A stretch of DNA of 64,000 bases. Source: Roseibacillus sp. (GTDB taxonomy: Bacteria > Verrucomicrobiota > Verrucomicrobiia > Verrucomicrobiales > Akkermansiaceae). The stretch lies in contig CBDEUM010000038.1 in assembly GCA_965242925.1 (NCBI GenBank), positions 224,001 through 288,000 on the forward strand. The letters run 5' to 3'. Of the stretch, positions 1-64,000 are shown one piece after another. Made by a program: the position numbers and the translations under genes. The notes beneath the pieces were generated by a model. The model was not told where the DNA came from and did no database searches. It worked only from the letters and a program-made list of their open reading frames with translations. The stretch's first letter is position 1, and each line of letters starts with the position of its first letter.

Positions 1-2
1 AA

Positions 3-599
3 CGGCTGGATGAATGGGAATTCCTGCCCGGTATGCGGCTCACCCGGGAGTGCTGGGATGTCCACGCTGTGTGGGTGCCTGAGATGGATATTGACCTCGG
101 AGCAGAGGTGGAGCGTCTCAACAGGGTGATGGCTGATCAGGACTGCGTGAACCTCTTCCTGAGCGAGGGAGCAGGGATGGATGCAATCATTCGTGAGAAG
201 GAGGCCGGGGGCGAGGAGGTTCGCCGTGATGCCTTCGGCCATGCGCGTCTTGGCGAGCTCAATCCCGGCAAGTGGTTTGCTGCCAAGCTCAAGGAGAAAC
301 TGGGAGCGGACAAGGTGCTGGTGGAGAAAAGCGGTTACTTCGGCCGTTCCGCTGCTCCCAACGCACGGGACTTGGAATTGATAAGGAAGAGCGCCTTCGC
401 AGGTGCAGAATACGCCCTCAATGGCCAGAGCGGGGTGGCGGGGCTGGACGAAGACAAGGGAGGGGAAATGTCCTGCATCGAGTTTCCCCGGATCAAGGGG
501 GGTAAGCCCTTTGATATCGAGCTTCCCTGGTTCGGGGCGATGCTTGCTGAAATTGGCCAGCCAAAGGGCGACAGGGCGGAGGGTCACCAGGCGCCTTGA
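3..599 (+). CDS. pfp: Pyrophosphate-dependent phosphofructokinase, C-terminal part (truncated at window start)
   Basis: FLSEGAG, RDAFGH, KSGYFGRSA and FPRIKGGKPFD motifs typical of PPi-PFK; frame is open to the window edge. Confidence 0.85.
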   Translation, partial: RLDEWEFLPGMRLTRECWDVHAVWVPEMDIDLGAEVERLNRVMADQDCVNLFLSEGAGMDAIIREKEAGGEEVRRDAFGHARLGELNPGKWFAAKLKEKLGADKVLVEKSGYFGRSAAPNARDLELIRKSAFAGAEYALNGQSGVAGLDEDKGGEMSCIEFPRIKGGKPFDIELPWFGAMLAEIGQPKGDRAEGHQAP

Positions 600-608
600 T
601 GGCGAGGG

Positions 609-1370
609 TTATCCCAGGAGAGCCCGGTAGAACTCAGGGTGATCGTTCTCCAGGGCGTCGCGGTCCGGAATGGGGTAGAAGATTTCGCGGTCCTGAGCGG
701 CAATCCAGAATCCGGTGCGGAGCTGGAAGAAGGAGATCTTGCCCAGCACGGAGTCGAGGCTGATGGCCTTGGTAGACTTCTCGGGATTGCCTTGTAATTC
801 GAGGATCTGCTCCTTGAGTTTGTGGGGATGGACGTTGGGAATGGGAGAGGTGTGAAAGGGATTGGCCTCAATCAGATTAAGGAAGTCTTCGATCACAAAG
901 TCGATTTGCGTGAACATGACCTCCGGGGCGCTCTTGGGCAGGGAAAGATCAGTGATGTATTTTCCAAAGTCGGGCGGCGCCATGTGGCTCAGCACAATGG
1001 CGCTGAAGGGGCAGATTTCCTGGTAGGTGCGGATGAAGCCCGGCTCGTGGGTGCGCTCATAGGGGGCCTGTTGGAGTCGGAGGACCTTGCCCGAGACGGA
1101 GGTAATATAGAGATCTAAGAAGGCGGAGAGGTCGATGTGCTCAAGCACCCGGTAGCAGGAAATGAATTTCGTGCGCTTGGGACGTCCTGCCTGGTTGGGG
1201 ACAACCTCCTCCAGCAGCTCGTCAATCTGGAAGTAATCATGACGGTAATCGTCCTGGATCTGGGCAAAAATGACCTGACCGTGGTAGTAGCGTGAACTGC
1301 CGACGGTATAGTGCCTGCCGAATTCCTCGGGGGGGAGGTTTGAGGCCACCAGGGCGTAATTCGGCCACAT
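609..1370 (-). CDS. Hypothetical protein (~253-264 aa); true start possibly the in-frame ATC at 1403
   Basis: Long ORF with globular, protein-like composition; convergent with pfp; in-frame upstream extension NEIPKHLYVI. Confidence 0.8.
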   Translation of the reverse strand: MWPNYALVASNLPPEEFGRHYTVGSSRYYHGQVIFAQIQDDYRHDYFQIDELLEEVVPNQAGRPKRTKFISCYRVLEHIDLSAFLDLYITSVSGKVLRLQQAPYERTHEPGFIRTYQEICPFSAIVLSHMAPPDFGKYITDLSLPKSAPEVMFTQIDFVIEDFLNLIEANPFHTSPIPNVHPHKLKEQILELQGNPEKSTKAISLDSVLGKISFFQLRTGFWIAAQDREIFYPIPDRDALENDHPEFYRALLG

Positions 1371-1409
1371 GATGACATAGAGGTGTTTTGGGATCTCGTT
1401 GATGAGCGT

Positions 1410-1437
1410 ATTGTTCCTCTTCGGCCTGCAGTGTCAA
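1410..1437 (-). promoter_or_regulatory. Putative sigma70 promoter TTGACA-N16-AACAAT
   Basis: Perfect -35 at 1432-1437 (minus strand) and a 4/6 -10 box 6 nt before the in-frame ATC. Confidence 0.45.
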
Positions 1438-1522
1438 GAGGGTGAGGGAGATTGGTTGTTGGGAGACGGTAAAAATCGCGCTAATGTTGGACCATCCCGA
1501 TTGAATTTCATCTATCTGCCGC

Positions 1523-2968
1523 ATGAGCCGTGCTCCAACCATTCTCCTCTGCCTGGGCGCGGTTCTTTGCGGGTCGATATCCTGGGCCCACAAAACCGGG
1601 GCGCGATCGCCTGCTGAGACCGGGAAGCCGCTGGCGCGCTATACGCCCACCGTGAGACTGGTTGAGCAATCTCTGCCGTCTGTAGCCTCGATCCAGACCC
1701 TGCAGGTCCAGGATACCCCGGGAATTTTCAACATGGCGGTCGGGAGTGCTTCGGTGATTCACCGGGATGGTTATCTCCTCACCAACGAGCACGTGTTGTT
1801 TCGTATGCACCAGGGAGAGGTGCTCCTATGGGATCGCCCGCAGTTACCCTTCCGGATCATTTCCAAGATGAGTTCCGAGGACCTGGCGCTGATCAAGGTG
1901 GAGGCTGGAGAACCTCTCAAGCCCCTCCCAATCGGCAGGAGCGATGACCTGATGCTGGGGGAGCCGGTGCTCATCATCGGTAATCCGGGCGGACTCATTC
2001 ACTCGGTTTCGACGGGGATCGTCAGTGGGCTCAACCGCTCAACTGCACTGGGGGGAGTGTTCCTGCCCCGGATGGTTCAGACCAGTGCCGCAGTGAGTGG
2101 GGGGAACTCCGGCGGTCCGCTCATTAATGCGCTTGGCGAGCAGATCGGAGTTGTCACTTCCAAGAAGCTTGATGGGGAGAACATCAATTTCGCGATCACG
2201 GCAGATCGGGTGCGGGAGATGTTTCCGGCCCTGGTCTCGGCAGAGTTGCGCTATGGGTTTGCACTGGGAGTGGAGGTGGACATGTACACTCCGTCCGGAA
2301 GGGTGAAGGAGGTGAGGGAGGATTCCCCGGCCGCGAAAGCAGGAATCGAACCGGGAGACGTCATTACCATGCTGGACGGAAAGGACATTCGTCACGGAAT
2401 CGATTTTCACCTGTCCCTCATCGACCGGAAGCCTGGCGAGCGACTGAAGGTTCGCCTTGAGCGAGAAGAGGAAGAAGTTTTAGCGGAGGTGGAACTGGGG
2501 GAATTGGAACTATTGGAGCCGGTGGCAGAGGACGGAATGAAGACAGGCCTGCGGTTTGAAGGGTTCGAGGGGGTATGGGATGCCCTTCCGGATTTTGACA
2601 CGCTGGAGGCAGTTGCGAGTGGTGAGGTAGAGATGCCTACCGAGGCAGCCTACCAATCAGAGAATAGGGAGCAATATGGTCTGCGCTTTCGTGGTTTCCT
2701 CAAGATACCAAGGGAGGGGCTTTATAGCCTTTATACCACTTCTGATGACGGCAGCCGCCTTACGATTGGGGAACAGGTGATTGTTAATAACGATGGTCTC
2801 CATGGAGTTCTTAAAAGGGGAGGCTTGATTCGTCTCAAACAGGGACTGCACCCCGTGGAAGTGACTTTCTTTGAACAGGGGGGTGACGAAAAGCTGGAGG
2901 TTTCCTGGGAAGGACCGGATCTGTCTGCCCAGGTCATCCCGAAGGAAGCCTGGTTCTGGAAAGAGTGA
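1523..2968 (+). CDS. HtrA/DegP-like S1C serine protease with PDZ and C-terminal PA14 domain
   Basis: Signal peptide; TNEHV, DLAL and GNSGGPL triad motifs; PDZ (SPAAKAGIEPGDVI); PA14 (SDDGSRL..NDGLH..FFEQGG). Confidence 0.9.
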   Translation: MSRAPTILLCLGAVLCGSISWAHKTGARSPAETGKPLARYTPTVRLVEQSLPSVASIQTLQVQDTPGIFNMAVGSASVIHRDGYLLTNEHVLFRMHQGEVLLWDRPQLPFRIISKMSSEDLALIKVEAGEPLKPLPIGRSDDLMLGEPVLIIGNPGGLIHSVSTGIVSGLNRSTALGGVFLPRMVQTSAAVSGGNSGGPLINALGEQIGVVTSKKLDGENINFAITADRVREMFPALVSAELRYGFALGVEVDMYTPSGRVKEVREDSPAAKAGIEPGDVITMLDGKDIRHGIDFHLSLIDRKPGERLKVRLEREEEEVLAEVELGELELLEPVAEDGMKTGLRFEGFEGVWDALPDFDTLEAVASGEVEMPTEAAYQSENREQYGLRFRGFLKIPREGLYSLYTTSDDGSRLTIGEQVIVNNDGLHGVLKRGGLIRLKQGLHPVEVTFFEQGGDEKLEVSWEGPDLSAQVIPKEAWFWKE

Positions 2969-3001
2969 TCGGGGCCGTCCGGCTACTGCGGTCCTGTGGA
3001 G

Positions 3002-6000
3002 TCAGCTTTTCGAGAGTGACTCGTCGAGATTCAGGATAAGGGAGCAGAGAGCGGCAAAGGCGGCCAACTCAGCGCTGTCCAGGGCGGGATCCGGTTTACG
3101 GGCTCCTCCTCCATCCAGGTAGGCCTTGGTAGCCTCGGGGCTCGCCTTGAATTCCTTGAGCCGATTATTGAACTCGGCGTGGAGAATAGACAATTCGGCC
3201 GGGGAGGGGAGGCGGGAGGTGGAGAGGCGGAACGCGAAGGCAAGCCGGGTGTGAATATCAGCGCCGCCTTCCTTCATGATGCGTTCAGCAAGGACGCGTG
3301 CGGCTTCCACAAACTGGGGGTCGTTGAGGAGGACGAGGGCCTGAAGGGGCGTATTGGTCCGTTCGCGCCGGGTGCGGCAGGCGTTGCGGCCGTTGGCACC
3401 GAGAATACGCATGTTGGCAGCCGGAATCTGGCGTTTCCAGTAGGTGTAAAGGCTGCGGCGGTACAGGTCGTCCCCGGAGCCCTGCTTGAAGGAAGCGCCA
3501 GCTGCGCCGATGGCATTCCGTCCGAAGAGAACCGCAGGCTGGTAGGGGTGCACCCCGGCCCCCCCCCGCTTGTCCACCAGAAGGCCGCTCACGGCGAGGG
3601 CATGGTCACGAATGAACTCGGCTTGAAGGCGTTGTCGTGGAGCACGGGCAAGAAGACGGTTTTCGGGATCACGCTCAGCAAGCTGGGGTTTGCGGACACT
3701 GGACTGTCGGTAGGTGGCGGAGGTGACGATCCTGTGGAGGAGAGCCTTTATGTTCCAATCGGATTTGAGAAAGCTGACAGCAAGGTAATCGAGGAGCGCC
3801 TGGTGACTGGGGTGATCACCCTGAGTCCCGAAATCCTCGGAAGTCGCTACGATGCCTGTGCCAAAAAGCAATTGCCAGTAGCGGTTGACAGCCACCCGGG
3901 CGGGGAGCGGATTAGCAGGATCAGTCATCCACTGAGCGAGACCGAGACGGGTTGGGGGAAGCTTGTCGGAGAAGGGGAAAATGCTGCCCGGTGCAGCGGG
4001 ATTCACGAGCTCACCGGGTTTGTCATACTCACCGCGCATGAGAATGTGTGTCTTGCGGGGGTTGCCCTCATCGGCTGCAACCATGGAGACCACCGCTGAC
4101 TTTTCGATCTGGGTTTTCTCACCCTTTAGAGCATCACGCCTCTTGCGTATTTCTTCAAAACCGGGCCAGATGCCACGGAAGTGTGCGAGGCGCTTGTCCC
4201 GCTCCTTGGGAATTTTCTGGTTGGCGGCGGAAGGGTAGTGAGAGGTCACCTGGATCGAGATATCCGCTCCGGTGATGGTCAGTTTGAGGCGCTCGTCCTT
4301 GGCGAGTTGGGTTGGTATCTCAAGGTGGGCTATAGGATCTTCCTGTCCCGGTCCGACTTTCCGCTTGCTGTTGTTATGCAGTTTCAACTCACGAGGGGAG
4401 GAGCCGAGAATCTCGGCCCGGACGGACTGGAGCAGGCCCGGGCTTTCGCTTGTGAACTGGATTGCCGCAAGGACGTTCCGGGGAGGGGGAAGTTTCAGCA
4501 CGATTTCATAAGTGTTTACGGTATGCTTCGGATCTGGTGCCTCCGGGTTGTGAGTGACCACGGTGCGGAAGGGGGCATCCCCAATCTGGTTCTCGACAAC
4601 GGTCTTTCGGTTGGCGTCGAGTAGCGTGATGGAGGCGTTGTCGAGGCGTTCGGGGCAACAGTCGTCGCGGTTGTAGATCACAATGTGGTCGATTGGTGTG
4701 TCATGCCCGAGGTCGAGTTCCCACCAGGCGTCCTGTTGTTCGTTGGAGCAGGAACAGGAACCGAAGGAGCCGTCGGCCTTGCCGTCGATTGCCTTGGCTG
4801 CCGGGGCATTGTGTGCGGTGCTGGACTGCCGGGCTTCTCCTGCGAGGGCAACGTTCTGTTGTGCGGAATAGACCTCTACTTCGGAGAGGGTGAGGTAGCC
4901 CTTATGACCCTTTGGCAGGGCAATTCGCACGAAACGTCCCCGGACCTTCGAGGGGGGTGGGCCGGAGTTCGGCTCTCCCTCCGTTTTTGGATGGGAACTT
5001 GAAATGATCTTGGGAGAGGTCCAGGTCACCGGTTGATCCAGGCTCTCAACCCACTCGGTGAAGGCTGCCTGCAACCCGGGGGGAGTGGTCAACAGGGTCT
5101 TCTCTGCGGCAGATAATTCGGTGCTTATTTCACGAAGTCTCTTCTCCTGCCCCGGTCTCGGCAGCTTGGTGGTGGGGGCGGTGGCTCCCTTGGTGTTGCC
5201 GCGGCCTACCAGGCTGTTGAAGAATGCCGCCAGTTCGTAGTATTCCCGCTGGGTCATGGGGTCGAACTTGTGCTTATGGCACTGGGCGCACTCCATGGTG
5301 AGTCCCAGAAATGCAGTAGAAGTGGTGTTGACGCGGTCCACGAGGTACTTGATGCGGTAGTCTTCATCGATGATTCCGCCCTCGTTGGAGGTAGGATTAT
5401 TGCGGAGAAAACCGGTAGCCACCTTTTGCGGGCTGGTGGCTCCGGGGAGCAGGTCACCTGCCAGTTGCCAGGTAATGAAATCGCGGTAGGGCAGGTTGTT
5501 ATTGAAAGCGGTCACCACCCAGTCCCGCCAGGCGTAGATGGTGCGGGGATGATCCTCGAAGAGACCGTCCGTATCCCCGTAGCGTGCCACGTCGAGCCAC
5601 TCGAGAGCCATGCGCTCTCCGAATGCGGGAGAGGCGAGGAGGCGATCGATCACCTTCTCGTAGGCATTATCGGATTTATCAGAGAGGAAATCGTTGAGTT
5701 CCCCGATGGTGGGCGGCAACCCGGTAAGATCCAATGTTACCCGACGCAGGAGTCGAGCCCGGGAAGCAGGAGGGGAAGGTTTCAGGCCATGCTCGGCAAG
5801 GGTCTCGAGAATAAAGTGATCGATCTCGTTGCGGGGCCACGGATGGTCGCCCTTGGAAGGGGGAGGGATGGATTCGGGGGGAAGAAAGGCCCAGTGCCGT
5901 TCCCATTTTGCTCCCTGGGCGATCCATTTGCGGATCTGGGCGATTTCGCCGGGGGAAACCGTGAGCTTGGAAGCGCGTGGAGGCATGACTTCATCCGGAT

Positions 6001-6274
6001 CACTGTGGATGAGGCGCTGCATCACTGCGCTCTCTTCCGGTTTTCCGGGAACAACAGCGGTCACCCCACTACTTAAAGCGGTCTTGGCGTTCTCCTCGAG
6101 GTCGAGGCGTAAGTTGGCCTTACGGGTGGCGGAGTCGGGCCCGTGGCAGGAGAAGCAGCGGTCCGCGAGGATCGGGCGGATGTGCTTGTTGAATGATATA
6201 TCGTTCGCATTAAGCGCTCCGCAAGTTCCGGGAACTGTGGCGGCGAGAACCAGCGATGAGATCAGGTGCTTCAT
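3002..6274 (-). CDS. Planctomycete-type cytochrome c / DUF1549 / DUF1553 (PSD1) protein with an inserted F-type lectin-like domain
   Basis: CFSCH and CAQCH heme motifs; HWAF..P, NEIDHFI, RVAVNRYWQ, RTNTPLQAL motifs; WWELDLG..IYNRDDCCPERL. Confidence 0.9.
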   Translation of the reverse strand: MKHLISSLVLAATVPGTCGALNANDISFNKHIRPILADRCFSCHGPDSATRKANLRLDLEENAKTALSSGVTAVVPGKPEESAVMQRLIHSDPDEVMPPRASKLTVSPGEIAQIRKWIAQGAKWERHWAFLPPESIPPPSKGDHPWPRNEIDHFILETLAEHGLKPSPPASRARLLRRVTLDLTGLPPTIGELNDFLSDKSDNAYEKVIDRLLASPAFGERMALEWLDVARYGDTDGLFEDHPRTIYAWRDWVVTAFNNNLPYRDFITWQLAGDLLPGATSPQKVATGFLRNNPTSNEGGIIDEDYRIKYLVDRVNTTSTAFLGLTMECAQCHKHKFDPMTQREYYELAAFFNSLVGRGNTKGATAPTTKLPRPGQEKRLREISTELSAAEKTLLTTPPGLQAAFTEWVESLDQPVTWTSPKIISSSHPKTEGEPNSGPPPSKVRGRFVRIALPKGHKGYLTLSEVEVYSAQQNVALAGEARQSSTAHNAPAAKAIDGKADGSFGSCSCSNEQQDAWWELDLGHDTPIDHIVIYNRDDCCPERLDNASITLLDANRKTVVENQIGDAPFRTVVTHNPEAPDPKHTVNTYEIVLKLPPPRNVLAAIQFTSESPGLLQSVRAEILGSSPRELKLHNNSKRKVGPGQEDPIAHLEIPTQLAKDERLKLTITGADISIQVTSHYPSAANQKIPKERDKRLAHFRGIWPGFEEIRKRRDALKGEKTQIEKSAVVSMVAADEGNPRKTHILMRGEYDKPGELVNPAAPGSIFPFSDKLPPTRLGLAQWMTDPANPLPARVAVNRYWQLLFGTGIVATSEDFGTQGDHPSHQALLDYLAVSFLKSDWNIKALLHRIVTSATYRQSSVRKPQLAERDPENRLLARAPRQRLQAEFIRDHALAVSGLLVDKRGGAGVHPYQPAVLFGRNAIGAAGASFKQGSGDDLYRRSLYTYWKRQIPAANMRILGANGRNACRTRRERTNTPLQALVLLNDPQFVEAARVLAERIMKEGGADIHTRLAFAFRLSTSRLPSPAELSILHAEFNNRLKEFKASPEATKAYLDGGGARKPDPALDSAELAAFAALCSLILNLDESLSKS

Positions 6275-7767
6275 CAGGCAAGGATGGGTTGGACGACTTT
6301 GCCATGAACATCAGTGAGGCGGAAGCGGCGCCCCTGGTGCTTGAAGGTGAGCCGCTCATGGTCGATGCCCATCAACTGCATGACGGTGGCCTGCCAGTCG
6401 TGCACGTGGACGGGATCCTTGACGATATTATATCCGAAGGGGTCAGTTTCCCCGTAGGTCATCCCCCCCTTGATGCCGCCTCCGGCCATCCAGTATGTGA
6501 AGCATCGCGGATGATGGTCCCGGCCGTTGGCGGCCTTTCCTGCGCCCCCTTGTGAGTAGGTGGTGCGCCCGAACTCCCCGCCCCACACGACCAGGGTCTC
6601 GTCGAGCATTCCCCGCTGCTTGAGATCGGTAACCAGTGCGGCGCAAGCCTGGTCGGTATCATTGCATTGCTTGGGCAGCGCTCCTATGAGCCCTCCGTGC
6701 TGGTCCCATCCGCGGTGGTAGAGTTGGACGAAGCGGACCCCGCGTTCCGCGAGTCGGCGGGCAAGCAGGCAATTGGCGGCAAACTTGCCCGGTTTCTGAC
6801 ACTCCGGTCCGTAGAGGTCGAGGATGGTCCTTGGTTCATTACTGATATCAGTGGCCTCGGGCACGGACATCTGCATGCGAAAGGACATTTCGTACTGCGC
6901 AATACGAGTAGCAATCTCCGGATCGCCAAAGGCATCGAACTGGATCCTGTTGAGGGCTTCCATGCGCTCGATCATCCGTTTCCGGGCGGCCACGGATTCG
7001 CCAGGCTGGCTGTTGAGATAGAGAACCGGGGTTTTTCCACCCCGCAACTGCACGCCCTGGTGCACGCCGGGCAGGAATCCGTTGCTCCAGAGCTTGGTGT
7101 AGACTGGTTGGCTGCCGGGGCGGCCGGTTCCATTGGATATGAGGACACAGAATGCCGGGAGGTTTGTATTGTCGGTGCCTAATCCATAGCTCATCCAGGA
7201 GCCCATGCTGGGACGGCCTGGCTGTTGGTGGCCCGTCTGGAAGAAGGTTACGCCCGGATCATGATTAATGGCCTCCGTGTGCATCGACTTCACAAAGCAG
7301 AGGTCGTCGGCAATTCTGGCGGTATGAGGCAGGATCTCGCTGATCCAAGCGCCACCTTCCCCATGCTGCTTGAATTCCCAGTTGGACCGGGCGACGGGAA
7401 AGGAGCTCTGACCGGAGGTCATTCCGGTCAGGCGCTGCGTCTTCTCGATGAAGCCCTCCTTGCTCCAGGCCTTGGACTTGGCGTCGAATTTCTTGAATAG
7501 TTCCTTGCCGTGATGATCGGCGAGCTGGGGCTTGTAGTCGAAGAGGTCCTGCTGGGAGGGAGCCCCATTCATGAAAAGAAAGATGATCCTCTTGGCCTTG
7601 GGAGCGAATTGCCTCCCGCCGCTGCCGGCCAGTCCCGCGGCAAAGGCTTCAGGTGCCAGTAATGACCCGAGAGCCAGTGAGCCGATGCCGGTTGATCCGC
7701 GGCGCAGGAGTTGGCGCCGGGTGATAACATGCTTGTAGAGGTCGCAGGGCTCGCGCTCCAGATTCAT
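6274..7767 (-). CDS. DUF1501 family protein with a Tat-like signal
   Basis: TRRQLL; KAKRIIFLFMNGAPSQQDLFDYKP; WDQH; GEFGRT; GRDHHP; abuts the PSD1 gene (1-nt overlap). Confidence 0.92.
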   Translation of the reverse strand: MNLEREPCDLYKHVITRRQLLRRGSTGIGSLALGSLLAPEAFAAGLAGSGGRQFAPKAKRIIFLFMNGAPSQQDLFDYKPQLADHHGKELFKKFDAKSKAWSKEGFIEKTQRLTGMTSGQSSFPVARSNWEFKQHGEGGAWISEILPHTARIADDLCFVKSMHTEAINHDPGVTFFQTGHQQPGRPSMGSWMSYGLGTDNTNLPAFCVLISNGTGRPGSQPVYTKLWSNGFLPGVHQGVQLRGGKTPVLYLNSQPGESVAARKRMIERMEALNRIQFDAFGDPEIATRIAQYEMSFRMQMSVPEATDISNEPRTILDLYGPECQKPGKFAANCLLARRLAERGVRFVQLYHRGWDQHGGLIGALPKQCNDTDQACAALVTDLKQRGMLDETLVVWGGEFGRTTYSQGGAGKAANGRDHHPRCFTYWMAGGGIKGGMTYGETDPFGYNIVKDPVHVHDWQATVMQLMGIDHERLTFKHQGRRFRLTDVHGKVVQPILA

Positions 7768-7925
7768 TGACAGGACGATAGCGGGCTGTCGGAGGCGTGC
7801 AATCACGCGTTCAATTGACTTGCGTGCCGGTGAGTCCGGGATTTAGATGGATGAAGGAGGTGCCATCACGTTGGCCCTCATGGTGCGGTGTTGATGAGGG
7901 TCCTCAGTTTGCCCGGTGCCGGCGA

Positions 7926-10900
7926 TCAGGGAAGCGGTTGGACCATGGTGGTGCGCAGCCTCATGAAGAGGATCGTCTCCTCGTCAACCGGGAGATCAGA
8001 TTTGTAGGTTACGAGAGAGGTTTCGTCATTGTTGCCGACCTCCGAGAGGAGGGAGGCCTCGGAACTCCAGGTAAGAAGGTCGCGGGAGATTTCTACCTCA
8101 TAGTGCACATCATCTGCAAAGAGGTGGCGCTGGAAGGTGAAGGTCAGGGCGTTTTCTCCGCGTTGCGCCGAGATCAGGCCAGGTCCGTTGGCGGGATCTC
8201 CATCGTCGCTTCCGAGAGCATGCTCAAGGAAGGCGGAAAGTCCGTCACGATCGTCATCGGCAAGAGGGTCGGGGCCACTGAAGGTCTGGCTGGTGGAAGC
8301 TCCCGGTGAGCCTCCCAGGCGCCAGTTGGAGGGGATGCCGTGTCCGAGGGGGTCGAGCGGATCGTTGTCGGCGTTGTCCGTAGTGTGTGCCAGTTCCAGG
8401 CTGTAGCCACCCGCATCAGCCCCTTCAGGCCAGGGGGAATTATTGTCATAGACGAATTCATGGATGGGAAAGGCACCCAAGGCCAGTTTGATGCGTTCAC
8501 CGTCGTTTTCGAGGCGGCCTTCTTCCTCATTCTGATATTCTCCGGCCACCGGAAGATGGGTCCCGTAGTGCGACTCAAAGGCGGCAACATTTCGCACCAC
8601 CAGGAGGTATTGGCCGGGATTGATGACGGTGTTGGCGGGGAAATCGAAGTCGATGCCCTTGGTGAAGCGGACATCGGTGAGATCCAGCGGGACGGGACCG
8701 ATATTGCGCAGTTCGACGAATTCGAGATCATCGGACCCTGTCGGGTTGTACATGATCTCGCTGATGACGAGACCCTGCTGATGGTCGGTGGCGAAGGGGT
8801 CAGCAGCTACGAATTCGACCGGCGTGGACCAGTGGCTCCAGCGTCCGGTGCTGTCCATGTGTCGCACCCGGGCACGATAGGTCTTGTTGCCGCGCACGGC
8901 AGAGGCCGGGGGTCTGATGCTGGAGGTGAAGGTGTCGAGTTCGCTGCTTTCCCAGGTGGCTGCCCATTCAAAAGGGAAGGGGACGTTGCTGCCCCGGACA
9001 TAGGGAGCATGCTCCGCGATACGGAATTCCATGGCTCCGAAATCACCGGAGCTGTCCGAAAAGGCTGATGATTCGAAGCGCAACCCATTGGCAGGGTGGT
9101 CCTCCTCGCTGAGGTCGGTGATGGTGGGAGTGTCCGGGATGGAAGGATCGGCTCCCAGTTCATCGAGGTAGGCGTCTCGGCCCTCGCGTCCGGAGGTTCC
9201 GCTATCGCGGGATCCGGATTCCATCGTGCCGCTGTCCCCCCCAGTCCAGGTCCCCCCCGTGAAGGCGAAGTTTTTCATGTCGCGCGTGCGCACGCGGATA
9301 TCGCCGTCGTTCTGTGTGCCGGCCGAGGAGGGTGCGCTGGTCCAGCGCAGGCGATCGGCCTGCTGGAAACTGATCACGCGATCCTGGAGCATGTCGATGA
9401 GCCCGTTGATCTGGTCCTGCTGCCACAGAAGGTCCCGGATTTCGCGGACCACGTTGCGGTACTCCTTGTTGAACTCGGGGCGGCTTCCCATGGCGTATTT
9501 GCAGAAATCCTCCCCGCCGTTCCAGTTGGGGCCCCAGCTGGTGTCGGAGTCCCAGGGAAAGACCTGGAGAAGACCGAAACGGGAACGGTCCGGCTTGAAG
9601 TAGTAGGACCGGTTCTTGAGGTGCTCGCTGGTGTTTGGCTGCACGTCGTAGTGCCGCACCGCGTCGACAATGGCGTGGTAGTGATACCATGAATCCCAGT
9701 CGACATGGCGGCGCAGCCAGGCATCGTTCTGCTGGGGACGCAGGTTGAAGATGATGTTTTCGTAGTCAGCCCCCCCGCGCGTGCCACGGGGTGCGTGGTA
9801 GCGGATCACGTCGAGTCCTTCGGTGAGGCCGGACTTGAGCTTGTAGAGATTGCCTTCCTCCAGATCGTGGGCCTTGAGAAACCGTCGGTCGTAATCTTCC
9901 ATCGCGAGGAGAAAACCGTAGAAGTCTCCGTGATACTGGTCCGGGGCCTCCTCGGCATTCTTGATAACGCGGAAGTGGAACCAGTGGGTGAAGGGTGAAG
10001 GAGTTCCGGTGGTATTCCAGAGGATGCTGTTGGCTGCCTCGTAGAGACCGAAATTGGTGCCGCCTCGCGCGTGCATCTTGTGCGAGTTCAGGGTCCGCCA
10101 CCTGGTGGGGTAGGGATTGCCCCACATGTCGTGGAACTGGACATGATTCCCGCGATTGAAGCGGAAGCGGAAACTTCGCTTGCCCCGGTTGGAGTAGCGG
10201 GCGTTTCTCTGGCGGAGGCGGTAGCTTATGTTGTCGTAGGCGATCCCGTTGTAGACGAAAGTGCCACTCCAGTTGAAGGCGCTGCGGGCGTCGTAGCTGT
10301 TGCGGGGGATCTGGTTGGCGTCGTAGGCCACGCACTTGTCATAGTCTGCCTGGGTGGTGAGAAGGTGGTAGGCAGGGAGGGTGTTGAGAATGGGCTCTGC
10401 CGGGTAGGTGCGGGTGGTGGTGACGTAGTCCGGGATCCCGTCGTAAATGAAGCAGGCGAAATTGAGAGAATCGTCGTCAAAGAAGGGAGCGGTCACCGAG
10501 GAGCCATCGGAATCGCTGACTGCGATGCGATAGCGGAGGAGAGTCCGGTTGGAATAATCTTCAGCCGGTATTGTGGCAGTGAAAATATCGTCGCCGGCGA
10601 GAGCGTCGTCGCCCAGGCCGTCATCGAGCATGGGGGTGGTGAGCCAGTTTCGGAGGTAGGCGGGGTTGGGGGTGCGGGGTGCGGTCGGATTGGCGAGGAG
10701 CTGGGAGTGCGATTTCGCCAGGAAGGCGGGGACGTAGCGGCCCGGAAGAATGAGAGCATATTGCAGGTTGACCTCGGCCACCCCGTCAGGGTCAGTGACC
10801 TTGGCGGTGATGACGGTATCCTCGGAACCGGTGGGCTGCCGGGGGGTGTGGCGAACCTGGCGGATGTTTGGGGGTGCCGCGGTGCTGGCGACGCTGTTAG

Positions 10901-11468
10901 TTCTCCCGGGGGTGGGGGCACTGGGGATCCCGTTGGTGTTTGAGCTGCGCCATGAACTACCGAGGTTGTTGTCGAGAGCAGGATTGATAAGTTCCATGGA
11001 GCTCCCTGCGCCGTCCGCTTCTATGGGCCAGGGGAAGTCCTTGTCGAAGTTGACGCGGTCGATGCGTTCACCCGAAGGATCGACGAGGTCGACGGTTTCG
11101 CCCTCACCACTCAGGCCGCCGGAATAAGGACCTGCGACCCTCAGATCTATGGGAGGTCCGTTGGGGTTGGGTTCCTGGAATTCCGCACGGAGGCTGGTCG
11201 GGTTTTCCGCCACCACGAGGTAGGAGCCCACATCGAGAAAAGTGTTCTGGGGAAAGAGGAACCCGATTCCCCCGGTGATCTGCCAGCCGGAAAGATTGGC
11301 GGTCCCCGGTCCCGGGTTGTAGATCTCGACGAACTCGTTTGGAACGTAGTTAACGTCGTTGTTATAGTGAATCTCGTTGATAACCGGGGCGGCAGAAAGA
11401 ACCGCGGCAGTTAGAAGGTGGATAGTCCCCGGGACCGAGAGGAGGCGAGCAAACAGGGGAGAGAACAC
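7926..11468 (-). CDS. Secreted CotH-family kinase with lamin-tail domains
   Basis: Two LTDs (INEIHYN..EFVEIYN; ISEIMYNP..EFVELRN); CotH motifs KRSFRFRF and WDSDTSWG; GTG at 11468 precedes a signal peptide. Confidence 0.85.
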   Translation of the reverse strand: MFSPLFARLLSVPGTIHLLTAAVLSAAPVINEIHYNNDVNYVPNEFVEIYNPGPGTANLSGWQITGGIGFLFPQNTFLDVGSYLVVAENPTSLRAEFQEPNPNGPPIDLRVAGPYSGGLSGEGETVDLVDPSGERIDRVNFDKDFPWPIEADGAGSSMELINPALDNNLGSSWRSSNTNGIPSAPTPGRTNSVASTAAPPNIRQVRHTPRQPTGSEDTVITAKVTDPDGVAEVNLQYALILPGRYVPAFLAKSHSQLLANPTAPRTPNPAYLRNWLTTPMLDDGLGDDALAGDDIFTATIPAEDYSNRTLLRYRIAVSDSDGSSVTAPFFDDDSLNFACFIYDGIPDYVTTTRTYPAEPILNTLPAYHLLTTQADYDKCVAYDANQIPRNSYDARSAFNWSGTFVYNGIAYDNISYRLRQRNARYSNRGKRSFRFRFNRGNHVQFHDMWGNPYPTRWRTLNSHKMHARGGTNFGLYEAANSILWNTTGTPSPFTHWFHFRVIKNAEEAPDQYHGDFYGFLLAMEDYDRRFLKAHDLEEGNLYKLKSGLTEGLDVIRYHAPRGTRGGADYENIIFNLRPQQNDAWLRRHVDWDSWYHYHAIVDAVRHYDVQPNTSEHLKNRSYYFKPDRSRFGLLQVFPWDSDTSWGPNWNGGEDFCKYAMGSRPEFNKEYRNVVREIRDLLWQQDQINGLIDMLQDRVISFQQADRLRWTSAPSSAGTQNDGDIRVRTRDMKNFAFTGGTWTGGDSGTMESGSRDSGTSGREGRDAYLDELGADPSIPDTPTITDLSEEDHPANGLRFESSAFSDSSGDFGAMEFRIAEHAPYVRGSNVPFPFEWAATWESSELDTFTSSIRPPASAVRGNKTYRARVRHMDSTGRWSHWSTPVEFVAADPFATDHQQGLVISEIMYNPTGSDDLEFVELRNIGPVPLDLTDVRFTKGIDFDFPANTVINPGQYLLVVRNVAAFESHYGTHLPVAGEYQNEEEGRLENDGERIKLALGAFPIHEFVYDNNSPWPEGADAGGYSLELAHTTDNADNDPLDPLGHGIPSNWRLGGSPGASTSQTFSGPDPLADDDRDGLSAFLEHALGSDDGDPANGPGLISAQRGENALTFTFQRHLFADDVHYEVEISRDLLTWSSEASLLSEVGNNDETSLVTYKSDLPVDEETILFMRLRTTMVQPLP

Positions 11469-11590
11469 GGGTGTTGAAGATGGGGGGTTGAACCGATTTA
11501 TGGGATTAGGCGGTCGTAGTACCTGTATGCCCTGTCCACGAGCGCTGCAATGCAAAATCCGGGGTTCTGCCGTCCGGGCTGAGGCGGACA

Positions 11591-14500
11591 TCAAGGCTGC
11601 GGAATCACCACCTGCCGGGCTCCTGCGATGGCCTCGGTGGTGCTGGAGGCGCCGTCTGGCCAGCGCACCGTAATCTCCACGCGGGCACCGGCGGTTACTG
11701 GGCCCAGGCCGAACCAGCATACGGGTTCCGACTGGCCAAGGTAGCCTGAGCCAGCCGCGATTTCGGAGGTTTGGCCTCGCCTGCGTCCTGCCTGCGTCAC
11801 CGTGATCCTGGCCCCGACTGCCTGAATATTTCCCGGTTTTCCCACCAGGCGCACTTCGAGCAGCCGGTTCGTTTGTTCCCGGGCGGAAGGCTCGGAGAAG
11901 ATCATGAGGGGCGAATTGTTGACGGCAAAGATCAACTCGGGGCGCCCGTCGGCGTTGAGATCGGCACTGGTGATGGCGGTGGCGGCCCCTGGAACGCCTA
12001 TTCCGCTCCGGTCAGGCCCGGAGGCCACGAAATCTCCCGTCCCGCGTCCGTGGAGCAGAAGGCTCAGGCCGGCATCAAGCAGGCCGATTTCCGGTTGGGC
12101 TCCGAAGAAGTTCTGGGCCAGCACGCAGTCGACGTGTCCGTCAGCATCAAGGTCACTGAGAAGGACTCCCTGCGAGGGAGAATACTGGGCGGCCCGGGGA
12201 AGAGGGCGAACGGTGAATTGCGCCTGGCCATTGTTCAGCAGGACGCAGGACTCAAGGGTATTGACCTCAAGCCGGAGGGAATCCGAGAGGCCGTCTCCGT
12301 AGAGGTCTCCGAGAGTGGAACGGGCAAAGTTCCCGAAGGTCTTGAGTCGCTTGCGCAGGATGGGCATGGCTCCACTGGAGCAGCTGAAACCCCGCCTTGG
12401 ATAGCAGGTCTTGCCCTCGAACTTGGCCTCGACGATGCGCTTGTTTCCGCTCCCGTCAAAGTCGCCGTAAAAGAGGAGTTCGGGTTTTTCCCTGCTCGCC
12501 TGGTAGGGCGTATTGGTGCCCTGGTTGGTTGCTACGTAATCGAGGTCTCCGTCGCCGTCCAGGTCGGCGCTCGCGATTCCGTTCCACCAACCGAGGTGAT
12601 TCCCCAGTCCGGATTTGCCGGTTGCTTCGATCAGCCGCCCCTCTTGATTGAGAAACACTTTCACCGGTCCCCATTCACAGCAGATAAGGAGGTCGATCCA
12701 GCCGTCGCCATTGGCGTCGGACCAGAGGGCGCCGCTCACCAGGCCGGCGTGCTGCAAACCCGGAGACAGAGAGGTCTGGTCAGTGAACTTTACACCGGGA
12801 GGGGTGGAGTCGTTTCGCAGAAGGCGGCTTGAGGGGGGTTCCGGATACGCTCCCGGAACCACGCGTCCGCCGACGAAAAGGTCGATGTCGCCGTCCCGGT
12901 CGTAGTCGGCACCCACCACGCAACTCCCACTGTCACGCAGATCAGGCAGGGCTTCCATGGCGTGGGCGAGTCGCCCGGATTCGTTGTTGAGGTAGAGTCG
13001 GTCGCGCAGGAGTTCCGCCCCCGGGTTGCATTCCACTCCACCACTGACCACATAGAGATCCTGACGGCCGTCACCATTTGCGTCGAAGAAGAGGGCTCCC
13101 AGGTCCTCGGAGGCGGCGTGCTTTGCAAGGTCGGGACTCGGGACTTCGCGGAAGGTGCCCCTGTCCACGTTGAGAGAGAGGCGACCGGGATGACCTGCCC
13201 CGCCGGAAAGGAAGAAGTCTGCATCGCCGTCCCCGTCGACGTCCTGCCAGGCTATCCCCGGGCCAAGTTGAGAGTGTTTGTAGGGGAGGAGGGGTTGTCG
13301 GGTGAAGTCGTCGTAGAGAGTCTCCCTGTGCGCAATCTTCCGCAGGGAGGGGGAATTGATGGGGGCGTAGGGGGTCGATCGGCGGGCGGGGCGTGCCCAT
13401 TTCGGCGGAGGAGTGGTGGGTTCCTCAATGAGGTAGGAGCGGCCGGCTATCAGGTTCTCAAAGCGTTGAACGTGTCCGCGTTGCCACTTCACCGTGATGT
13501 GCCTGATCTTCTCGTTGGTCCCCAGTCCGAACTGCAGGATCGGCTGGTTGCAGGAGAGGAATCCGGTGGCCGGTTGCAACCCGCCCTTCTGCAGGCGGCC
13601 ACCGCCTTGCACCCAGACGTCAGCTCCCAGGCCGTGGCGATTTCCCGCTGCTCCCTTCAGCCGAACGGTCACTCTCCGGGCGGAGGACGGGGCATTGTTT
13701 CGGTATATGCGGACCGGTTCATCCAGACTGGCTACGATTATTTCGGCATCGCCGTCGCCATCGAGATCGCCGGTGGCCGCCGCATAGCTCATTCCGAGAT
13801 GATCAAGTCCCCACTCAGAGCTGATGTTCTCGAACTTGAGGTTGCCCCGGTTGGCAAAGGCGAGGTTCGCTTCTCTGCGGGGGGGATGAGATTCGTAGTG
13901 ATCCCACTCGGTCTTGCCGATATAGTCGGAGGCACTCCGCTGGTCGTCGGAATTGTTGAACCCTCTCGACACTCCATTGGTGAAGAAGGCGTCGACGTGG
14001 CCGTTGAGATCGAAGTCCTGAAGTTTGACCGCCCAGGTCCAGTCCGAGTTGGCGAGGCCCGCCTGGTAGGCGCCGTCGGCGAGTTTTCCGACTCCGTTGT
14101 TGAGATAGAGAACATTGTGCATGTACTGGCGGGGAACGGCCGAGAGCAGGAAAGGCCTGATGGAGGTAATTTCCCCCATCGTGGTCTTGGAGCGGTAGTG
14201 ATTGGTGCCCGCCATGTCGGCGATGAGCAGGTCGGTGCGACCGTCGCCATCGAGGTCAGCCACATCGGCTCCCATTGAGAACCAGGGCGTGTGCGGAGCG
14301 GCCTTTCTGATAACGTCGGTAAAGGTGCCGTTCCCGTTATTACGGTAGAGTCGGTCGGCATCCTTGAAGTCATTGCCGACATAGATGTCGGGGAGTCCGT
14401 CATTGTCAAAATCCCACCAGGTCACCGAGTTTCCCCGGTCGCGTCCTGAAATACCGGCGACTCTGCTGACATCCGTAAAGCGGATCTGTCCCTTGGCGTC

Positions 14501-15373
14501 CGATCCCTCGTTGCGGAGGAGGACGTCCTGGCGACCGGCATTGATGTAGACCTGTTTTCCCCCGGGTCGGGTCACGATATCGTAGTATTTCTCGAAACCG
14601 GGCTTGATCCTCCACTTGTTGTCCACCAGTTCGACCGGGTGCTCCTTTGGTCGCCCGCCCGCCCGCTTGAAGTCCCGGGTGAGGAGGAAGCAATCCAGGT
14701 CGCCGTCCAGGTCGTAGTCACAGAAGGTGGCCATCAGGCTGGCGTCCGAAATGGCGAGGCCAAAAGACTCTGCCTGTTCCGTGAATTTCCCCTTTCCGTC
14801 ATTGATCCAGAGGTGATTGGGAGCGTCGTAGTTGCAGACGTGGATGTCGAGGTCACCGTCGCTGTCGATGTCAACGAGGGTGGGGCCAGCGGACCAGGTG
14901 CCGGAGGGGGTGATCCCCGAGGCCCTGGTGGCATCCGCAAACCGGAGGGGTTTGTCGGTCTGGAGGTAGAGAGCGTTCTCCGGGGATCCTCCTGTGAGGA
15001 AGAGATCAGGTCGGCCGTCGCCATCCAGGTCGCCCACTCCAATTCCTCCGCAGGCGAACGCGCCAAGGTAAATACGCTTGAGAGGGTGCCTGGTGTCGAT
15101 TGGATTGACGAAGTCGATACCGGACTGTTCGGGGGTCAGCGCGGTAAAGAGGTTTTGGCCTGGAGGTCCGGGTGTCTGGAGGGGGAGGGATTCGGGTGTC
15201 CCGGCTCCCGGAAGGATTCCCGTGCACAGCAACACCGCGGCAGAAAGTCGGGTGGCGGTCGGAAGGGAGCGGAGGCGAGGGAGCACGGCGGCGATGTTAA
15301 GAGATAAATGGTTCGACAGCAACAGATTCGACCGGGGTTTAAGGGATGTCAGGAAGTTGCTTCTATCAGTCAC
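11591..15373 (-). CDS. FG-GAP/VCBS repeat protein (CRTAC1-like) with two ASPIC/UnbV domains; start uncertain
   Basis: Many DxDGDGxxD repeats; GFLSCNQPILQFGLG and GYLGQSEPVCWFGLG..VRWPDG. Confidence 0.9.
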   Translation of the reverse strand: MTDRSNFLTSLKPRSNLLLSNHLSLNIAAVLPRLRSLPTATRLSAAVLLCTGILPGAGTPESLPLQTPGPPGQNLFTALTPEQSGIDFVNPIDTRHPLKRIYLGAFACGGIGVGDLDGDGRPDLFLTGGSPENALYLQTDKPLRFADATRASGITPSGTWSAGPTLVDIDSDGDLDIHVCNYDAPNHLWINDGKGKFTEQAESFGLAISDASLMATFCDYDLDGDLDCFLLTRDFKRAGGRPKEHPVELVDNKWRIKPGFEKYYDIVTRPGGKQVYINAGRQDVLLRNEGSDAKGQIRFTDVSRVAGISGRDRGNSVTWWDFDNDGLPDIYVGNDFKDADRLYRNNGNGTFTDVIRKAAPHTPWFSMGADVADLDGDGRTDLLIADMAGTNHYRSKTTMGEITSIRPFLLSAVPRQYMHNVLYLNNGVGKLADGAYQAGLANSDWTWAVKLQDFDLNGHVDAFFTNGVSRGFNNSDDQRSASDYIGKTEWDHYESHPPRREANLAFANRGNLKFENISSEWGLDHLGMSYAAATGDLDGDGDAEIIVASLDEPVRIYRNNAPSSARRVTVRLKGAAGNRHGLGADVWVQGGGRLQKGGLQPATGFLSCNQPILQFGLGTNEKIRHITVKWQRGHVQRFENLIAGRSYLIEEPTTPPPKWARPARRSTPYAPINSPSLRKIAHRETLYDDFTRQPLLPYKHSQLGPGIAWQDVDGDGDADFFLSGGAGHPGRLSLNVDRGTFREVPSPDLAKHAASEDLGALFFDANGDGRQDLYVVSGGVECNPGAELLRDRLYLNNESGRLAHAMEALPDLRDSGSCVVGADYDRDGDIDLFVGGRVVPGAYPEPPSSRLLRNDSTPPGVKFTDQTSLSPGLQHAGLVSGALWSDANGDGWIDLLICCEWGPVKVFLNQEGRLIEATGKSGLGNHLGWWNGIASADLDGDGDLDYVATNQGTNTPYQASREKPELLFYGDFDGSGNKRIVEAKFEGKTCYPRRGFSCSSGAMPILRKRLKTFGNFARSTLGDLYGDGLSDSLRLEVNTLESCVLLNNGQAQFTVRPLPRAAQYSPSQGVLLSDLDADGHVDCVLAQNFFGAQPEIGLLDAGLSLLLHGRGTGDFVASGPDRSGIGVPGAATAITSADLNADGRPELIFAVNNSPLMIFSEPSAREQTNRLLEVRLVGKPGNIQAVGARITVTQAGRRRGQTSEIAAGSGYLGQSEPVCWFGLGPVTAGARVEITVRWPDGASSTTEAIAGARQVVIPQP

Positions 15374-15466
15374 CCGGTGGGGTGTGGGTGCTGAAGGAGC
15401 GGATCAGAAAGGCTGGCTTTCCTGCTCGTGTTCCCGGGGTAATTCCTCCCAGAATCGTGTGTGAAG

Positions 15467-16969
15467 ATGAAGTTTGTCGCTCTTGCTGTTGTCGCCCTGT
15501 TCGTCCCGTTGCTCCAGGGTGCGGAGAAGCCCAATGTGGTTGTCGTCTACGGCGATGATGTCGGTTACGGCGATGTGGGGGTCTACGGGGCCACCAGGAT
15601 CCCCACTCCCTTTATCGACAAGGTGGCCGGGGAGGGACTGCGCTTCACTGATGGGCACTGCACCGCGGCCACCTGTACGCCCTCGCGGTATTCGATGCTG
15701 AGTGGTCTCTACGGGTTCCGGGAAGGAGTGCGCATCCTGCCCCCCAATGCGCCGCTCTGTATCCCAACCGACATTCTGACCCTGCCCAAGCTCTTCCGCC
15801 GGGCGGGCTACCATACCGGGGTGGTGGGAAAGTGGCACCTCGGACTCGGGGCGAGGGGAACGCCTGTGAACTGGAACGCCGAGGTGAAGCCGGGTCCCCT
15901 GGAAGTGGGGTTTGATTATTCCTTTCTCCTACCCTCCACCAACGACCGGGTTCCCTGCGTCTATCTCGAGAACTACAAGGTGGTGAACCTCGATTCTGGA
16001 GATCCGCTCTACGTGGGAAGCGCCCCGGAGGGTCACAAGAGCACCTCCTATCCATACGGACGCACCAACCCGGAGGCAGAGACATACTATCCGGGTGATC
16101 ACCAGCACAGCGAAACCGTGATCAACGGGATTGGACGGATCGGCAAGATGTGGGGAGGGAAGTCCGCCCTCTGGAATGACGAGACCATGGCCGATGAGTT
16201 TGCCTCTCAGGCGAGAAAATTTTTGGAACGGCAGAGCAGGGAGAAACCGTTTTTCCTCTATGTCTCCTCCCAGGACATCCACGTGCCTCGTGCACCTCAT
16301 CCCCGTTTTCAGGGAAAGACCCAGTTGGGCAAGCGGGGAGACGCCATGGTGCAGTTTGACTGGCTGGTGGGGGCGGTGGCGCAAGCCCTTGAGGATACGG
16401 GATTCACGGAGAACACCATCCTGATCGTGTCCTCCGATAATGGGCCGGTCTATGACGATGGTTACGAGGACGGCTCCACGGTGCGCAAGTCGAGCAAGGA
16501 ATCGGACCAGGGGCACGATGCCTCGGGTCCCTATCGCGGGGGGAAGTATCAGATTTACGAGGGCGGCACGCGGGTTCCCTTCATTTTGAAATGGCCGGGG
16601 CGCATCAAGCCGGGAGTCTCCGGTGCCCTCGTCAGTCAGATTGATTTCATTGCCTCCTTTGCCGAGTTGCTGGGGATCGAGCTCAAGCCGGAGGAGGCCC
16701 GGGACAGCCGGAGCACCCTGGCGGCCTTCCTTGGCAAGGATGAGAAGGGATTAGCCTTTACCCTGGAGGAGGCCAGTCGACAGGTCGCGATCCGATCGGG
16801 GCACTGGAAGTTCATTCCAGGAAAGAAGGCTGGGGCGGGGCAGCTCTACGACCTCTCCCGGGACATGGGAGAGCAGAAGAACGTGCAGGCGGCCCACTCC
16901 GGAGTTGTAAAGCGCTTGGCCGCCCAGCTCTCCGCCCTCCGCAAGGGCAGGGGATTGCGGGTGAAGTAG
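15467..16969 (+). CDS. Arylsulfatase (S1 formylglycine-dependent sulfatase)
   Basis: Signal peptide; PNVVVVYGDDVGYGD; CTPSR; GKWHLG; SDNG; YEGGTRVP. Confidence 0.93.
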   Translation: MKFVALAVVALFVPLLQGAEKPNVVVVYGDDVGYGDVGVYGATRIPTPFIDKVAGEGLRFTDGHCTAATCTPSRYSMLSGLYGFREGVRILPPNAPLCIPTDILTLPKLFRRAGYHTGVVGKWHLGLGARGTPVNWNAEVKPGPLEVGFDYSFLLPSTNDRVPCVYLENYKVVNLDSGDPLYVGSAPEGHKSTSYPYGRTNPEAETYYPGDHQHSETVINGIGRIGKMWGGKSALWNDETMADEFASQARKFLERQSREKPFFLYVSSQDIHVPRAPHPRFQGKTQLGKRGDAMVQFDWLVGAVAQALEDTGFTENTILIVSSDNGPVYDDGYEDGSTVRKSSKESDQGHDASGPYRGGKYQIYEGGTRVPFILKWPGRIKPGVSGALVSQIDFIASFAELLGIELKPEEARDSRSTLAAFLGKDEKGLAFTLEEASRQVAIRSGHWKFIPGKKAGAGQLYDLSRDMGEQKNVQAAHSGVVKRLAAQLSALRKGRGLRVK

Positions 16970-17029
16970 GAACGGCGAATTATCAGGGCCAGGACCACCG
17001 GAAGTCCTGGTCGCTGAGTGTTCATCGCA

Positions 17030-17160
17030 ACTCTCGTGGTTACCGATGATGGGATAGACGGGAATCTGGGAGCGGGTGACCAGATCGCGAAGCCAGGCCA
17101 GGGACTGGGCGTCGGAGGGGTCGAAGGTGGCCCTGAGGAGGAAGATGGAGTCCCAGGCCG
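17030..17160 (-). pseudogene. Probable remnant of a calcineurin-like metallophosphoesterase
   Basis: IPVYPIIGNHE motif at 17033-17065 in a short intergenic frame; no full-length gene. Confidence 0.4.
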
Positions 17161-17227
17161 GGAGGGTCGATGGTGGATAGCGCCATGCTCGACACATGGC
17201 AGTCGGGGAGCAGGCTGACGAGACAGT

Positions 17228-18562
17228 TCAATTCTTCTTCGCGAGCGAGAGACAAATCACTTCGGAGTCGTTGCGGATGAAGACGCACTTGCGGGCGTAG
17301 GCGGGATGCGACCAGACGATATGGCGCTGCCGGAGGTCGGCCCCGTTGGGTTCGATGACGTGGGCCCGGTCGATCTCCTCGTAGCCCTTGACGGAGAGCC
17401 GGGCGATGACGAGGTCGCCTTTTTCGGTGAAGAGGAAGTAGCGGTCCTCGTGCGGGGTGACGAAGACCGTTCCCCACCGGGTCGGACCGTCGAGGGCGAT
17501 GGGCTCGAGGGACTCCCAGACCCGCTTGCCGGTGAGGGCCTCCATGCAGCGGAACTGTCCGTAGCTGCAGGCCCCGAAGAGGTGCCCATCCCTGAGGACC
17601 ATGGTGTTCATGATGCCGTGGAGGTGGGTGGTCTGCCGCTCGCTGGCCTTGTTGGTGCGGTAGACGATAGACGGGGTGCCGTTGTTCTTCTTCAGGCGGA
17701 GGAGCAGGGAACCGTTGTAGAAGGAGGACAGGAAGAGGTGATCCTTGTCGATCATCTGGGGCATGGGGATGGTGAGGCCGAAGCGGATCTTCCAGGGAAT
17801 GGTCCAGAAGAGCTTGCCGGTTGCGGGATCGAGGGCATTGACGCTTTCGGGGTGCCAGATGATGAGCAGTTCGCGACCTCCGTGCTTCACGATGCGGGGG
17901 GGACAGTAGCCCGGTTGACCGGCGCTCAGGGCTCGCCAGACTTCCTTGCCAGTCTCCTTGTGGAAGGCGACCGCGATGCTTCCCTTTCCGGCCGCGAGGC
18001 AGATGAGGAGATCGCCGTGGATGAGAGGCGAAGCAGCAAAACCCCAGGTCTGGGTCTTGGCTTGGAAGCGTTCCTTGAAGTCGTGTTTCCAGAGTTCCGT
18101 GCCGTCCGTCGTCGAGCGGCAGACGAGGAGTCCCTCGGCGCCGGAGCTGTAGACCCGTTCCCCGTTCACGAGAGGAGTGACGCGGGGGCCGGCGGGGTAG
18201 GACATGGTATAGGCACAGGGATAGGATTTCTCCCAGATGACCGTTCCGTCGGAGGCGTTGAGGCAGAGGAGGCGCTCCTTTCCCGGTTGGGTGCCGGTGC
18301 GGGCGGACTCGCGTTTGGCTTCCGCGCTGCGGTCCACTTCGCGGTCCATAAGGTAGACCCGCTCGCCGGCAATGGCTGGTCCGGCGTAGCCCCGACGGAT
18401 GGGGGTGCGCCAGAGAACCCTGGGGCCACCCTCCGGAAATTTCTCGAGGATGCCGGACTCGTGCCATACGCCGTCCCGCTGCGGGCCGAACCACTGGGGC
18501 CAGTCCTCCGCATGGGAGGTGAGAGAAGAGGCCAGGATGACAAGGGGCAGGAATTTTTTCAT
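17228..18562 (-). CDS. PQQ-binding-like (BamB-like) beta-propeller protein
   Basis: Signal peptide; DWPQWFGPQRDG; repeated G..lW motifs; WSHPA C-terminus. Confidence 0.9.
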   Translation of the reverse strand: MKKFLPLVILASSLTSHAEDWPQWFGPQRDGVWHESGILEKFPEGGPRVLWRTPIRRGYAGPAIAGERVYLMDREVDRSAEAKRESARTGTQPGKERLLCLNASDGTVIWEKSYPCAYTMSYPAGPRVTPLVNGERVYSSGAEGLLVCRSTTDGTELWKHDFKERFQAKTQTWGFAASPLIHGDLLICLAAGKGSIAVAFHKETGKEVWRALSAGQPGYCPPRIVKHGGRELLIIWHPESVNALDPATGKLFWTIPWKIRFGLTIPMPQMIDKDHLFLSSFYNGSLLLRLKKNNGTPSIVYRTNKASERQTTHLHGIMNTMVLRDGHLFGACSYGQFRCMEALTGKRVWESLEPIALDGPTRWGTVFVTPHEDRYFLFTEKGDLVIARLSVKGYEEIDRAHVIEPNGADLRQRHIVWSHPAYARKCVFIRNDSEVICLSLAKKN

Positions 18563-18658
18563 GAACTATCGATGAGGCTACAGAATTCCCGGACCTATGC
18601 CATTATCCAATGGCGGCCCTGTTTTCCTGTGCTAGCCTCGGTCAAGCAGAGCCGATCC

Positions 18659-18931
18659 ATGGACGTTACCAACAAGAGTAAGAAACCCCTTCTCGTACCG
18701 CTCCCGGGTGGTAAACGCCTTTTCCTGCAGCCTGGCAAGACCGGTCAGGTCACTCCCAAGGCGCTCGAGCATCCGCCCGTGGCGAAATTGCTGGAATCCG
18801 GGGATCTGGAGTCTGCACAGGGGGCTCACGGCCCCAGTGCCCGAGCGGGAGGCAAGGTCAGCGGTTCCGCTGGTGGCTCCTCTACCCCCAAGGGGGGATC
18901 AGGAGCGTCCCGTCAGTCGGGAGACCGATAG
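18659..18931 (+). CDS. Small hypothetical protein (90 aa)
   Basis: ATG start; fills the gap between flanking genes; beta-rich N-terminus and Gly/Ser tail. Confidence 0.55.
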   Translation: MDVTNKSKKPLLVPLPGGKRLFLQPGKTGQVTPKALEHPPVAKLLESGDLESAQGAHGPSARAGGKVSGSAGGSSTPKGGSGASRQSGDR

Positions 18932-18935
18932 GCGG

Positions 18936-20123
18936 TTAGCGCAGGAGGTGAGGCCGCCAGATATCGCGGCCGCGGTCCTTGACCAGCTTGGCGAAGATTT
19001 CGCGGTCACTCAGGTCCTCGTCAATGAAGGCACGAATCTCGGCGGCCACTTCCTTCGGTCGCCCGCAGCCTTTCACGTTGCAGCTGGCCTGGATGTAGAA
19101 CATGCCGGTGCACCGGTCCCCGGGGATGCCGCAGCTGCAGTAAATTGTCTGCAGAAACCATTGCACGCGCTCCTCCTTGTCCTGCAGGCGATCGAGGTCG
19201 GTCGGTTCGTGGGAGGCCTGGACTTCCCCGGGAGGCTCAGGAACCTTCAGATTGACGCGTTGTCCCGGTTTCAAGCCGAGGAGGTGGAGTCCACTGGCGG
19301 GCACAAGGTGCACGCGGGTGCGTTCACGCCAGGGGGAGACTGATTTGACGACGGCCTTGACGGGGTCCTTGATGGCGAGACGGACTTCGTCTCCCTTCTT
19401 CAGGTAACGGCCCCAACGGATGGCCTCGTGATCGAGGGTCACTTCCATCTCGCCGCCGAGAGGGTGGAGTCCACTGATGGACCCGGGGAGCCCTTCCTCG
19501 CGCCAGCGGTCCCGGAGCCAGTTCTGCTGGCGGGATCTCAGGGTTTCGAACTCTTCGGGGTCATGCCCTGCGCGGAGGGTGTTCCCGGACGATTGGGCGA
19601 AGAGACTTGAGGATGCTTTCCGGGGTCCCTGGTAAGTGTCCGCGAAGTGCAAGGTGCGCTCAGGCACCTTCTTGGGGTCCTCGCCCGGCACGTGGAGGAC
19701 AGCTTTGTCCCCGTCTACGGATTTTATCACCAACGGTTCGTCGTGGATGTCCTGCTCGGACATTTCGTCGGCAATCATGAGGACCGAGTGGGGATTTTTC
19801 TTCCGGTCGACCATGAGCCAGATCCAGACCCGGTTGTCCTCGTGAAGTTGTTCCAGTCGGCCCCACCAGCCATGGATCTTGATCTCCGCGTCGGGGAGCA
19901 CGGGCCACGAGGAAGCTTCCTTCTCGCCCTCGAAGTGCAGATGGACGGTGGACCCGTCCTCGTCGCACCGGATGTAACGGGCGAATTTCTTGACCACGTG
20001 ACGCAGGACATCGGCCTTCCCCGCGATGACCTTCTTCGCGTTCTCCTCCTTTTCGCCGAAGAGGGGGAGGCCGGGAATCAGGAGCGCGACACAGGTAATA
20101 ACTGGAAGGAGAGAGACCCTCAT
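18936..20123 (-). CDS. Secreted hypothetical protein with a C-terminal Cys-rich CcmH-like domain
   Basis: Signal peptide; YCSC..C..SCNVKGC followed by EIRAFIDEDLSDREIFAKLVKDRG. Confidence 0.7.
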   Translation of the reverse strand: MRVSLLPVITCVALLIPGLPLFGEKEENAKKVIAGKADVLRHVVKKFARYIRCDEDGSTVHLHFEGEKEASSWPVLPDAEIKIHGWWGRLEQLHEDNRVWIWLMVDRKKNPHSVLMIADEMSEQDIHDEPLVIKSVDGDKAVLHVPGEDPKKVPERTLHFADTYQGPRKASSSLFAQSSGNTLRAGHDPEEFETLRSRQQNWLRDRWREEGLPGSISGLHPLGGEMEVTLDHEAIRWGRYLKKGDEVRLAIKDPVKAVVKSVSPWRERTRVHLVPASGLHLLGLKPGQRVNLKVPEPPGEVQASHEPTDLDRLQDKEERVQWFLQTIYCSCGIPGDRCTGMFYIQASCNVKGCGRPKEVAAEIRAFIDEDLSDREIFAKLVKDRGRDIWRPHLLR

Positions 20124-20159
20124 GGCAGGGGAGTCACTCTAGAATCGTCCAGGCGGGGA

Positions 20160-21689
20160 TCAAGAGGCATTCCCCGCTGAATGCCTTATTGGGATCGGAG
20201 GTTTCCTGCGTCGTGCGCGGGCGGGTGGTGCCGCGAGGGCAAAGTCGATCCGTTGCCGGGCACTGTCAACCTTCGCGACCTTGACTTGGACGCGGTCTCC
20301 AACGCGGATGAGTCGGCGGGATCGGCGGCCGCGGATCTGCCGTCGGGCTGAATCGAAATCGTAACGGTCATCCTTGAGCAGGTTGCGGGGGACGAGACCG
20401 CCCATGCCCAATTCCTCGATGTCCACGAAGAAGCCGTAGGGGACTATTCCCGTGACGAGGGCGGTGAAGGTCTTTGCCTTGCCCTGCCGCAACTGATTCC
20501 TGAGGTAGTCACATAGCTTGGAGCGCTTGCTGTCCCGTTCGGCCTCGCTGGAGGCCCGTTCGGTGGCCGAGAGATGCTCGGCAACGCGGCGCAGATCGCC
20601 GGGGCTGCTGCCACTCTTCTGGAAGAGGGACCGGTGGACAAGTAAATCGGCATAGCGCCGGATGGGGGAGGTGAAGTGGGCGTAGTTTTCCTTGGCGAGT
20701 CCGTAGTGGCCCAGCGACCGGGTGGCATAGCGGGCGCGGGGGAGGGTCCGGAGAAAGCCGATCCTGAGGGCGGGTCCGATGCTGGATTTATCCAGTCGCC
20801 CCAGGAGTTTCCGGACTTCCTCAGGTTTGCAGAGATCGCCACAGGGGATCCGGAGGAGGCGGACTTCCGCACGAAACTCCCGGAGACGATCAGGATCGGG
20901 TTGCTCATGCACCCGGTGAATGCCGGGTCTGCGCAGTTGAAGGAGCCGGGTGGCGACGGCTTCGTTAGCGAGGAGCATGAACTCCTCGATGAGTTGATGG
21001 GACTGGTCGTGCTGGACCTGCTCAATATCAATGACCCGGCCCCGTCGATCGAGACGGAGGCAGGTTTCCGGGGAAGAGAATTCCAGTGAGCCAGCCCGGA
21101 GGCGGCGGGCGCGAAGTTTCTGGGCGAGGTGATCGGCCTGCTGGATCATGCGTTCAAGGCCGTTGGTGGCCTTGCCCCCGATAACGCACATGGCGTCTTC
21201 ATAGGTGAAGCGGTGGCGGGAGCGGATGACGGCGGACGAGAATCTGGTCCGGAGGATCTGTCCGTCATCCGAGAGAAGAAACTCCACGCATTTTGTCAGG
21301 CGTTCGACACCGGGCAGAAGGGAGCAGAGGTTGTTGCTGAGGGACTCGGGCAGCATCGGGATGACGCGGTCGGGCAGATAGGTCGAATTGCCGCGCAGAC
21401 GGGCCTCCCGGTCGAGAGAGGATCCGGGCTTCACGTAGTGTGAGACGTCCGCAATATGGATGCGCAGTTCCCAGGGGCCCCTGCGGGTCCGGCGCAGCGA
21501 GAAGGCGTCGTCGAAGTCGCGGGCAGAGGCGGGGTCGATGGTGATGACCGGGTGTTGGCGGCAATCGGTGCGATTGGCGATTTCCCGGGGTTGAACGTTG
21601 GTTCCGAGGCGTTTTGCTTCGAGGAGGACCTTCCGAGGAAAGACCTCACGGAGGGAGGATCCCGACTTTGGACGGGATATTGATTTCAT
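20160..21689 (-). CDS. RNB-domain exoribonuclease (RNase R/II family) with S1 domain, lacking N-terminal cold-shock domains
   Basis: TIDPASARDFDDA; HIADVSHYV; IEEFMLLAN; HFTSPIRRYADL; C-terminal S1 and basic tail. Confidence 0.9.
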   Translation of the reverse strand: MKSISRPKSGSSLREVFPRKVLLEAKRLGTNVQPREIANRTDCRQHPVITIDPASARDFDDAFSLRRTRRGPWELRIHIADVSHYVKPGSSLDREARLRGNSTYLPDRVIPMLPESLSNNLCSLLPGVERLTKCVEFLLSDDGQILRTRFSSAVIRSRHRFTYEDAMCVIGGKATNGLERMIQQADHLAQKLRARRLRAGSLEFSSPETCLRLDRRGRVIDIEQVQHDQSHQLIEEFMLLANEAVATRLLQLRRPGIHRVHEQPDPDRLREFRAEVRLLRIPCGDLCKPEEVRKLLGRLDKSSIGPALRIGFLRTLPRARYATRSLGHYGLAKENYAHFTSPIRRYADLLVHRSLFQKSGSSPGDLRRVAEHLSATERASSEAERDSKRSKLCDYLRNQLRQGKAKTFTALVTGIVPYGFFVDIEELGMGGLVPRNLLKDDRYDFDSARRQIRGRRSRRLIRVGDRVQVKVAKVDSARQRIDFALAAPPARARRRKPPIPIRHSAGNAS

Positions 21690-21714
21690 GGTACGTGTAA
21701 TTGTGGATTGGTGC

Positions 21715-21854
21715 TTGCGCGTCGGGCGGACAGGGCGTTCGCGGAGAGACGCGCAAAATGCTGCCGGCGGGTAGGCTCGGCGCGTGACCCGAGAGGGGGT
21801 CACCCAAGACTTCCGGTAGGGAAGTTCCGCCCCGAAGGTGACAGCGGTTCTCGG
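21715..21854 (-). promoter_or_regulatory. Putative structured 5' leader (several hairpins) of the RNB gene
   Basis: Inverted repeats 21715-23/21748-56 (9 bp), 21784-90/21797-803 (7 bp), 21809-14/21820-25 (6 bp). Confidence 0.45.
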
Positions 21855-21889
21855 GAATGCAAGTGGAAAGGAGGAGCGTCAGCGGCGGG

Positions 21890-23446
21890 TCATCTACCCT
21901 TGATCACTCGACCGCTCTTCTTGTGTTTCCATGTGAATTTCTCGTGATCGAAGACGAAGGCTTTCTTGGGATCGGCGGGAGAGGCGGGAGCAGGGGGGAT
22001 CCATTGCCTGGCTCCCCTGATTGCGCTCGTGTGTCCGGGATCCCGTGCGAGGTTTGTCCTCTCTTCGGGGTCGTTGTGGTGATCGTAGACTTCCCATTGT
22101 CCGGTCGTGTAGCGAATGACGCGGTAGCGCGTGGTGCGGACTGCGACATGTCCCGATTCCTCAATCGTGAGGGCAGGACGCTCGCGTGCCTTGTCAGGTT
22201 CGACGAGCCAGGGGACGAGGCTGATGCCGTCAAGTTTGCCCGCCCGGGGCAGGCCGCAGAGTTCGATAAGGGTCGGAAAGATGTCGACCAGACTGACGGG
22301 TTGGGTGCAGCGCTGTCCGGCCATCCCGAACCCGGGTGCGACGATGATGAAGGGAACGCGCGTGGATTCCTCCCATAGCGTGCGCTTGTGCCAGTGTCCT
22401 TTTTCGCCGAGGTGCCATCCGTGATCGGACCAGAGGACGACGATGGTGTCCCGGGCCGCAGGGCTTTTATCCAAGGCGTTGAGGACGCGGCCCACGAGGG
22501 CATCAGCGAAGGAGATGCTCGCGAGATAGTGTCGGACGGCGATCCTCCACTTGCCGGTTTGGCGGAGTCGCGCGAGGTCATCCGATTTGCGTCGAGCGAG
22601 CTTGCGGCCAGCTTCAGGAACGTCGTTCAGGTCGTCAGGGAGGTCTTCCGGCACGACGACGCGATCGAGGGGATAGAGATCGAGGTACTTTTGCGGAATA
22701 TACCAGGGAAGGTGAGGGTGGAAGATGCCACAGGCGAGGAAGAACGGTTTGTCGTGTCCGCGTTGGGGGAGGTTCTTGAGGTAATTGACTGCGTAGTCGG
22801 CGACCAGGACATCATCGTAGGCGTCCTCGGGTTGGGGCAGGATGCCCCAGTCCGCCTCTTCGGAATAGAGTTTGATGCCGGAGTAAGGGAACTCGCCGGG
22901 ACGGGGTTTTGCGGAAGTCCACGGATACAGACGGGAACCGTGTCGAATCCAGCCGTTATCATTGAAGAGGTTGCGCTGGAATTGATCCCACTGGCCGGGC
23001 GGATTGTTACCGGCGGTATGATGGTAGATTTTTCCGGCGCCCACGGTGTGGTAGCCATTTTCGCGAAAGTGGACAGGGATGGTGCGAAGCTCCGGGAGGT
23101 TGGGTTTCCACCAGTGCTGATTGTTGTAGATGCCGGTGGAGGTGGGGAGCAGTCCGCTCATCACGGAAGCCCGGCTGGGACAGCACACCGGAGCGGTGCA
23201 ATGGGCATTGGTGAAAGCGGTGCCGCGGGCAGCCAGGCGATCGAGATTGGGGGTGTGCACCTTGCCGGGGTATCCGCCAAGGAATCCGACCCAGTCGTTG
23301 AGATCGTCGAGGGCGAGGAAGAGAACATTCTTCTGCGGGGCGGCGCCGGCAGACGAGACCGGGAGGTAACCCGGGAGGAGGATGGAGAAGGCGAGCAGGA
23401 GGCGTAACACTCTTTTTATTCCAGCAGGAGAACAGGAATTCGGCAA
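21890..23446 (-). CDS. Sulfatase (iduronate-2-sulfatase/choline-sulfatase-like S1)
   Basis: NVLFLALDDL; CCPSR; GKIYH; PHLPW; WSDHGWHLGEK; LWEESTRVP. Confidence 0.92.
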   Translation of the reverse strand: MPNSCSPAGIKRVLRLLLAFSILLPGYLPVSSAGAAPQKNVLFLALDDLNDWVGFLGGYPGKVHTPNLDRLAARGTAFTNAHCTAPVCCPSRASVMSGLLPTSTGIYNNQHWWKPNLPELRTIPVHFRENGYHTVGAGKIYHHTAGNNPPGQWDQFQRNLFNDNGWIRHGSRLYPWTSAKPRPGEFPYSGIKLYSEEADWGILPQPEDAYDDVLVADYAVNYLKNLPQRGHDKPFFLACGIFHPHLPWYIPQKYLDLYPLDRVVVPEDLPDDLNDVPEAGRKLARRKSDDLARLRQTGKWRIAVRHYLASISFADALVGRVLNALDKSPAARDTIVVLWSDHGWHLGEKGHWHKRTLWEESTRVPFIIVAPGFGMAGQRCTQPVSLVDIFPTLIELCGLPRAGKLDGISLVPWLVEPDKARERPALTIEESGHVAVRTTRYRVIRYTTGQWEVYDHHNDPEERTNLARDPGHTSAIRGARQWIPPAPASPADPKKAFVFDHEKFTWKHKKSGRVIKGR

Positions 23447-23467
23447 GATTTGCCTCTGCTCTGGTGA

Positions 23468-26400
23468 TTGACTCCGGGCCTGATTTTCCGATGCTGGATG
23501 TGCCCCGTGAAACGTCTGCTAGTTATTGGTGCGCCCCTGGTGCTCGCTTCTGCCACCTCGGTCGAGGCGCAATTCAGTTTCACCGAGCAAGGAGACCTTC
23601 TGAGTGAGGTGTCCCTCAGCGGAGCGCCCATGGCAGTGGTTGATATGAATGGCGATGGCCGGGACGACCTGATCCGCCTCCATGAAACCGATCGACTTCT
23701 GATTGACTACCAGGAAGGGCCCGGCGAGCCATTTTCGTCCTACGTTTATGGAGAGATTCCCCGTGGTTCGATCTGGGCGGTGTGTGCGGCGGACGTTGAT
23801 CGCAATGGATTCAACGATCTCTTCCTTGGTCCTTCCTCGGGAGGAGCCTTTCTGCTGAAGGCCGATGCGGTCGGGACGTCCTATGCCCTGGTAGGGCTGC
23901 CCGATCGCGACATCTTCGTGCAGGGTTCCATCTTTGCGGATTTCAACAATGACGGGAATGTCGACATTTTCGCCTGTGACGACAATGACGACAACCATCG
24001 CTATCGCAATGATGGCACCGGGGAATTCCTGCTGGAACCGGGGCTGGTTGGCGACTCTCTGTCATCCAGTGTCTCAAGTGGAAACTACGCCGCGATCCAG
24101 ATCGATTACGACAACGATGGGCACGGCGACATGTATCTCTCCAAGTGCCGGCTCGGAGTGGCTGACTCGACCGATCGACGGCGCATAAATCGCCTCTTCC
24201 GCAACGATGGAACCAACAGCTACTCTGATGAGGGGTCGGCTGCCGGATTGGACGATGGGGAGCAGTCATGGTGTGCGGATTTCGCGGACATCGATAATGA
24301 CGGGGATCTCGATTGTTTCGTTCTCAACCACGGTCCGGGGGCGTCGAAGTTGTTCGAGAATGACGGATCGGGTTCCTTCACGGATATCAGCGCGAGCGCC
24401 GGGCTGGCAGGTATCAATTACTTCGGAATCCAGGCGCTCTTCCGGGACTTTGACAATGATGCGTTTGTCGATCTCCTGGTGACTGCCTCGAACCTGGGAG
24501 GTTCAGAAGCAACCTATCGCCTCTACCGTAACAATGGAGACAGATCGTTCACCCGTGCATCCAATGTCCTGCAAACCGGGGGAGAGACACCGATATCTTA
24601 TCTGCATTCGTGTGCTCTGGGTGATTTCAACCACGACGGGTTCGTGGATATTTTCGGCGGACGCGGGACGCTTTACAACGAACCCTCGGATGATCAACGG
24701 GACCTCGTGTTTCTGAACGATGGGAACGCCAATCATTTCCTTGGGGTTCAGCTTCGTGGACGGCTCTCCAATGCAAATGGGATCGGTGCCCGGATTGAAT
24801 TACATGGAAGCTGGGGTGTGCAGCTGCGCGAAGTGCGGGCGGGGGAAGGTTATGGGATCCAGAACTCGCTCACGAAGATCTTCGGACTGGGCAGCACCAC
24901 CGAGATAAGAAAACTGGTCGTGAGGTGGCCTTCAGGGATCAGGGAAGAGATCCCCGCGCCGGCAGCGGACCAGTTCATCCAGTTGGTGGAGGGCGATACG
25001 TGGGAGAGCGGTGACTTCAGTCAGCCTCTCATCGTGAGCCCGCTCGCGACCAGCATGATTGTTGATGAACCTTTGCGTTACCGGGTGGCGACGAGCAACC
25101 TGAGTCTTTCCTTTTCCATCGGAGATGGTCCCCCGGGGATGATGGTCGATGCCAAGAGCGGGGTGTTGAGCTGGACGCCGAGGGCAGAGGGAGTGGAGGA
25201 GGTGGAGATCAGGGCCAGTAATCCGGCCGGGGTAACAAGTGAGAGGCTCGCCATCACGGTGGTGCCGGCACCGCCACCTCCCGATTTCGCTTCAGCGATC
25301 AACAACAGTAACCTGATCTTCGCGACCTCGGAGACACCCTGGATTGTGCAGGAACAGGAGAGCCGCGAGGATGGTCAGGCCTTGCAGAGCGGAGCGATCA
25401 ATGATGATGAGCACTCCTGGGTGGAGACCACGGTGGAGGGCCCCGGTGACCTGCAGTTCTGGTGGAAAGTGTCCTCGGAGGAGGACTACGATCAACTGGT
25501 CTTCCAGGTGGACGGCATTCCGGTGGAGGAAATCAGCGGAGAGACAGGCTGGCGAATGGTGTCGTATGAGGTGCCGGAAGGGACGCGTCGACTGAGCTGG
25601 TCCTACGAGAAGGATGGTTCGCTGTCCAATCACGACGATGTGGGGTATCTCGACGAGATCTCTTGGATGGCCACTGACAGCGATGGGGATGGACTGCCGG
25701 ACGATTGGGAACGGGCTCATTTTGGCGACCTGTCCGCCGGGGTCGGCGATGACCCGGATGGTGACCTGAGCGGTAACGGGGAGGAATGGACAGCGGCTAC
25801 GGATCCCAACGATCCCACCTCGATGCTCCGAATCCTGCGGGTTACGAGGGAGGTGACCGGCGTCAATGAGGTGGTTTTTCAGAGTGTGGCCGGCAAAAGG
25901 TATGTCATTGAATCCTCCGCCACGTTACGGAACTTCCAGAGTGTCACGGAGGAGATTGCCGCGGGAGGGGACACCACCACGGCCACTGTGCTTCTCCATG
26001 CTCCCGGTTCGGCCCGGGAAATCATCTACGTGGCCTCCAATGCGGAAGGCAGGGCCCTTGTGCCGGTTCGTAGTCTGGATGGACTGTGGCGGGGAGGGAA
26101 TGAAGCGGAATTTGCGGCAGCAGGCGGGGAGATCGACTGGGATGCTGTTACCCAGGGGATCGGCTATGATCAGAACCAGACAACCTATGATCAGTTCATC
26201 GGAAGTGACCTGCAGACGGCAATGTATCGCAATCACCCGACTGCCTACCTGCGTCTTCCGTTCAATGTAGACAATCCGTTGCAGATCATCAGCCTGAAGC
26301 TGGAAGTGCGTTACGACGACGGCTTTGCTGCCTGGGTGAATGGCGTTCCGGTAGCGAGAGACAATGTTCCGGGAGGGGAACTCAGCTGGAATTCTTTGGC

Positions 26401-26620
26401 GCCCTCCAGTCGCCCGGACAGTCAGGCCGTCAGTTTCAACGTGTTTGACCTGGGAGCGTATGCAGACACTCTCCGGAAGGGACGAAACATCCTCGCGCTG
26501 CAGGGGCTCAACCGGGCTTCTACCAATCGTGACTTTCTCCTGCAGGCCAGATTAAGTGGCGAGGAGGGAGAACTGCTCATGCCGCCCGGTCATTACTTTC
26601 GCGTCCGGGTGGTCGAGTAG
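23468..26620 (+). CDS. Secreted FG-GAP/ASPIC-UnbV protein with Ig-like and beta-sandwich domains; start uncertain
   Basis: DxDNDG repeats; GEGYGIQNSLTKIFGLG..VRWPSG; PPGMMVD..GVLSWTP (He_PIG-like); FWWKVSSE..YD; DSDGDGLPDDWE. Confidence 0.88.
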   Translation: MTPGLIFRCWMCPVKRLLVIGAPLVLASATSVEAQFSFTEQGDLLSEVSLSGAPMAVVDMNGDGRDDLIRLHETDRLLIDYQEGPGEPFSSYVYGEIPRGSIWAVCAADVDRNGFNDLFLGPSSGGAFLLKADAVGTSYALVGLPDRDIFVQGSIFADFNNDGNVDIFACDDNDDNHRYRNDGTGEFLLEPGLVGDSLSSSVSSGNYAAIQIDYDNDGHGDMYLSKCRLGVADSTDRRRINRLFRNDGTNSYSDEGSAAGLDDGEQSWCADFADIDNDGDLDCFVLNHGPGASKLFENDGSGSFTDISASAGLAGINYFGIQALFRDFDNDAFVDLLVTASNLGGSEATYRLYRNNGDRSFTRASNVLQTGGETPISYLHSCALGDFNHDGFVDIFGGRGTLYNEPSDDQRDLVFLNDGNANHFLGVQLRGRLSNANGIGARIELHGSWGVQLREVRAGEGYGIQNSLTKIFGLGSTTEIRKLVVRWPSGIREEIPAPAADQFIQLVEGDTWESGDFSQPLIVSPLATSMIVDEPLRYRVATSNLSLSFSIGDGPPGMMVDAKSGVLSWTPRAEGVEEVEIRASNPAGVTSERLAITVVPAPPPPDFASAINNSNLIFATSETPWIVQEQESREDGQALQSGAINDDEHSWVETTVEGPGDLQFWWKVSSEEDYDQLVFQVDGIPVEEISGETGWRMVSYEVPEGTRRLSWSYEKDGSLSNHDDVGYLDEISWMATDSDGDGLPDDWERAHFGDLSAGVGDDPDGDLSGNGEEWTAATDPNDPTSMLRILRVTREVTGVNEVVFQSVAGKRYVIESSATLRNFQSVTEEIAAGGDTTTATVLLHAPGSAREIIYVASNAEGRALVPVRSLDGLWRGGNEAEFAAAGGEIDWDAVTQGIGYDQNQTTYDQFIGSDLQTAMYRNHPTAYLRLPFNVDNPLQIISLKLEVRYDDGFAAWVNGVPVARDNVPGGELSWNSLAPSSRPDSQAVSFNVFDLGAYADTLRKGRNILALQGLNRASTNRDFLLQARLSGEEGELLMPPGHYFRVRVVE

Positions 26621-27294
26621 TTGCGGAATGGTATCCAGAGGAGGAGGAAGAGGAATGCTCCGATCAGGATCATCCAGAGGATCCTGATCGGATAGGGGCC
26701 GAGGAGATCGACGGGCGTAGGTGCACCGGGAACGTTGTTGCCCAGAAAACCGTAGTTCCAGCCTGTGAAGGCGTCGATGATGGAAAGAAGAATTACGTAG
26801 GTGAGGGTGAAGAGTGAGCTGTGAAGGAGGTCCCGGAAGGAAGGGCGGAAGTGTTCGGAGCGGCAAATGTGGACCAGTGCGAAGATGATGAAACCGTGAT
26901 AAATCCAGAAGATCCAGAATCCCCAGTTTCCGGGCCCCTCTCCCAGGGTGGGCGTCAGGAAGGCCCACAGGTAGAGGCAGGCCCAGAAGTAGATGATTCC
27001 CTGGAAGAGACGGATGCCCTTGAGGATTGCGAGAGCACCGAAGACGTTGGCCGCGTTACAGAAATGAAGGGGCAGGCTTTTCGCCAGATCAAAGCGTTCG
27101 GGTAGCATCCAGTAGCCCGTGTTGAGGATCCAGGCGACGACGCAGCCCCAGCCCACGAATAGTCGGAGAAGGCGTTGATGGGATTCGGGGGACTCGCGCC
27201 GGATGGCGAGCGCCAGCAGCGCCGCGGCCACCGCGATGACCGCCAGAGTGACGAGATGGGTGGTGTTTCCAGTCTGGAAGTTGGCAAGGATCAT
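26593..27294 (-). CDS. Integral membrane protein, YwaF/TIGR02206-like
   Basis: SLPLHFCN, FWIYHG, NYGFL and LLGPYP motifs; multiple TM segments; ATG at 27294. Confidence 0.8.
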   Translation of the reverse strand: MILANFQTGNTTHLVTLAVIAVAAALLALAIRRESPESHQRLLRLFVGWGCVVAWILNTGYWMLPERFDLAKSLPLHFCNAANVFGALAILKGIRLFQGIIYFWACLYLWAFLTPTLGEGPGNWGFWIFWIYHGFIIFALVHICRSEHFRPSFRDLLHSSLFTLTYVILLSIIDAFTGWNYGFLGNNVPGAPTPVDLLGPYPIRILWMILIGAFLFLLLWIPFRNYSTTRTRK

Positions 27295-27446
27295 GAGGAG
27301 AGGAGAGGGCCTGAGCGGGACCGTCGAGGAAGATCGGTTTGTTCCCGTGTTGCCATCTAGTTGAGGAATTGTAGGGCAGCAGAGGGAAGAGGATTGGCAA
27401 CAGGAGGAATGATCATGCGGAGGCAGGCATGGAAGGAGCGGGGATT

Positions 27447-28160
27447 TCAATCACGGGTCGCCGCTCTTTTGATGGCGGCCCGTGCGAGAAGCCGGGTGGA
27501 GTCGAGGGTGGGCAGAGGGGAGACTTGGTCGTTGAGGATGAGAGGAAGTTCGGTGCAGCCCAGCACAACGGCGTCGCACTGATGTTCGTCATGGAGTCGT
27601 TCGATGACGTTGAGGAGGGTAGAGCGATCCTCTCTGGTAACCCGGTTGAAGACGAGGTGATCAAAGATGAGGGTGTTGATGGATGAGCGCTCGTCAGCGT
27701 TGGGCGTGATCGTCTTGATGCCGAGAGGGGCCAGTTTGGCTGGATAGACCGGTCCCTCCATGAGATATCTGGTGCCGAGGATGGCTAGGCGTTGGAACCC
27801 ACGGGTGTGAGCCTCCCGGGCGACTACCTCGGCAATATGGAGCCACGGGAGGATTGCTTCCAGGCTGGCGTGCTCCATGGCTTCGTGCACGGTGTTGTCG
27901 GGACAGATGGCGAAGTCCGCTCCGAGGGTGCCGAGTTTGGAGCAGGAGTCGGTCAGGAGGTTCGCGATGGCGGGCCAGTTTCCCTCTTTGAGGAGGCGGC
28001 AGTACTCACCGAAGCTGAAGGAGTGGAGGACGATCTCCGGGTGATGGTGGGAGCCGAGCAACTCTCCGCATTCCGCAGTAATCGTTTCGTAACAGAGAGC
28101 CGCTCCGGGTCCGCTGCAGGCCACGATCCCGATGGTCTGAGCCTTTCTCCAGTCTTGCAT
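27447..28160 (-). CDS. Aspartate/glutamate racemase family protein
   Basis: GADFAICPDNTVH; LHIA; LGTRYLM; VLGCTELP. Confidence 0.88.
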   Translation of the reverse strand: MQDWRKAQTIGIVACSGPGAALCYETITAECGELLGSHHHPEIVLHSFSFGEYCRLLKEGNWPAIANLLTDSCSKLGTLGADFAICPDNTVHEAMEHASLEAILPWLHIAEVVAREAHTRGFQRLAILGTRYLMEGPVYPAKLAPLGIKTITPNADERSSINTLIFDHLVFNRVTREDRSTLLNVIERLHDEHQCDAVVLGCTELPLILNDQVSPLPTLDSTRLLARAAIKRAATRD

Positions 28161-28554
28161 GGCAGGAGAGCTAACCCGGAAGAGTTGAGTTCTCCACCGC
28201 TATTTCGGAGGGACGGTAAGAAGGTTTGACCCTTTTGCCCCAAGAGGATCTGATCCTAACCAAGATCTTTGTTTGCAGGGTGAAGGCAGGTGGGCGTTCC
28301 CGTGAGCCGGGGCGTTGTATCGTCCAGAGTGACGACATAGCGGGTATTGATGCTCCGGATCCGGCTGGCCGGGCAAGTCCGGGTTGGATGTCATCTTTGG
28401 CGTGCTTATCATGTCCCCAGGGGCGCCGAAGGGTAGGGGCGGGGACGGGTGAATTCCGAATCCCTCGAACAGGTGACCGGGATTTGGGTGAAATAGCCGG
28501 GAAATCTCCATAAAACCGTTGCCTTTTGGGAAAGGGCTCACCATGTTCCGCGCC

Positions 28555-30381
28555 ATGCATCCCGATGTGGTGAAATTGGTGGAATCTGGTCGCATTCCCC
28601 AAGCCGTCGGGGAACGCCTTTCCCAATTGGCTCCTGGCAGCTTTTGTCTTCACAAGTCTTGGGGATCTGGCAAAGTGGTCGATTGGGACCTTTTTGGTGG
28701 GAAGGTGACCATTGATTTTGAACGTGAGTCGGGTCGCGTGATGGGGTTGAAGCTGGCTCTGGAGAAGACTGAGCCGTTGGAGATGGAGGATTTCCGTGCA
28801 CAGAAGATCGAGAAGATCGAGGAACTGCGGGAGCAGGCCCAGAGCGACCCTGCTACCGTGGTCATCCAGACCCTTGGTGCCCACGGGGGATCGATGAAAC
28901 CGGACCATATCGACCGTGAACTGTGTGGAAGCGTTGTGCCGGAGGCTGATTACAAGAAGTGGTGGGATCGCGCAAAGAAGGCATTGCGGGAATCTCATCG
29001 AGTGGTGGTTCCGAGTAAGCGCAATGAATCGCTGGTCCTGCGCGAAACCGACCTGAGCCCGGTGCAGACCCTGCTATCCGATTTCGAGGCAACCAACAAC
29101 CTGCGCGAGAAGGCCAGGGTTCTTGATGATATCCGAAAGCAGTCGAAGGCGTTGGAAAGCGAGGGTGCGGCGGAAGAATTACTGGCAGGGATTGATGAGA
29201 TCAGCCGAAAGGGGATTAAGCTTCATCTGGGGGATGCCCTCGATTTGCTGGCGAGTCGAGATGAGTTGCTGGAGTCTCTGAAGGAGACCACCCTGGCTGA
29301 TAACGCCCTGCGACTCCATGACGTGCTGGCGAGTTCCAGTGGTCCGCTTGCTCCGCAGATGGCAGGTCTGCCAGCGGCCCGTCAACGCCGGATTTATGAG
29401 TCTTTCCCGGAAGCCTTCGGAAACGATTGGGTGGAAAATATTCTGAGGGTATTTGATCGGGTGGGTACCCGGGGAGTGTCTGAGATCGCCAAGATGTTTG
29501 CGGATCGTGGAGAGATGGATAGGCTGCTGGAACACATCAAGCATGCGCTGTCGCGGCACGCGCTCGGTCCGGATGCGCTGGCATGGATATGCCGGGAACG
29601 CAGGAAGGCCGCCAAGGATGTCTTCACCCACGAAGTGGGATCGGCCATTCTCTCGGTCATTGAGCAGGACAGCACGGATGAGGGACCACGCAAGACGCTG
29701 CGACTGCAGAATTTCCTGGCGGAGGACCGCGGGCTCATTGCCGACCTGCTGGATGGAGTGGACATGAACGAGGTGCGAAACTTTGCGCGCAAGCTGCTTC
29801 AGAGTCCTGCGTTCGCGGAACTGGACCGGAAATCGTTGATGGCCCGTGTGATCAAGGCGCACCCGGAAACGCAGGAACTGGTGACTGGTGACGGAGGGCC
29901 CCGTCGGGAGACCCTGGTCGTCTCCTGGGAGAGCCTGGAAAGGCGCAAGGAGGAGTATGAAGACCTCGTGAACAAGCGCATCCCCGGGAACATCAAGGAG
30001 ATTGCAATAGCCCGCTCCTACGGCGATCTGCGGGAGAACTTCGAATACAAGGCTGCCAAGCAGATGCAGGCCGTCCTGGCTCGTCGCAAGACGGAACTGG
30101 GGAAGGATCTGGATAACGCACAGGGATCGGATCTCACCGGAGCGGATACCGCCACCGTCAACATCGGGACGGTGGTGAAACTCCGGCACAATGGCGAGAC
30201 CGAGCAATACACCGTTCTCGGGGCCTGGGACAGTGATCCCGACAAGCTCATTGTCTCTTACCTGTCAGAGATCGGGCAGGCCCTCATCGGTCAGAAGGTT
30301 GGCAACAAGGTCGAGTTTCGCGATCTGGAGACGGAAGAGGAGTGCATTTATGAAATCGCCGAGATTACGGCGTGGAAGTAA
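28555..30381 (+). CDS. greA: GreA-family transcription elongation factor with a long N-terminal extension
   Basis: C-terminal ARSYGDLRENFEYKAAK and SYLSEIGQALIG; ~450 aa N-terminal region; start 28543 or 28555. Confidence 0.85.
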   Translation: MHPDVVKLVESGRIPQAVGERLSQLAPGSFCLHKSWGSGKVVDWDLFGGKVTIDFERESGRVMGLKLALEKTEPLEMEDFRAQKIEKIEELREQAQSDPATVVIQTLGAHGGSMKPDHIDRELCGSVVPEADYKKWWDRAKKALRESHRVVVPSKRNESLVLRETDLSPVQTLLSDFEATNNLREKARVLDDIRKQSKALESEGAAEELLAGIDEISRKGIKLHLGDALDLLASRDELLESLKETTLADNALRLHDVLASSSGPLAPQMAGLPAARQRRIYESFPEAFGNDWVENILRVFDRVGTRGVSEIAKMFADRGEMDRLLEHIKHALSRHALGPDALAWICRERRKAAKDVFTHEVGSAILSVIEQDSTDEGPRKTLRLQNFLAEDRGLIADLLDGVDMNEVRNFARKLLQSPAFAELDRKSLMARVIKAHPETQELVTGDGGPRRETLVVSWESLERRKEEYEDLVNKRIPGNIKEIAIARSYGDLRENFEYKAAKQMQAVLARRKTELGKDLDNAQGSDLTGADTATVNIGTVVKLRHNGETEQYTVLGAWDSDPDKLIVSYLSEIGQALIGQKVGNKVEFRDLETEEECIYEIAEITAWK

Positions 30382-30397
30382 GAGCGCCTCTTCCTGA

Positions 30398-31711
<1,314 letters not shown>

Positions 31712-31727
31712 GTCCTCCTGATGGCAT

Positions 31728-32084
31728 CTATTTCTTCTTGATGCGATAGATCCGCTCTCCGCTGCGATAAAGGTCGAGACGGTCACGGGCGACGAGCTCA
31801 AGATAGGCGGGATCATCGCGGAGGGCGATGAGCTCGCGACTCTTCCGCTCCTTGTGAGAGCGGACGTAGTGTTCCTGTGCGTTGGCACGGGCCAGTTCTT
31901 CCTTGAGGGAGCGTAACTTGCGCAATTGAGGGACCGAGAGAGCGGCCATCGCCACGCAGCCGGTAACGAGGAAAATCGTAAAGGCCGCCCGATTCACAAT
32001 GCGAATCCCCGTCGTGCGAGCCTGCAGATGCCTGCCCACAGGGCGCCTGCGACTGGCTTTGGGGGAGGATGAGCGATGCGCCAT
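31728..32084 (-). CDS. ftsB: Septum formation initiator (FtsB/DivIC family)
   Basis: TM helix, coiled coil, then DPAYLELVARDRLDL...GE. Confidence 0.75.
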   Translation of the reverse strand: MAHRSSSPKASRRRPVGRHLQARTTGIRIVNRAAFTIFLVTGCVAMAALSVPQLRKLRSLKEELARANAQEHYVRSHKERKSRELIALRDDPAYLELVARDRLDLYRSGERIYRIKKK

Positions 32085-32185
32085 GAGGATTGATCTTAGC
32101 AATTTTTATAAGGGGTTCCAAAATAATTGTGGCCGAGGAGGGAATTGCACTGGAAATGAGCTTCAACCCGGCCTAGTGGTCGCCG

Positions 32186-32878
32186 GTGCCCGAGGAGCCT
32201 TTGATTTTAGCCCAGGACGTTCATCGTAGCTACTTGCTGGGGAGGAAAGAAGTGGAGGTGTTGCGCGGGATTGATCTGGAGATCATGCAGGGTGAGCGGG
32301 TTTTCCTGTGCGGGGCGAGTGGAGCGGGCAAGACAACCCTGCTGTATACTCTGGCGGGTCTCGAACGACCACAGCGGGGTCGGGTGCAGATTGGAGGAGA
32401 AGATCTCTACGGATTATCGAGGAGGGATCAGAGCCTGCTTCGCAACAGTAAGATGGGCTACATTTTTCAGAATTACTATCTCCTGCCCGAACTGACCGCC
32501 TTGGAAAACGTGATGATTCCGGGAATGATCCGGTCGCGGAATGTCCGCAGGCGCGCCATTGAACTGCTTGCAGAGGTGGGACTGGAGGAACGCAGTCATC
32601 ATCTGCCGGCGGAACTGAGTGGCGGTGAACAGCAGCGGGTTGCCATCGCGAGGGCACTGGTAAACGATCCGGCCATGGTCTTCGCGGACGAACCCACCGG
32701 GAATCTGGATTCTCGCAACGGAGGCGAGGTGATGGAGTTGCTCCTTGATTTCGCCGGGAACCTGAAGACCACCCTGGTGGTGGTGACCCACGACCGTAGT
32801 CTCGCCAGGTTGGGGGATCGCACCCTGGAGATCCTGGACGGGAAAATGATTGAGGAGGAGACGGATGCGGGGGGGTAG
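32186..32878 (+). CDS. ABC transporter ATP-binding protein, LolD-like
   Basis: GASGAGKT; LSGGEQQRVAIARAL; DEPTGNLD; VTHD. Confidence 0.92.
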   Translation: MPEEPLILAQDVHRSYLLGRKEVEVLRGIDLEIMQGERVFLCGASGAGKTTLLYTLAGLERPQRGRVQIGGEDLYGLSRRDQSLLRNSKMGYIFQNYYLLPELTALENVMIPGMIRSRNVRRRAIELLAEVGLEERSHHLPAELSGGEQQRVAIARALVNDPAMVFADEPTGNLDSRNGGEVMELLLDFAGNLKTTLVVVTHDRSLARLGDRTLEILDGKMIEEETDAGG

Positions 32879-32940
32879 AACCACCGTCGAGTATTGATTG
32901 CAATCCGGCGCGGAGCATCCAAAGTCGCGGTCCGAAATTC

Positions 32941-33822
32941 ATGGCGCTCAAAATCTGGTATGATGGATCCCTGGTGGACGAAGCGGAGGCGAGGGTCCCG
33001 GTTTTCGACCATGGATTGCTGTATGGTGACGGGGTCTTTGAGGGAATCCGGTTCTACAGTGGACGGGTTTTTCGTCTGCCTGAGCACGTTGATCGGCTTT
33101 TTGCCTCCTCCAGGGCCATCCTGCTGGAACTTCCCTGGTCCCGGGCAGGAATCATCGAGCATATTCTCGAAACCATTCGTGCCAATAACCTCGAGAACGG
33201 TTACGTGCGCCTTCTTGTCACCCGGGGAGTGGGGACCCTGGGTCTCAGCCCGGAGAGCTGTAAGCGCCCTTCCTTGATCATTATTGCGGCAGACATTCAA
33301 CTTTATCCACAATCGGACTACGATGTGGGGTTGAAGGTGGTTACCTGCGTCACCCGGCGTCCCAGCCACACCTCTTTAAGTCCCCAGGTAAAGTCACTGA
33401 ACTATCTCAATAACGTGATGGCCAAGGTGGAGGCTACTAGGGCAGGCGGCCGGGAGGGCCTCATGCTGAACGAGCAGGGTTATGTGGCAGAGTGCACCGG
33501 GGATAACATCTTCATTGTGAAGAACGGCGTAGTCTACACACCACCAGTCTCTGACGGGGGATTGGACGGCATTACCAGAGGGGTTATTTTTGAGCTCGCG
33601 GAGCAATTGGAGGTCACCATCCGGGAAAGAACCATGACCCGGTTCGACATAATGACGGCGCACGAGTGCTTTCTGACCGGGACCGCGGCGGAAGTAATTC
33701 CAGCGGTTGAACTGGATCATCGTCCTATTGGGGAAGGGGGGCCGGGGCCGCTCACAGCTCGTTTTATAGAGGCTTACCGGACTCTTGTTCGCAATTCCGG
33801 CACCCCCATCGGCGGGGAGTAA
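32941..33822 (+). CDS. ilvE: Branched-chain amino acid aminotransferase
   Basis: DHGLLYGDGVFEGIR; KSLNYLNN; LDGITR; FLTGTAAEV. Confidence 0.95.
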   Translation: MALKIWYDGSLVDEAEARVPVFDHGLLYGDGVFEGIRFYSGRVFRLPEHVDRLFASSRAILLELPWSRAGIIEHILETIRANNLENGYVRLLVTRGVGTLGLSPESCKRPSLIIIAADIQLYPQSDYDVGLKVVTCVTRRPSHTSLSPQVKSLNYLNNVMAKVEATRAGGREGLMLNEQGYVAECTGDNIFIVKNGVVYTPPVSDGGLDGITRGVIFELAEQLEVTIRERTMTRFDIMTAHECFLTGTAAEVIPAVELDHRPIGEGGPGPLTARFIEAYRTLVRNSGTPIGGE

Positions 33823-33873
33823 ATCTTGCTTTTTATTTCGAATTTGGGGGGAGCTGCATTAGAGTTCCTCCGC

Positions 33874-34380
33874 ATGCAGTGTGACTTTTGCGAGAAAAAG
33901 GCGACTGTCTTCCTCACTCAGCTGATTGAAGGAGAGATGAAGAAGATGTGCCTTTGTGAAGAGTGCGCTGAGGAGAAGGGGGTGACTGATCCCGCCGGCT
34001 TCTCTCTGGCGGATTCGGTGCTGGGAGGAGAAACTGCTACGGATCCTGGAGACATCATCACAATTTCGGACGACGGAGTGCCGTGTCCGATCTGTGGTTT
34101 TACCTTCAACAAGTTCCAGCAGGTAGGCCGTTTGGGGTGCAGTGAATGTTACAAGACTTTTGCCGACGAAGTCGGGCGCCGTCTCAAGGGGATGCACAAG
34201 GGGACGGTGCATGTGGGTCGGGTTCCCGAGGGTCTTGTGGAGGCTCATGCGCGCCAACAAAGACTTGACCAGTTGCGTGGACGGCTGGAGCAGGCCATTG
34301 CTGCCGAGAATTACGAAGAGGCTGCTGGGCTGCGGGATGAAATCCACGAGGTCGAGAATAGTGTAGTGACGCAGCCATGA
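33874..34380 (+). CDS. mcsA: McsA (Zn-finger/UVR-domain activator of McsB)
   Basis: Four CxxC motifs; GRLGCSECY; ENYEEAAGLRD UVR motif. Confidence 0.92.
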   Translation: MQCDFCEKKATVFLTQLIEGEMKKMCLCEECAEEKGVTDPAGFSLADSVLGGETATDPGDIITISDDGVPCPICGFTFNKFQQVGRLGCSECYKTFADEVGRRLKGMHKGTVHVGRVPEGLVEAHARQQRLDQLRGRLEQAIAAENYEEAAGLRDEIHEVENSVVTQP

Positions 34381-35504
34381 TGCGGTTCTCCACTCTGTTA
34401 AAGCATCCGGCCGACTGGATGACGGGTGCGGCAAAGGGGACTGGCGTGGTTCTGACCAGTCGGGTGCGCCTTGCGCGTAACCTCCACCGCGAACCGTTTC
34501 CGGGGTGGTCCACCAAGGAGCGCCGGGTGGGCTTGCTGGAGCGGGTGAAGCCCGAGGTGGAAGCACTCCCGGAGATGAAAAATGGGTTCTCACAGGAACT
34601 GGACAGTCTGACCTCTCTCCAGAAGCAGGTCCTCGTCGAGCGGCATCTGATCAGTCGTGAGCAGGCCGCGAGGGGTGAGGGAAGTGCGGCCATCGTCAAC
34701 CGCAAGCAGGCTCTGTGCCTGATGATCAATGAGGAAGATCACCTTCGCATGCAGGCTATCCGACCAGGACTGGCCCTGAGCGAGGCCTATGAACTTGTAT
34801 CTTCGATTGGCACCCAGCTTGAGAGCAGCCTCGAGTTCGCCTTTGATCATGAGTTGGGCTATCTGAGTGCCTGCCCCACCAACTTGGGAACCGGCATGCG
34901 GGCTTCTGCGATGTTGCATCTTCCCGGGTTGGTGTTAAGCGATCAGATCGCTCAGGTGCTGCAGGCGGTGGGGAAGCTGCAACTGGCTGTACGCGGTTTT
35001 TTCGGGGAGGGCACGGAGTCTCTCGGGAACCTCTTTCAGGTCTCAAACCAGTCCACTCTCGGGGAGAGTGAAGAGACGATTATTCGGCGTCTTGAGCGTG
35101 TGATTGAGCAAGTGGTCTCCCACGAGCGCAACGCCCGGTTGAAACTTTTCGAAGATGACGCCGACATGGTATTTGATCGGGTTGGACGGGCTTATGGAAC
35201 TCTTCGACACGCGCATATCATCGCCTCTAAGGAAGCTCTCAATCTGCTGTCCCTGCTGCGTCTGGGCGCCGAGTTGGAATTTTTCCCGCCTGAGACGGGA
35301 GGAACCTGCGATTCATTGCTGATGGAGATTCAGCCGGCCCACCTGCAGCTACATTCGGGAAAAAAATTGACTCCTGAACAGCGGGATGCGATTCGGGCTG
35401 AAATCATCCGGACCCGGTTGCAATCGCTCGATCCGCCTGTTATGAGTGAGAGACAAGAGGACGAAGACCGGGAAGACCCTCCTGATACCATTGTTGATTT
35501 ATGA
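34377..35504 (+). CDS. mcsB: Protein arginine kinase McsB
   Basis: SRVRLARNL; LVERHLIS; NEEDHLR; CPTNLGTG; FQVSNQSTLG. Confidence 0.95.
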   Translation: MMRFSTLLKHPADWMTGAAKGTGVVLTSRVRLARNLHREPFPGWSTKERRVGLLERVKPEVEALPEMKNGFSQELDSLTSLQKQVLVERHLISREQAARGEGSAAIVNRKQALCLMINEEDHLRMQAIRPGLALSEAYELVSSIGTQLESSLEFAFDHELGYLSACPTNLGTGMRASAMLHLPGLVLSDQIAQVLQAVGKLQLAVRGFFGEGTESLGNLFQVSNQSTLGESEETIIRRLERVIEQVVSHERNARLKLFEDDADMVFDRVGRAYGTLRHAHIIASKEALNLLSLLRLGAELEFFPPETGGTCDSLLMEIQPAHLQLHSGKKLTPEQRDAIRAEIIRTRLQSLDPPVMSERQEDEDREDPPDTIVDL

Positions 35505-38014
35505 ATAATTTCACCCCGAGGGCGCAACAGGTTCTGGCGCTCGCCCGAAAGGAAGCAGACCGGTTCAACCACAACTATGTGGGTACCGAGCATCTGCTGC
35601 TTGGACTGATCAAACTGGGCCAGGGGGTGGCTGTGAGTGTGCTGGAGCGCATGGGGCTTGATCTGGAGTCGGTGCGCATGGAGGTAGAGAAGCAGGTTGG
35701 AACCGGACCGGATCAGAAGGTCTCCGGTAATATTCCCTACACCCCCCGGGTGAAGAAAGTGCTTGCGCTTGCTAACAAGGAAGCGAAGGCGCTTAACCAT
35801 TCCTATGTCGGAACTGAGCACATCCTGTTAGGCTTACTTCGCGAAGGGGAGGGGGTTGCGGCTCGCGTGCTTCAGACCCTTGGCGTCGATATTCAGCGTA
35901 CGCGTAACGAGATTTTGGCGGAGATCGATCCTAACTTTTCCCCGGAGGAATCTGATGATGAATTCGAAGGTTTTGAGGATGACGAAGAACTGATGGAGGG
36001 GGGCGGTGAAGGCAAGGCCAAGACGCCTGCCCTGCGGGCTTTCGGGCGGGACCTTACAAAAATTGCCCGGGACGGAGAACTCGACCCCGTGATCGGTCGC
36101 GAGACTGAAATCGAGCGCGTGATCCAGATCCTGTGTCGCCGGACCAAGAATAATCCTGTGATGGTGGGCGAAGCGGGTGTCGGCAAGACCGCCATAGTGG
36201 AAGGCCTGGCCCAGGAGATCGGAGCGGGCAATGTACCGGAGATCCTGCGGGAGAAACGTGTGGTAACCCTGGATCTTGCCCTGATGGTGGCGGGGACGAA
36301 ATATCGTGGGCAGTTCGAGGAGCGAATCAAGGCCGTCATGGACGAGATCCGCAAGGTAAAGAATGTCATTCTGTTCATCGACGAGTTGCACACCATCGTG
36401 GGCGCTGGATCGGCAGAGGGGGCAATGGACGCCTCAAATATCATCAAGCCGGCTCTGAGCCGCGGGGAGTTGCAGTGTGTCGGAGCGACCACCCTCAACG
36501 AATACCGTAAGTATATTGAGAAGGATGCCGCCCTGGAACGCCGGTTTCAGCAGGTCAAGGTGGAGGAGCCTTCCGTTGAGGATGCCATCGCCATTCTGCA
36601 GGGATTACAGGACAGGTATGAGCAGCATCACAAGGTGCGGTATTCGCCCGAAGCGGTCGAGTCATCCGTGCGCCTGACCTCACGATACCTGACTGGTCGC
36701 TTCCTGCCGGACAAGGCCATTGATGTGCTCGATGAGTCCGGCGCGCGCGCCCGGATTGCGACGCTGACCCGTCCCCCTGAGCTCAAGGGACTGGAGGGAA
36801 ATATCGAGAAGATCAACAAGGAGAAGGTGGCCGCGATTAACTCGCAGGACTTTGAGAAGGCGGCTTCGCTGCGAGACACCGAAAAGCAGGCCAAGAAGGA
36901 GTTGGAGGATCTCATCGGTTCCTGGAAATCCGAGAGCGAGGAGAAGGTGGTGGACGTCGACGAGGACGACATCATGACGGTGATCGCCAAGTGGACCGGC
37001 GTGCCACTCCAGCGCATGGAGGAGAAGGAGACTGAGAAACTCCTCCGCATGGAGGAAGAACTGAAGCATCACGTGGTGGGCCAGGATGCGGCGGTGGTTA
37101 CCATTTCGAAGGCTCTCCGGCGTTCGCGGGCGGACCTCAAGGATCCGCGTCGCCCAATCGGAAGCTTTCTCTTCCTGGGACCTACCGGGGTCGGCAAGAC
37201 CTATCTGGCCCGTAACCTCGCCGAATTCATGTTCGGCGACCCGGAGGCGCTCATTCAGATCGACATGTCTGAATACATGGAAAAATTCACCTCCAGCCGG
37301 TTGATAGGGTCGCCCCCCGGTTATGTCGGATACGAAGAGGGGGGACAACTCTCCGAGTCGGTGCGCCGTCGTCCCTATTCAGTGGTGCTTTTTGATGAGA
37401 TAGAGAAGGCGCACCCGGATGTCATGAACCTGCTTCTCCAGATTCTGGAAGAAGGCATGATCACGGATAGCTTCGGCCGCAAGATCGATTTCCGTAACAC
37501 CATCATCATCATGACCTCCAATGTGGGGGCGCAGAGCATCAAGCGCCAGACCTCGCTTGGATTTGGAGCGATGAGTGAGGGCCAAGCCGATTTTGAGGGC
37601 ATGAAGGAAAAGATCATGGAAGAGGCCAAGAAGGAGTATAAGCCGGAGTTCCTGAATCGCCTCGACGACCTGGTGGTCTTCAAGATGCTTGAGAAGGACA
37701 GTCTCTCCTCCATCGTGAATCTCGAAATCGACAAGTTTCTGGTGCGCCTCAGGGAAAAGGAGATCGAACTGGAACTGGAGGCCTCGGCCCGCGATTTCCT
37801 CATTACGGAAGGATACGATCCGAACTTCGGAGCCCGTCCCATGCGCCGTGCGGTAGAGCGCCATCTTGAGGATCCTCTGGCGGAGGCTCTTCTTCGGGCG
37901 GAATTCAAGGCAGGTGACTTGGTAACCGTAAGCCATGAGAAGGGCTCCAAGGAACTTTCCTTGGAGGTCAAGCCTTCCAAGCCTGAACCGGACGAGGCAG
38001 AGGTGACCGGCTAG
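35501..38014 (+). CDS. clpC: ATP-dependent Clp protease ATPase subunit ClpC
   Basis: Clp N repeats; GEAGVGKT and [14 protein letters not shown] loop. Confidence 0.97.
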
Positions 38015-38179
38015 CAGGATGGGGAAGGATCCCGTGACCGCGCGAAGATATCCATTTTCCCGGTGGCGCGTCGCTGGGGATCGGTCTGGTTCCGTTATTG
38101 CGGGTGGAATCTGTAGATGCGCCCTGGCGTGACCTCAGAGCTTCTCCGATTCAACTGCCCGGCACGGTGGTGTTTTGAC

Positions 38180-39472
38180 TCAGCCTGCCGAGCTTCCTTG
38201 CCCAGGTTGAGAAACAACGGTGGTGGCAGTCTCGGGGGAGTGCTTGTTCTGTTTTTTCCGGTGGATGGTCTGTAGCGGGAGAGTTATTTCAAAGCGGGTA
38301 TCTTCACCAGGGGTAGAGGTCACCTCGATGGCTCCCCCGTGAGCCTCCACCGCCCGGCGGACGATGGAGAGTCCCAGTCCTGTTCCCTTGATCTCTACCT
38401 GGGAGTGATGCTTTTCCACGCGATAGAATCGCCGGAAAATGAAGGGCAGGTCTGCAGAGGGAATGCCTACTCCATTGTCGCTCACCCAGATTGCCAGCCC
38501 GTCTCCGGTTTCTTCCCAGCCAACCTCTACGGTGAGGGGACTATCGGGATTCTGCTTGAGTGCATTATCCACGAGATTGAAGAGAATCTGGGTCCAGTAA
38601 AAGCGGTCGCCCTGTAGACGGAGTTTCGGATTTCCCATCCTGAGTTCTACCGTGCACCCCTGTTCGGTAATCACCGATTCCAGACGTTCCACGACATCCT
38701 GCACGCATCGCTCCAGGCGGAAGGGCTTGAGCTTCAGAGTGCTTGCCTCACCAGATTCAAGGCGCGAAATAATCAGCATGTCTTCCACAATGCGGGCAAT
38801 CCGCCGTCCGTGTTTTCCCATGATCTTGAGAAAGCGCAGTGCGGTGTCGCGGTCATCAAGAAGGTTTCCCTCAATGAGGTTCTCAAGGTATCCGTTAATG
38901 ATGGCCAGAGGGGTGCGCAGTTCGTGAGAGGCGTTGGCGACAAAGTCCTTGCGGACCTGGTCGGTGTGGTGCTCGGCAGTGGTGTTGCGGATCGTGACCC
39001 GGAGGGGACTGTCGGGATCGTCCGGTTCGACGGGTCCGGCATCTACGAGCCAGGCGGTTTCTCCGGCCTGCTCGTGGCTGCCCAGAGTGGCGGATTGCTG
39101 GGAGAGAATGACCTGCGTGGTGACCGCCCGGTGTCCGGTCACTGCTTCACGGATGGGTTCCGCCAGTCGTTCCTCAAGGAAGACTTCATCGAGATGCCGA
39201 TCCACTATGCTGCCCCCGGGGAAGAGTTCTTCAGCGGGGGAGTTGGCGTGGCGGATGATTCCTTTTGGATCGAGCAGGAAGAACGGGTCATTCAGCGCAT
39301 TGAGTAGTCTGCGGCTCTGGCTCTCTCGCAAGACGAGGGCATTTTCGTGCTCTTGCTCAAGGCGTTCTTTTTCCTCTGCAGCCTGTCGGCGCTCGCGAGA
39401 GAGTCGCATGGTGGTGATGACGAGGAGGACCGCCATGAAGGCACAGATAATACCGAGAGAGAGAGGGAGCAT
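38180..39472 (-). CDS. phoR: PhoR-like PAS sensor histidine kinase
   Basis: DFVANASHELRTPL; NLVDNA; FRRFYRV; GTGLGLSIV. Confidence 0.85.
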   Translation of the reverse strand: MLPLSLGIICAFMAVLLVITTMRLSRERRQAAEEKERLEQEHENALVLRESQSRRLLNALNDPFFLLDPKGIIRHANSPAEELFPGGSIVDRHLDEVFLEERLAEPIREAVTGHRAVTTQVILSQQSATLGSHEQAGETAWLVDAGPVEPDDPDSPLRVTIRNTTAEHHTDQVRKDFVANASHELRTPLAIINGYLENLIEGNLLDDRDTALRFLKIMGKHGRRIARIVEDMLIISRLESGEASTLKLKPFRLERCVQDVVERLESVITEQGCTVELRMGNPKLRLQGDRFYWTQILFNLVDNALKQNPDSPLTVEVGWEETGDGLAIWVSDNGVGIPSADLPFIFRRFYRVEKHHSQVEIKGTGLGLSIVRRAVEAHGGAIEVTSTPGEDTRFEITLPLQTIHRKKQNKHSPETATTVVSQPGQGSSAG

Positions 39473-40152
39473 CAGGTTAGTTCGCGGAGACGATACCCCA
39501 CCCCCCGCATGGTTTCCACCATTCCCGCCTGATCGCCCAGCTTTCTCCGCAGCCTCTTCATATGGGTGTCCAGGGTCCGGCTGTTCACGGCATCACTGTA
39601 TCCCCACACATGGCGGAGCAGGTCGTGACGACTCTGGGGGGTGCCTGCGCGCTCGCTCAGGTACAGAAGCAATTTGAACTCGGTAGCGGTGAGATCGAGC
39701 TCCTCATTGGATAGAAAGAACTTCAAGGTGTTCTTCTCGAAAAGCAGGGGGCCATATTCAAAGCGGGCTGATCCGGGGACCGCTTCGGACCGTCGCAGAA
39801 CGGATTGTACGCGTAGAATCAATTCCTTGGGACTGAAGGGTTTTGTGAGGTAGTCGTCAGCCCCTGCCTCAAGGCCCTGGATACGGTCCTCGGTCTGAGC
39901 ACGGGCGGTCAACATGATGACCGGAGTTCTGTTGGCACGGGAGTCCCGCCGAAGATCCTTGAAGACAGAGAACCCGTCCTTGCCGGGCAGCATGAGGTCC
40001 AGGAGTATCAGGTCCGGTCCCTCCGCCAATGCCAGGTCCAGACCGGAGATGCCATCGTGGGCGATGACAGTGGTGTACCCGGCCCGATCCAGGTTGAATG
40101 CGATAAGTTCCGCTATATCCGGTTCGTCCTCGACAATCAGGATCTTATGCAT
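39472..40152 (-). CDS. phoB: PhoB-like OmpR-family response regulator
   Basis: ILIVEDE; LDLMLP; DDYLTKPF; RTLDTHMKRLR. Confidence 0.85.
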   Translation of the reverse strand: MHKILIVEDEPDIAELIAFNLDRAGYTTVIAHDGISGLDLALAEGPDLILLDLMLPGKDGFSVFKDLRRDSRANRTPVIMLTARAQTEDRIQGLEAGADDYLTKPFSPKELILRVQSVLRRSEAVPGSARFEYGPLLFEKNTLKFFLSNEELDLTATEFKLLLYLSERAGTPQSRHDLLRHVWGYSDAVNSRTLDTHMKRLRRKLGDQAGMVETMRGVGYRLRELT

Positions 40153-40234
40153 GGTCAGGTCTCCGTTACCCTTTCCAGGAAGTGGCACCTTTCTTTAAAT
40201 GTGACGAATGCGTCAGAGACGTCAACGAAGGGCT

Positions 40235-41338
40235 TTACCTTTTGCGGTGCTCCTCATGCCAGTCCTGGTAGACCTGCGGGGAGATCTCCGAGGGTTTGAT
40301 CTCGCTTCGGCCACCCCAGAAGACATTGGTGTAGGATACCGGAATTCCGACCTCTTGGAGGTGGCGATCGATGGAGGCCTTATGCGCCAAGACAGTATTC
40401 TTCTCGGAACCGTGGACCACTCCCATGATGTTCACATTTCCGAATTCGGGTCCAGCCTCCCGCCAGTAGGCATGTGTCATGCAGTGGTGGCGGCCCACCT
40501 CGCCGCCGGCCTCAACTTCCCGTCCCGGGGGGACAGCCCAGTGAAAGAGACCATTAAAGCGTGTCACGCGTTTGCCTGTTCTGGATGGCTTGGCGTGTTC
40601 CAGGAAGGTCGAAAAGCGTCCGATCACTTTCCTGGAATTGAGAATGCGAGCCACCTCAATGAACCGGCCAAGGGAAACCCCCGCCACTTCGGCGCGCCGA
40701 TCCCACGGATTTTCTATGATCTCGTCCGGTTCCAGCTCTTCCTTCATGACCATGAGGACCCGCCATTCTTCCTCGTTCAGTTCCACGGTAGTGGTGGTCA
40801 TCATCTGGGCAGCTTTGTCGATCCGCGCGCCGGGTTCCAGTCCCCTGCGGCGCACATGACCGACTCCAAGGGCGAAGAGGCCTGCGGCGGGCATGAGGAG
40901 GAACTTGTCCGCTCCGACAAGGCGTTGCAGAACTTCACCGTGCTCCTGCAGGGATTGTCCCTGGGGGACCTTGAGAGTGGTCCAGAGACGGTATGCGGAA
41001 CCCGAAACCTCTTCGTCGGTGGAGCGAATGACCACGTGTCCGGAGAAAGGATCCTTCTGGGACATGAAGTCGAAGGCATCATTCAGTCTCTCAGGCGCCA
41101 CTTTCCATGCCACGAGGGCACCGTGAGCCAGTTTGGTGGCCAGCAGGGTTTGACGCACGCGCCTGATAACCCCGGCCTCCAGCATGGCACGGATGCGCTC
41201 CAGAACTGTTTCGAGGGGAACGCCGGATTGATGAGAAATAACGTGAAAGGGTCGCTCCTGAAATCCTTCCACCAGGTCTTCGGATACGGAAAGGATGCGC
41301 GCGTTCGTGGTGTCGTCGTGCTCGGTGGGGATAATCAT
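40235..41338 (-). CDS. Fused siroheme-decarboxylase-like (AhbA/AhbB, NirDL-like; Lrp/AsnC fold) protein
   Basis: Two Lrp-like halves: RPF..I..G...LEAGVIRR, ALVAWKV, GHVVIR, LWTTL; second half with THAYWR. Confidence 0.65.
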   Translation of the reverse strand: MIIPTEHDDTTNARILSVSEDLVEGFQERPFHVISHQSGVPLETVLERIRAMLEAGVIRRVRQTLLATKLAHGALVAWKVAPERLNDAFDFMSQKDPFSGHVVIRSTDEEVSGSAYRLWTTLKVPQGQSLQEHGEVLQRLVGADKFLLMPAAGLFALGVGHVRRRGLEPGARIDKAAQMMTTTTVELNEEEWRVLMVMKEELEPDEIIENPWDRRAEVAGVSLGRFIEVARILNSRKVIGRFSTFLEHAKPSRTGKRVTRFNGLFHWAVPPGREVEAGGEVGRHHCMTHAYWREAGPEFGNVNIMGVVHGSEKNTVLAHKASIDRHLQEVGIPVSYTNVFWGGRSEIKPSEISPQVYQDWHEEHRKR

Positions 41339-41427
41339 GGAGTTCGGGAGCAAATGCGTGTGGAGCAGGTCCTGGGGGACTGTGTGAATTTCTTCGAAAT
41401 TGCGTGACCAATGTGGATGGCTCCGGT

Positions 41428-42747
41428 CTAGTCCGAAACAAATTTCTCACGGATGGCGGCAAGGGCTGTGTCCCGCTCGTGGAGGCGGCCTTCAAGTTGC
41501 TCGATCTGTACGAATTCGAGGATCTCGCTGAAGAGAGGACCCGGGTTGAAGCCGAGGCTGATCAGGTCGTGTCCGCTCACGAGGGGAGGGGGAATAAGGG
41601 GTTCGCTGGCGAACTCATCCGCCTTGGTCTGCAGAAATTCAATGTTGTCCAGCATGCCATGGCTGCTGCTACAGTCCACGCGGTGCAGTTCCAGTTCATT
41701 TTCGTAGGTGGTGCGCGCCATGAAGCGTTTGAGCTTTGCGGTGCGCATGCGCTGGACGTTCATGAAGTTCATGTGGTTGGCCACCATGGAAGATACGTCA
41801 TCGATGATCTGGTTTGAGTAGCGGAGACGCCGCAGGATCTCCTCGGCCATGTGCGCGCCAAGGCGGTCATGTCCACTGTTCCGGATCCGCCCGGTTTCAT
41901 CGACTGTAAAGGTGGGGGGTTTGGCAATGTCATGCAGCATGACGGATAGCGCCAGCTCCAGGGAAGAGCTCTCTCCGAGGAGGTCGAGCATGATCAGGGT
42001 GTGGACATAGACGTCTCCTTCCGGATGGAACTGAGGTGGTTGTTCGCATCCCTTCAGGGCCAGGAACTCCGGAACGATGAACTCCATGAGTCCGCTTTCG
42101 ACCAGGAGTTCCACCCCAAGCCGTCGCGAGGAATGCGTGATGATCTTGTCAAACTCATCCCTGATGCGTTCGGGGCTCACCCGTTGCAGCAGTGAAGCGT
42201 CTGCGCGCAGCGCCTCCCAGGTGGCGGGATCGATTTTGAAACCGGTGTAGAGGACGAACCTCAGAGCCCGCAGGAGACGGAGGGAGTCTTCCTCGAATCG
42301 TGCGCGGGGTATTCCGATTGTTCGCAAGACGCCGGCCTCGAGATCCTTCCGCCCTCCGACGTAGTCGAGAATCTCCCCGCTCATGGGATCCTCGAAGAGT
42401 CCATTGATGGTGAAGTCGCGGCGGCCAGCGTCCTCCTCGGCATTGGTAAAGGTCACGCTGTCAGGATGGCGTCCATCAAGATAAGTGCCGTCCGAGCGGA
42501 AGGTCGCGATCTGAAACTGATATCCGTTTTCGCGAACGATGATCACACCGAAATGAGCACCCACCTCATCGCTTCCGGGAAAGAGATGAAGGATTTCTTC
42601 TGGTCGTGCCGAGGTTGCAATGTCGTAGTCATCGGGTTCCCTGCCGAGCAGGGCGTCCCGAACGCAGCCCCCGGCGAACAACGCCTGATGCCCCGCACCG
42701 GTGAGACGGCGCGCGACAGACTCGGCGGTTTGGCGGAGCGGTTGCAT
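41428..42747 (-). CDS. cca: CCA tRNA nucleotidyltransferase with HD domain
   Basis: GGCVRD..DYDIAT; RRDFTIN; EDSLRLLRA; HPEGDV..HT; LHDIAK. Confidence 0.92.
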   Translation of the reverse strand: MQPLRQTAESVARRLTGAGHQALFAGGCVRDALLGREPDDYDIATSARPEEILHLFPGSDEVGAHFGVIIVRENGYQFQIATFRSDGTYLDGRHPDSVTFTNAEEDAGRRDFTINGLFEDPMSGEILDYVGGRKDLEAGVLRTIGIPRARFEEDSLRLLRALRFVLYTGFKIDPATWEALRADASLLQRVSPERIRDEFDKIITHSSRRLGVELLVESGLMEFIVPEFLALKGCEQPPQFHPEGDVYVHTLIMLDLLGESSSLELALSVMLHDIAKPPTFTVDETGRIRNSGHDRLGAHMAEEILRRLRYSNQIIDDVSSMVANHMNFMNVQRMRTAKLKRFMARTTYENELELHRVDCSSSHGMLDNIEFLQTKADEFASEPLIPPPLVSGHDLISLGFNPGPLFSEILEFVQIEQLEGRLHERDTALAAIREKFVSD

Positions 42748-42825
42748 GGAGTTTCCAAAGCATAACCTGGCGCGGGCACAAATGTTATTTTCGAAATCCG
42801 AAGGAAAGGGCATACTGTATGGCAG

Positions 42826-44019
42826 ATGGAGGACATCCTGAGGCTCCCGATCTGGTGCTACTGCATGTTCGTGATGGGAGCCTGCATAGGATCCTATCTC
42901 AATGTGGTGATTTACCGCTGGCCGCGCGAAGGGCTCTCGGTCACGGAGCCCGCGCGGTCGTTTTGCCCGATCTGCAGAAGGGACATTCCCTGGTTCCGCA
43001 ATATCCCGATCGTGACGTGGATCCTGCAGCGTGGGAAGTGTGCCGAGTGCAGGGCGCCCATCGCCTTTCGCTACGTTTTCGTTGAAATTCTGACCGCGGT
43101 GCTTTTCCTCACCGGGTGGTACATCTTTGTTGCCAGTCGTACGCCGATTTCACCTGTTGCGGCAGTCCTGCTGGGAGTTCTCTCCGTGCTCCTGATCTGC
43201 ATTGCCTGGATAGATGCCGATCTCATGGTGGTGCCGGTCGATTTCTGCTGGTGGGGGATGGTTGCTGGGTTGCTGGGGGCCTGTCTCGATCCCGCCCTCG
43301 TGGCGCTGGATGGTGAACCGCAGTTGATGCACTGGTGGCAGGGAGGGGTGCAGGGGCTGTATGGAATGGCTCTTGGATGGGGGGGGCTGGCCCTTGTAGT
43401 CTATCTCGGGAAAAAACTCATGGGGATCAAGCGGTTCGAGTTCTCCCAGGCGCACGAATGGTACCTGCGTGAGCCCGAATCCGAGGAAGAGCAACTGTGT
43501 TTCGTTCTCAAGATGCCCAGGGAAGATATGGAGGGAGAGTTTGAGGAGGACACGTATGCCTGGGGCGACCTCTTTTTCCGCGATTACGATCGTCTTGAGA
43601 TCGAGGGGCACGGCATCCTGAAGGATGGTGAACGAACCAGAGCCACCCGGATCGTCATCAGCCGCGAGATGGTCCAGATGGAGGGCGAGGAATATTCCAT
43701 TGCGGAGATAAAATCTCTGGAAGGCAAGGCCACCCGGGTGATGGTCCCCCGTGAAGCGATGGGCGACGGAGATCCGCCCCTCCTTGGACTGATAGGTGCC
43801 TTCATCGGCTGGCACGGTGTTGTTTTCGCGCTTTTTGCAGCCTGCATCTTTGCCATCCTGTGGGCCATCCCGGCTCGTATTGGGTTTGGACGGCAGTTAC
43901 CCTTCGGGCCCTTCCTGGCCCTGGGTGGCGCGGCCTGGATCTTCGGAGGATGGAGCTTGTGGGAGTGGTATTTCGAATCGCTGGCTGGATTCGGTAATCC
44001 AGAACAAGGAGGAAGGTGA
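42826..44019 (+). CDS. pilD: Type IV prepilin peptidase (A24) with an internal insertion
   Basis: GSYLNVVIYRWP; CPIC and CAEC Zn motifs; WID; MGDGD; LPFGPFLA. Confidence 0.9.
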   Translation: MEDILRLPIWCYCMFVMGACIGSYLNVVIYRWPREGLSVTEPARSFCPICRRDIPWFRNIPIVTWILQRGKCAECRAPIAFRYVFVEILTAVLFLTGWYIFVASRTPISPVAAVLLGVLSVLLICIAWIDADLMVVPVDFCWWGMVAGLLGACLDPALVALDGEPQLMHWWQGGVQGLYGMALGWGGLALVVYLGKKLMGIKRFEFSQAHEWYLREPESEEEQLCFVLKMPREDMEGEFEEDTYAWGDLFFRDYDRLEIEGHGILKDGERTRATRIVISREMVQMEGEEYSIAEIKSLEGKATRVMVPREAMGDGDPPLLGLIGAFIGWHGVVFALFAACIFAILWAIPARIGFGRQLPFGPFLALGGAAWIFGGWSLWEWYFESLAGFGNPEQGGR

Positions 44020-44071
44020 TCAGGACTTCAAGCCCTCTCCTGCGGGCCTCTGCAGGGCTCCTTTCCGCTAC

Positions 44072-44896
44072 CTACAGGCACAGCCGCCTGAAGATTTCGT
44101 CAAGAGGCATTTGCATTCCGATATAGAAATCGCCGAACTCGCCATAGCGGACGGAGACAGGATCAAAGCGCATCTCGTAGACAATGGCCTTGATGTCGAT
44201 GGTGTCCTTGGCCAGCAGGGTGACGCCCCACTCGGCATCATCAAGACCGGTGGACCCGGTAATCAACTGGAGAATACGTCCGGAGTATTTGCGGCCAGTA
44301 GTGGCGTGCCCCTTCATCAGATTGCGGCGTGCTTCAAAATCCAGGGCGTACCAGTTGTCATCCCCTTGCCGGCGTTTGGACATGGGGTAGAAACAGATGG
44401 CGGGCCAGTCCGGAAGGACGGGGTGGAGCCGGTGTTCCAGGTAGTGGCTCATGCGCTCGTCGAATTCCGTGAGTTTGGTTTCAAACTCCGCCGAGCCCTC
44501 TTCAAGCCCCTCCTCGGCCTTCAGGGTCTCTTCGGCGTACTGTTCCCTGGTTGAGGTGTATTCGGAGCGCTCGGTCTGCGAGAGATAGGAATAGACTGGG
44601 GCAAGGACGTCGATCCCGAGCGAAAGGGTCAGTCGCTTTTCGAAGGTGTTGGCGACCTGCAGGTCCGGAGTGAGCAACATGAATCCGAGGTCGGCCTTGG
44701 GAGTGGCTACCGTGAAGGTCAGGAGCTGGGTGTCGGGCGTGGTGCGAATCTCCTGAACGAGTTCAGTGAAGGCGGTTTTTGCTTCCCGCTTCTCGTTGTC
44801 ATCCAGGATCTGCCACTGGCCGTGATCAATGTGGTAGAAGAGGTGCATGACGTGCCAGCCTTCGCGGGGCACGAGCGGGGATGGAGGTTCGGACAT
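44072..44896 (-). CDS. chdC: Coproheme decarboxylase (HemQ/ChdC, chlorite dismutase family)
   Basis: EGWHVMH; CFYPMSKRR..NWY; MKGH..GRKY; GLDDAEWGV; YEMRFD. Confidence 0.9.
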   Translation of the reverse strand: MSEPPSPLVPREGWHVMHLFYHIDHGQWQILDDNEKREAKTAFTELVQEIRTTPDTQLLTFTVATPKADLGFMLLTPDLQVANTFEKRLTLSLGIDVLAPVYSYLSQTERSEYTSTREQYAEETLKAEEGLEEGSAEFETKLTEFDERMSHYLEHRLHPVLPDWPAICFYPMSKRRQGDDNWYALDFEARRNLMKGHATTGRKYSGRILQLITGSTGLDDAEWGVTLLAKDTIDIKAIVYEMRFDPVSVRYGEFGDFYIGMQMPLDEIFRRLCL

Positions 44897-44907
44897 AGGG
44901 GGGGCTG

Positions 44908-45630
44908 TTACCGACGCCTTGGTGATACGCGCATGCGCATGATTTCCTTGAAGTCAGATCTTTTAGGCTGCAAGCCGGATCCTTCCCAGACGATCAGATG
45001 CCAGAAATGAACTTTCTCGGTCAGGTATTCATTATAGTCGCCGAGGTCTTCAAAGCCCCCGGTGGCGTGAATGTCCGCTTTTTTTTCCCCGGTCTCACGG
45101 AAATTCCCGTCTGAGAATGTCAGGGAAATCGGATCTCCTATGAGATCTCCTTCCGGGTTTTCGAAGAAGAAGCGTAGCGATCCCTCATCCGAGGACTTAA
45201 GCATGACTTCGGCAGCCGGGATGAACTTGGTATTGAGCTGCACGGTGATGTCCTTTTCGCGGTCGGTTTCGCGCCAGTAGGTCCTGATATTCTTGATTAC
45301 GACGTTATCGCCCTTGACGGGAAAATCGACATCGTCTGTCGAGCTGGTGTTGATATCGGTTAAGAACATCCTGAGAGCGATGATCATGACTCCTACGAGG
45401 GCCAGTCCCAGGCCGCTGAGCCAGAGGATATCGGTGCGGGAGTATTTGGGGAGAATAGAGGGAGCCGCCTCTTCTGGGGTCGATTCAAGGGAGGGGGGCG
45501 CGTCGAGGGGCCCCTCAGGCATAGAATCGCCCGTTTCGGCCACGAATTGTTCCTCGCCCGGACCCGGATCACCCATTTTGGGGTCAGGCTGAGGGTGGTC
45601 GGTCTTATCCTTGTCTGGGGTGGGTTCCAT
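44908..45630 (-). CDS. Hypothetical single-pass membrane protein
   Basis: Acidic/Pro-rich N-terminus, one TM helix, globular C-terminus; ATG at 45630. Confidence 0.7.
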   Translation of the reverse strand: MEPTPDKDKTDHPQPDPKMGDPGPGEEQFVAETGDSMPEGPLDAPPSLESTPEEAAPSILPKYSRTDILWLSGLGLALVGVMIIALRMFLTDINTSSTDDVDFPVKGDNVVIKNIRTYWRETDREKDITVQLNTKFIPAAEVMLKSSDEGSLRFFFENPEGDLIGDPISLTFSDGNFRETGEKKADIHATGGFEDLGDYNEYLTEKVHFWHLIVWEGSGLQPKRSDFKEIMRMRVSPRRR

Positions 45631-45775
45631 CCGGGAGAGGGAAACCTCTAACCGTTTGCTCCGGACTTGACCAGCGTCGAATCGGGGGTCCCAAAATGGG
45701 AAGGGAAAAGGATTGCATCTCCTCGCCTGCTGATCCAAGCAGTGCTTGGATGCTTGGCAGAATCCGTTTAATCCA

Positions 45776-46012
45776 ATGGCAGATCGCGAAGACAAGGTTC
45801 CGGAAAACATAGACGGCAAGTTTTACGTCGACACTCAGTGTATTGATTGCGATCTTTGTCGCGAAACGGCACCGGAGAATTTCAAGCGTGAAGAAGACGA
45901 GGGATACTCCTACGTCTATAAACAGCCCGATAACCAGGAAGAGGAGGACCAGTGCCGGGAGGCTATGGAGGGGTGTCCAGTGGAGGCCATCGGAGACGGC
46001 GAGGGCGACTAG
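45776..46012 (+). CDS. Single-cluster ferredoxin
   Basis: CIDCDLC..AP..F and CPVEAIG. Confidence 0.93.
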   Translation: MADREDKVPENIDGKFYVDTQCIDCDLCRETAPENFKREEDEGYSYVYKQPDNQEEEDQCREAMEGCPVEAIGDGEGD

Positions 46013-46398
46013 GGAGAACTACCCGCCGTCGTGGGCTCGCGCGAGGAGACGCCATTCGAGCTCAGGTGCTCCGGGATTTTCGCGGGGCGGGGGAGCCCCT
46101 TGACCTTGATCGGAACATGAGCACGCCGGCGGATTTGCTCGGCGGGATTTTGAAGAACCTTCGGCTCACGGAGGGGATCGAGGAGAGTCGTCTCCGAAGC
46201 GCTTGGCTTGAGGTAGCCGGTGAATTTGTGGCAAGGCAGACGGAACCGGTATCGCTTTACCAGGGAGTCCTCACCCTTCGTGTCCTGCAGCCATCCATGC
46301 GTTTTCACTTGGAGCAAACCCGGACCCAGCTCCTTCGACGGTTGAAACAGCAGCTCGGTTCCAGGAAGGTTCGCGATGTGCGATTGGTTGTTGGCTGA
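45973..46398 (+). CDS. DUF721/DciA-family protein (start uncertain; alternative ATG at 46117)
   Basis: LRSAWLEVAGEFVARQTEPVSL..GVLTLRV...LLRRLKQQLG...VRDVRL. Confidence 0.75.
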   Translation: MSSGGHRRRRGRLGRTTRRRGLARGDAIRAQVLRDFRGAGEPLDLDRNMSTPADLLGGILKNLRLTEGIEESRLRSAWLEVAGEFVARQTEPVSLYQGVLTLRVLQPSMRFHLEQTRTQLLRRLKQQLGSRKVRDVRLVVG

Positions 46399-46510
46399 CT
46401 ACGGAATTGGATATTCAAACGACAGATATTCCGATGACGGAAGCAGGTGGTCGGGGACTTTGGCAATGGCAGCCTGAATTCCGGATCGCATCCCCAATTC
46501 TGTGAAAGAC

Positions 46511-47518
46511 ATGTTCAGAGCCCTTATTCTCGACTGGTCCGGCACTCTGGTGGATGACTCCGCGCCCACCCTGGCGGCCACTAATGCAGTTCTTGCGCAA
46601 TATGACAGGCAGCCAATGACCTGGGAGCAGTTCCGGGAGAGCTTTCGGTTACCTTATTCGGAGTGGTATGCGGAACATGTTCCCGGCATTTCCCTCAAGG
46701 AACTGGAAGAGCACTTTCGCGTGGCCTTCGATTCATCGGAGCACCCGGTCATCCCTCTGGCGGGCACGGCTGAGTTCCTCCAATGGTGCAGTGAAAACTG
46801 CATCCGACTCTTTGTGCTCACCAGCATGAATACGGATAATTTCAGCCAGCAGCTGCGGGAATTCGGATTCGATAGACACTTTGAGCAAACTTACTCCGGC
46901 GTGATCGACAAACGTACCGTGATCGGGAAGATCATTGCCGAGCATGGACTGGATTCGGCAAAGACCGCTTACGTGGGGGACATGGCACACGATATTGAGA
47001 CCGCCCATGACGGAGGCGTTACGGCGATAGGAGTGCTGAGCGGGTACGATCCTGCTTCGCAGCTGGCGGCGGCCGGTCCCCATTTCCTGTTCTCCTGCAT
47101 CAAGTCGGTGCACGCCCTGCTTCAGGGAAGTTTCCCGGAGGCACGATGTGCCTGTGGGGAGTCGATCGTCATCCGGCGCCTGGCTGTGAGTTGCTTCATC
47201 GGAGTTCCCGAGGAAGAGCGGGCGGAAAGGCAGACTCTTCACCTGACCGTTGAGATTGTTCCAGAGCGAAATTTCGCCAGTCTCTGCGATCGCCTGGAGC
47301 TCACCGTGGACTATGACAAGGTCGCCCGCCGCATAGGAGAATTGGCCGGGGAGCGCCCAAGGAAGCTTATCGAGACCCTGGCGGACGAGGTTGCTCGGAT
47401 GATTCTGAAGGAATTTTCCGCCCGGGAAGTCTCGGTTGAAATTGAGAAGGACATCCTTCCTGAAACCGAGGCGGTTCTTGTCCGGACGCGACGGATGCGT
47501 AAGCCATCGGCAGGCTGA
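46511..47518 (+). CDS. folB: HAD-family hydrolase fused to dihydroneopterin aldolase (FolB)
   Basis: N-terminal ILDWSGTLVD..YVGDMAHD; C-terminal IGVPEEERAERQ, TVDY, LIETLA, IEK. Confidence 0.88.
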   Translation: MFRALILDWSGTLVDDSAPTLAATNAVLAQYDRQPMTWEQFRESFRLPYSEWYAEHVPGISLKELEEHFRVAFDSSEHPVIPLAGTAEFLQWCSENCIRLFVLTSMNTDNFSQQLREFGFDRHFEQTYSGVIDKRTVIGKIIAEHGLDSAKTAYVGDMAHDIETAHDGGVTAIGVLSGYDPASQLAAAGPHFLFSCIKSVHALLQGSFPEARCACGESIVIRRLAVSCFIGVPEEERAERQTLHLTVEIVPERNFASLCDRLELTVDYDKVARRIGELAGERPRKLIETLADEVARMILKEFSAREVSVEIEKDILPETEAVLVRTRRMRKPSAG

Positions 47519-47560
47519 TAGCGGACTGCCAAAAGTGTCGTCCTGAGGGGTCCTTGCCCT

Positions 47561-47588
47561 TTGACACTGCATGCAGGTGCTTTAGGCT
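47561..47588 (+). promoter_or_regulatory. Putative sigma70 promoter TTGACA-N16-TAGGCT
   Basis: Consensus -35 and TAnnnT -10, 28 nt upstream of the ECF sigma ATG. Confidence 0.55.
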
Positions 47589-47616
47589 GCAGCGTAGTCC
47601 TTCCCTCTCTGCCAGC

Positions 47617-48204
47617 ATGGCTGAAAAAGTGAATGATCCCGATCAAGAACTCATCCGGCGTGCCCAGGAAGGAGATACCCAGGCTTTCGATGACCTGGTC
47701 ATCAAATACAGCCGCAAGCTCTACGGTCTGGTCTATAACATGACCTCCAACAAGGAGGACACTCACGATCTCCTGCAGGAGATCTTTGCCAAGGCTTACC
47801 GCTCCCTGCGGCATTTCCGCGGGAAGTCTACCTTCTATACCTGGATCTATTCCATCGCGACCAACATGACCCTCAACTTCCTCAAGAAGCGGGGACGGAG
47901 GAGGGGGCTCAGCCTGGACGACGTGGACAGCGGTATTCAGAACGACACCTCCTTCGTGGACCAGGGTCACCGAGCCAATCCCCGTCGCCAGAGCAACATC
48001 CACGAACTTCAAAAAAGATTGAACGAAGCACTCCAGGCTCTGTCTGAAGACCACAGAGCAGTTGTCACCATGTTTGACATTCAGGGAATACCGCACGCTG
48101 AGATCAGTAAGATCCTTGGAGTATCCGAAGGCACAATACGATCGCGTCTTTACTATGCCCATCAGCAACTGCAGGGGCACTTGGAGGACTTCTGGAAACG
48201 ATGA
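47617..48204 (+). CDS. ECF RNA polymerase sigma factor (RpoE-like)
   Basis: DQELIRRAQEGD..AF; F.GKSTFYTWIYSIA.N; EISKILGVSEGTIRSRL. Confidence 0.93.
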   Translation: MAEKVNDPDQELIRRAQEGDTQAFDDLVIKYSRKLYGLVYNMTSNKEDTHDLLQEIFAKAYRSLRHFRGKSTFYTWIYSIATNMTLNFLKKRGRRRGLSLDDVDSGIQNDTSFVDQGHRANPRRQSNIHELQKRLNEALQALSEDHRAVVTMFDIQGIPHAEISKILGVSEGTIRSRLYYAHQQLQGHLEDFWKR

Positions 48205-48269
48205 GGGTTTGATGACTTTGAGGAACTCCACAAAGAATTCAGGACTCATTTACTAGTTACCCATTATCT

Positions 48270-48650
48270 GTGAACAGGGAATTTCAAGAACTGCAAGAAC
48301 TCCTTGAGGAGCGTGGACAGGGTGTTCCGGGAGACGACTATTTTGAAGGGTTTCTGGCGGACTTCCATCGTCGGCAGCGTCAGGACTTGATGAAGCGTTC
48401 CGCGCGCAGTCTCTTCCTGGAGCGGATGGGAGTCTGGCTGCGGGAGATGGGGGGATCGAAATGGGCCTATGGCGCCGGTGCGGCTTATGTGTTGGTGATC
48501 GCCGGCTTATTCGCCTGGCCCAGGGGCAGAGACAGCAAGGAAGGGATAGAACCAGTCTCGCTGGAGGTGCCGGAACAGAAGACTCTCCACTTCGAAGGGG
48601 AACGCTCCGGGAAGAAGGAGAACGAGCCTCCCAAGGCGACCGAATTCTAG
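48270..48650 (+). CDS. Putative membrane-bound anti-sigma factor
   Basis: Directly after the ECF sigma; P.DDYFE.F motif followed by a single TM helix. Confidence 0.65.
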   Translation: MNREFQELQELLEERGQGVPGDDYFEGFLADFHRRQRQDLMKRSARSLFLERMGVWLREMGGSKWAYGAGAAYVLVIAGLFAWPRGRDSKEGIEPVSLEVPEQKTLHFEGERSGKKENEPPKATEF

Positions 48651-48720
48651 GTTGTCATCTTTTTGTGGAGTGATGAGTTTGCTCTTCCCCCTCCGAATTA
48701 TCAACGGAGTTTTCTATCGA

Positions 48721-49605
48721 ATGCGAACGGCTGCACTGCCGGCAGTTTTTGTTTGCGCGACGGGAGCGCTCGTGGCCCAGAGTGGAGTGTCTTTTAAGGC
48801 GTTGGAGGGAGGTGGTGCTCCGGTTCAATCCAGCAGCGTATCCCTCGGTGGAGGACGACTGGCAACCATCGCCGTGGTGGGGAGCAATCCACAACAGGCG
48901 ACCATGGAATCGGGCCGGGCGCTCAAGTTCGTCGGGCATGATCCTGCTACCCGGTTGACCGTGCTGGCCGGGCCGGAGGATGACAGCGAGTCGGCTTCTC
49001 TCGGCAGTGCGCTCGGGTTGTTGCCCGGAGAGGCAGTGTATCTTCCCGGTCAGAAGCGGGCCAGCCGGGTGGTGCGCTGGGAGGACACCTTCCAGGGGAA
49101 GGTTTTGCCGGTGGCCCTCCTCCGTATTCACCATCCCCTTCAGGACGCTCCTCTGCCGGGGACTCCGCTGACCAATGCCAGGGGGGAGGTGATAGCTCTC
49201 TGCCATGAGGAGGCTTCCGGATCGGGGAATGGAACCTATGCCTTGCCGGTGGAGGCAGTGCAGCGAATAGAGTTCGATCTCAAGAACTTCGGACGTGTCT
49301 CGCCGTGTTGGATCGGAGTTACTGTCAATGCGGTCAGTCCGGTCCTCGCCCTCGAAATGGTGCGCCCGGACTCACCTGGTGCAGTTGCCGGCCTGAAGCG
49401 GGGCGATATTCTGCTCTCGGTTGGGCGGCGGCGGGTGAGTAACTACGCCGAGGCTCGGAATGCCTTCTACTACCTGATGGCAGGCCGGACTACCAATCTG
49501 ACTCTCCTGAGAGGAACCAGGCGTCTCGACCTGAAGGTTGTTCCCGAAGTGCACCCCGTCTACCGGGCGGAGCAGGATCGGGGGCGAGGCAAACAGGGGC
49601 CTTGA
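48721..49605 (+). CDS. S1C/HtrA-like protein with PDZ; degenerate active site
   Basis: GHDPATRLTVL; PGTPLTNARGEVI; YALPVE; WIGV; SPGAVAGLKRGDIL. Confidence 0.75.
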   Translation: MRTAALPAVFVCATGALVAQSGVSFKALEGGGAPVQSSSVSLGGGRLATIAVVGSNPQQATMESGRALKFVGHDPATRLTVLAGPEDDSESASLGSALGLLPGEAVYLPGQKRASRVVRWEDTFQGKVLPVALLRIHHPLQDAPLPGTPLTNARGEVIALCHEEASGSGNGTYALPVEAVQRIEFDLKNFGRVSPCWIGVTVNAVSPVLALEMVRPDSPGAVAGLKRGDILLSVGRRRVSNYAEARNAFYYLMAGRTTNLTLLRGTRRLDLKVVPEVHPVYRAEQDRGRGKQGP

Positions 49606-49630
49606 TCCGGGATCGAGCAGTCCTGTGCCC

Positions 49631-51031
49631 CTACCTCTCTACCGTTTCATAGTCACCTCCCAGGGCGAGGTGGAGATCGAAGCGGTTCTGGAGGCGTTGG
49701 TTTCGCAACCGGATCAGGGTGCCGCGGGCATTGACGGCCCGGCGCTGGGATTCGAGAATTTCGAGGACACTGGACCCTTCGATGCCGAGACCGAGATCCC
49801 GTTCTGCGGCGGCCTGGGCCTTGCTGGCCTGATCGACCTCGACGAGTAGAAACCTTTCCTGTTCCCGGAGCGAGTGATCGATCTGCAAGGCAGATTCAAC
49901 TTCCCGGAACGCCTGGAGCACACTCTGGGTATAATCGTGTATTACGGACCTGTTGCGGTCGAGGGCAGCCCGTGCCTGGGCACTGGGGGCGCCTCCCTGG
50001 TAGACGGTTTGGGTCAGAGATGATGCGATTGACCAGGTGAGGTAAGCGGGATCGAGAGCCAGGCGAAGTTGCTCAGATCCGGTCCGCCCTGACCCGGTGA
50101 GAGGGAAGGAGGGGAGGAGGTCCTTGCGGGCGGCATCGGCACGCCGGGCCGATGCGTGAATTCGGGAGCGTCCTGCCGTGAGGTCCGGGCGACGGGCCAG
50201 TAATTCCGAGGGAAGACCGACGGGAACCTGTCGTTTGAGATTCGGCAGGTCGGAGGTAGCCTTCAGTTCTCCCGACGGATAGCGCCCGAGAAGGAGTTGC
50301 AGTGCCCGTGCGGCTTCGTTGCGTCGCAGGACCTGACTACGCAGGTTGCGTTCTGCACTTGCCACGTTGTTGCGACCAAACTGGACATCCACGGCCCGTA
50401 GAAGAGCTTCGCGATGGCGTCGGCTGATGAGCGAGAGGCTCTTCTTGAAGTCGGCGAGAGTTTGTTCGGCCAGTTCCACCTGTTGCTGGGCTTCCGTCAG
50501 GTTGACCCATGCCTTGGCGGTGTTGATCGCGAGAGACAGCTGCGCAGAGCGGTAGTCAGCGAGCGCAGCCTCGTAATCGGCCCGGGTGGCGTAATCGAGA
50601 TCGCGGAGGCGACCCCAGACGTCTATTTCCCAACTGGTTGCGAAGGAGAGCCCGTAGGAACCGTTGGAGATTCCCGGGGAGGGGCCAAGTCCGGCGTGGC
50701 TCCGGGAAGTCGTGCCGTTAGCACTGATGCGTGGAAGCCGGGCCGCTCTTGCGGAGATGGTGCTCTCGCGCGTGGAACGTAGCCGGTAAGCGGCGGACTG
50801 CAGGTTGTTGTTCCTCCGAACAGCCTCCCGTACCAGGTTGCTCATGCGGTGGTCCTGGAACTCGGCGAGCCAGCCCGTGGAGATTTTCTCATGTTGTCCG
50901 GTGGAGGCCTCTTTCCAGAGGGAGGGAAGATCGATGGCAGCCTCCCCGGCGGGACGTCTGCCATTCTCCTGTAGTGTGCAACTCGCAAGGAGCAGGACAT
51001 TGGGAGAGAGAAGAAGTAAGAGGCGTCGCAC
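49631..51031 (-). CDS. Outer membrane efflux lipoprotein (NodT/TolC family)
   Basis: Lipobox LASC; SWEIDVWG; PSELLARRPDL; AFREVE; LHLALGG. Confidence 0.93.
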   Translation of the reverse strand: MRRLLLLLSPNVLLLASCTLQENGRRPAGEAAIDLPSLWKEASTGQHEKISTGWLAEFQDHRMSNLVREAVRRNNNLQSAAYRLRSTRESTISARAARLPRISANGTTSRSHAGLGPSPGISNGSYGLSFATSWEIDVWGRLRDLDYATRADYEAALADYRSAQLSLAINTAKAWVNLTEAQQQVELAEQTLADFKKSLSLISRRHREALLRAVDVQFGRNNVASAERNLRSQVLRRNEAARALQLLLGRYPSGELKATSDLPNLKRQVPVGLPSELLARRPDLTAGRSRIHASARRADAARKDLLPSFPLTGSGRTGSEQLRLALDPAYLTWSIASSLTQTVYQGGAPSAQARAALDRNRSVIHDYTQSVLQAFREVESALQIDHSLREQERFLLVEVDQASKAQAAAERDLGLGIEGSSVLEILESQRRAVNARGTLIRLRNQRLQNRFDLHLALGGDYETVER

Positions 51032-51396
51032 GGCGGGAATCTTGGGGCTGAATCAGAGGGATTCAAGGTGTTCCGCAGGTTCCGGCAGTGACCGTAATAT
51101 GCGCGGAAAGATTCACTGTTTCTTTCATAAGGAGAATACCTTGGATTTGAAGCGCTTGGGACTTGTTTAGCTCGCTTACTCAATTAGAATTCCTTCGATC
51201 CGATGCCCCCCCGGAATCGGGGCGAATCGGAGCATTTCCCCCTAATCATCTTCAGCTCTGTCTATTGCAGCAATCAGCTAATCACTTGGATTCCACTCCC
51301 TAAACGTGTGCGCGAGTTTGATTTTGATTCAAGAAACGCTAGATTGACTTTTAGTTCAACTTATCCCCTTTCCTTGCAACTTAGCTAACGGTTCTA

Positions 51397-52242
51397 ATGG
51401 CTGAAGACGTCGATGGCCATTCCACTTCCTTCGCCTCGACAGGGAGGGTGGATCGTTGGTGGGTGGAACCTTTGGTAACGGGAGCCGGTTTTCTTGGCTT
51501 CGTCGTTTACACCACCTGGGCCATGTTTCAAGCAGGTCATTATTGGTCTGATGCCTACCTGTCTCCTCTGTATTCGCCATTGTTTTTCATTGATGAATCG
51601 CTCGAACATCAAGCCCCTTTACATCATGCTTGGTTGGGGGCATGGCCGACGGGATGGAATTGGTGGCCCGATTGGCTGCCAAAATCCCCTGCGATTTTCA
51701 TTCTCGCTGGCCCCCTGGCTTTTCGAATGACCTGTTATTACTACCGCAAGTTCTACTATCGCTCGTATTTTGCATCGCCACCAGCTTGCGCCGTAACTTC
51801 TCTCCCGCAGAAGAAATACAAGGGGGAAACTGCCCTGTTTGTATTTCAGAACATACACCGCTACACCCTGTACATCGCCATAGGCTACATCGTTATCCTG
51901 TCGTATGATGCCTTGATGTCCTTCTTCAAAGGTGGAGACATAATCAATGGTGAGTTCGGAGTGGGAGTGGGCAGCCTTGTTCTTTGCATGAACGTCGTTT
52001 TGCTGAGTGGATATACCTTTGGGTGCCATGCTTTCCGTCATTTGGTGGGTGGTCGCGGCGATTGCTTTAGTTGCTCCGCGGGCAAGGAGCACTTGGGTCA
52101 CAAGGCATGGAAGCAGGTTAGCCGGTTCAATTCCCGTCACATGATGTGGGCCTGGATCAGCATGATCTGGGTGGGGTTCACCGATTTTTACATCCGCATG
52201 GTCTCCATGGGAGTTTTCACTGACTACAACACGTGGAACTGA
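51397..52242 (+). CDS. Succinate dehydrogenase membrane anchor, Rv0249c/SdhF-like
   Basis: YLSPLYSP; FRMTCYYYRK; PPACAV; QNIHRY; GCHAFRH; HMMWAW; first gene of the sdh operon. Confidence 0.8.
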   Translation: MAEDVDGHSTSFASTGRVDRWWVEPLVTGAGFLGFVVYTTWAMFQAGHYWSDAYLSPLYSPLFFIDESLEHQAPLHHAWLGAWPTGWNWWPDWLPKSPAIFILAGPLAFRMTCYYYRKFYYRSYFASPPACAVTSLPQKKYKGETALFVFQNIHRYTLYIAIGYIVILSYDALMSFFKGGDIINGEFGVGVGSLVLCMNVVLLSGYTFGCHAFRHLVGGRGDCFSCSAGKEHLGHKAWKQVSRFNSRHMMWAWISMIWVGFTDFYIRMVSMGVFTDYNTWN

Positions 52243-52246
52243 TTCG

Positions 52247-54082
52247 ATGAGTGTTTCCGAACTGCAGACAATCGAGCACGATGTGCTGGTGGTGGGAGCG
52301 GGGGGAGCGGGCATTCGCGCGGCCATCGAGTCCGCTTCCCAGGGATTGAGTACGGGGTTGCTCTCAAAGTCCTTGCTGGGCAAGGCGCACACCGTGATGG
52401 CAGAGGGCGGGATAGCGGCCGCTTTGGGCAACGTCGATTCCCGGGACAATTGGAAAATTCACTTTCGTGACACGATGCGTGGAGGCAAGTTCCTCAACCA
52501 GTGGCGAATGGCCCAGTTACACGCCGAGCAAGCACCTGATCGCGTGCGTGAACTGGAGGAGTGGGGGGCGGTCTTTGATCGAACCGAGGATGGACTTATC
52601 AACCAGCGCAACTTCGGCGGCCATCGCTATCCACGGTTGGCCCACGTGGGAGATCGCACGGGCTTGGAAATCATCCGGACATTGCAGGATTTCTGCATTC
52701 ACAAGGGAATCGCCACCCATATGGAATGCACAGCTCTGGACCTCTTGCTGGATGATGATGGCAAGGTGGCTGGGTTGTTGGCGTACTGGAGGGAGACCGG
52801 TCGCTTTGTTCTCTTTCGGGCCAAGGCCGTGGTTTTGGCTACCGGTGGTGGCGGGAAGGCTTGGCGTGTGACTTCCAACTCCTGGGAGTATACCGGAGAC
52901 GGACTGGGCATGGCCTATCGGGCCGGGGCCGAGATGATCGACATGGAGTTCACGCAATTCCATCCCACTGGCATGGTCTGGCCTCCTTCGGTGCGCGGCA
53001 TTCTCGTAACCGAAGGAGTTCGTGGCGACGGGGGCATTTTGCTCAACAACAAGAACGAGCGTTTCATGTTCGATTATATTCCGGAGCGGTTTGCTCCGGA
53101 GACGGCCGACACCGAGGAGGAAGCCCAACGATGGCTGGATGGTGACCGGGACGCTCGACGACCGCCCGAGTTGCTGACCCGCGACGTGGTGGCCCGGGCT
53201 ATTACCCGCGAAGTTAAGGAGGGCAGGGGATCCCCGAACGGGGGAGTGTTCCTCGACATTGCATCTCGCCGACCGGCCGACTTCATCAAACGCAAGTTGC
53301 CTTCGATGTATCATCAGTTCAAGGAATTGGCTGAAATCGACATCACCGAGGAACCCATGGAGGTGGGGCCTACCCTGCACTATTTCATGGGGGGCATCCG
53401 GGTGGACGATGATTCACAGGAGACCTGCGTCCCGGGCCTTTTTGCTTCAGGTGAATGCGCGGGTGGGATGCATGGAGCCAATCGCCTGGGGGGCAATTCT
53501 CTGTCCGACCTTCTCGTTTTCGGCAAATTGTCCGGAGACGGCGCTATCGATTATGCCAATAAAATGGATTCCCTTCCAGAGGTGGACGAGGATCGTGTGC
53601 AGGAACTGATGAGAGCGGCAACCGCTCCGCTCAATCGGGAGGAAGGCTCCAATCCCTACCTGATCCAGGAGAAGCTGCAGCAAATGATGCAGCGTTGTGT
53701 CGGCATTGTGCGCAATGCGGAGGATTTGCAGAATGGCTTGGAGGAATTGGAAGAACTTCGCGAGGAGGCGAAAACCGTCAAGGCCCATGCTTCAGCCCAG
53801 TACAATCCGGGGTGGAACGTTGCCCTGGATCTTCCCAATCTGATCATCACCGCCGAGGCGGTCACTCGGGCTGCCCTTGTCCGGGAAGAAAGCCGGGGAG
53901 CGCATACGCGCACCGATTTCGAGGGCGAGCGTGATGAATGGTTGCAGTACAACGTTATCTTGAGCGCTGGCGAAGACGGTCGTCTGGCGGCTAAAAAGGA
54001 AAAACGAGCTGATCCACCGGAAGACTTGGCGGCCATCGCCAATGCTACCTTGGAGGAGTTGGAGGCAGACAACGATGAGTGA
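52247..54082 (+). CDS. sdhA: Succinate dehydrogenase/fumarate reductase flavoprotein subunit
   Basis: GAGGAG; AHTVMAEGG; QFHPT; HYFMGG; HGANRLGGNSL; ESRGAH. Confidence 0.95.
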   Translation: MSVSELQTIEHDVLVVGAGGAGIRAAIESASQGLSTGLLSKSLLGKAHTVMAEGGIAAALGNVDSRDNWKIHFRDTMRGGKFLNQWRMAQLHAEQAPDRVRELEEWGAVFDRTEDGLINQRNFGGHRYPRLAHVGDRTGLEIIRTLQDFCIHKGIATHMECTALDLLLDDDGKVAGLLAYWRETGRFVLFRAKAVVLATGGGGKAWRVTSNSWEYTGDGLGMAYRAGAEMIDMEFTQFHPTGMVWPPSVRGILVTEGVRGDGGILLNNKNERFMFDYIPERFAPETADTEEEAQRWLDGDRDARRPPELLTRDVVARAITREVKEGRGSPNGGVFLDIASRRPADFIKRKLPSMYHQFKELAEIDITEEPMEVGPTLHYFMGGIRVDDDSQETCVPGLFASGECAGGMHGANRLGGNSLSDLLVFGKLSGDGAIDYANKMDSLPEVDEDRVQELMRAATAPLNREEGSNPYLIQEKLQQMMQRCVGIVRNAEDLQNGLEELEELREEAKTVKAHASAQYNPGWNVALDLPNLIITAEAVTRAALVREESRGAHTRTDFEGERDEWLQYNVILSAGEDGRLAAKKEKRADPPEDLAAIANATLEELEADNDE

Positions 54083-54851
54083 GCGTATTTTTAAAGTTTG
54101 GCGGGGCGATGCCGAAGGTGGTGAGTTCAAGGACTATGCCGTTGAGCTGGATCGCGGAATGGTGGTTCTCGATGCCCTCCACTTAATCCAGGCTCAGCAT
54201 GCAGGCGACCTCGCTGTTCGCTGGAACTGCAAGGCCGGAAAATGCGGCTCCTGTAGCATGGAAATAAACGGGCGTCCGCGTCTCAGCTGTATGACGCGTA
54301 TCAATGAATTCGGACCTGACGAAATGATCACGGTGCGGCCCATGAAGACCTTCCCCGTAATCAAGGATCTGGTCACTGACGTCTCTTGGAATTTCGAGCA
54401 GAACAAGCGGATCAAGCCTTTTAAGCCCAAAGAGAAGGATGCCGACGGCAATTACCGCATGAGGCAGCGCGACGTGGAACGAGTGCAGGAGTTTCGCAAA
54501 TGCATAGAATGCTACCTTTGCCAGAACGTCTGCCACGTTTTACGCGACCATGACCGTAAGGACGCTTTTGTCGGACCTCGTTTAATGATTCGCGTGGCCT
54601 CTCTCGAAATGCATCCCCTGGACGTCGAGGATCGCGTTCCTGAGACTCGCGATGAATTTGGCTCCGGGATGTGCAACATCACCCGATGTTGTACCGATGT
54701 CTGTCCCGAGCACATTCAGATTACCGATAACGGCATTATTCCAATGAAGGAACGTATTGTCGATCGCTACTACGACCCTCTCCTCTGGTTGCTCCGCAAG
54801 ATAAGGGGTTCAGGAAAGAAGAAGAAGGCTTCCGCTGAGGCCGAGGACTGA
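54075..54851 (+). CDS. sdhB: Succinate dehydrogenase/fumarate reductase Fe-S subunit
   Basis: CKAGKCGSC..C; CIECYLCQNVC; CNITRCCTDVCP. Confidence 0.95.
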   Translation: MSERIFKVWRGDAEGGEFKDYAVELDRGMVVLDALHLIQAQHAGDLAVRWNCKAGKCGSCSMEINGRPRLSCMTRINEFGPDEMITVRPMKTFPVIKDLVTDVSWNFEQNKRIKPFKPKEKDADGNYRMRQRDVERVQEFRKCIECYLCQNVCHVLRDHDRKDAFVGPRLMIRVASLEMHPLDVEDRVPETRDEFGSGMCNITRCCTDVCPEHIQITDNGIIPMKERIVDRYYDPLLWLLRKIRGSGKKKKASAEAED

Positions 54852-54967
54852 GAATCCACAGGCCAGGAGTTCACGCGCTGGCGTTTCCTTCAAGGGATTG
54901 CTTCGCGAAAGGAGGAAGGCCCTTCCAAATCGGGAAGGTGCGGGCCGGGGGGGTATGGCCTCCGCCG

Positions 54968-56383
54968 TTATTGCTCATTCCCTTCCTTGGGCGGAGGAAC
55001 CGGGATGGGGGGAGTGGTGGCGCTGGGGCGCGGAGGAATGGCGACCGGCGGAGAGACCGCGGTAGCTGAGGGTTTGGTGCCCGCTGCGGTTGGATCCGCA
55101 TTTTCCTCAGGCTTCTCCTTCTTCTTTACGATTTCGTCACGGCCCTTATCCAGACTGCTGATGGCAAAATTAGCGAACTCATAAACACGGGTGGAGAACA
55201 CCTGTTCCAGTTCGAGCTTATACTCCAGGTTCTCCCGATTGGCTTTGAAGAGTTTCTCGGCGTTTTCAGCGTCCTCAGGGGTCTCGCCCTCCTTCTTAGC
55301 CCTCTCCTTGAGGAAGTTGGCCTCGACTTTTACGGTTCCAATATAATTGGAGGAAGGGGGGGGAGGGGCGTCATCGTCATCTCCGGCTTTTTCTTCCTTC
55401 ACGGGAGCAAACTCGAAGGTGTAGCTGAAACCGTCGAAGGTCGTGATGACTGCCTTACGGGACTTGGAGGTGTCCTGCTTCTGCTCAGCTTCCTCCGGAT
55501 CGAGGACATCCTCGAAACGGAGTTTGTCGAAGAGAGACTTGAAGGGGCCGGTTCCGGCGGTGTCCATTTCCTCGTCCTCCTTGAGGCCACCGGTGGAGAA
55601 GTCGCTATTCTCGTCGGCCCGGGTGGCTGTCCAGCCCTTGAACTCCTTGTCATTGGGAGCGCTGAGAGAGAGGCTCTTGATCTTCTTCACCTCGATGAAC
55701 TTGTAGGACAGCCAGGAGGCGGGACTGGAGAGTTGTCCACGACGCTTGTCCGTGTTCTTGGACTCCGCATCGCCGGTTGAGCGGTTGAGGGTTCCAAGGG
55801 CCTTCCAGATGCCCTGAGCTTCAGGGCGTCCTGCGGAACTGCGGACCACGAATCCTCGCGGGGCCCGGGAGGCCACCTCTCCGAATTCTTCTCCCAGGAT
55901 GACGTCTACCAGTTTGTTTTCGTCCTTCCCGGTTACGGAGATCTGTAGTCCCCGGGGATCTTCGGGGTTGTCATCCCCCGCCCCTTTCCTCTCCTCCTGA
56001 TAGGCTTCAGCCTGCTCCTTGTCCTCGGGAGAGAGGAGACCGATCTGGCTGTAGTGCTCCTCTTTGGCGCGAACCTCCAGGCCGATCTTGAACTGGACGA
56101 GGGACTTGAGAAGCTGCTGCACCTCTTTGGGGTTGTCGATGGGATAGTCCTGGCGGTTGGCCACGACCCAGTCGGCCTCCTTCTTCCTGAGGACCACTTC
56201 ATTTTCGGAGTCCTTGATCCGGATTTCCTCCACGTCGTCCTCGCTGAAGGATTTTACGAGGTATTCCCCGATCTGTTCATTGTTAGGACTGAACCGCTCG
56301 GGCGTGTTGAGAAGCATGACCGTGGCCATGATTGTACTGATGGCGGTGACTCCGATCAGAAAAAGAAGGTGTGTGTTCTTCAT
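54968..56383 (-). CDS. DUF4340-like protein
   Basis: N-terminal TM; 'VEEIRI..VVL.KKE..WVV...YP' pattern; last gene of a Gld-like ABC operon. Confidence 0.65.
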   Translation of the reverse strand: MKNTHLLFLIGVTAISTIMATVMLLNTPERFSPNNEQIGEYLVKSFSEDDVEEIRIKDSENEVVLRKKEADWVVANRQDYPIDNPKEVQQLLKSLVQFKIGLEVRAKEEHYSQIGLLSPEDKEQAEAYQEERKGAGDDNPEDPRGLQISVTGKDENKLVDVILGEEFGEVASRAPRGFVVRSSAGRPEAQGIWKALGTLNRSTGDAESKNTDKRRGQLSSPASWLSYKFIEVKKIKSLSLSAPNDKEFKGWTATRADENSDFSTGGLKEDEEMDTAGTGPFKSLFDKLRFEDVLDPEEAEQKQDTSKSRKAVITTFDGFSYTFEFAPVKEEKAGDDDDAPPPPSSNYIGTVKVEANFLKERAKKEGETPEDAENAEKLFKANRENLEYKLELEQVFSTRVYEFANFAISSLDKGRDEIVKKKEKPEENADPTAAGTKPSATAVSPPVAIPPRPSATTPPIPVPPPKEGNEQ

Positions 56384-59004
56384 TTCGCTGCCGTTTTGAA
56401 TTTACGGGTGATGCCCACTAAAAGTCCGATGATGATGACGAGGGTGGGAGTGAGCAGCATGTTGGTCCATTCGTAGCTATTGATGGCGGCCTGGATCTCG
56501 GCGCGCTGCTGGCGGCTGATCTTGTTTTCATCGCGCTGGAGGTCGCGGATCTTCGTCTCGATCTCCTGGGCCTTCTCGATGCTCTCTTCGCTCTGGCCGA
56601 TGACCATGAGACCGCCACCGATATCGCGGCCCTCCTGTCCCTCTTCCAGGGTTCTGCGGGCTTCTTCAATGGCGGCCTGGATCTTCTGACGCGGCCCCGC
56701 GGCTCGTTCGGCGGCCTTTTCGCGGATGTCGTTGATCACGGTGAAGCTGCGACTGGTGGAATCACGGCCGCGGATATTCAGGAGGTCCTGATCTCCGGCG
56801 AGGTTTTCGACTAGGTTCATGATGAAGTCGACATTGTTGTTGTCACGCGCAGCTCCCCGCTCGGCATCGCCCATGAAGTAGTCGAAAAGCATGTCGACGT
56901 CGGAGATGATGGCCATCACCCCGTCCTCCGTGCCTTCAAGTTGATGGTGGTCCTCTTCCTCGGGTGGGGTGGCGACCTCTTCCTCCGAGGCCGGGGAGGC
57001 CTCAGGGGCCGGCTCTGCCTTCACCTCGGGCTCAGGATTGGCGGCTGGTGCTGGTTTTTCCTCAGCCGGAGCGGGTTCCGGCGTGTCCGGAGGAGAAGCG
57101 GGGGCCTCTTCCTCTGGCTTGGCCTCAGGGGAGGGAGCTTCTCCTTCGGTTTGTCCACAGCCCTCTGGCTCTGAGGCGGGTTCCGGGGCCGGGGCCGGGG
57201 CCGGGGCAGGGGCCGGGGCCGGGGCAGGGGCAGGGGCAGGGGCAGGGGCAGGGGCAGGGGCAGGGGCAGGGGCAGGGGCAGGGGCAGGTTGGGGAGTGTT
57301 GGTGGAATCGGGAGCGCCTTCCGGCAGGAGCGGAGCGTTTACGGGAGGGGTGCTCAGGGCTGGGCTGATAGGCGCGGGAGGAGCTTCTGCTGCAGGATCG
57401 GGCTTGGTGGGATCCTCCTGGTAGGCGGATTTAAATTTTCCCTCGAGGATCACAGCCACGGGATAGCGGTCCGTTTTGAAGTTCGCGGACTGGAAGTTGG
57501 AAGTGACCTGTTCCTGACGGGCGCCCTGACCAAGAAGGATGTGGGCCGCGTCGCCCGGCACGGACTTGGCGCGGTTTGAGGTGCTTACGAGGGTGCGCAT
57601 CTTGAGGCCGGTCCTGGGCTTGCCCACGATGGGGGAGGGGTCCACCATCTGGATCGCAGAGAGATCACGGGTGACGGGATGGTCGGCGGTCAGAGCCTCG
57701 TTCTCGAACTTGGCCATGAGGCCGTTTCCACGGAAGAGCGGTTGGGTGATCATCTGCTGGTCCTGGCGGCTCGGGATCTGCCCAAGGAGACGATTGAGGC
57801 GGAATTCGCGCTGCAGCATCTGATTCAGCGGGCGCTCAAACATGACCGGACGGGAGTACTTCGGGTCATAGAGCATGGGTTGGTCCGTGCCTCCGAGGGT
57901 GACGCCCCAGGTGGAGGTGAGATCATCGAGTCCGGAGCGGTAGTGAGCCCATCCGCTGGTCTCAAAGAGATTGTAGAGATCCTTGTACCACTGAGGATGA
58001 CGGTCCTGCGGGGTCATGGGCAACTTGGCGGAATAGATATCAAAGAACCGTGAGACGAAATGCTGGTTGTCAAGGAAGGCGATGGCCTTCCCGCCATTCA
58101 CCAGATACTGGTCGATCGCATACTGCGTTTCCTTGGAGAGGAGTTCCAGGGTGGTATTGCCCATGGGCGGCATCCCCGGTTGAGGCGACTGGGGCCGGTT
58201 GATCTTGACGGGGTGGACGATGAGGAGGAGATCGAGGCTTGCGAAGGGGTGATCCGTGTCATCGGGTTTCATGGGCCCCACGTCGAAGGGGACGTTGACG
58301 ATCTCGAAATCCCGGGCGAGGTGACGGTAGATTACCGAGGGGGGGCGTCCGGGTGCTCCCATCATTCCCTGTGAACCTCCCAGAGCCATCTCGGTGCCTT
58401 CCAGCAGGCCGATCCTGCGTTTCGATGTGCGGGTGACCGAACTGATGGCCCGGGAGAGCTGGTATTCCAGTTTCTTCTCCAGTTCAGGGTTGAGGAAGGA
58501 AATGGCCTCGATTTTTTCCAAGCTGCTCACGGACAGGCCGAAGTAATACGGCTGACTGGCCCGCTGGTTGTAGTCGTAGTCGTCGAGGTTGGAGCTTTGC
58601 GGCATGTCCATGCGGGGATCACGCTGCTGGATGCCGTCGAGTTCGGCCGCGTCCTGCGCCTCGGAGTTGGGCTTCGGCTCGAAGGCCTGCACCAAGATGG
58701 CTCCGCCGGAGGCCTTGGAGTATTCCTCAAGGAGGTCCTTCACGCGCTTGGAGTAGTCGACGTACTTCTTGGGCAGTTGCACATCATCGGGGTCGCTCAT
58801 GTAAAACCGGACCGTCACCTCCCGTCCGGAGTCCTTGGCCTTCTGGAGGATGGAACGGGTTCCCTCGGTAAGGGTGTAGACATTGCCTTCGGTAGTGTCC
58901 CACCGGGCGGTGGCCACCCGCTTGGCGATCACGTTCAGGGAGGCCACCAACAGGCAGAGGAGGAGGACAACACCCAAGGTCTTCCATCTATCTAATGCTT
59001 TCAT
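56380..59004 (-). CDS. GldG-like ABC transporter auxiliary component with a Pro/Ala-rich insert
   Basis: RWDTTEGNVYTLTEGT; LEYQLSRAI; IDQYLVNGG; NVDFIMNLVE.L...LLNIR; N- and C-terminal TM. Confidence 0.85.
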   Translation of the reverse strand: MKALDRWKTLGVVLLLCLLVASLNVIAKRVATARWDTTEGNVYTLTEGTRSILQKAKDSGREVTVRFYMSDPDDVQLPKKYVDYSKRVKDLLEEYSKASGGAILVQAFEPKPNSEAQDAAELDGIQQRDPRMDMPQSSNLDDYDYNQRASQPYYFGLSVSSLEKIEAISFLNPELEKKLEYQLSRAISSVTRTSKRRIGLLEGTEMALGGSQGMMGAPGRPPSVIYRHLARDFEIVNVPFDVGPMKPDDTDHPFASLDLLLIVHPVKINRPQSPQPGMPPMGNTTLELLSKETQYAIDQYLVNGGKAIAFLDNQHFVSRFFDIYSAKLPMTPQDRHPQWYKDLYNLFETSGWAHYRSGLDDLTSTWGVTLGGTDQPMLYDPKYSRPVMFERPLNQMLQREFRLNRLLGQIPSRQDQQMITQPLFRGNGLMAKFENEALTADHPVTRDLSAIQMVDPSPIVGKPRTGLKMRTLVSTSNRAKSVPGDAAHILLGQGARQEQVTSNFQSANFKTDRYPVAVILEGKFKSAYQEDPTKPDPAAEAPPAPISPALSTPPVNAPLLPEGAPDSTNTPQPAPAPAPAPAPAPAPAPAPAPAPAPAPAPAPAPAPEPASEPEGCGQTEGEAPSPEAKPEEEAPASPPDTPEPAPAEEKPAPAANPEPEVKAEPAPEASPASEEEVATPPEEEDHHQLEGTEDGVMAIISDVDMLFDYFMGDAERGAARDNNNVDFIMNLVENLAGDQDLLNIRGRDSTSRSFTVINDIREKAAERAAGPRQKIQAAIEEARRTLEEGQEGRDIGGGLMVIGQSEESIEKAQEIETKIRDLQRDENKISRQQRAEIQAAINSYEWTNMLLTPTLVIIIGLLVGITRKFKTAAK
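57185..57286. repeat. Tandem hexamer repeat (GGGGCA/GGGGCC) x17 encoding (Pro-Ala)n
   Basis: Counted directly; the last 11 units are identical GGGGCA. Confidence 0.95.
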
Positions 59005-59028
59005 GTCGACAGAGATATCGTTCGGAGT

Positions 59029-59844
59029 TCAGGCTCTCTTGTTCTGGAGGACAGTGTTGGTGATAAAGAGACAGAGCGCGATGACGCTTACGAAGTAAAA
59101 GAGGTAGCGGAGTTCGATCAGGCCCTTGGAAAAATCCACGAAGGCGGGCATCACGCTGATGGAAGCGAGGAGTTCGCCAATGAAGGAGAGGAAGCGGAGG
59201 CCACTGTCCGCGAAAAAGTCCTGCACCGGGTCGAAGCCGATAATGCAGAGCATCAGGCAGAGGGGAATGGAGACCGCCACACAGATGACCTGGCTGCGGG
59301 TGAGGGCAGAGACCGCGATGGTGACCGCGATGAAGGTGGCGCCCACGAAGAGGCTGCCAAGGTAACCCGAGATGATGGGGCCGTGATCCGGATCGCCCAG
59401 GATGGAAACGCTGATCCAGACCGAAGCAGTGAAGAAAAGGGATGCGAAGAGAAGCACAAAGCTGCCCAGGAATTTCCCGAACACCAGTTCGATGGTTCGT
59501 ACCGGCATGGTGGAGATGAGTTCGATGGTTCCCTGCCGGTGTTCGTCGGAGAGCGTGCGCATGGCGAGGAGGGGGGCATAGAAGGCCAGAACCCAGGGAT
59601 GGTAGAAGAAGAAGAAGTCCTTCAGGGCGGCTTGTTCGCTCTCAATCAGTTCCCGACCGGGCCAGAGAAAGGTGAGGGCGTTGATAGCGACCAGGAAGAT
59701 GAATATCAGCACGTAGGCCAGCGGCGAGGTGAAGAAGGACGTCGCCTCCCGGCAGAAGATGGCCCGGATGTTACTGACGAGAAGAGGCCCCCCGATCAGG
59801 ACGGCTGCGAGAACGAGGATGGCGAGGATTCCGAATGCAGACAT
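59029..59844 (-). CDS. ABC-2 type permease (GldF-like)
   Basis: FFTSPLAY; MRTLSDEHRQGTIEL; GKFLG; SALTRSQ. Confidence 0.9.
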   Translation of the reverse strand: MSAFGILAILVLAAVLIGGPLLVSNIRAIFCREATSFFTSPLAYVLIFIFLVAINALTFLWPGRELIESEQAALKDFFFFYHPWVLAFYAPLLAMRTLSDEHRQGTIELISTMPVRTIELVFGKFLGSFVLLFASLFFTASVWISVSILGDPDHGPIISGYLGSLFVGATFIAVTIAVSALTRSQVICVAVSIPLCLMLCIIGFDPVQDFFADSGLRFLSFIGELLASISVMPAFVDFSKGLIELRYLFYFVSVIALCLFITNTVLQNKRA

Positions 59845-59869
59845 AACAGCGGAAAGATAAGTGGTTCGT

Positions 59870-60592
59870 TCAGGTGGCGACTTCCGAGGTGGTCAGTTTG
59901 CGGAAGAGTTCCGTCAGGGAACCGGCTCCTTCCGACCGGAGACTCTCGGGACTGCCTTCGGCTACGATCTTGCCCTGGTCAATGATCATGGCCCGGGTGC
60001 AGGAAGCATCGACTTCCTCAAGAATGTGAGTGGAGAAGACGATGGTCTTTTCCTTGCCAAGTTCGCGGATCAGCTTCCGGACTTCGTGTTTCTGGTTGGG
60101 GTCGAGGCCATCGGTGGGTTCATCAAGGACGAGAACTTCGGGGTCATGAAGGAGGGATTGTGCCAGGCATGTGCGATGGCGGTATCCCTTGGACAGGGTG
60201 TCGATGGACTGGTGCACCACGGTTTGCAGGAAGCAGGTTTCGATCACGCGATCGACAGCTTCTTTCCGGGCCAGCCCGGAGAATCCCCGGATGCTGGCGC
60301 AGAAGCGGAGAAAACCGACAACCGTCATATCGGCATAGAGGGGGGCGGACTCGGGGAGGTATCCGATCTTCCGTTTGGCGTCCTCCGGTTGATCTGCAAC
60401 CGGGATCCCGCAGATTTTCACGTCGCCATGGGTGGCGGGGAGAAATCCGGTGATGATCCGCATGGTGGTGGATTTCCCGGCACCGTTCGGACCGAGGAAT
60501 CCAAGGACTTCACCCTTCTCTACCGAGAAGGAGAGGTCATCGACAGCTGTCTTGTGACCAAACTGCTTAGTGAGATTATTGACTTCGATCAT
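59870..60592 (-). CDS. ABC transporter ATP-binding protein (GldA-like)
   Basis: GPNGAGKST; LSKGY; LDEPTDGLDP; STHIL. Confidence 0.93.
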   Translation of the reverse strand: MIEVNNLTKQFGHKTAVDDLSFSVEKGEVLGFLGPNGAGKSTTMRIITGFLPATHGDVKICGIPVADQPEDAKRKIGYLPESAPLYADMTVVGFLRFCASIRGFSGLARKEAVDRVIETCFLQTVVHQSIDTLSKGYRHRTCLAQSLLHDPEVLVLDEPTDGLDPNQKHEVRKLIRELGKEKTIVFSTHILEEVDASCTRAMIIDQGKIVAEGSPESLRSEGAGSLTELFRKLTTSEVAT

Positions 60593-60605
60593 GAGTGGTG
60601 ATCGT

Positions 60606-60716
60606 CAGGTCTTAGGTTACAGGTCTTGGGGTTATGGGGTTATGGGGTCCCGATAGTGTTAGCGGTGCTGGGCGTTGAGCGTGCGTCTTAGCGGTGCTAG
60701 GCGTTGAGCGTGCGCG
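60606..60716. repeat. Intergenic direct repeats: 2 x ~29 bp plus short CAGGTCTT and TGGGGTTA repeats
   Basis: TTAGCGGTGCTGGGCGTTGAGCGTGCG at 60659 and TTAGCGGTGCTAGGCGTTGAGCGTGCG at 60688. Confidence 0.9.
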
Positions 60717-60799
60717 AATCTTATTCATGTTTTGATGATTTCAAGGGTAAAGTGAGGGATTCGAATTGATGAGAGGGCCAGGACGGGAAAAGGTAGGCC

Positions 60800-61849
60800 G
60801 TGATTCGTGCCTTGCACCTCGTTAACTTTCGCTGTTTTGAGGCCCTGAATCTCGATTTGCCGGGGGGGAGTGCGATTTTCGTGGGTGAGAATGCCCAAGG
60901 GAAAACGAGCCTGCTGGAGGCCATTTGCGTTCTGGTGCGGCTGCAGTCTCCGCGGACGCACCGGATGGGGCACCTGAGGCGTTTCGAAATGGAGGGTTTT
61001 GGAGTGGCCGGGGAGTGTTGGGGAGAGGTGCGGCGTGTCACGCGCGGGGCGGATGGTCTGGAACTGCGGATTGAAGGGGAGGTGGTGGAATCTCAGGGGA
61101 ATTATCTCAGTTCCGGGGGCCTGCTGGTCTGGATGGGAAATGAGGATCTGGAACTGGTAAGGGGGCCGGGAGAGGTGCGGCGACGGTTTCTGGATTTTGC
61201 GGCCGTCCAGCTGGAACCGACCTACCGAAGGCATCTGGCCCGCTACAAGCGAGCTCTCAAGGCCCGCAACCTTCTCTTGAAGGAACGCTTTCCGGACGAG
61301 GAGCAGATTGCCGCCTATACGACCCTCCTGATTGAACATGGCGGGATCCTGCAGCGGATTCGCGCCGCCCTCGTGGAGAAACTCGCCGGTCCCGTAAACG
61401 AGGCGCATTCGGCGGTGAGCGGGAGGAGGGAGGAGGTGGGACTGGTCTACCGGGGAGCGGGGGCCGGGGATCTTGCGGCGACCTACGCCGAGGCTGCAGA
61501 GCGGGAGCGGCGGCAGGGAAAAACGGTTGTGGGGCCCCATCGTGATGATGTGCTTCTGAGCCTGAATGGTAGCGCGGCGGCGGATTTCGGAAGCGAAGGT
61601 CAGCAACGGACCATGGCGCTGGCACTCAAACTGGGGCAGGGCCAGCTTCTGGAGCGAGAGCGGGGGAGCGCTCCGGTTTATCTCATTGACGATATCTTCG
61701 GGGAACTCGACACCCGTAGGCGCAATGCACTGATGGAATTTCTGCCGGTCGATTCCCAACAGTTGATCACCACTACCAGCATTGCGTGGATGGACAGGGA
61801 ATCTCCGCCCCTCTTCCGGGTTGGAGGTGGCATGGTGAGTGCGGAATGA
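60800..61849 (+). CDS. recF: DNA replication and repair protein RecF
   Basis: GENAQGKT; RRRFLD; GPHRDD; GSEGQQR; LIDDIFGELD. Confidence 0.95.
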   Translation: MIRALHLVNFRCFEALNLDLPGGSAIFVGENAQGKTSLLEAICVLVRLQSPRTHRMGHLRRFEMEGFGVAGECWGEVRRVTRGADGLELRIEGEVVESQGNYLSSGGLLVWMGNEDLELVRGPGEVRRRFLDFAAVQLEPTYRRHLARYKRALKARNLLLKERFPDEEQIAAYTTLLIEHGGILQRIRAALVEKLAGPVNEAHSAVSGRREEVGLVYRGAGAGDLAATYAEAAERERRQGKTVVGPHRDDVLLSLNGSAAADFGSEGQQRTMALALKLGQGQLLERERGSAPVYLIDDIFGELDTRRRNALMEFLPVDSQQLITTTSIAWMDRESPPLFRVGGGMVSAE

Positions 61850-61878
61850 GCCGGGAATTGACGAAGTAGAAATGTCTT

Positions 61879-62274
61879 ATGAATGACAACCGATCAGATC
61901 TGCGGAAGGTGCTCGACCACTGGATGGAGGCAGTAAACGGACGGGCTCTCGACGACGTGCGGAGACTCTACCGGGAAGACGCGGTAATCGTGCCGACCTT
62001 CGGGAAGGATATTCTCAGTAGCACGGAAGCAATTGCAGCCTACTTCGTGGATATCACGGATGGCAGAGAGCTACGGGTAGTGGTGCGGGATGAGACCGTG
62101 CGGGAGCAGGTGGAACCCGGGTCCTCACAGGTGATCAGCGGGATCTACGATTGGCGCATTCGTGAAGATGGGGAGGAGCAGCGGATTGCGGCGCGATTCA
62201 CCTTTGTGATGGATCCCGGGAGCGAGGGGCCGATTCTGCATCACCATTCATCACGGTTGCCGGGTGAAGGTTAA
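61879..62274 (+). CDS. SnoaL/NTF2-like (DUF4440-like) protein
   Basis: LY.EDAVIVPT; SGIY; ARFTFV; ILHHHSS. Confidence 0.8.
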   Translation: MNDNRSDLRKVLDHWMEAVNGRALDDVRRLYREDAVIVPTFGKDILSSTEAIAAYFVDITDGRELRVVVRDETVREQVEPGSSQVISGIYDWRIREDGEEQRIAARFTFVMDPGSEGPILHHHSSRLPGEG

Positions 62275-62357
62275 CCGGCCCCGGCACCCTTCCTTCGCCT
62301 TTGGCAGGGAAGGAGAGGCTTGAAAAGCGCGGCTGCGTATCAGTCAATGGCCGTGTC

Positions 62358-63143
62358 ATGGCTGATTTTGGTGTAACGGAGCGAACCTACGTAATCGCAG
62401 GTGGGACGACTGGCCTGGGGTTCTCGGCCGCGGAGGCCCTTGTTCGCAATGGTGCGCGGGTGGGGATTGGCAGTCGGTCGGAGGAGAGTGTGGCCAGAGC
62501 GCTGGAGGCTCTGGGGGAGAATGCTGTGGGCCGGAGTCTGAATGCCTCGGACCCGGGATCGGTTGGCGAATTGATTGAACTCACCTGCAAGCAGTTCGGT
62601 GATCTTCACGGACTTTATCACGTGGCCGGGGGAAGTGGACGTTCGGAGGGAGACGGTCCGCTGCACGAGCTCAGCGATGAAGGATGGGACTACACCATCC
62701 GGCAGAATCTCAGCTCCGTGATGCGTTCGAACCGGGCTGCGGTTCAGCGTTTCCGGCTTCAGGGCACGGGAGGAGCCATTCTGAACATGGGCAGTGTGCT
62801 TGGATTTGCACCTTCCCCGCGGCACTTTGCTGCGCACGCCTATGCGGCTTCCAAGGCGGGGATTGAAGGGTTCTCCAAGTCGCTGGCTTCCTACTATGCG
62901 GAGGAGGACATTCGAGTGAATGTTATCGCTCCCGCTCTGGTGGAGACTCCCATGTCGGGACGTGCACGGGAGAATGAATCGATCATGGAGTTTGTCAGGA
63001 GGAAGCAACCCCTGGATGGAGGGCGTATCGGAAGGACCGGAGATCTGGATGGTGCGGTCCTGTGTCTTCTGGGAGAGGCAGGGCGGTTTGTGACCGGGCA
63101 GGTCTTGTGCGTGGATGGCGGTTGGAGTGTGACGGAGGCTTGA
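62358..63143 (+). CDS. Short-chain dehydrogenase/reductase
   Basis: GGTTGLG; YAASK; IRVNVIAP; VTGQVLCVDGG. Confidence 0.92.
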   Translation: MADFGVTERTYVIAGGTTGLGFSAAEALVRNGARVGIGSRSEESVARALEALGENAVGRSLNASDPGSVGELIELTCKQFGDLHGLYHVAGGSGRSEGDGPLHELSDEGWDYTIRQNLSSVMRSNRAAVQRFRLQGTGGAILNMGSVLGFAPSPRHFAAHAYAASKAGIEGFSKSLASYYAEEDIRVNVIAPALVETPMSGRARENESIMEFVRRKQPLDGGRIGRTGDLDGAVLCLLGEAGRFVTGQVLCVDGGWSVTEA

Positions 63144-63153
63144 AGGAAGGATC

Positions 63154-64000
63154 ATGAATTCACTTGGAATCGGCATCGATCTCGGAGGCACGCGTATCAA
63201 GGGGGCGGCCTTTGATCTGGCGAGTGGAGAGATGATTCATGAGGAGGTGGCTCCTGCCCGGGATGGGGAGCGGGAAGGAGATGTGCCTGCTTTTCTGTCG
63301 GAGGTGCGCAAACTGGTTGCCCGTTTCGAAGAGGTGGAGGGCCACGAAAGCGTGGTTGTGGGAGTGTCCTCTCCAGGCTTGGCCAATCGGGCGGCCAGTC
63401 AGATTATATCGATGCCGGGACGTCTGGAGGGCTTGGAGGGCCTGGACTGGCCGGAGGCCCTGGCGCGGCCGGTGACCGTCCTGAATGATGCCCATGCAGC
63501 CTTGATGGGGGAAATCTGGCAGGGGGCGGCGACGGGCGTGCAGAATGTGTTCCTCCTGACTCTGGGAACCGGAGTGGGAGGTGCAATCGTGACGGAGGGA
63601 CGCCTGTTGCGCGGCCATTTTGGCAAGGGGGGGCACCTCGGACACGCTTCACTCGACTTTCACGGTGAGCCCGACATCTGCGGAATGCCCGGGGCACTGG
63701 AGGACATGATCGGAAACCACAACGTGCGGGAACGCTCCGGGGGACGCTACGAGTCGACCCGGGAACTGGTGGAGGCGGTGAAGAAGGGAGAGGAGCATGC
63801 CCTGGAAGTCTGGGAACGCTCGGTCAGGGCTCTGGCAGTGGCAGTGGCTTCGTTTGTGAATGTTCTGGACCCTGAATTGGTGCTGATCGGGGGCGGGATT
63901 TCCGAAGCCTGGGATGAGATCGAGGGACGACTGAAGAACTGGATGGATGAATTTGAGTGGCGCCCGGGCGGCGGGCGGGTTGAGATCCGTCGCGCCGCAC
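63154..64000 (+). CDS. ROK family sugar kinase (truncated at window end; absent from the ORF track)
   Basis: Manual translation: MNSLGIGIDLGGTRIK; NDAHAA; LTLGTGVGG; GHLGH. Confidence 0.9.
   Translation, partial: MNSLGIGIDLGGTRIKGAAFDLASGEMIHEEVAPARDGEREGDVPAFLSEVRKLVARFEEVEGHESVVVGVSSPGLANRAASQIISMPGRLEGLEGLDWPEALARPVTVLNDAHAALMGEIWQGAATGVQNVFLLTLGTGVGGAIVTEGRLLRGHFGKGGHLGHASLDFHGEPDICGMPGALEDMIGNHNVRERSGGRYESTRELVEAVKKGEEHALEVWERSVRALAVAVASFVNVLDPELVLIGGGISEAWDEIEGRLKNWMDEFEWRPGGGRVEIRRAA

Follow-up and report, generated by a model that had tools for sequence, protein, structure and literature searches.

What does a HAD domain do when it is joined in one reading frame to FolB, and when its motif I carries a serine in place of the second aspartate? 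This question is raised by a gene at 46511..47518 on the plus strand of the window, by which we mean the whole stretch of 64,000 nucleotides that was analysed. The middle steps of the pterin branch are ascribed to FolQ/NudB and a non-specific phosphatase in passages of PMC1971073, PMC6451014 and PMC4161248. We propose, giving the proposal slightly better than an even chance, that the gene product is a bifunctional pterin-branch enzyme and that its HAD half is a candidate dihydroneopterin-monophosphate phosphatase.

The gene encodes 335 amino acids from ATG to stop. The HAD domain, residues 1-205 (46511..47125, plus strand), consists of a Rossmannoid core and a helical C1 cap at about residues 17-80, and Pfam HAD_2 matched residues 6-175 of it with 74.6 bits against a cut-off of 23.8. 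The linker that follows, residues 206-218 (47126..47164, plus strand), contains neither a stop nor an in-frame ATG, and its position is taken in relatives by a Nudix domain or by a gene boundary. The FolB domain (47165..47497, plus strand) was matched by Pfam FolB over residues 219-317 with 75.3 bits against a cut-off of 31.8. The AlphaFold model of the whole protein, calculated from a 131-row alignment, had a mean pLDDT of 94.3 and showed two domains connected by a low-confidence flexible linker at residues 211-213. With a single frame, both Pfam domains over their cut-offs and an intact FolB active site, the preliminary description of one ORF joining a HAD to a complete FolB was borne out. 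An alternative start, GTG at 46502, would add three codons, and Met occupied the ATG position in 109 of the 119 homologues of an alignment from which one protein (P0081) was left out. Upstream on the same strand lie dciA, of the replicative helicase loader family (46117..46398; Pfam DciA), and before it, as context, a 4Fe-4S ferredoxin gene (45746..46012; Pfam Fer4_13); dciA is probably context too and not a functional part of the HAD-FolB unit. Scanning for promoters and terminators gave no excess over shuffled sequence. Contigs from RNA runs covered most of the HAD-FolB gene, and such contigs say nothing on transcription.

A lost stop codon or an assembly slip, which would have made the fusion peculiar to this assembly as the preliminary description had feared, was ruled out by two-domain homologues and by indel-free public contigs. 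The search returned 963 homologues at E<=0.001, and the Pfam marks of both HAD_2 and FolB were present in 119 of the best 120, the exception (P0051) being without FolB. A public seawater run (X2), which may be the source of the studied DNA, contained a single gap-free contig across 45700-47700 with three differing letters, and a contig of another run (X7; 47051-47700) crossed the linker with one differing letter; the contigs listed from four public runs showed neither indels nor joints. The close named relatives were Akkermansiaceae and Roseibacillus MAGs, which suggests that the studied DNA comes from a marine member of Akkermansiaceae; a cultured source of a homologue was Roseibacillus ishigakijimensis (WP_200390830.1), and proteins named from Akkermansia MAGs fell in a cluster with a HAD-FolB representative. 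In the databases the homologues were named phosphoglycolate phosphatase (many, by JGI), HAD hydrolase-like protein or dihydroneopterin aldolase.

The FolB half carried all the residues expected of the aldolase active site. E236, Y268, E288 and K313 align to E22, Y54, E74 and K99 of M. tuberculosis FolB (PDB 1z9w/1nbu) and were kept in all 32 fused and all 110 separate FolB copies; the roles of the conserved Glu, Tyr, Glu and Lys are described in section 2.3 of PMC4790348. The domain passed the TIGR00526 domain cut-off (56.1 vs 45.05) and stood below the full-length equivalog TIGR00525 (59.2 vs 72.15), and an identity as FolX epimerase was rejected (NF008418, 32.9 vs a cut-off of 152). The fusion was the sole FolB in the studied genome, which is 89.9% complete and also has FolE2, FolK, FolP and a single PTPS bearing the CxxxHGH (QueD) signature, the PTPS signature motifs being those given in part of PMC5041015; classical FolE was not found at this completeness. 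Because its PTPS is of the QueD type, the genome has no PTPS-III bypass, and all 36 PTPS proteins with the motif read were of the same type. Two genomes of one genus (g2; G102 and G631, in 80 and 140 contigs) were without HAD and FolB, kept FolK and FolP and had PTPS of the QueD type only, for which an assembly gap may be the explanation. The studied genome also contained four Nudix genes, resembling MutT/NudG, RppH, NudE/NudF and an RsmA-YfcD fusion, of which only the RsmA part was over its cut-off; the Nudix that accompanies the HAD in relatives had no orthologue there (best E 2e-7; none at 1e-12).

The HAD half kept all the HAD catalytic motifs save the second Asp of DxD, the residue that serves HAD phosphatases as general acid-base according to a passage of PMC12715507. 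Motif I and the hinge (46532..46558, plus strand, as the motifs that follow) contain D8, the nucleophile by homology, W9, S10 at the position of the general-acid Asp, D15, and D16 at a position usually held by Ser or Thr. Motif I reads D8-W9-S10-G11-T12, so that DWSGT in place of DxDGT had been described correctly, and DWSGT was found in 117 of the 119 aligned homologues, the remaining two being gaps. Alignments placed motif II at T104-S105 (46820..46825), motif III at K134 (46910..46912) and motif IV at G156-D157-M-A-H160-D161 (46976..46993). D8 was present in 142 of 142 representatives covering motif I, S/T104 and K134 in 150 of 150, D157 in 142 of 143 and D161 in 134 of 143, and position 10 was Ser in 138 and Asp in one of 142. 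The HAD-domain model (pLDDT 93.2) was closest in structure to 2ah5 (Z 25.1, rmsd 2.2 Å, 204 residues, 18% identity), the Foldseek matches of the first domain were C1-cap HADs, and the ESM Atlas returned automatically named HAD clusters only. By its fold and its other motifs the domain is a HAD member and not a canonical DxD phosphatase, and its Mg2+-phosphomonoesterase activity is putative.

The second Asp had been described as lacking, and indeed no Asp stands at +2 from the nucleophile, but it looks relocated to Asp16 and not lost. The residue at +8 is normally Ser or Thr, and in the studied HAD it is Asp (D16). Among the representatives with no Asp at +2, Asp stood at +8 in 131 of 141 (the others being seven Asn, two Glu and one Ala), and in the single revertant (P0251) Asp was back at +2, with Ser at +8. 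As a control, 90 other HAD_2 loci of the phylum were examined, of which 80 yielded 85 motifs and ten were without a motif match. Asp at +2 was present in 82 of these motifs, and never together with Asp at +8; the remaining three motifs, all reading DWNGT, had Asp at +8. A search with a DWNG-type protein gave only four relatives. Shared ancestry accounts for part of the Ser10/Asp16 covariation, one inherited trait being counted repeatedly. In beta-phosphoglucomutase, as described in passages of PMC6713671 and PMC9171722, D8 is the nucleophile and D10 the general acid-base, the entry of D10 accompanies a rearrangement of the D15/T16 hinge, and T16 is coordinated in the closed form; these four positions have the same numbering in the studied HAD. 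Judged from the covariation, Asp16 at the cap hinge probably takes over as acid/base from the missing Asp10, and H160, present in 69 of 69 proteins of the FolB-linked clade II defined below, is a second candidate for the role of the lost carboxylate. The conserved aromatic cap (F41, F45, P48 and Y53) would suit a ring substrate.

Several known identities were rejected for the HAD half. Phosphonatase also has Trp after its nucleophile, in parallel to DWSGT, and its chemistry uses a cap lysine for a Schiff base. The analogy with this enzyme made in the preliminary description fails because no Lys was conserved at cap residues 17-82 in 131 proteins and because the TIGR01422 score was far below its cut-off (22.6 vs 220). 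The protein is not Gph (best model 44.7 vs 368, TIGR01449 40.6 vs 180, no DxD motif), and a separate DLDGT Gph-like HAD was found on contig C31 of the studied genome. PpaX was likewise rejected (19.7 vs a cut-off of 218 bits).

Survey of the relatives showed the HAD in five arrangements: fused as HAD-FolB, as HAD-Nudix followed by folB, as HAD followed by folB, as a triple HAD-Nudix-FolB, and alone. The best 150 matches in a 50%-identity library consisted of 113 with HAD only (counted by the domain content of the protein), 17 HAD-FolB, 13 HAD-Nudix, six triples and one split match. P0081 is a seventh triple HAD-Nudix-FolB, and a further apparent triple fusion (L036) was really a frameshifted HAD-Nudix running into folB. 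The HAD was found in 144 of 201 genomes of the class, in a single copy each, and FolB was present in 142 of these 144 vs 46 of the 57 HAD-less genomes; since 46 genomes of the class have FolB without the HAD, the HAD is dispensable or replaced. A Nudix orthologue was found in 70 genomes of the class, immediately behind the HAD in 69 of them, and in the 70th it starts at a contig edge. This partner Nudix is no clear orthologue of NudB by NCBIfam (NF006961, 29 vs 103), its match to 2o1c (E 3e-8) came behind those to NudI, and NudI proteins were its nearest solved relatives.

The gene folB lay within 2 kb downstream of the HAD in 82 of the 108 genomes with a listed folB position, 45 with and 37 without the Nudix. 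Locus reading added 20 more genomes, so that folB followed the HAD in 102 of 130 resolved genomes, and 14 further genomes were not placed. In the 26 of 108 HAD genomes without folB within 2 kb, 13 belonged to one family and 13 to others, and ten of the latter had HAD-Nudix, which weighs against a role in folate synthesis; two HAD genomes of the class sample were without any folB. Where the 3' sequence of a unique clade-II locus extended for 1100 nt or more, folB was found downstream in 138 of 144 cases, a sample biased to close matches and including the frameshifted L036; in metagenome loci folB was downstream of the HAD in 48 of 50. As a control, 64 diverse loci were scanned with Pfam: dciA preceded the HAD in just 11 of them and was never fused to it; the upstream neighbour was variable, and folB downstream was steady. 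All these class and locus counts are descriptions and not tests, because related genomes are not independent. A quick IQ-TREE phylogeny of 86 rows was built from loci thinned to 75% identity, with four outgroup rows included and short loci without folB omitted. It requires no fewer than 11 changes of the Nudix state and seven or more of the fused HAD-FolB state, with the HAD staying with folB; 36 of the 83 inner branches of this tree were weakly supported, and gain and loss are indistinguishable on it. Outside the class, a strong HAD match was found in one genome of the phylum sample.

Family f8 departed from this arrangement, since the HAD was apart from folB in 13 of 13 genomes and a LOG-like gene preceded the HAD in the loci seen. 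In three of the four genomes examined its FolB had a cpYpsA SLOG domain as fusion partner, and a passage of PMC4921024 reports over seven types of FolB fusion. That FolB fuses so readily weighs against reading the HAD fusion as a sign of folate function. In four HAD-less genomes dciA stood directly before folB. Seven of eight genomes without folK were also without the HAD, and this was not counted as co-loss because most such genomes are in families without the HAD anyway. The survey across genomes that the preliminary description had suggested was thus carried out; the fusion is widespread, and a link of the HAD to the pterin branch is supported by the gene context.

The relatives without folB bear on the origin of the motif. 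In a FastTree phylogeny, 171 HAD domains were separated into clade II (support 0.995), which contained every FolB-linked form, and clade I, the named members of which were Aenigmatarchaeota, other archaea and one candidate-phylum bacterium. Clade I shares the DWSG, K134 and GDxxHD motifs. Neither folB nor folP was found in its incomplete genomes of 0.4-1.4 Mb (0 of 5), and folB was found in none of 16 clade-I metagenome loci (eight with at least 600 nt downstream). Because clade I has the motif without folB, the DWSG motif is older than the folB link, and the claim that DWSGT marks pterin-dedicated chemistry was not supported: the same motif occurs in a sister clade without folB and folP, in pyrimidine and nucleotide contexts. 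In L038 pyrD stands on one side of the HAD and pyrK-pyrC on the other, with pyrF near (NCBIfam), and L040-L042 and L088 have a like pyr order, pyrC being confirmed in L041 and the others read by eye; these five loci are one related group. A neighbour scan that covered 60 of 73 frames at another 20 loci, of clade I or weaker, gave seven loci with a nucleotide-metabolism neighbour, two borderline loci (RuBisCO, HIT) and 11 unrelated ones. The nucleotide neighbours comprised Nudix, ribonucleotide reductase, guanylate kinase, nucleoside phosphorylase, deoxyribosyltransferase, dCTP deaminase, prs/purL, thymidylate synthase and adenosine deaminase. Nudix was immediately upstream of the HAD in two loci (L100 and L113), and one clade-I protein (P0207) was an independent HAD-Nudix fusion. 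Clade II has conserved cap and core residues of its own, e.g. N25, E66 and Q114, which are rare in clade I. The ancestral job of the HAD looks like nucleoside-monophosphate hydrolysis: judging by its neighbours, clade I probably acts on nucleotide monophosphates, molecules of the type to which the proposed substrate also belongs, and a monophosphate derived from GTP would fit an enzyme with a nucleotidase-like ancestor.

The same neighbours allow another explanation, in which the HAD, with the Nudix where present, is a housekeeping nucleotidase that clears ordinary or damaged nucleotides from NTP through NMP to nucleoside, and folB is an old operon neighbour that became fused since FolB tolerates N-terminal partners. 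Besides the pyrimidine operons and nucleotide neighbours of the folB-less sister clade, the independent fusion in P0207, the affinity of the partner Nudix to NudI, the replication gene dciA in the ancestral cluster and its adjacency to folB in HAD-less genomes, the existence of a cpYpsA-FolB fusion and the ten genomes with HAD-Nudix away from folB are in its favour. However, the folB linkage outlasts the dciA linkage in the locus counts given above and survives repeated loss of the Nudix, fusions were formed to FolB and Nudix and none to DciA, clade II has its specific conserved residues, and the neighbours at 11 of the 20 clade-I loci were unrelated. We regard a purely housekeeping role as unlikely, and it would overlap with the dihydroneopterin-monophosphate phosphatase if the HAD is broad.

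Under the pterin-branch proposal, FolE2 would supply dihydroneopterin triphosphate, and its pyrophosphate would be removed by the Nudix, which roughly half of the relatives carry as a fusion with the HAD. In the studied genome this removal would fall to a promiscuous Nudix paralogue or to spontaneous hydrolysis; dihydroneopterin triphosphate can lose pyrophosphate non-enzymatically. The HAD, probably derived from a nucleoside-monophosphatase-like family, would strip the last phosphate of dihydroneopterin 3'-monophosphate through a Mg2+-dependent phospho-Asp8 intermediate, and the fused FolB would convert dihydroneopterin to 6-hydroxymethyl-dihydropterin and glycolaldehyde. The triple HAD-Nudix-FolB would then perform three successive steps in one chain. 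We infer this substrate from gene context and descent. The preliminary description had proposed a dedicated tri- or monophosphate hydrolase feeding FolB; the pterin-branch context stood, the monophosphate is the better fit because the fused Nudix of the relatives covers the pyrophosphate step, and the triphosphate fits less well. On the other side, 75 of the 144 HAD genomes, the studied one included, are without the Nudix orthologue, which weighs against a monophosphatase.

These Nudix-less genomes would be accounted for if the HAD strips all three phosphates stepwise and the Nudix is redundant, hence its repeated loss, which corresponds to the triphosphate part of the preliminary description. 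The four Nudix genes of the studied genome were all below the cut-offs for the pterin enzyme, and the BT2127 pyrophosphatase was among the fold matches. In addition, a HAD lacking the general acid would be suited to substrates with a good leaving group, anhydrides for example. Against this, in 69 of the 70 genomes that have the Nudix it is fused behind the HAD, which suggests two successive steps, the HAD motifs were alike in Nudix-bearing and Nudix-less forms, and Nudix enzymes are promiscuous, NudB having first been described as a dATP diphosphatase (a passage of PMC5389931). Removal of all three phosphates by the HAD is in our judgement decidedly improbable.

The HAD might also act after the aldolase, with FolB cleaving a still-phosphorylated pterin and the HAD hydrolysing glycolaldehyde phosphate in the manner of a phosphoglycolate phosphatase. 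The best NCBIfam and fold matches were Gph-like and agree with the name given to many homologues by JGI, but the Gph models were far below their cut-offs and the genome has its separate DLDGT Gph-like HAD, the FolX score was low and no conserved basic patch was seen in the FolB alignment, the conserved aromatic cap would suit a ring substrate better, and no cap lysine is available for a Schiff base, so that we give this order of events very little credit. It is equally hard to believe that the HAD is a pyrophosphatase for Nudix-released PPi or a weak or non-catalytic binding domain, for although the canonical general acid is lost and PpaX and BT2127 were among the distant matches, D8, K134 and D157 are near-invariant (142-150 representatives) and D161 is hardly less so, the HAD is kept where the Nudix is lost, the PpaX model scored far too low, and synonymous codon differences exceeded non-synonymous ones in comparison with a homologue locus (20 vs 8 against L001).

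A wider claim built on the dihydroneopterin-monophosphate phosphatase is that clade II is the first such dedicated enzyme, present in most Verrucomicrobiia including Akkermansia, that it represents an undescribed HAD class (DxS/DxN ... DD) with the acid-base moved from +2 to +8, and that it may take the triphosphate where the Nudix was lost; this claim is tentative, and we put its chances well below even. The last dephosphorylation of the pterin branch is still ascribed to a non-specific phosphatase in passages of PMC1971073 and PMC6451014, and the HAD is a concrete, single-copy candidate for it. If the assignment is true, the annotation 'phosphoglycolate phosphatase' would be corrected and a second Nudix family would be added to the pathway. 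The family also lets one ask whether a HAD works with its acid-base Asp six residues along. Within the open literature, which leaves subscription journals and Additional file 1 of PMC4921024 (which may list the fusion) outside its scope, no paper was found that describes a HAD-FolB or HAD-Nudix-FolB protein or HADs with this motif. The supplement of PMC1971073 gave no match for the fusion; Table 2 of that paper lists a FolQ-FolB fusion of Parachlamydia.

Compared with known systems, the FolB half is a member of its family (PF02152), having the same fold as 3o1k (Foldseek TM 0.91 of 3o1k, rmsd 1.6 Å) and the same four active-site residues, and it is the N-terminal HAD that sets the protein apart from 1z9w, 1nbu and 3o1k. 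With the C1-cap HAD-IA proteins (Gph-like 2ah5, 3mc1, 3sd7 and 2hsz; PpaX; BT2127; beta-phosphoglucomutase) the HAD half shares the fold (Z 20-25) and the positions of motifs I-IV, but the identity is only 18-24%, Ser replaces the general-acid Asp and Asp the hinge Ser/Thr, and the equivalog models scored far below cut-off. Phosphonoacetaldehyde hydrolase (TIGR01422; 1fez) is likewise a HAD without the second Asp, and it is longer, with 257 aa vs 205 in the studied HAD. FolQ of L. lactis, NudB of E. coli and AtNUDT1 serve the same segment of the pathway, and relatives of the studied protein have a Nudix between HAD and FolB; the studied gene itself is without a Nudix, and its HAD would act in the following step. 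A parallel in logic is offered by the thiamin-pathway HADs described in Table 4 of PMC4921024 (TenA-HAD, HAD-IA/IB). They belong to a different pathway and HAD subfamily, and the studied HAD differs from them in being without the second Asp and in having a putative role, but they too were found via fusion, and in both cases a HAD fused to a vitamin enzyme fills, or in the present case would fill, a gap ascribed to a 'non-specific phosphatase'.

FolB may have a second Rosetta-stone partner in the circularly permuted YpsA (cpYpsA) SLOG domain. This domain was located N-terminal to FolB in fused proteins of family f8, namely in the genomes G132 (locus L208, 976-1896, minus strand), G570 (L209, 1593-2561, minus strand), and G565 (L210, 1000-2124, plus strand), each matching PF12694 at more than 175 bits. 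The DWSG HAD of this family was separate from the SLOG-FolB gene and lay behind a LOG/PpnN-like gene.

In HAD-less genomes, folB was found directly 3' of dciA (loci L212, L215, L216, and L217), with an ADP-ribose-pyrophosphatase-like Nudix gene downstream of folB in L212. In genome G004 (contig C57, 5723-7696; loci L074 and L283), HAD-Nudix was followed by folB and, directly 3' of it, by a second HAD gene differing from the HAD of HAD-Nudix. One of the 150 representatives, P0134, carried an Smr domain N-terminal to HAD-Nudix, a form that may be a read-through. Two genomes of genus g2, G102 and G631, retained FolK and FolP, while searches of them found no FolB, DWSG HAD, or PTPS-III, which may reflect an assembly gap or a bypass.

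In the host genome, one gene (L354; contig C30, 269979-271424, minus strand) joined RsmA/KsgA to a YfcD/IDI-like Nudix domain; it lay about 3.6 kb away from folE2, and the intervening genes were unrelated. Downstream of the HAD-FolB fusion in the window, an ECF sigma factor, a small membrane protein, and a PDZ-domain protein were arranged in tandem (47617-49605); the membrane protein had no Pfam match and, as a guess, is anti-sigma-like. Pieces of heme synthesis lay near the locus as well: a gene for an AsnC/Lrp-like protein, judged by eye to be siroheme decarboxylase-like (40235-41353, minus strand), and a chlorite dismutase/HemQ-family gene assigned by Pfam (44072-44896, minus strand).

In small archaea, a stand-alone DWSG HAD was placed within a pyrD-HAD-pyrK-pyrC operon (L038, 3005-5961; L041, 3791-7752; also L040, L042, and L088), preceded by a LOG-like gene in L041 and L042, and is a candidate pyrimidine nucleotidase. 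The sole pterin-related neighbour seen in clade I, the folB-less sister clade, was an MtrA-thymidylate synthase-PterinBD/DUF4346 fusion adjoining a DWSG HAD in a small archaeal genome (L093, 1-1422, minus strand). HADs with the motifs DWNGT or DFNGT (L307, L308, L315, L092, and L098) likewise had Asp at +8, pointing to a broader HAD family without the second Asp.
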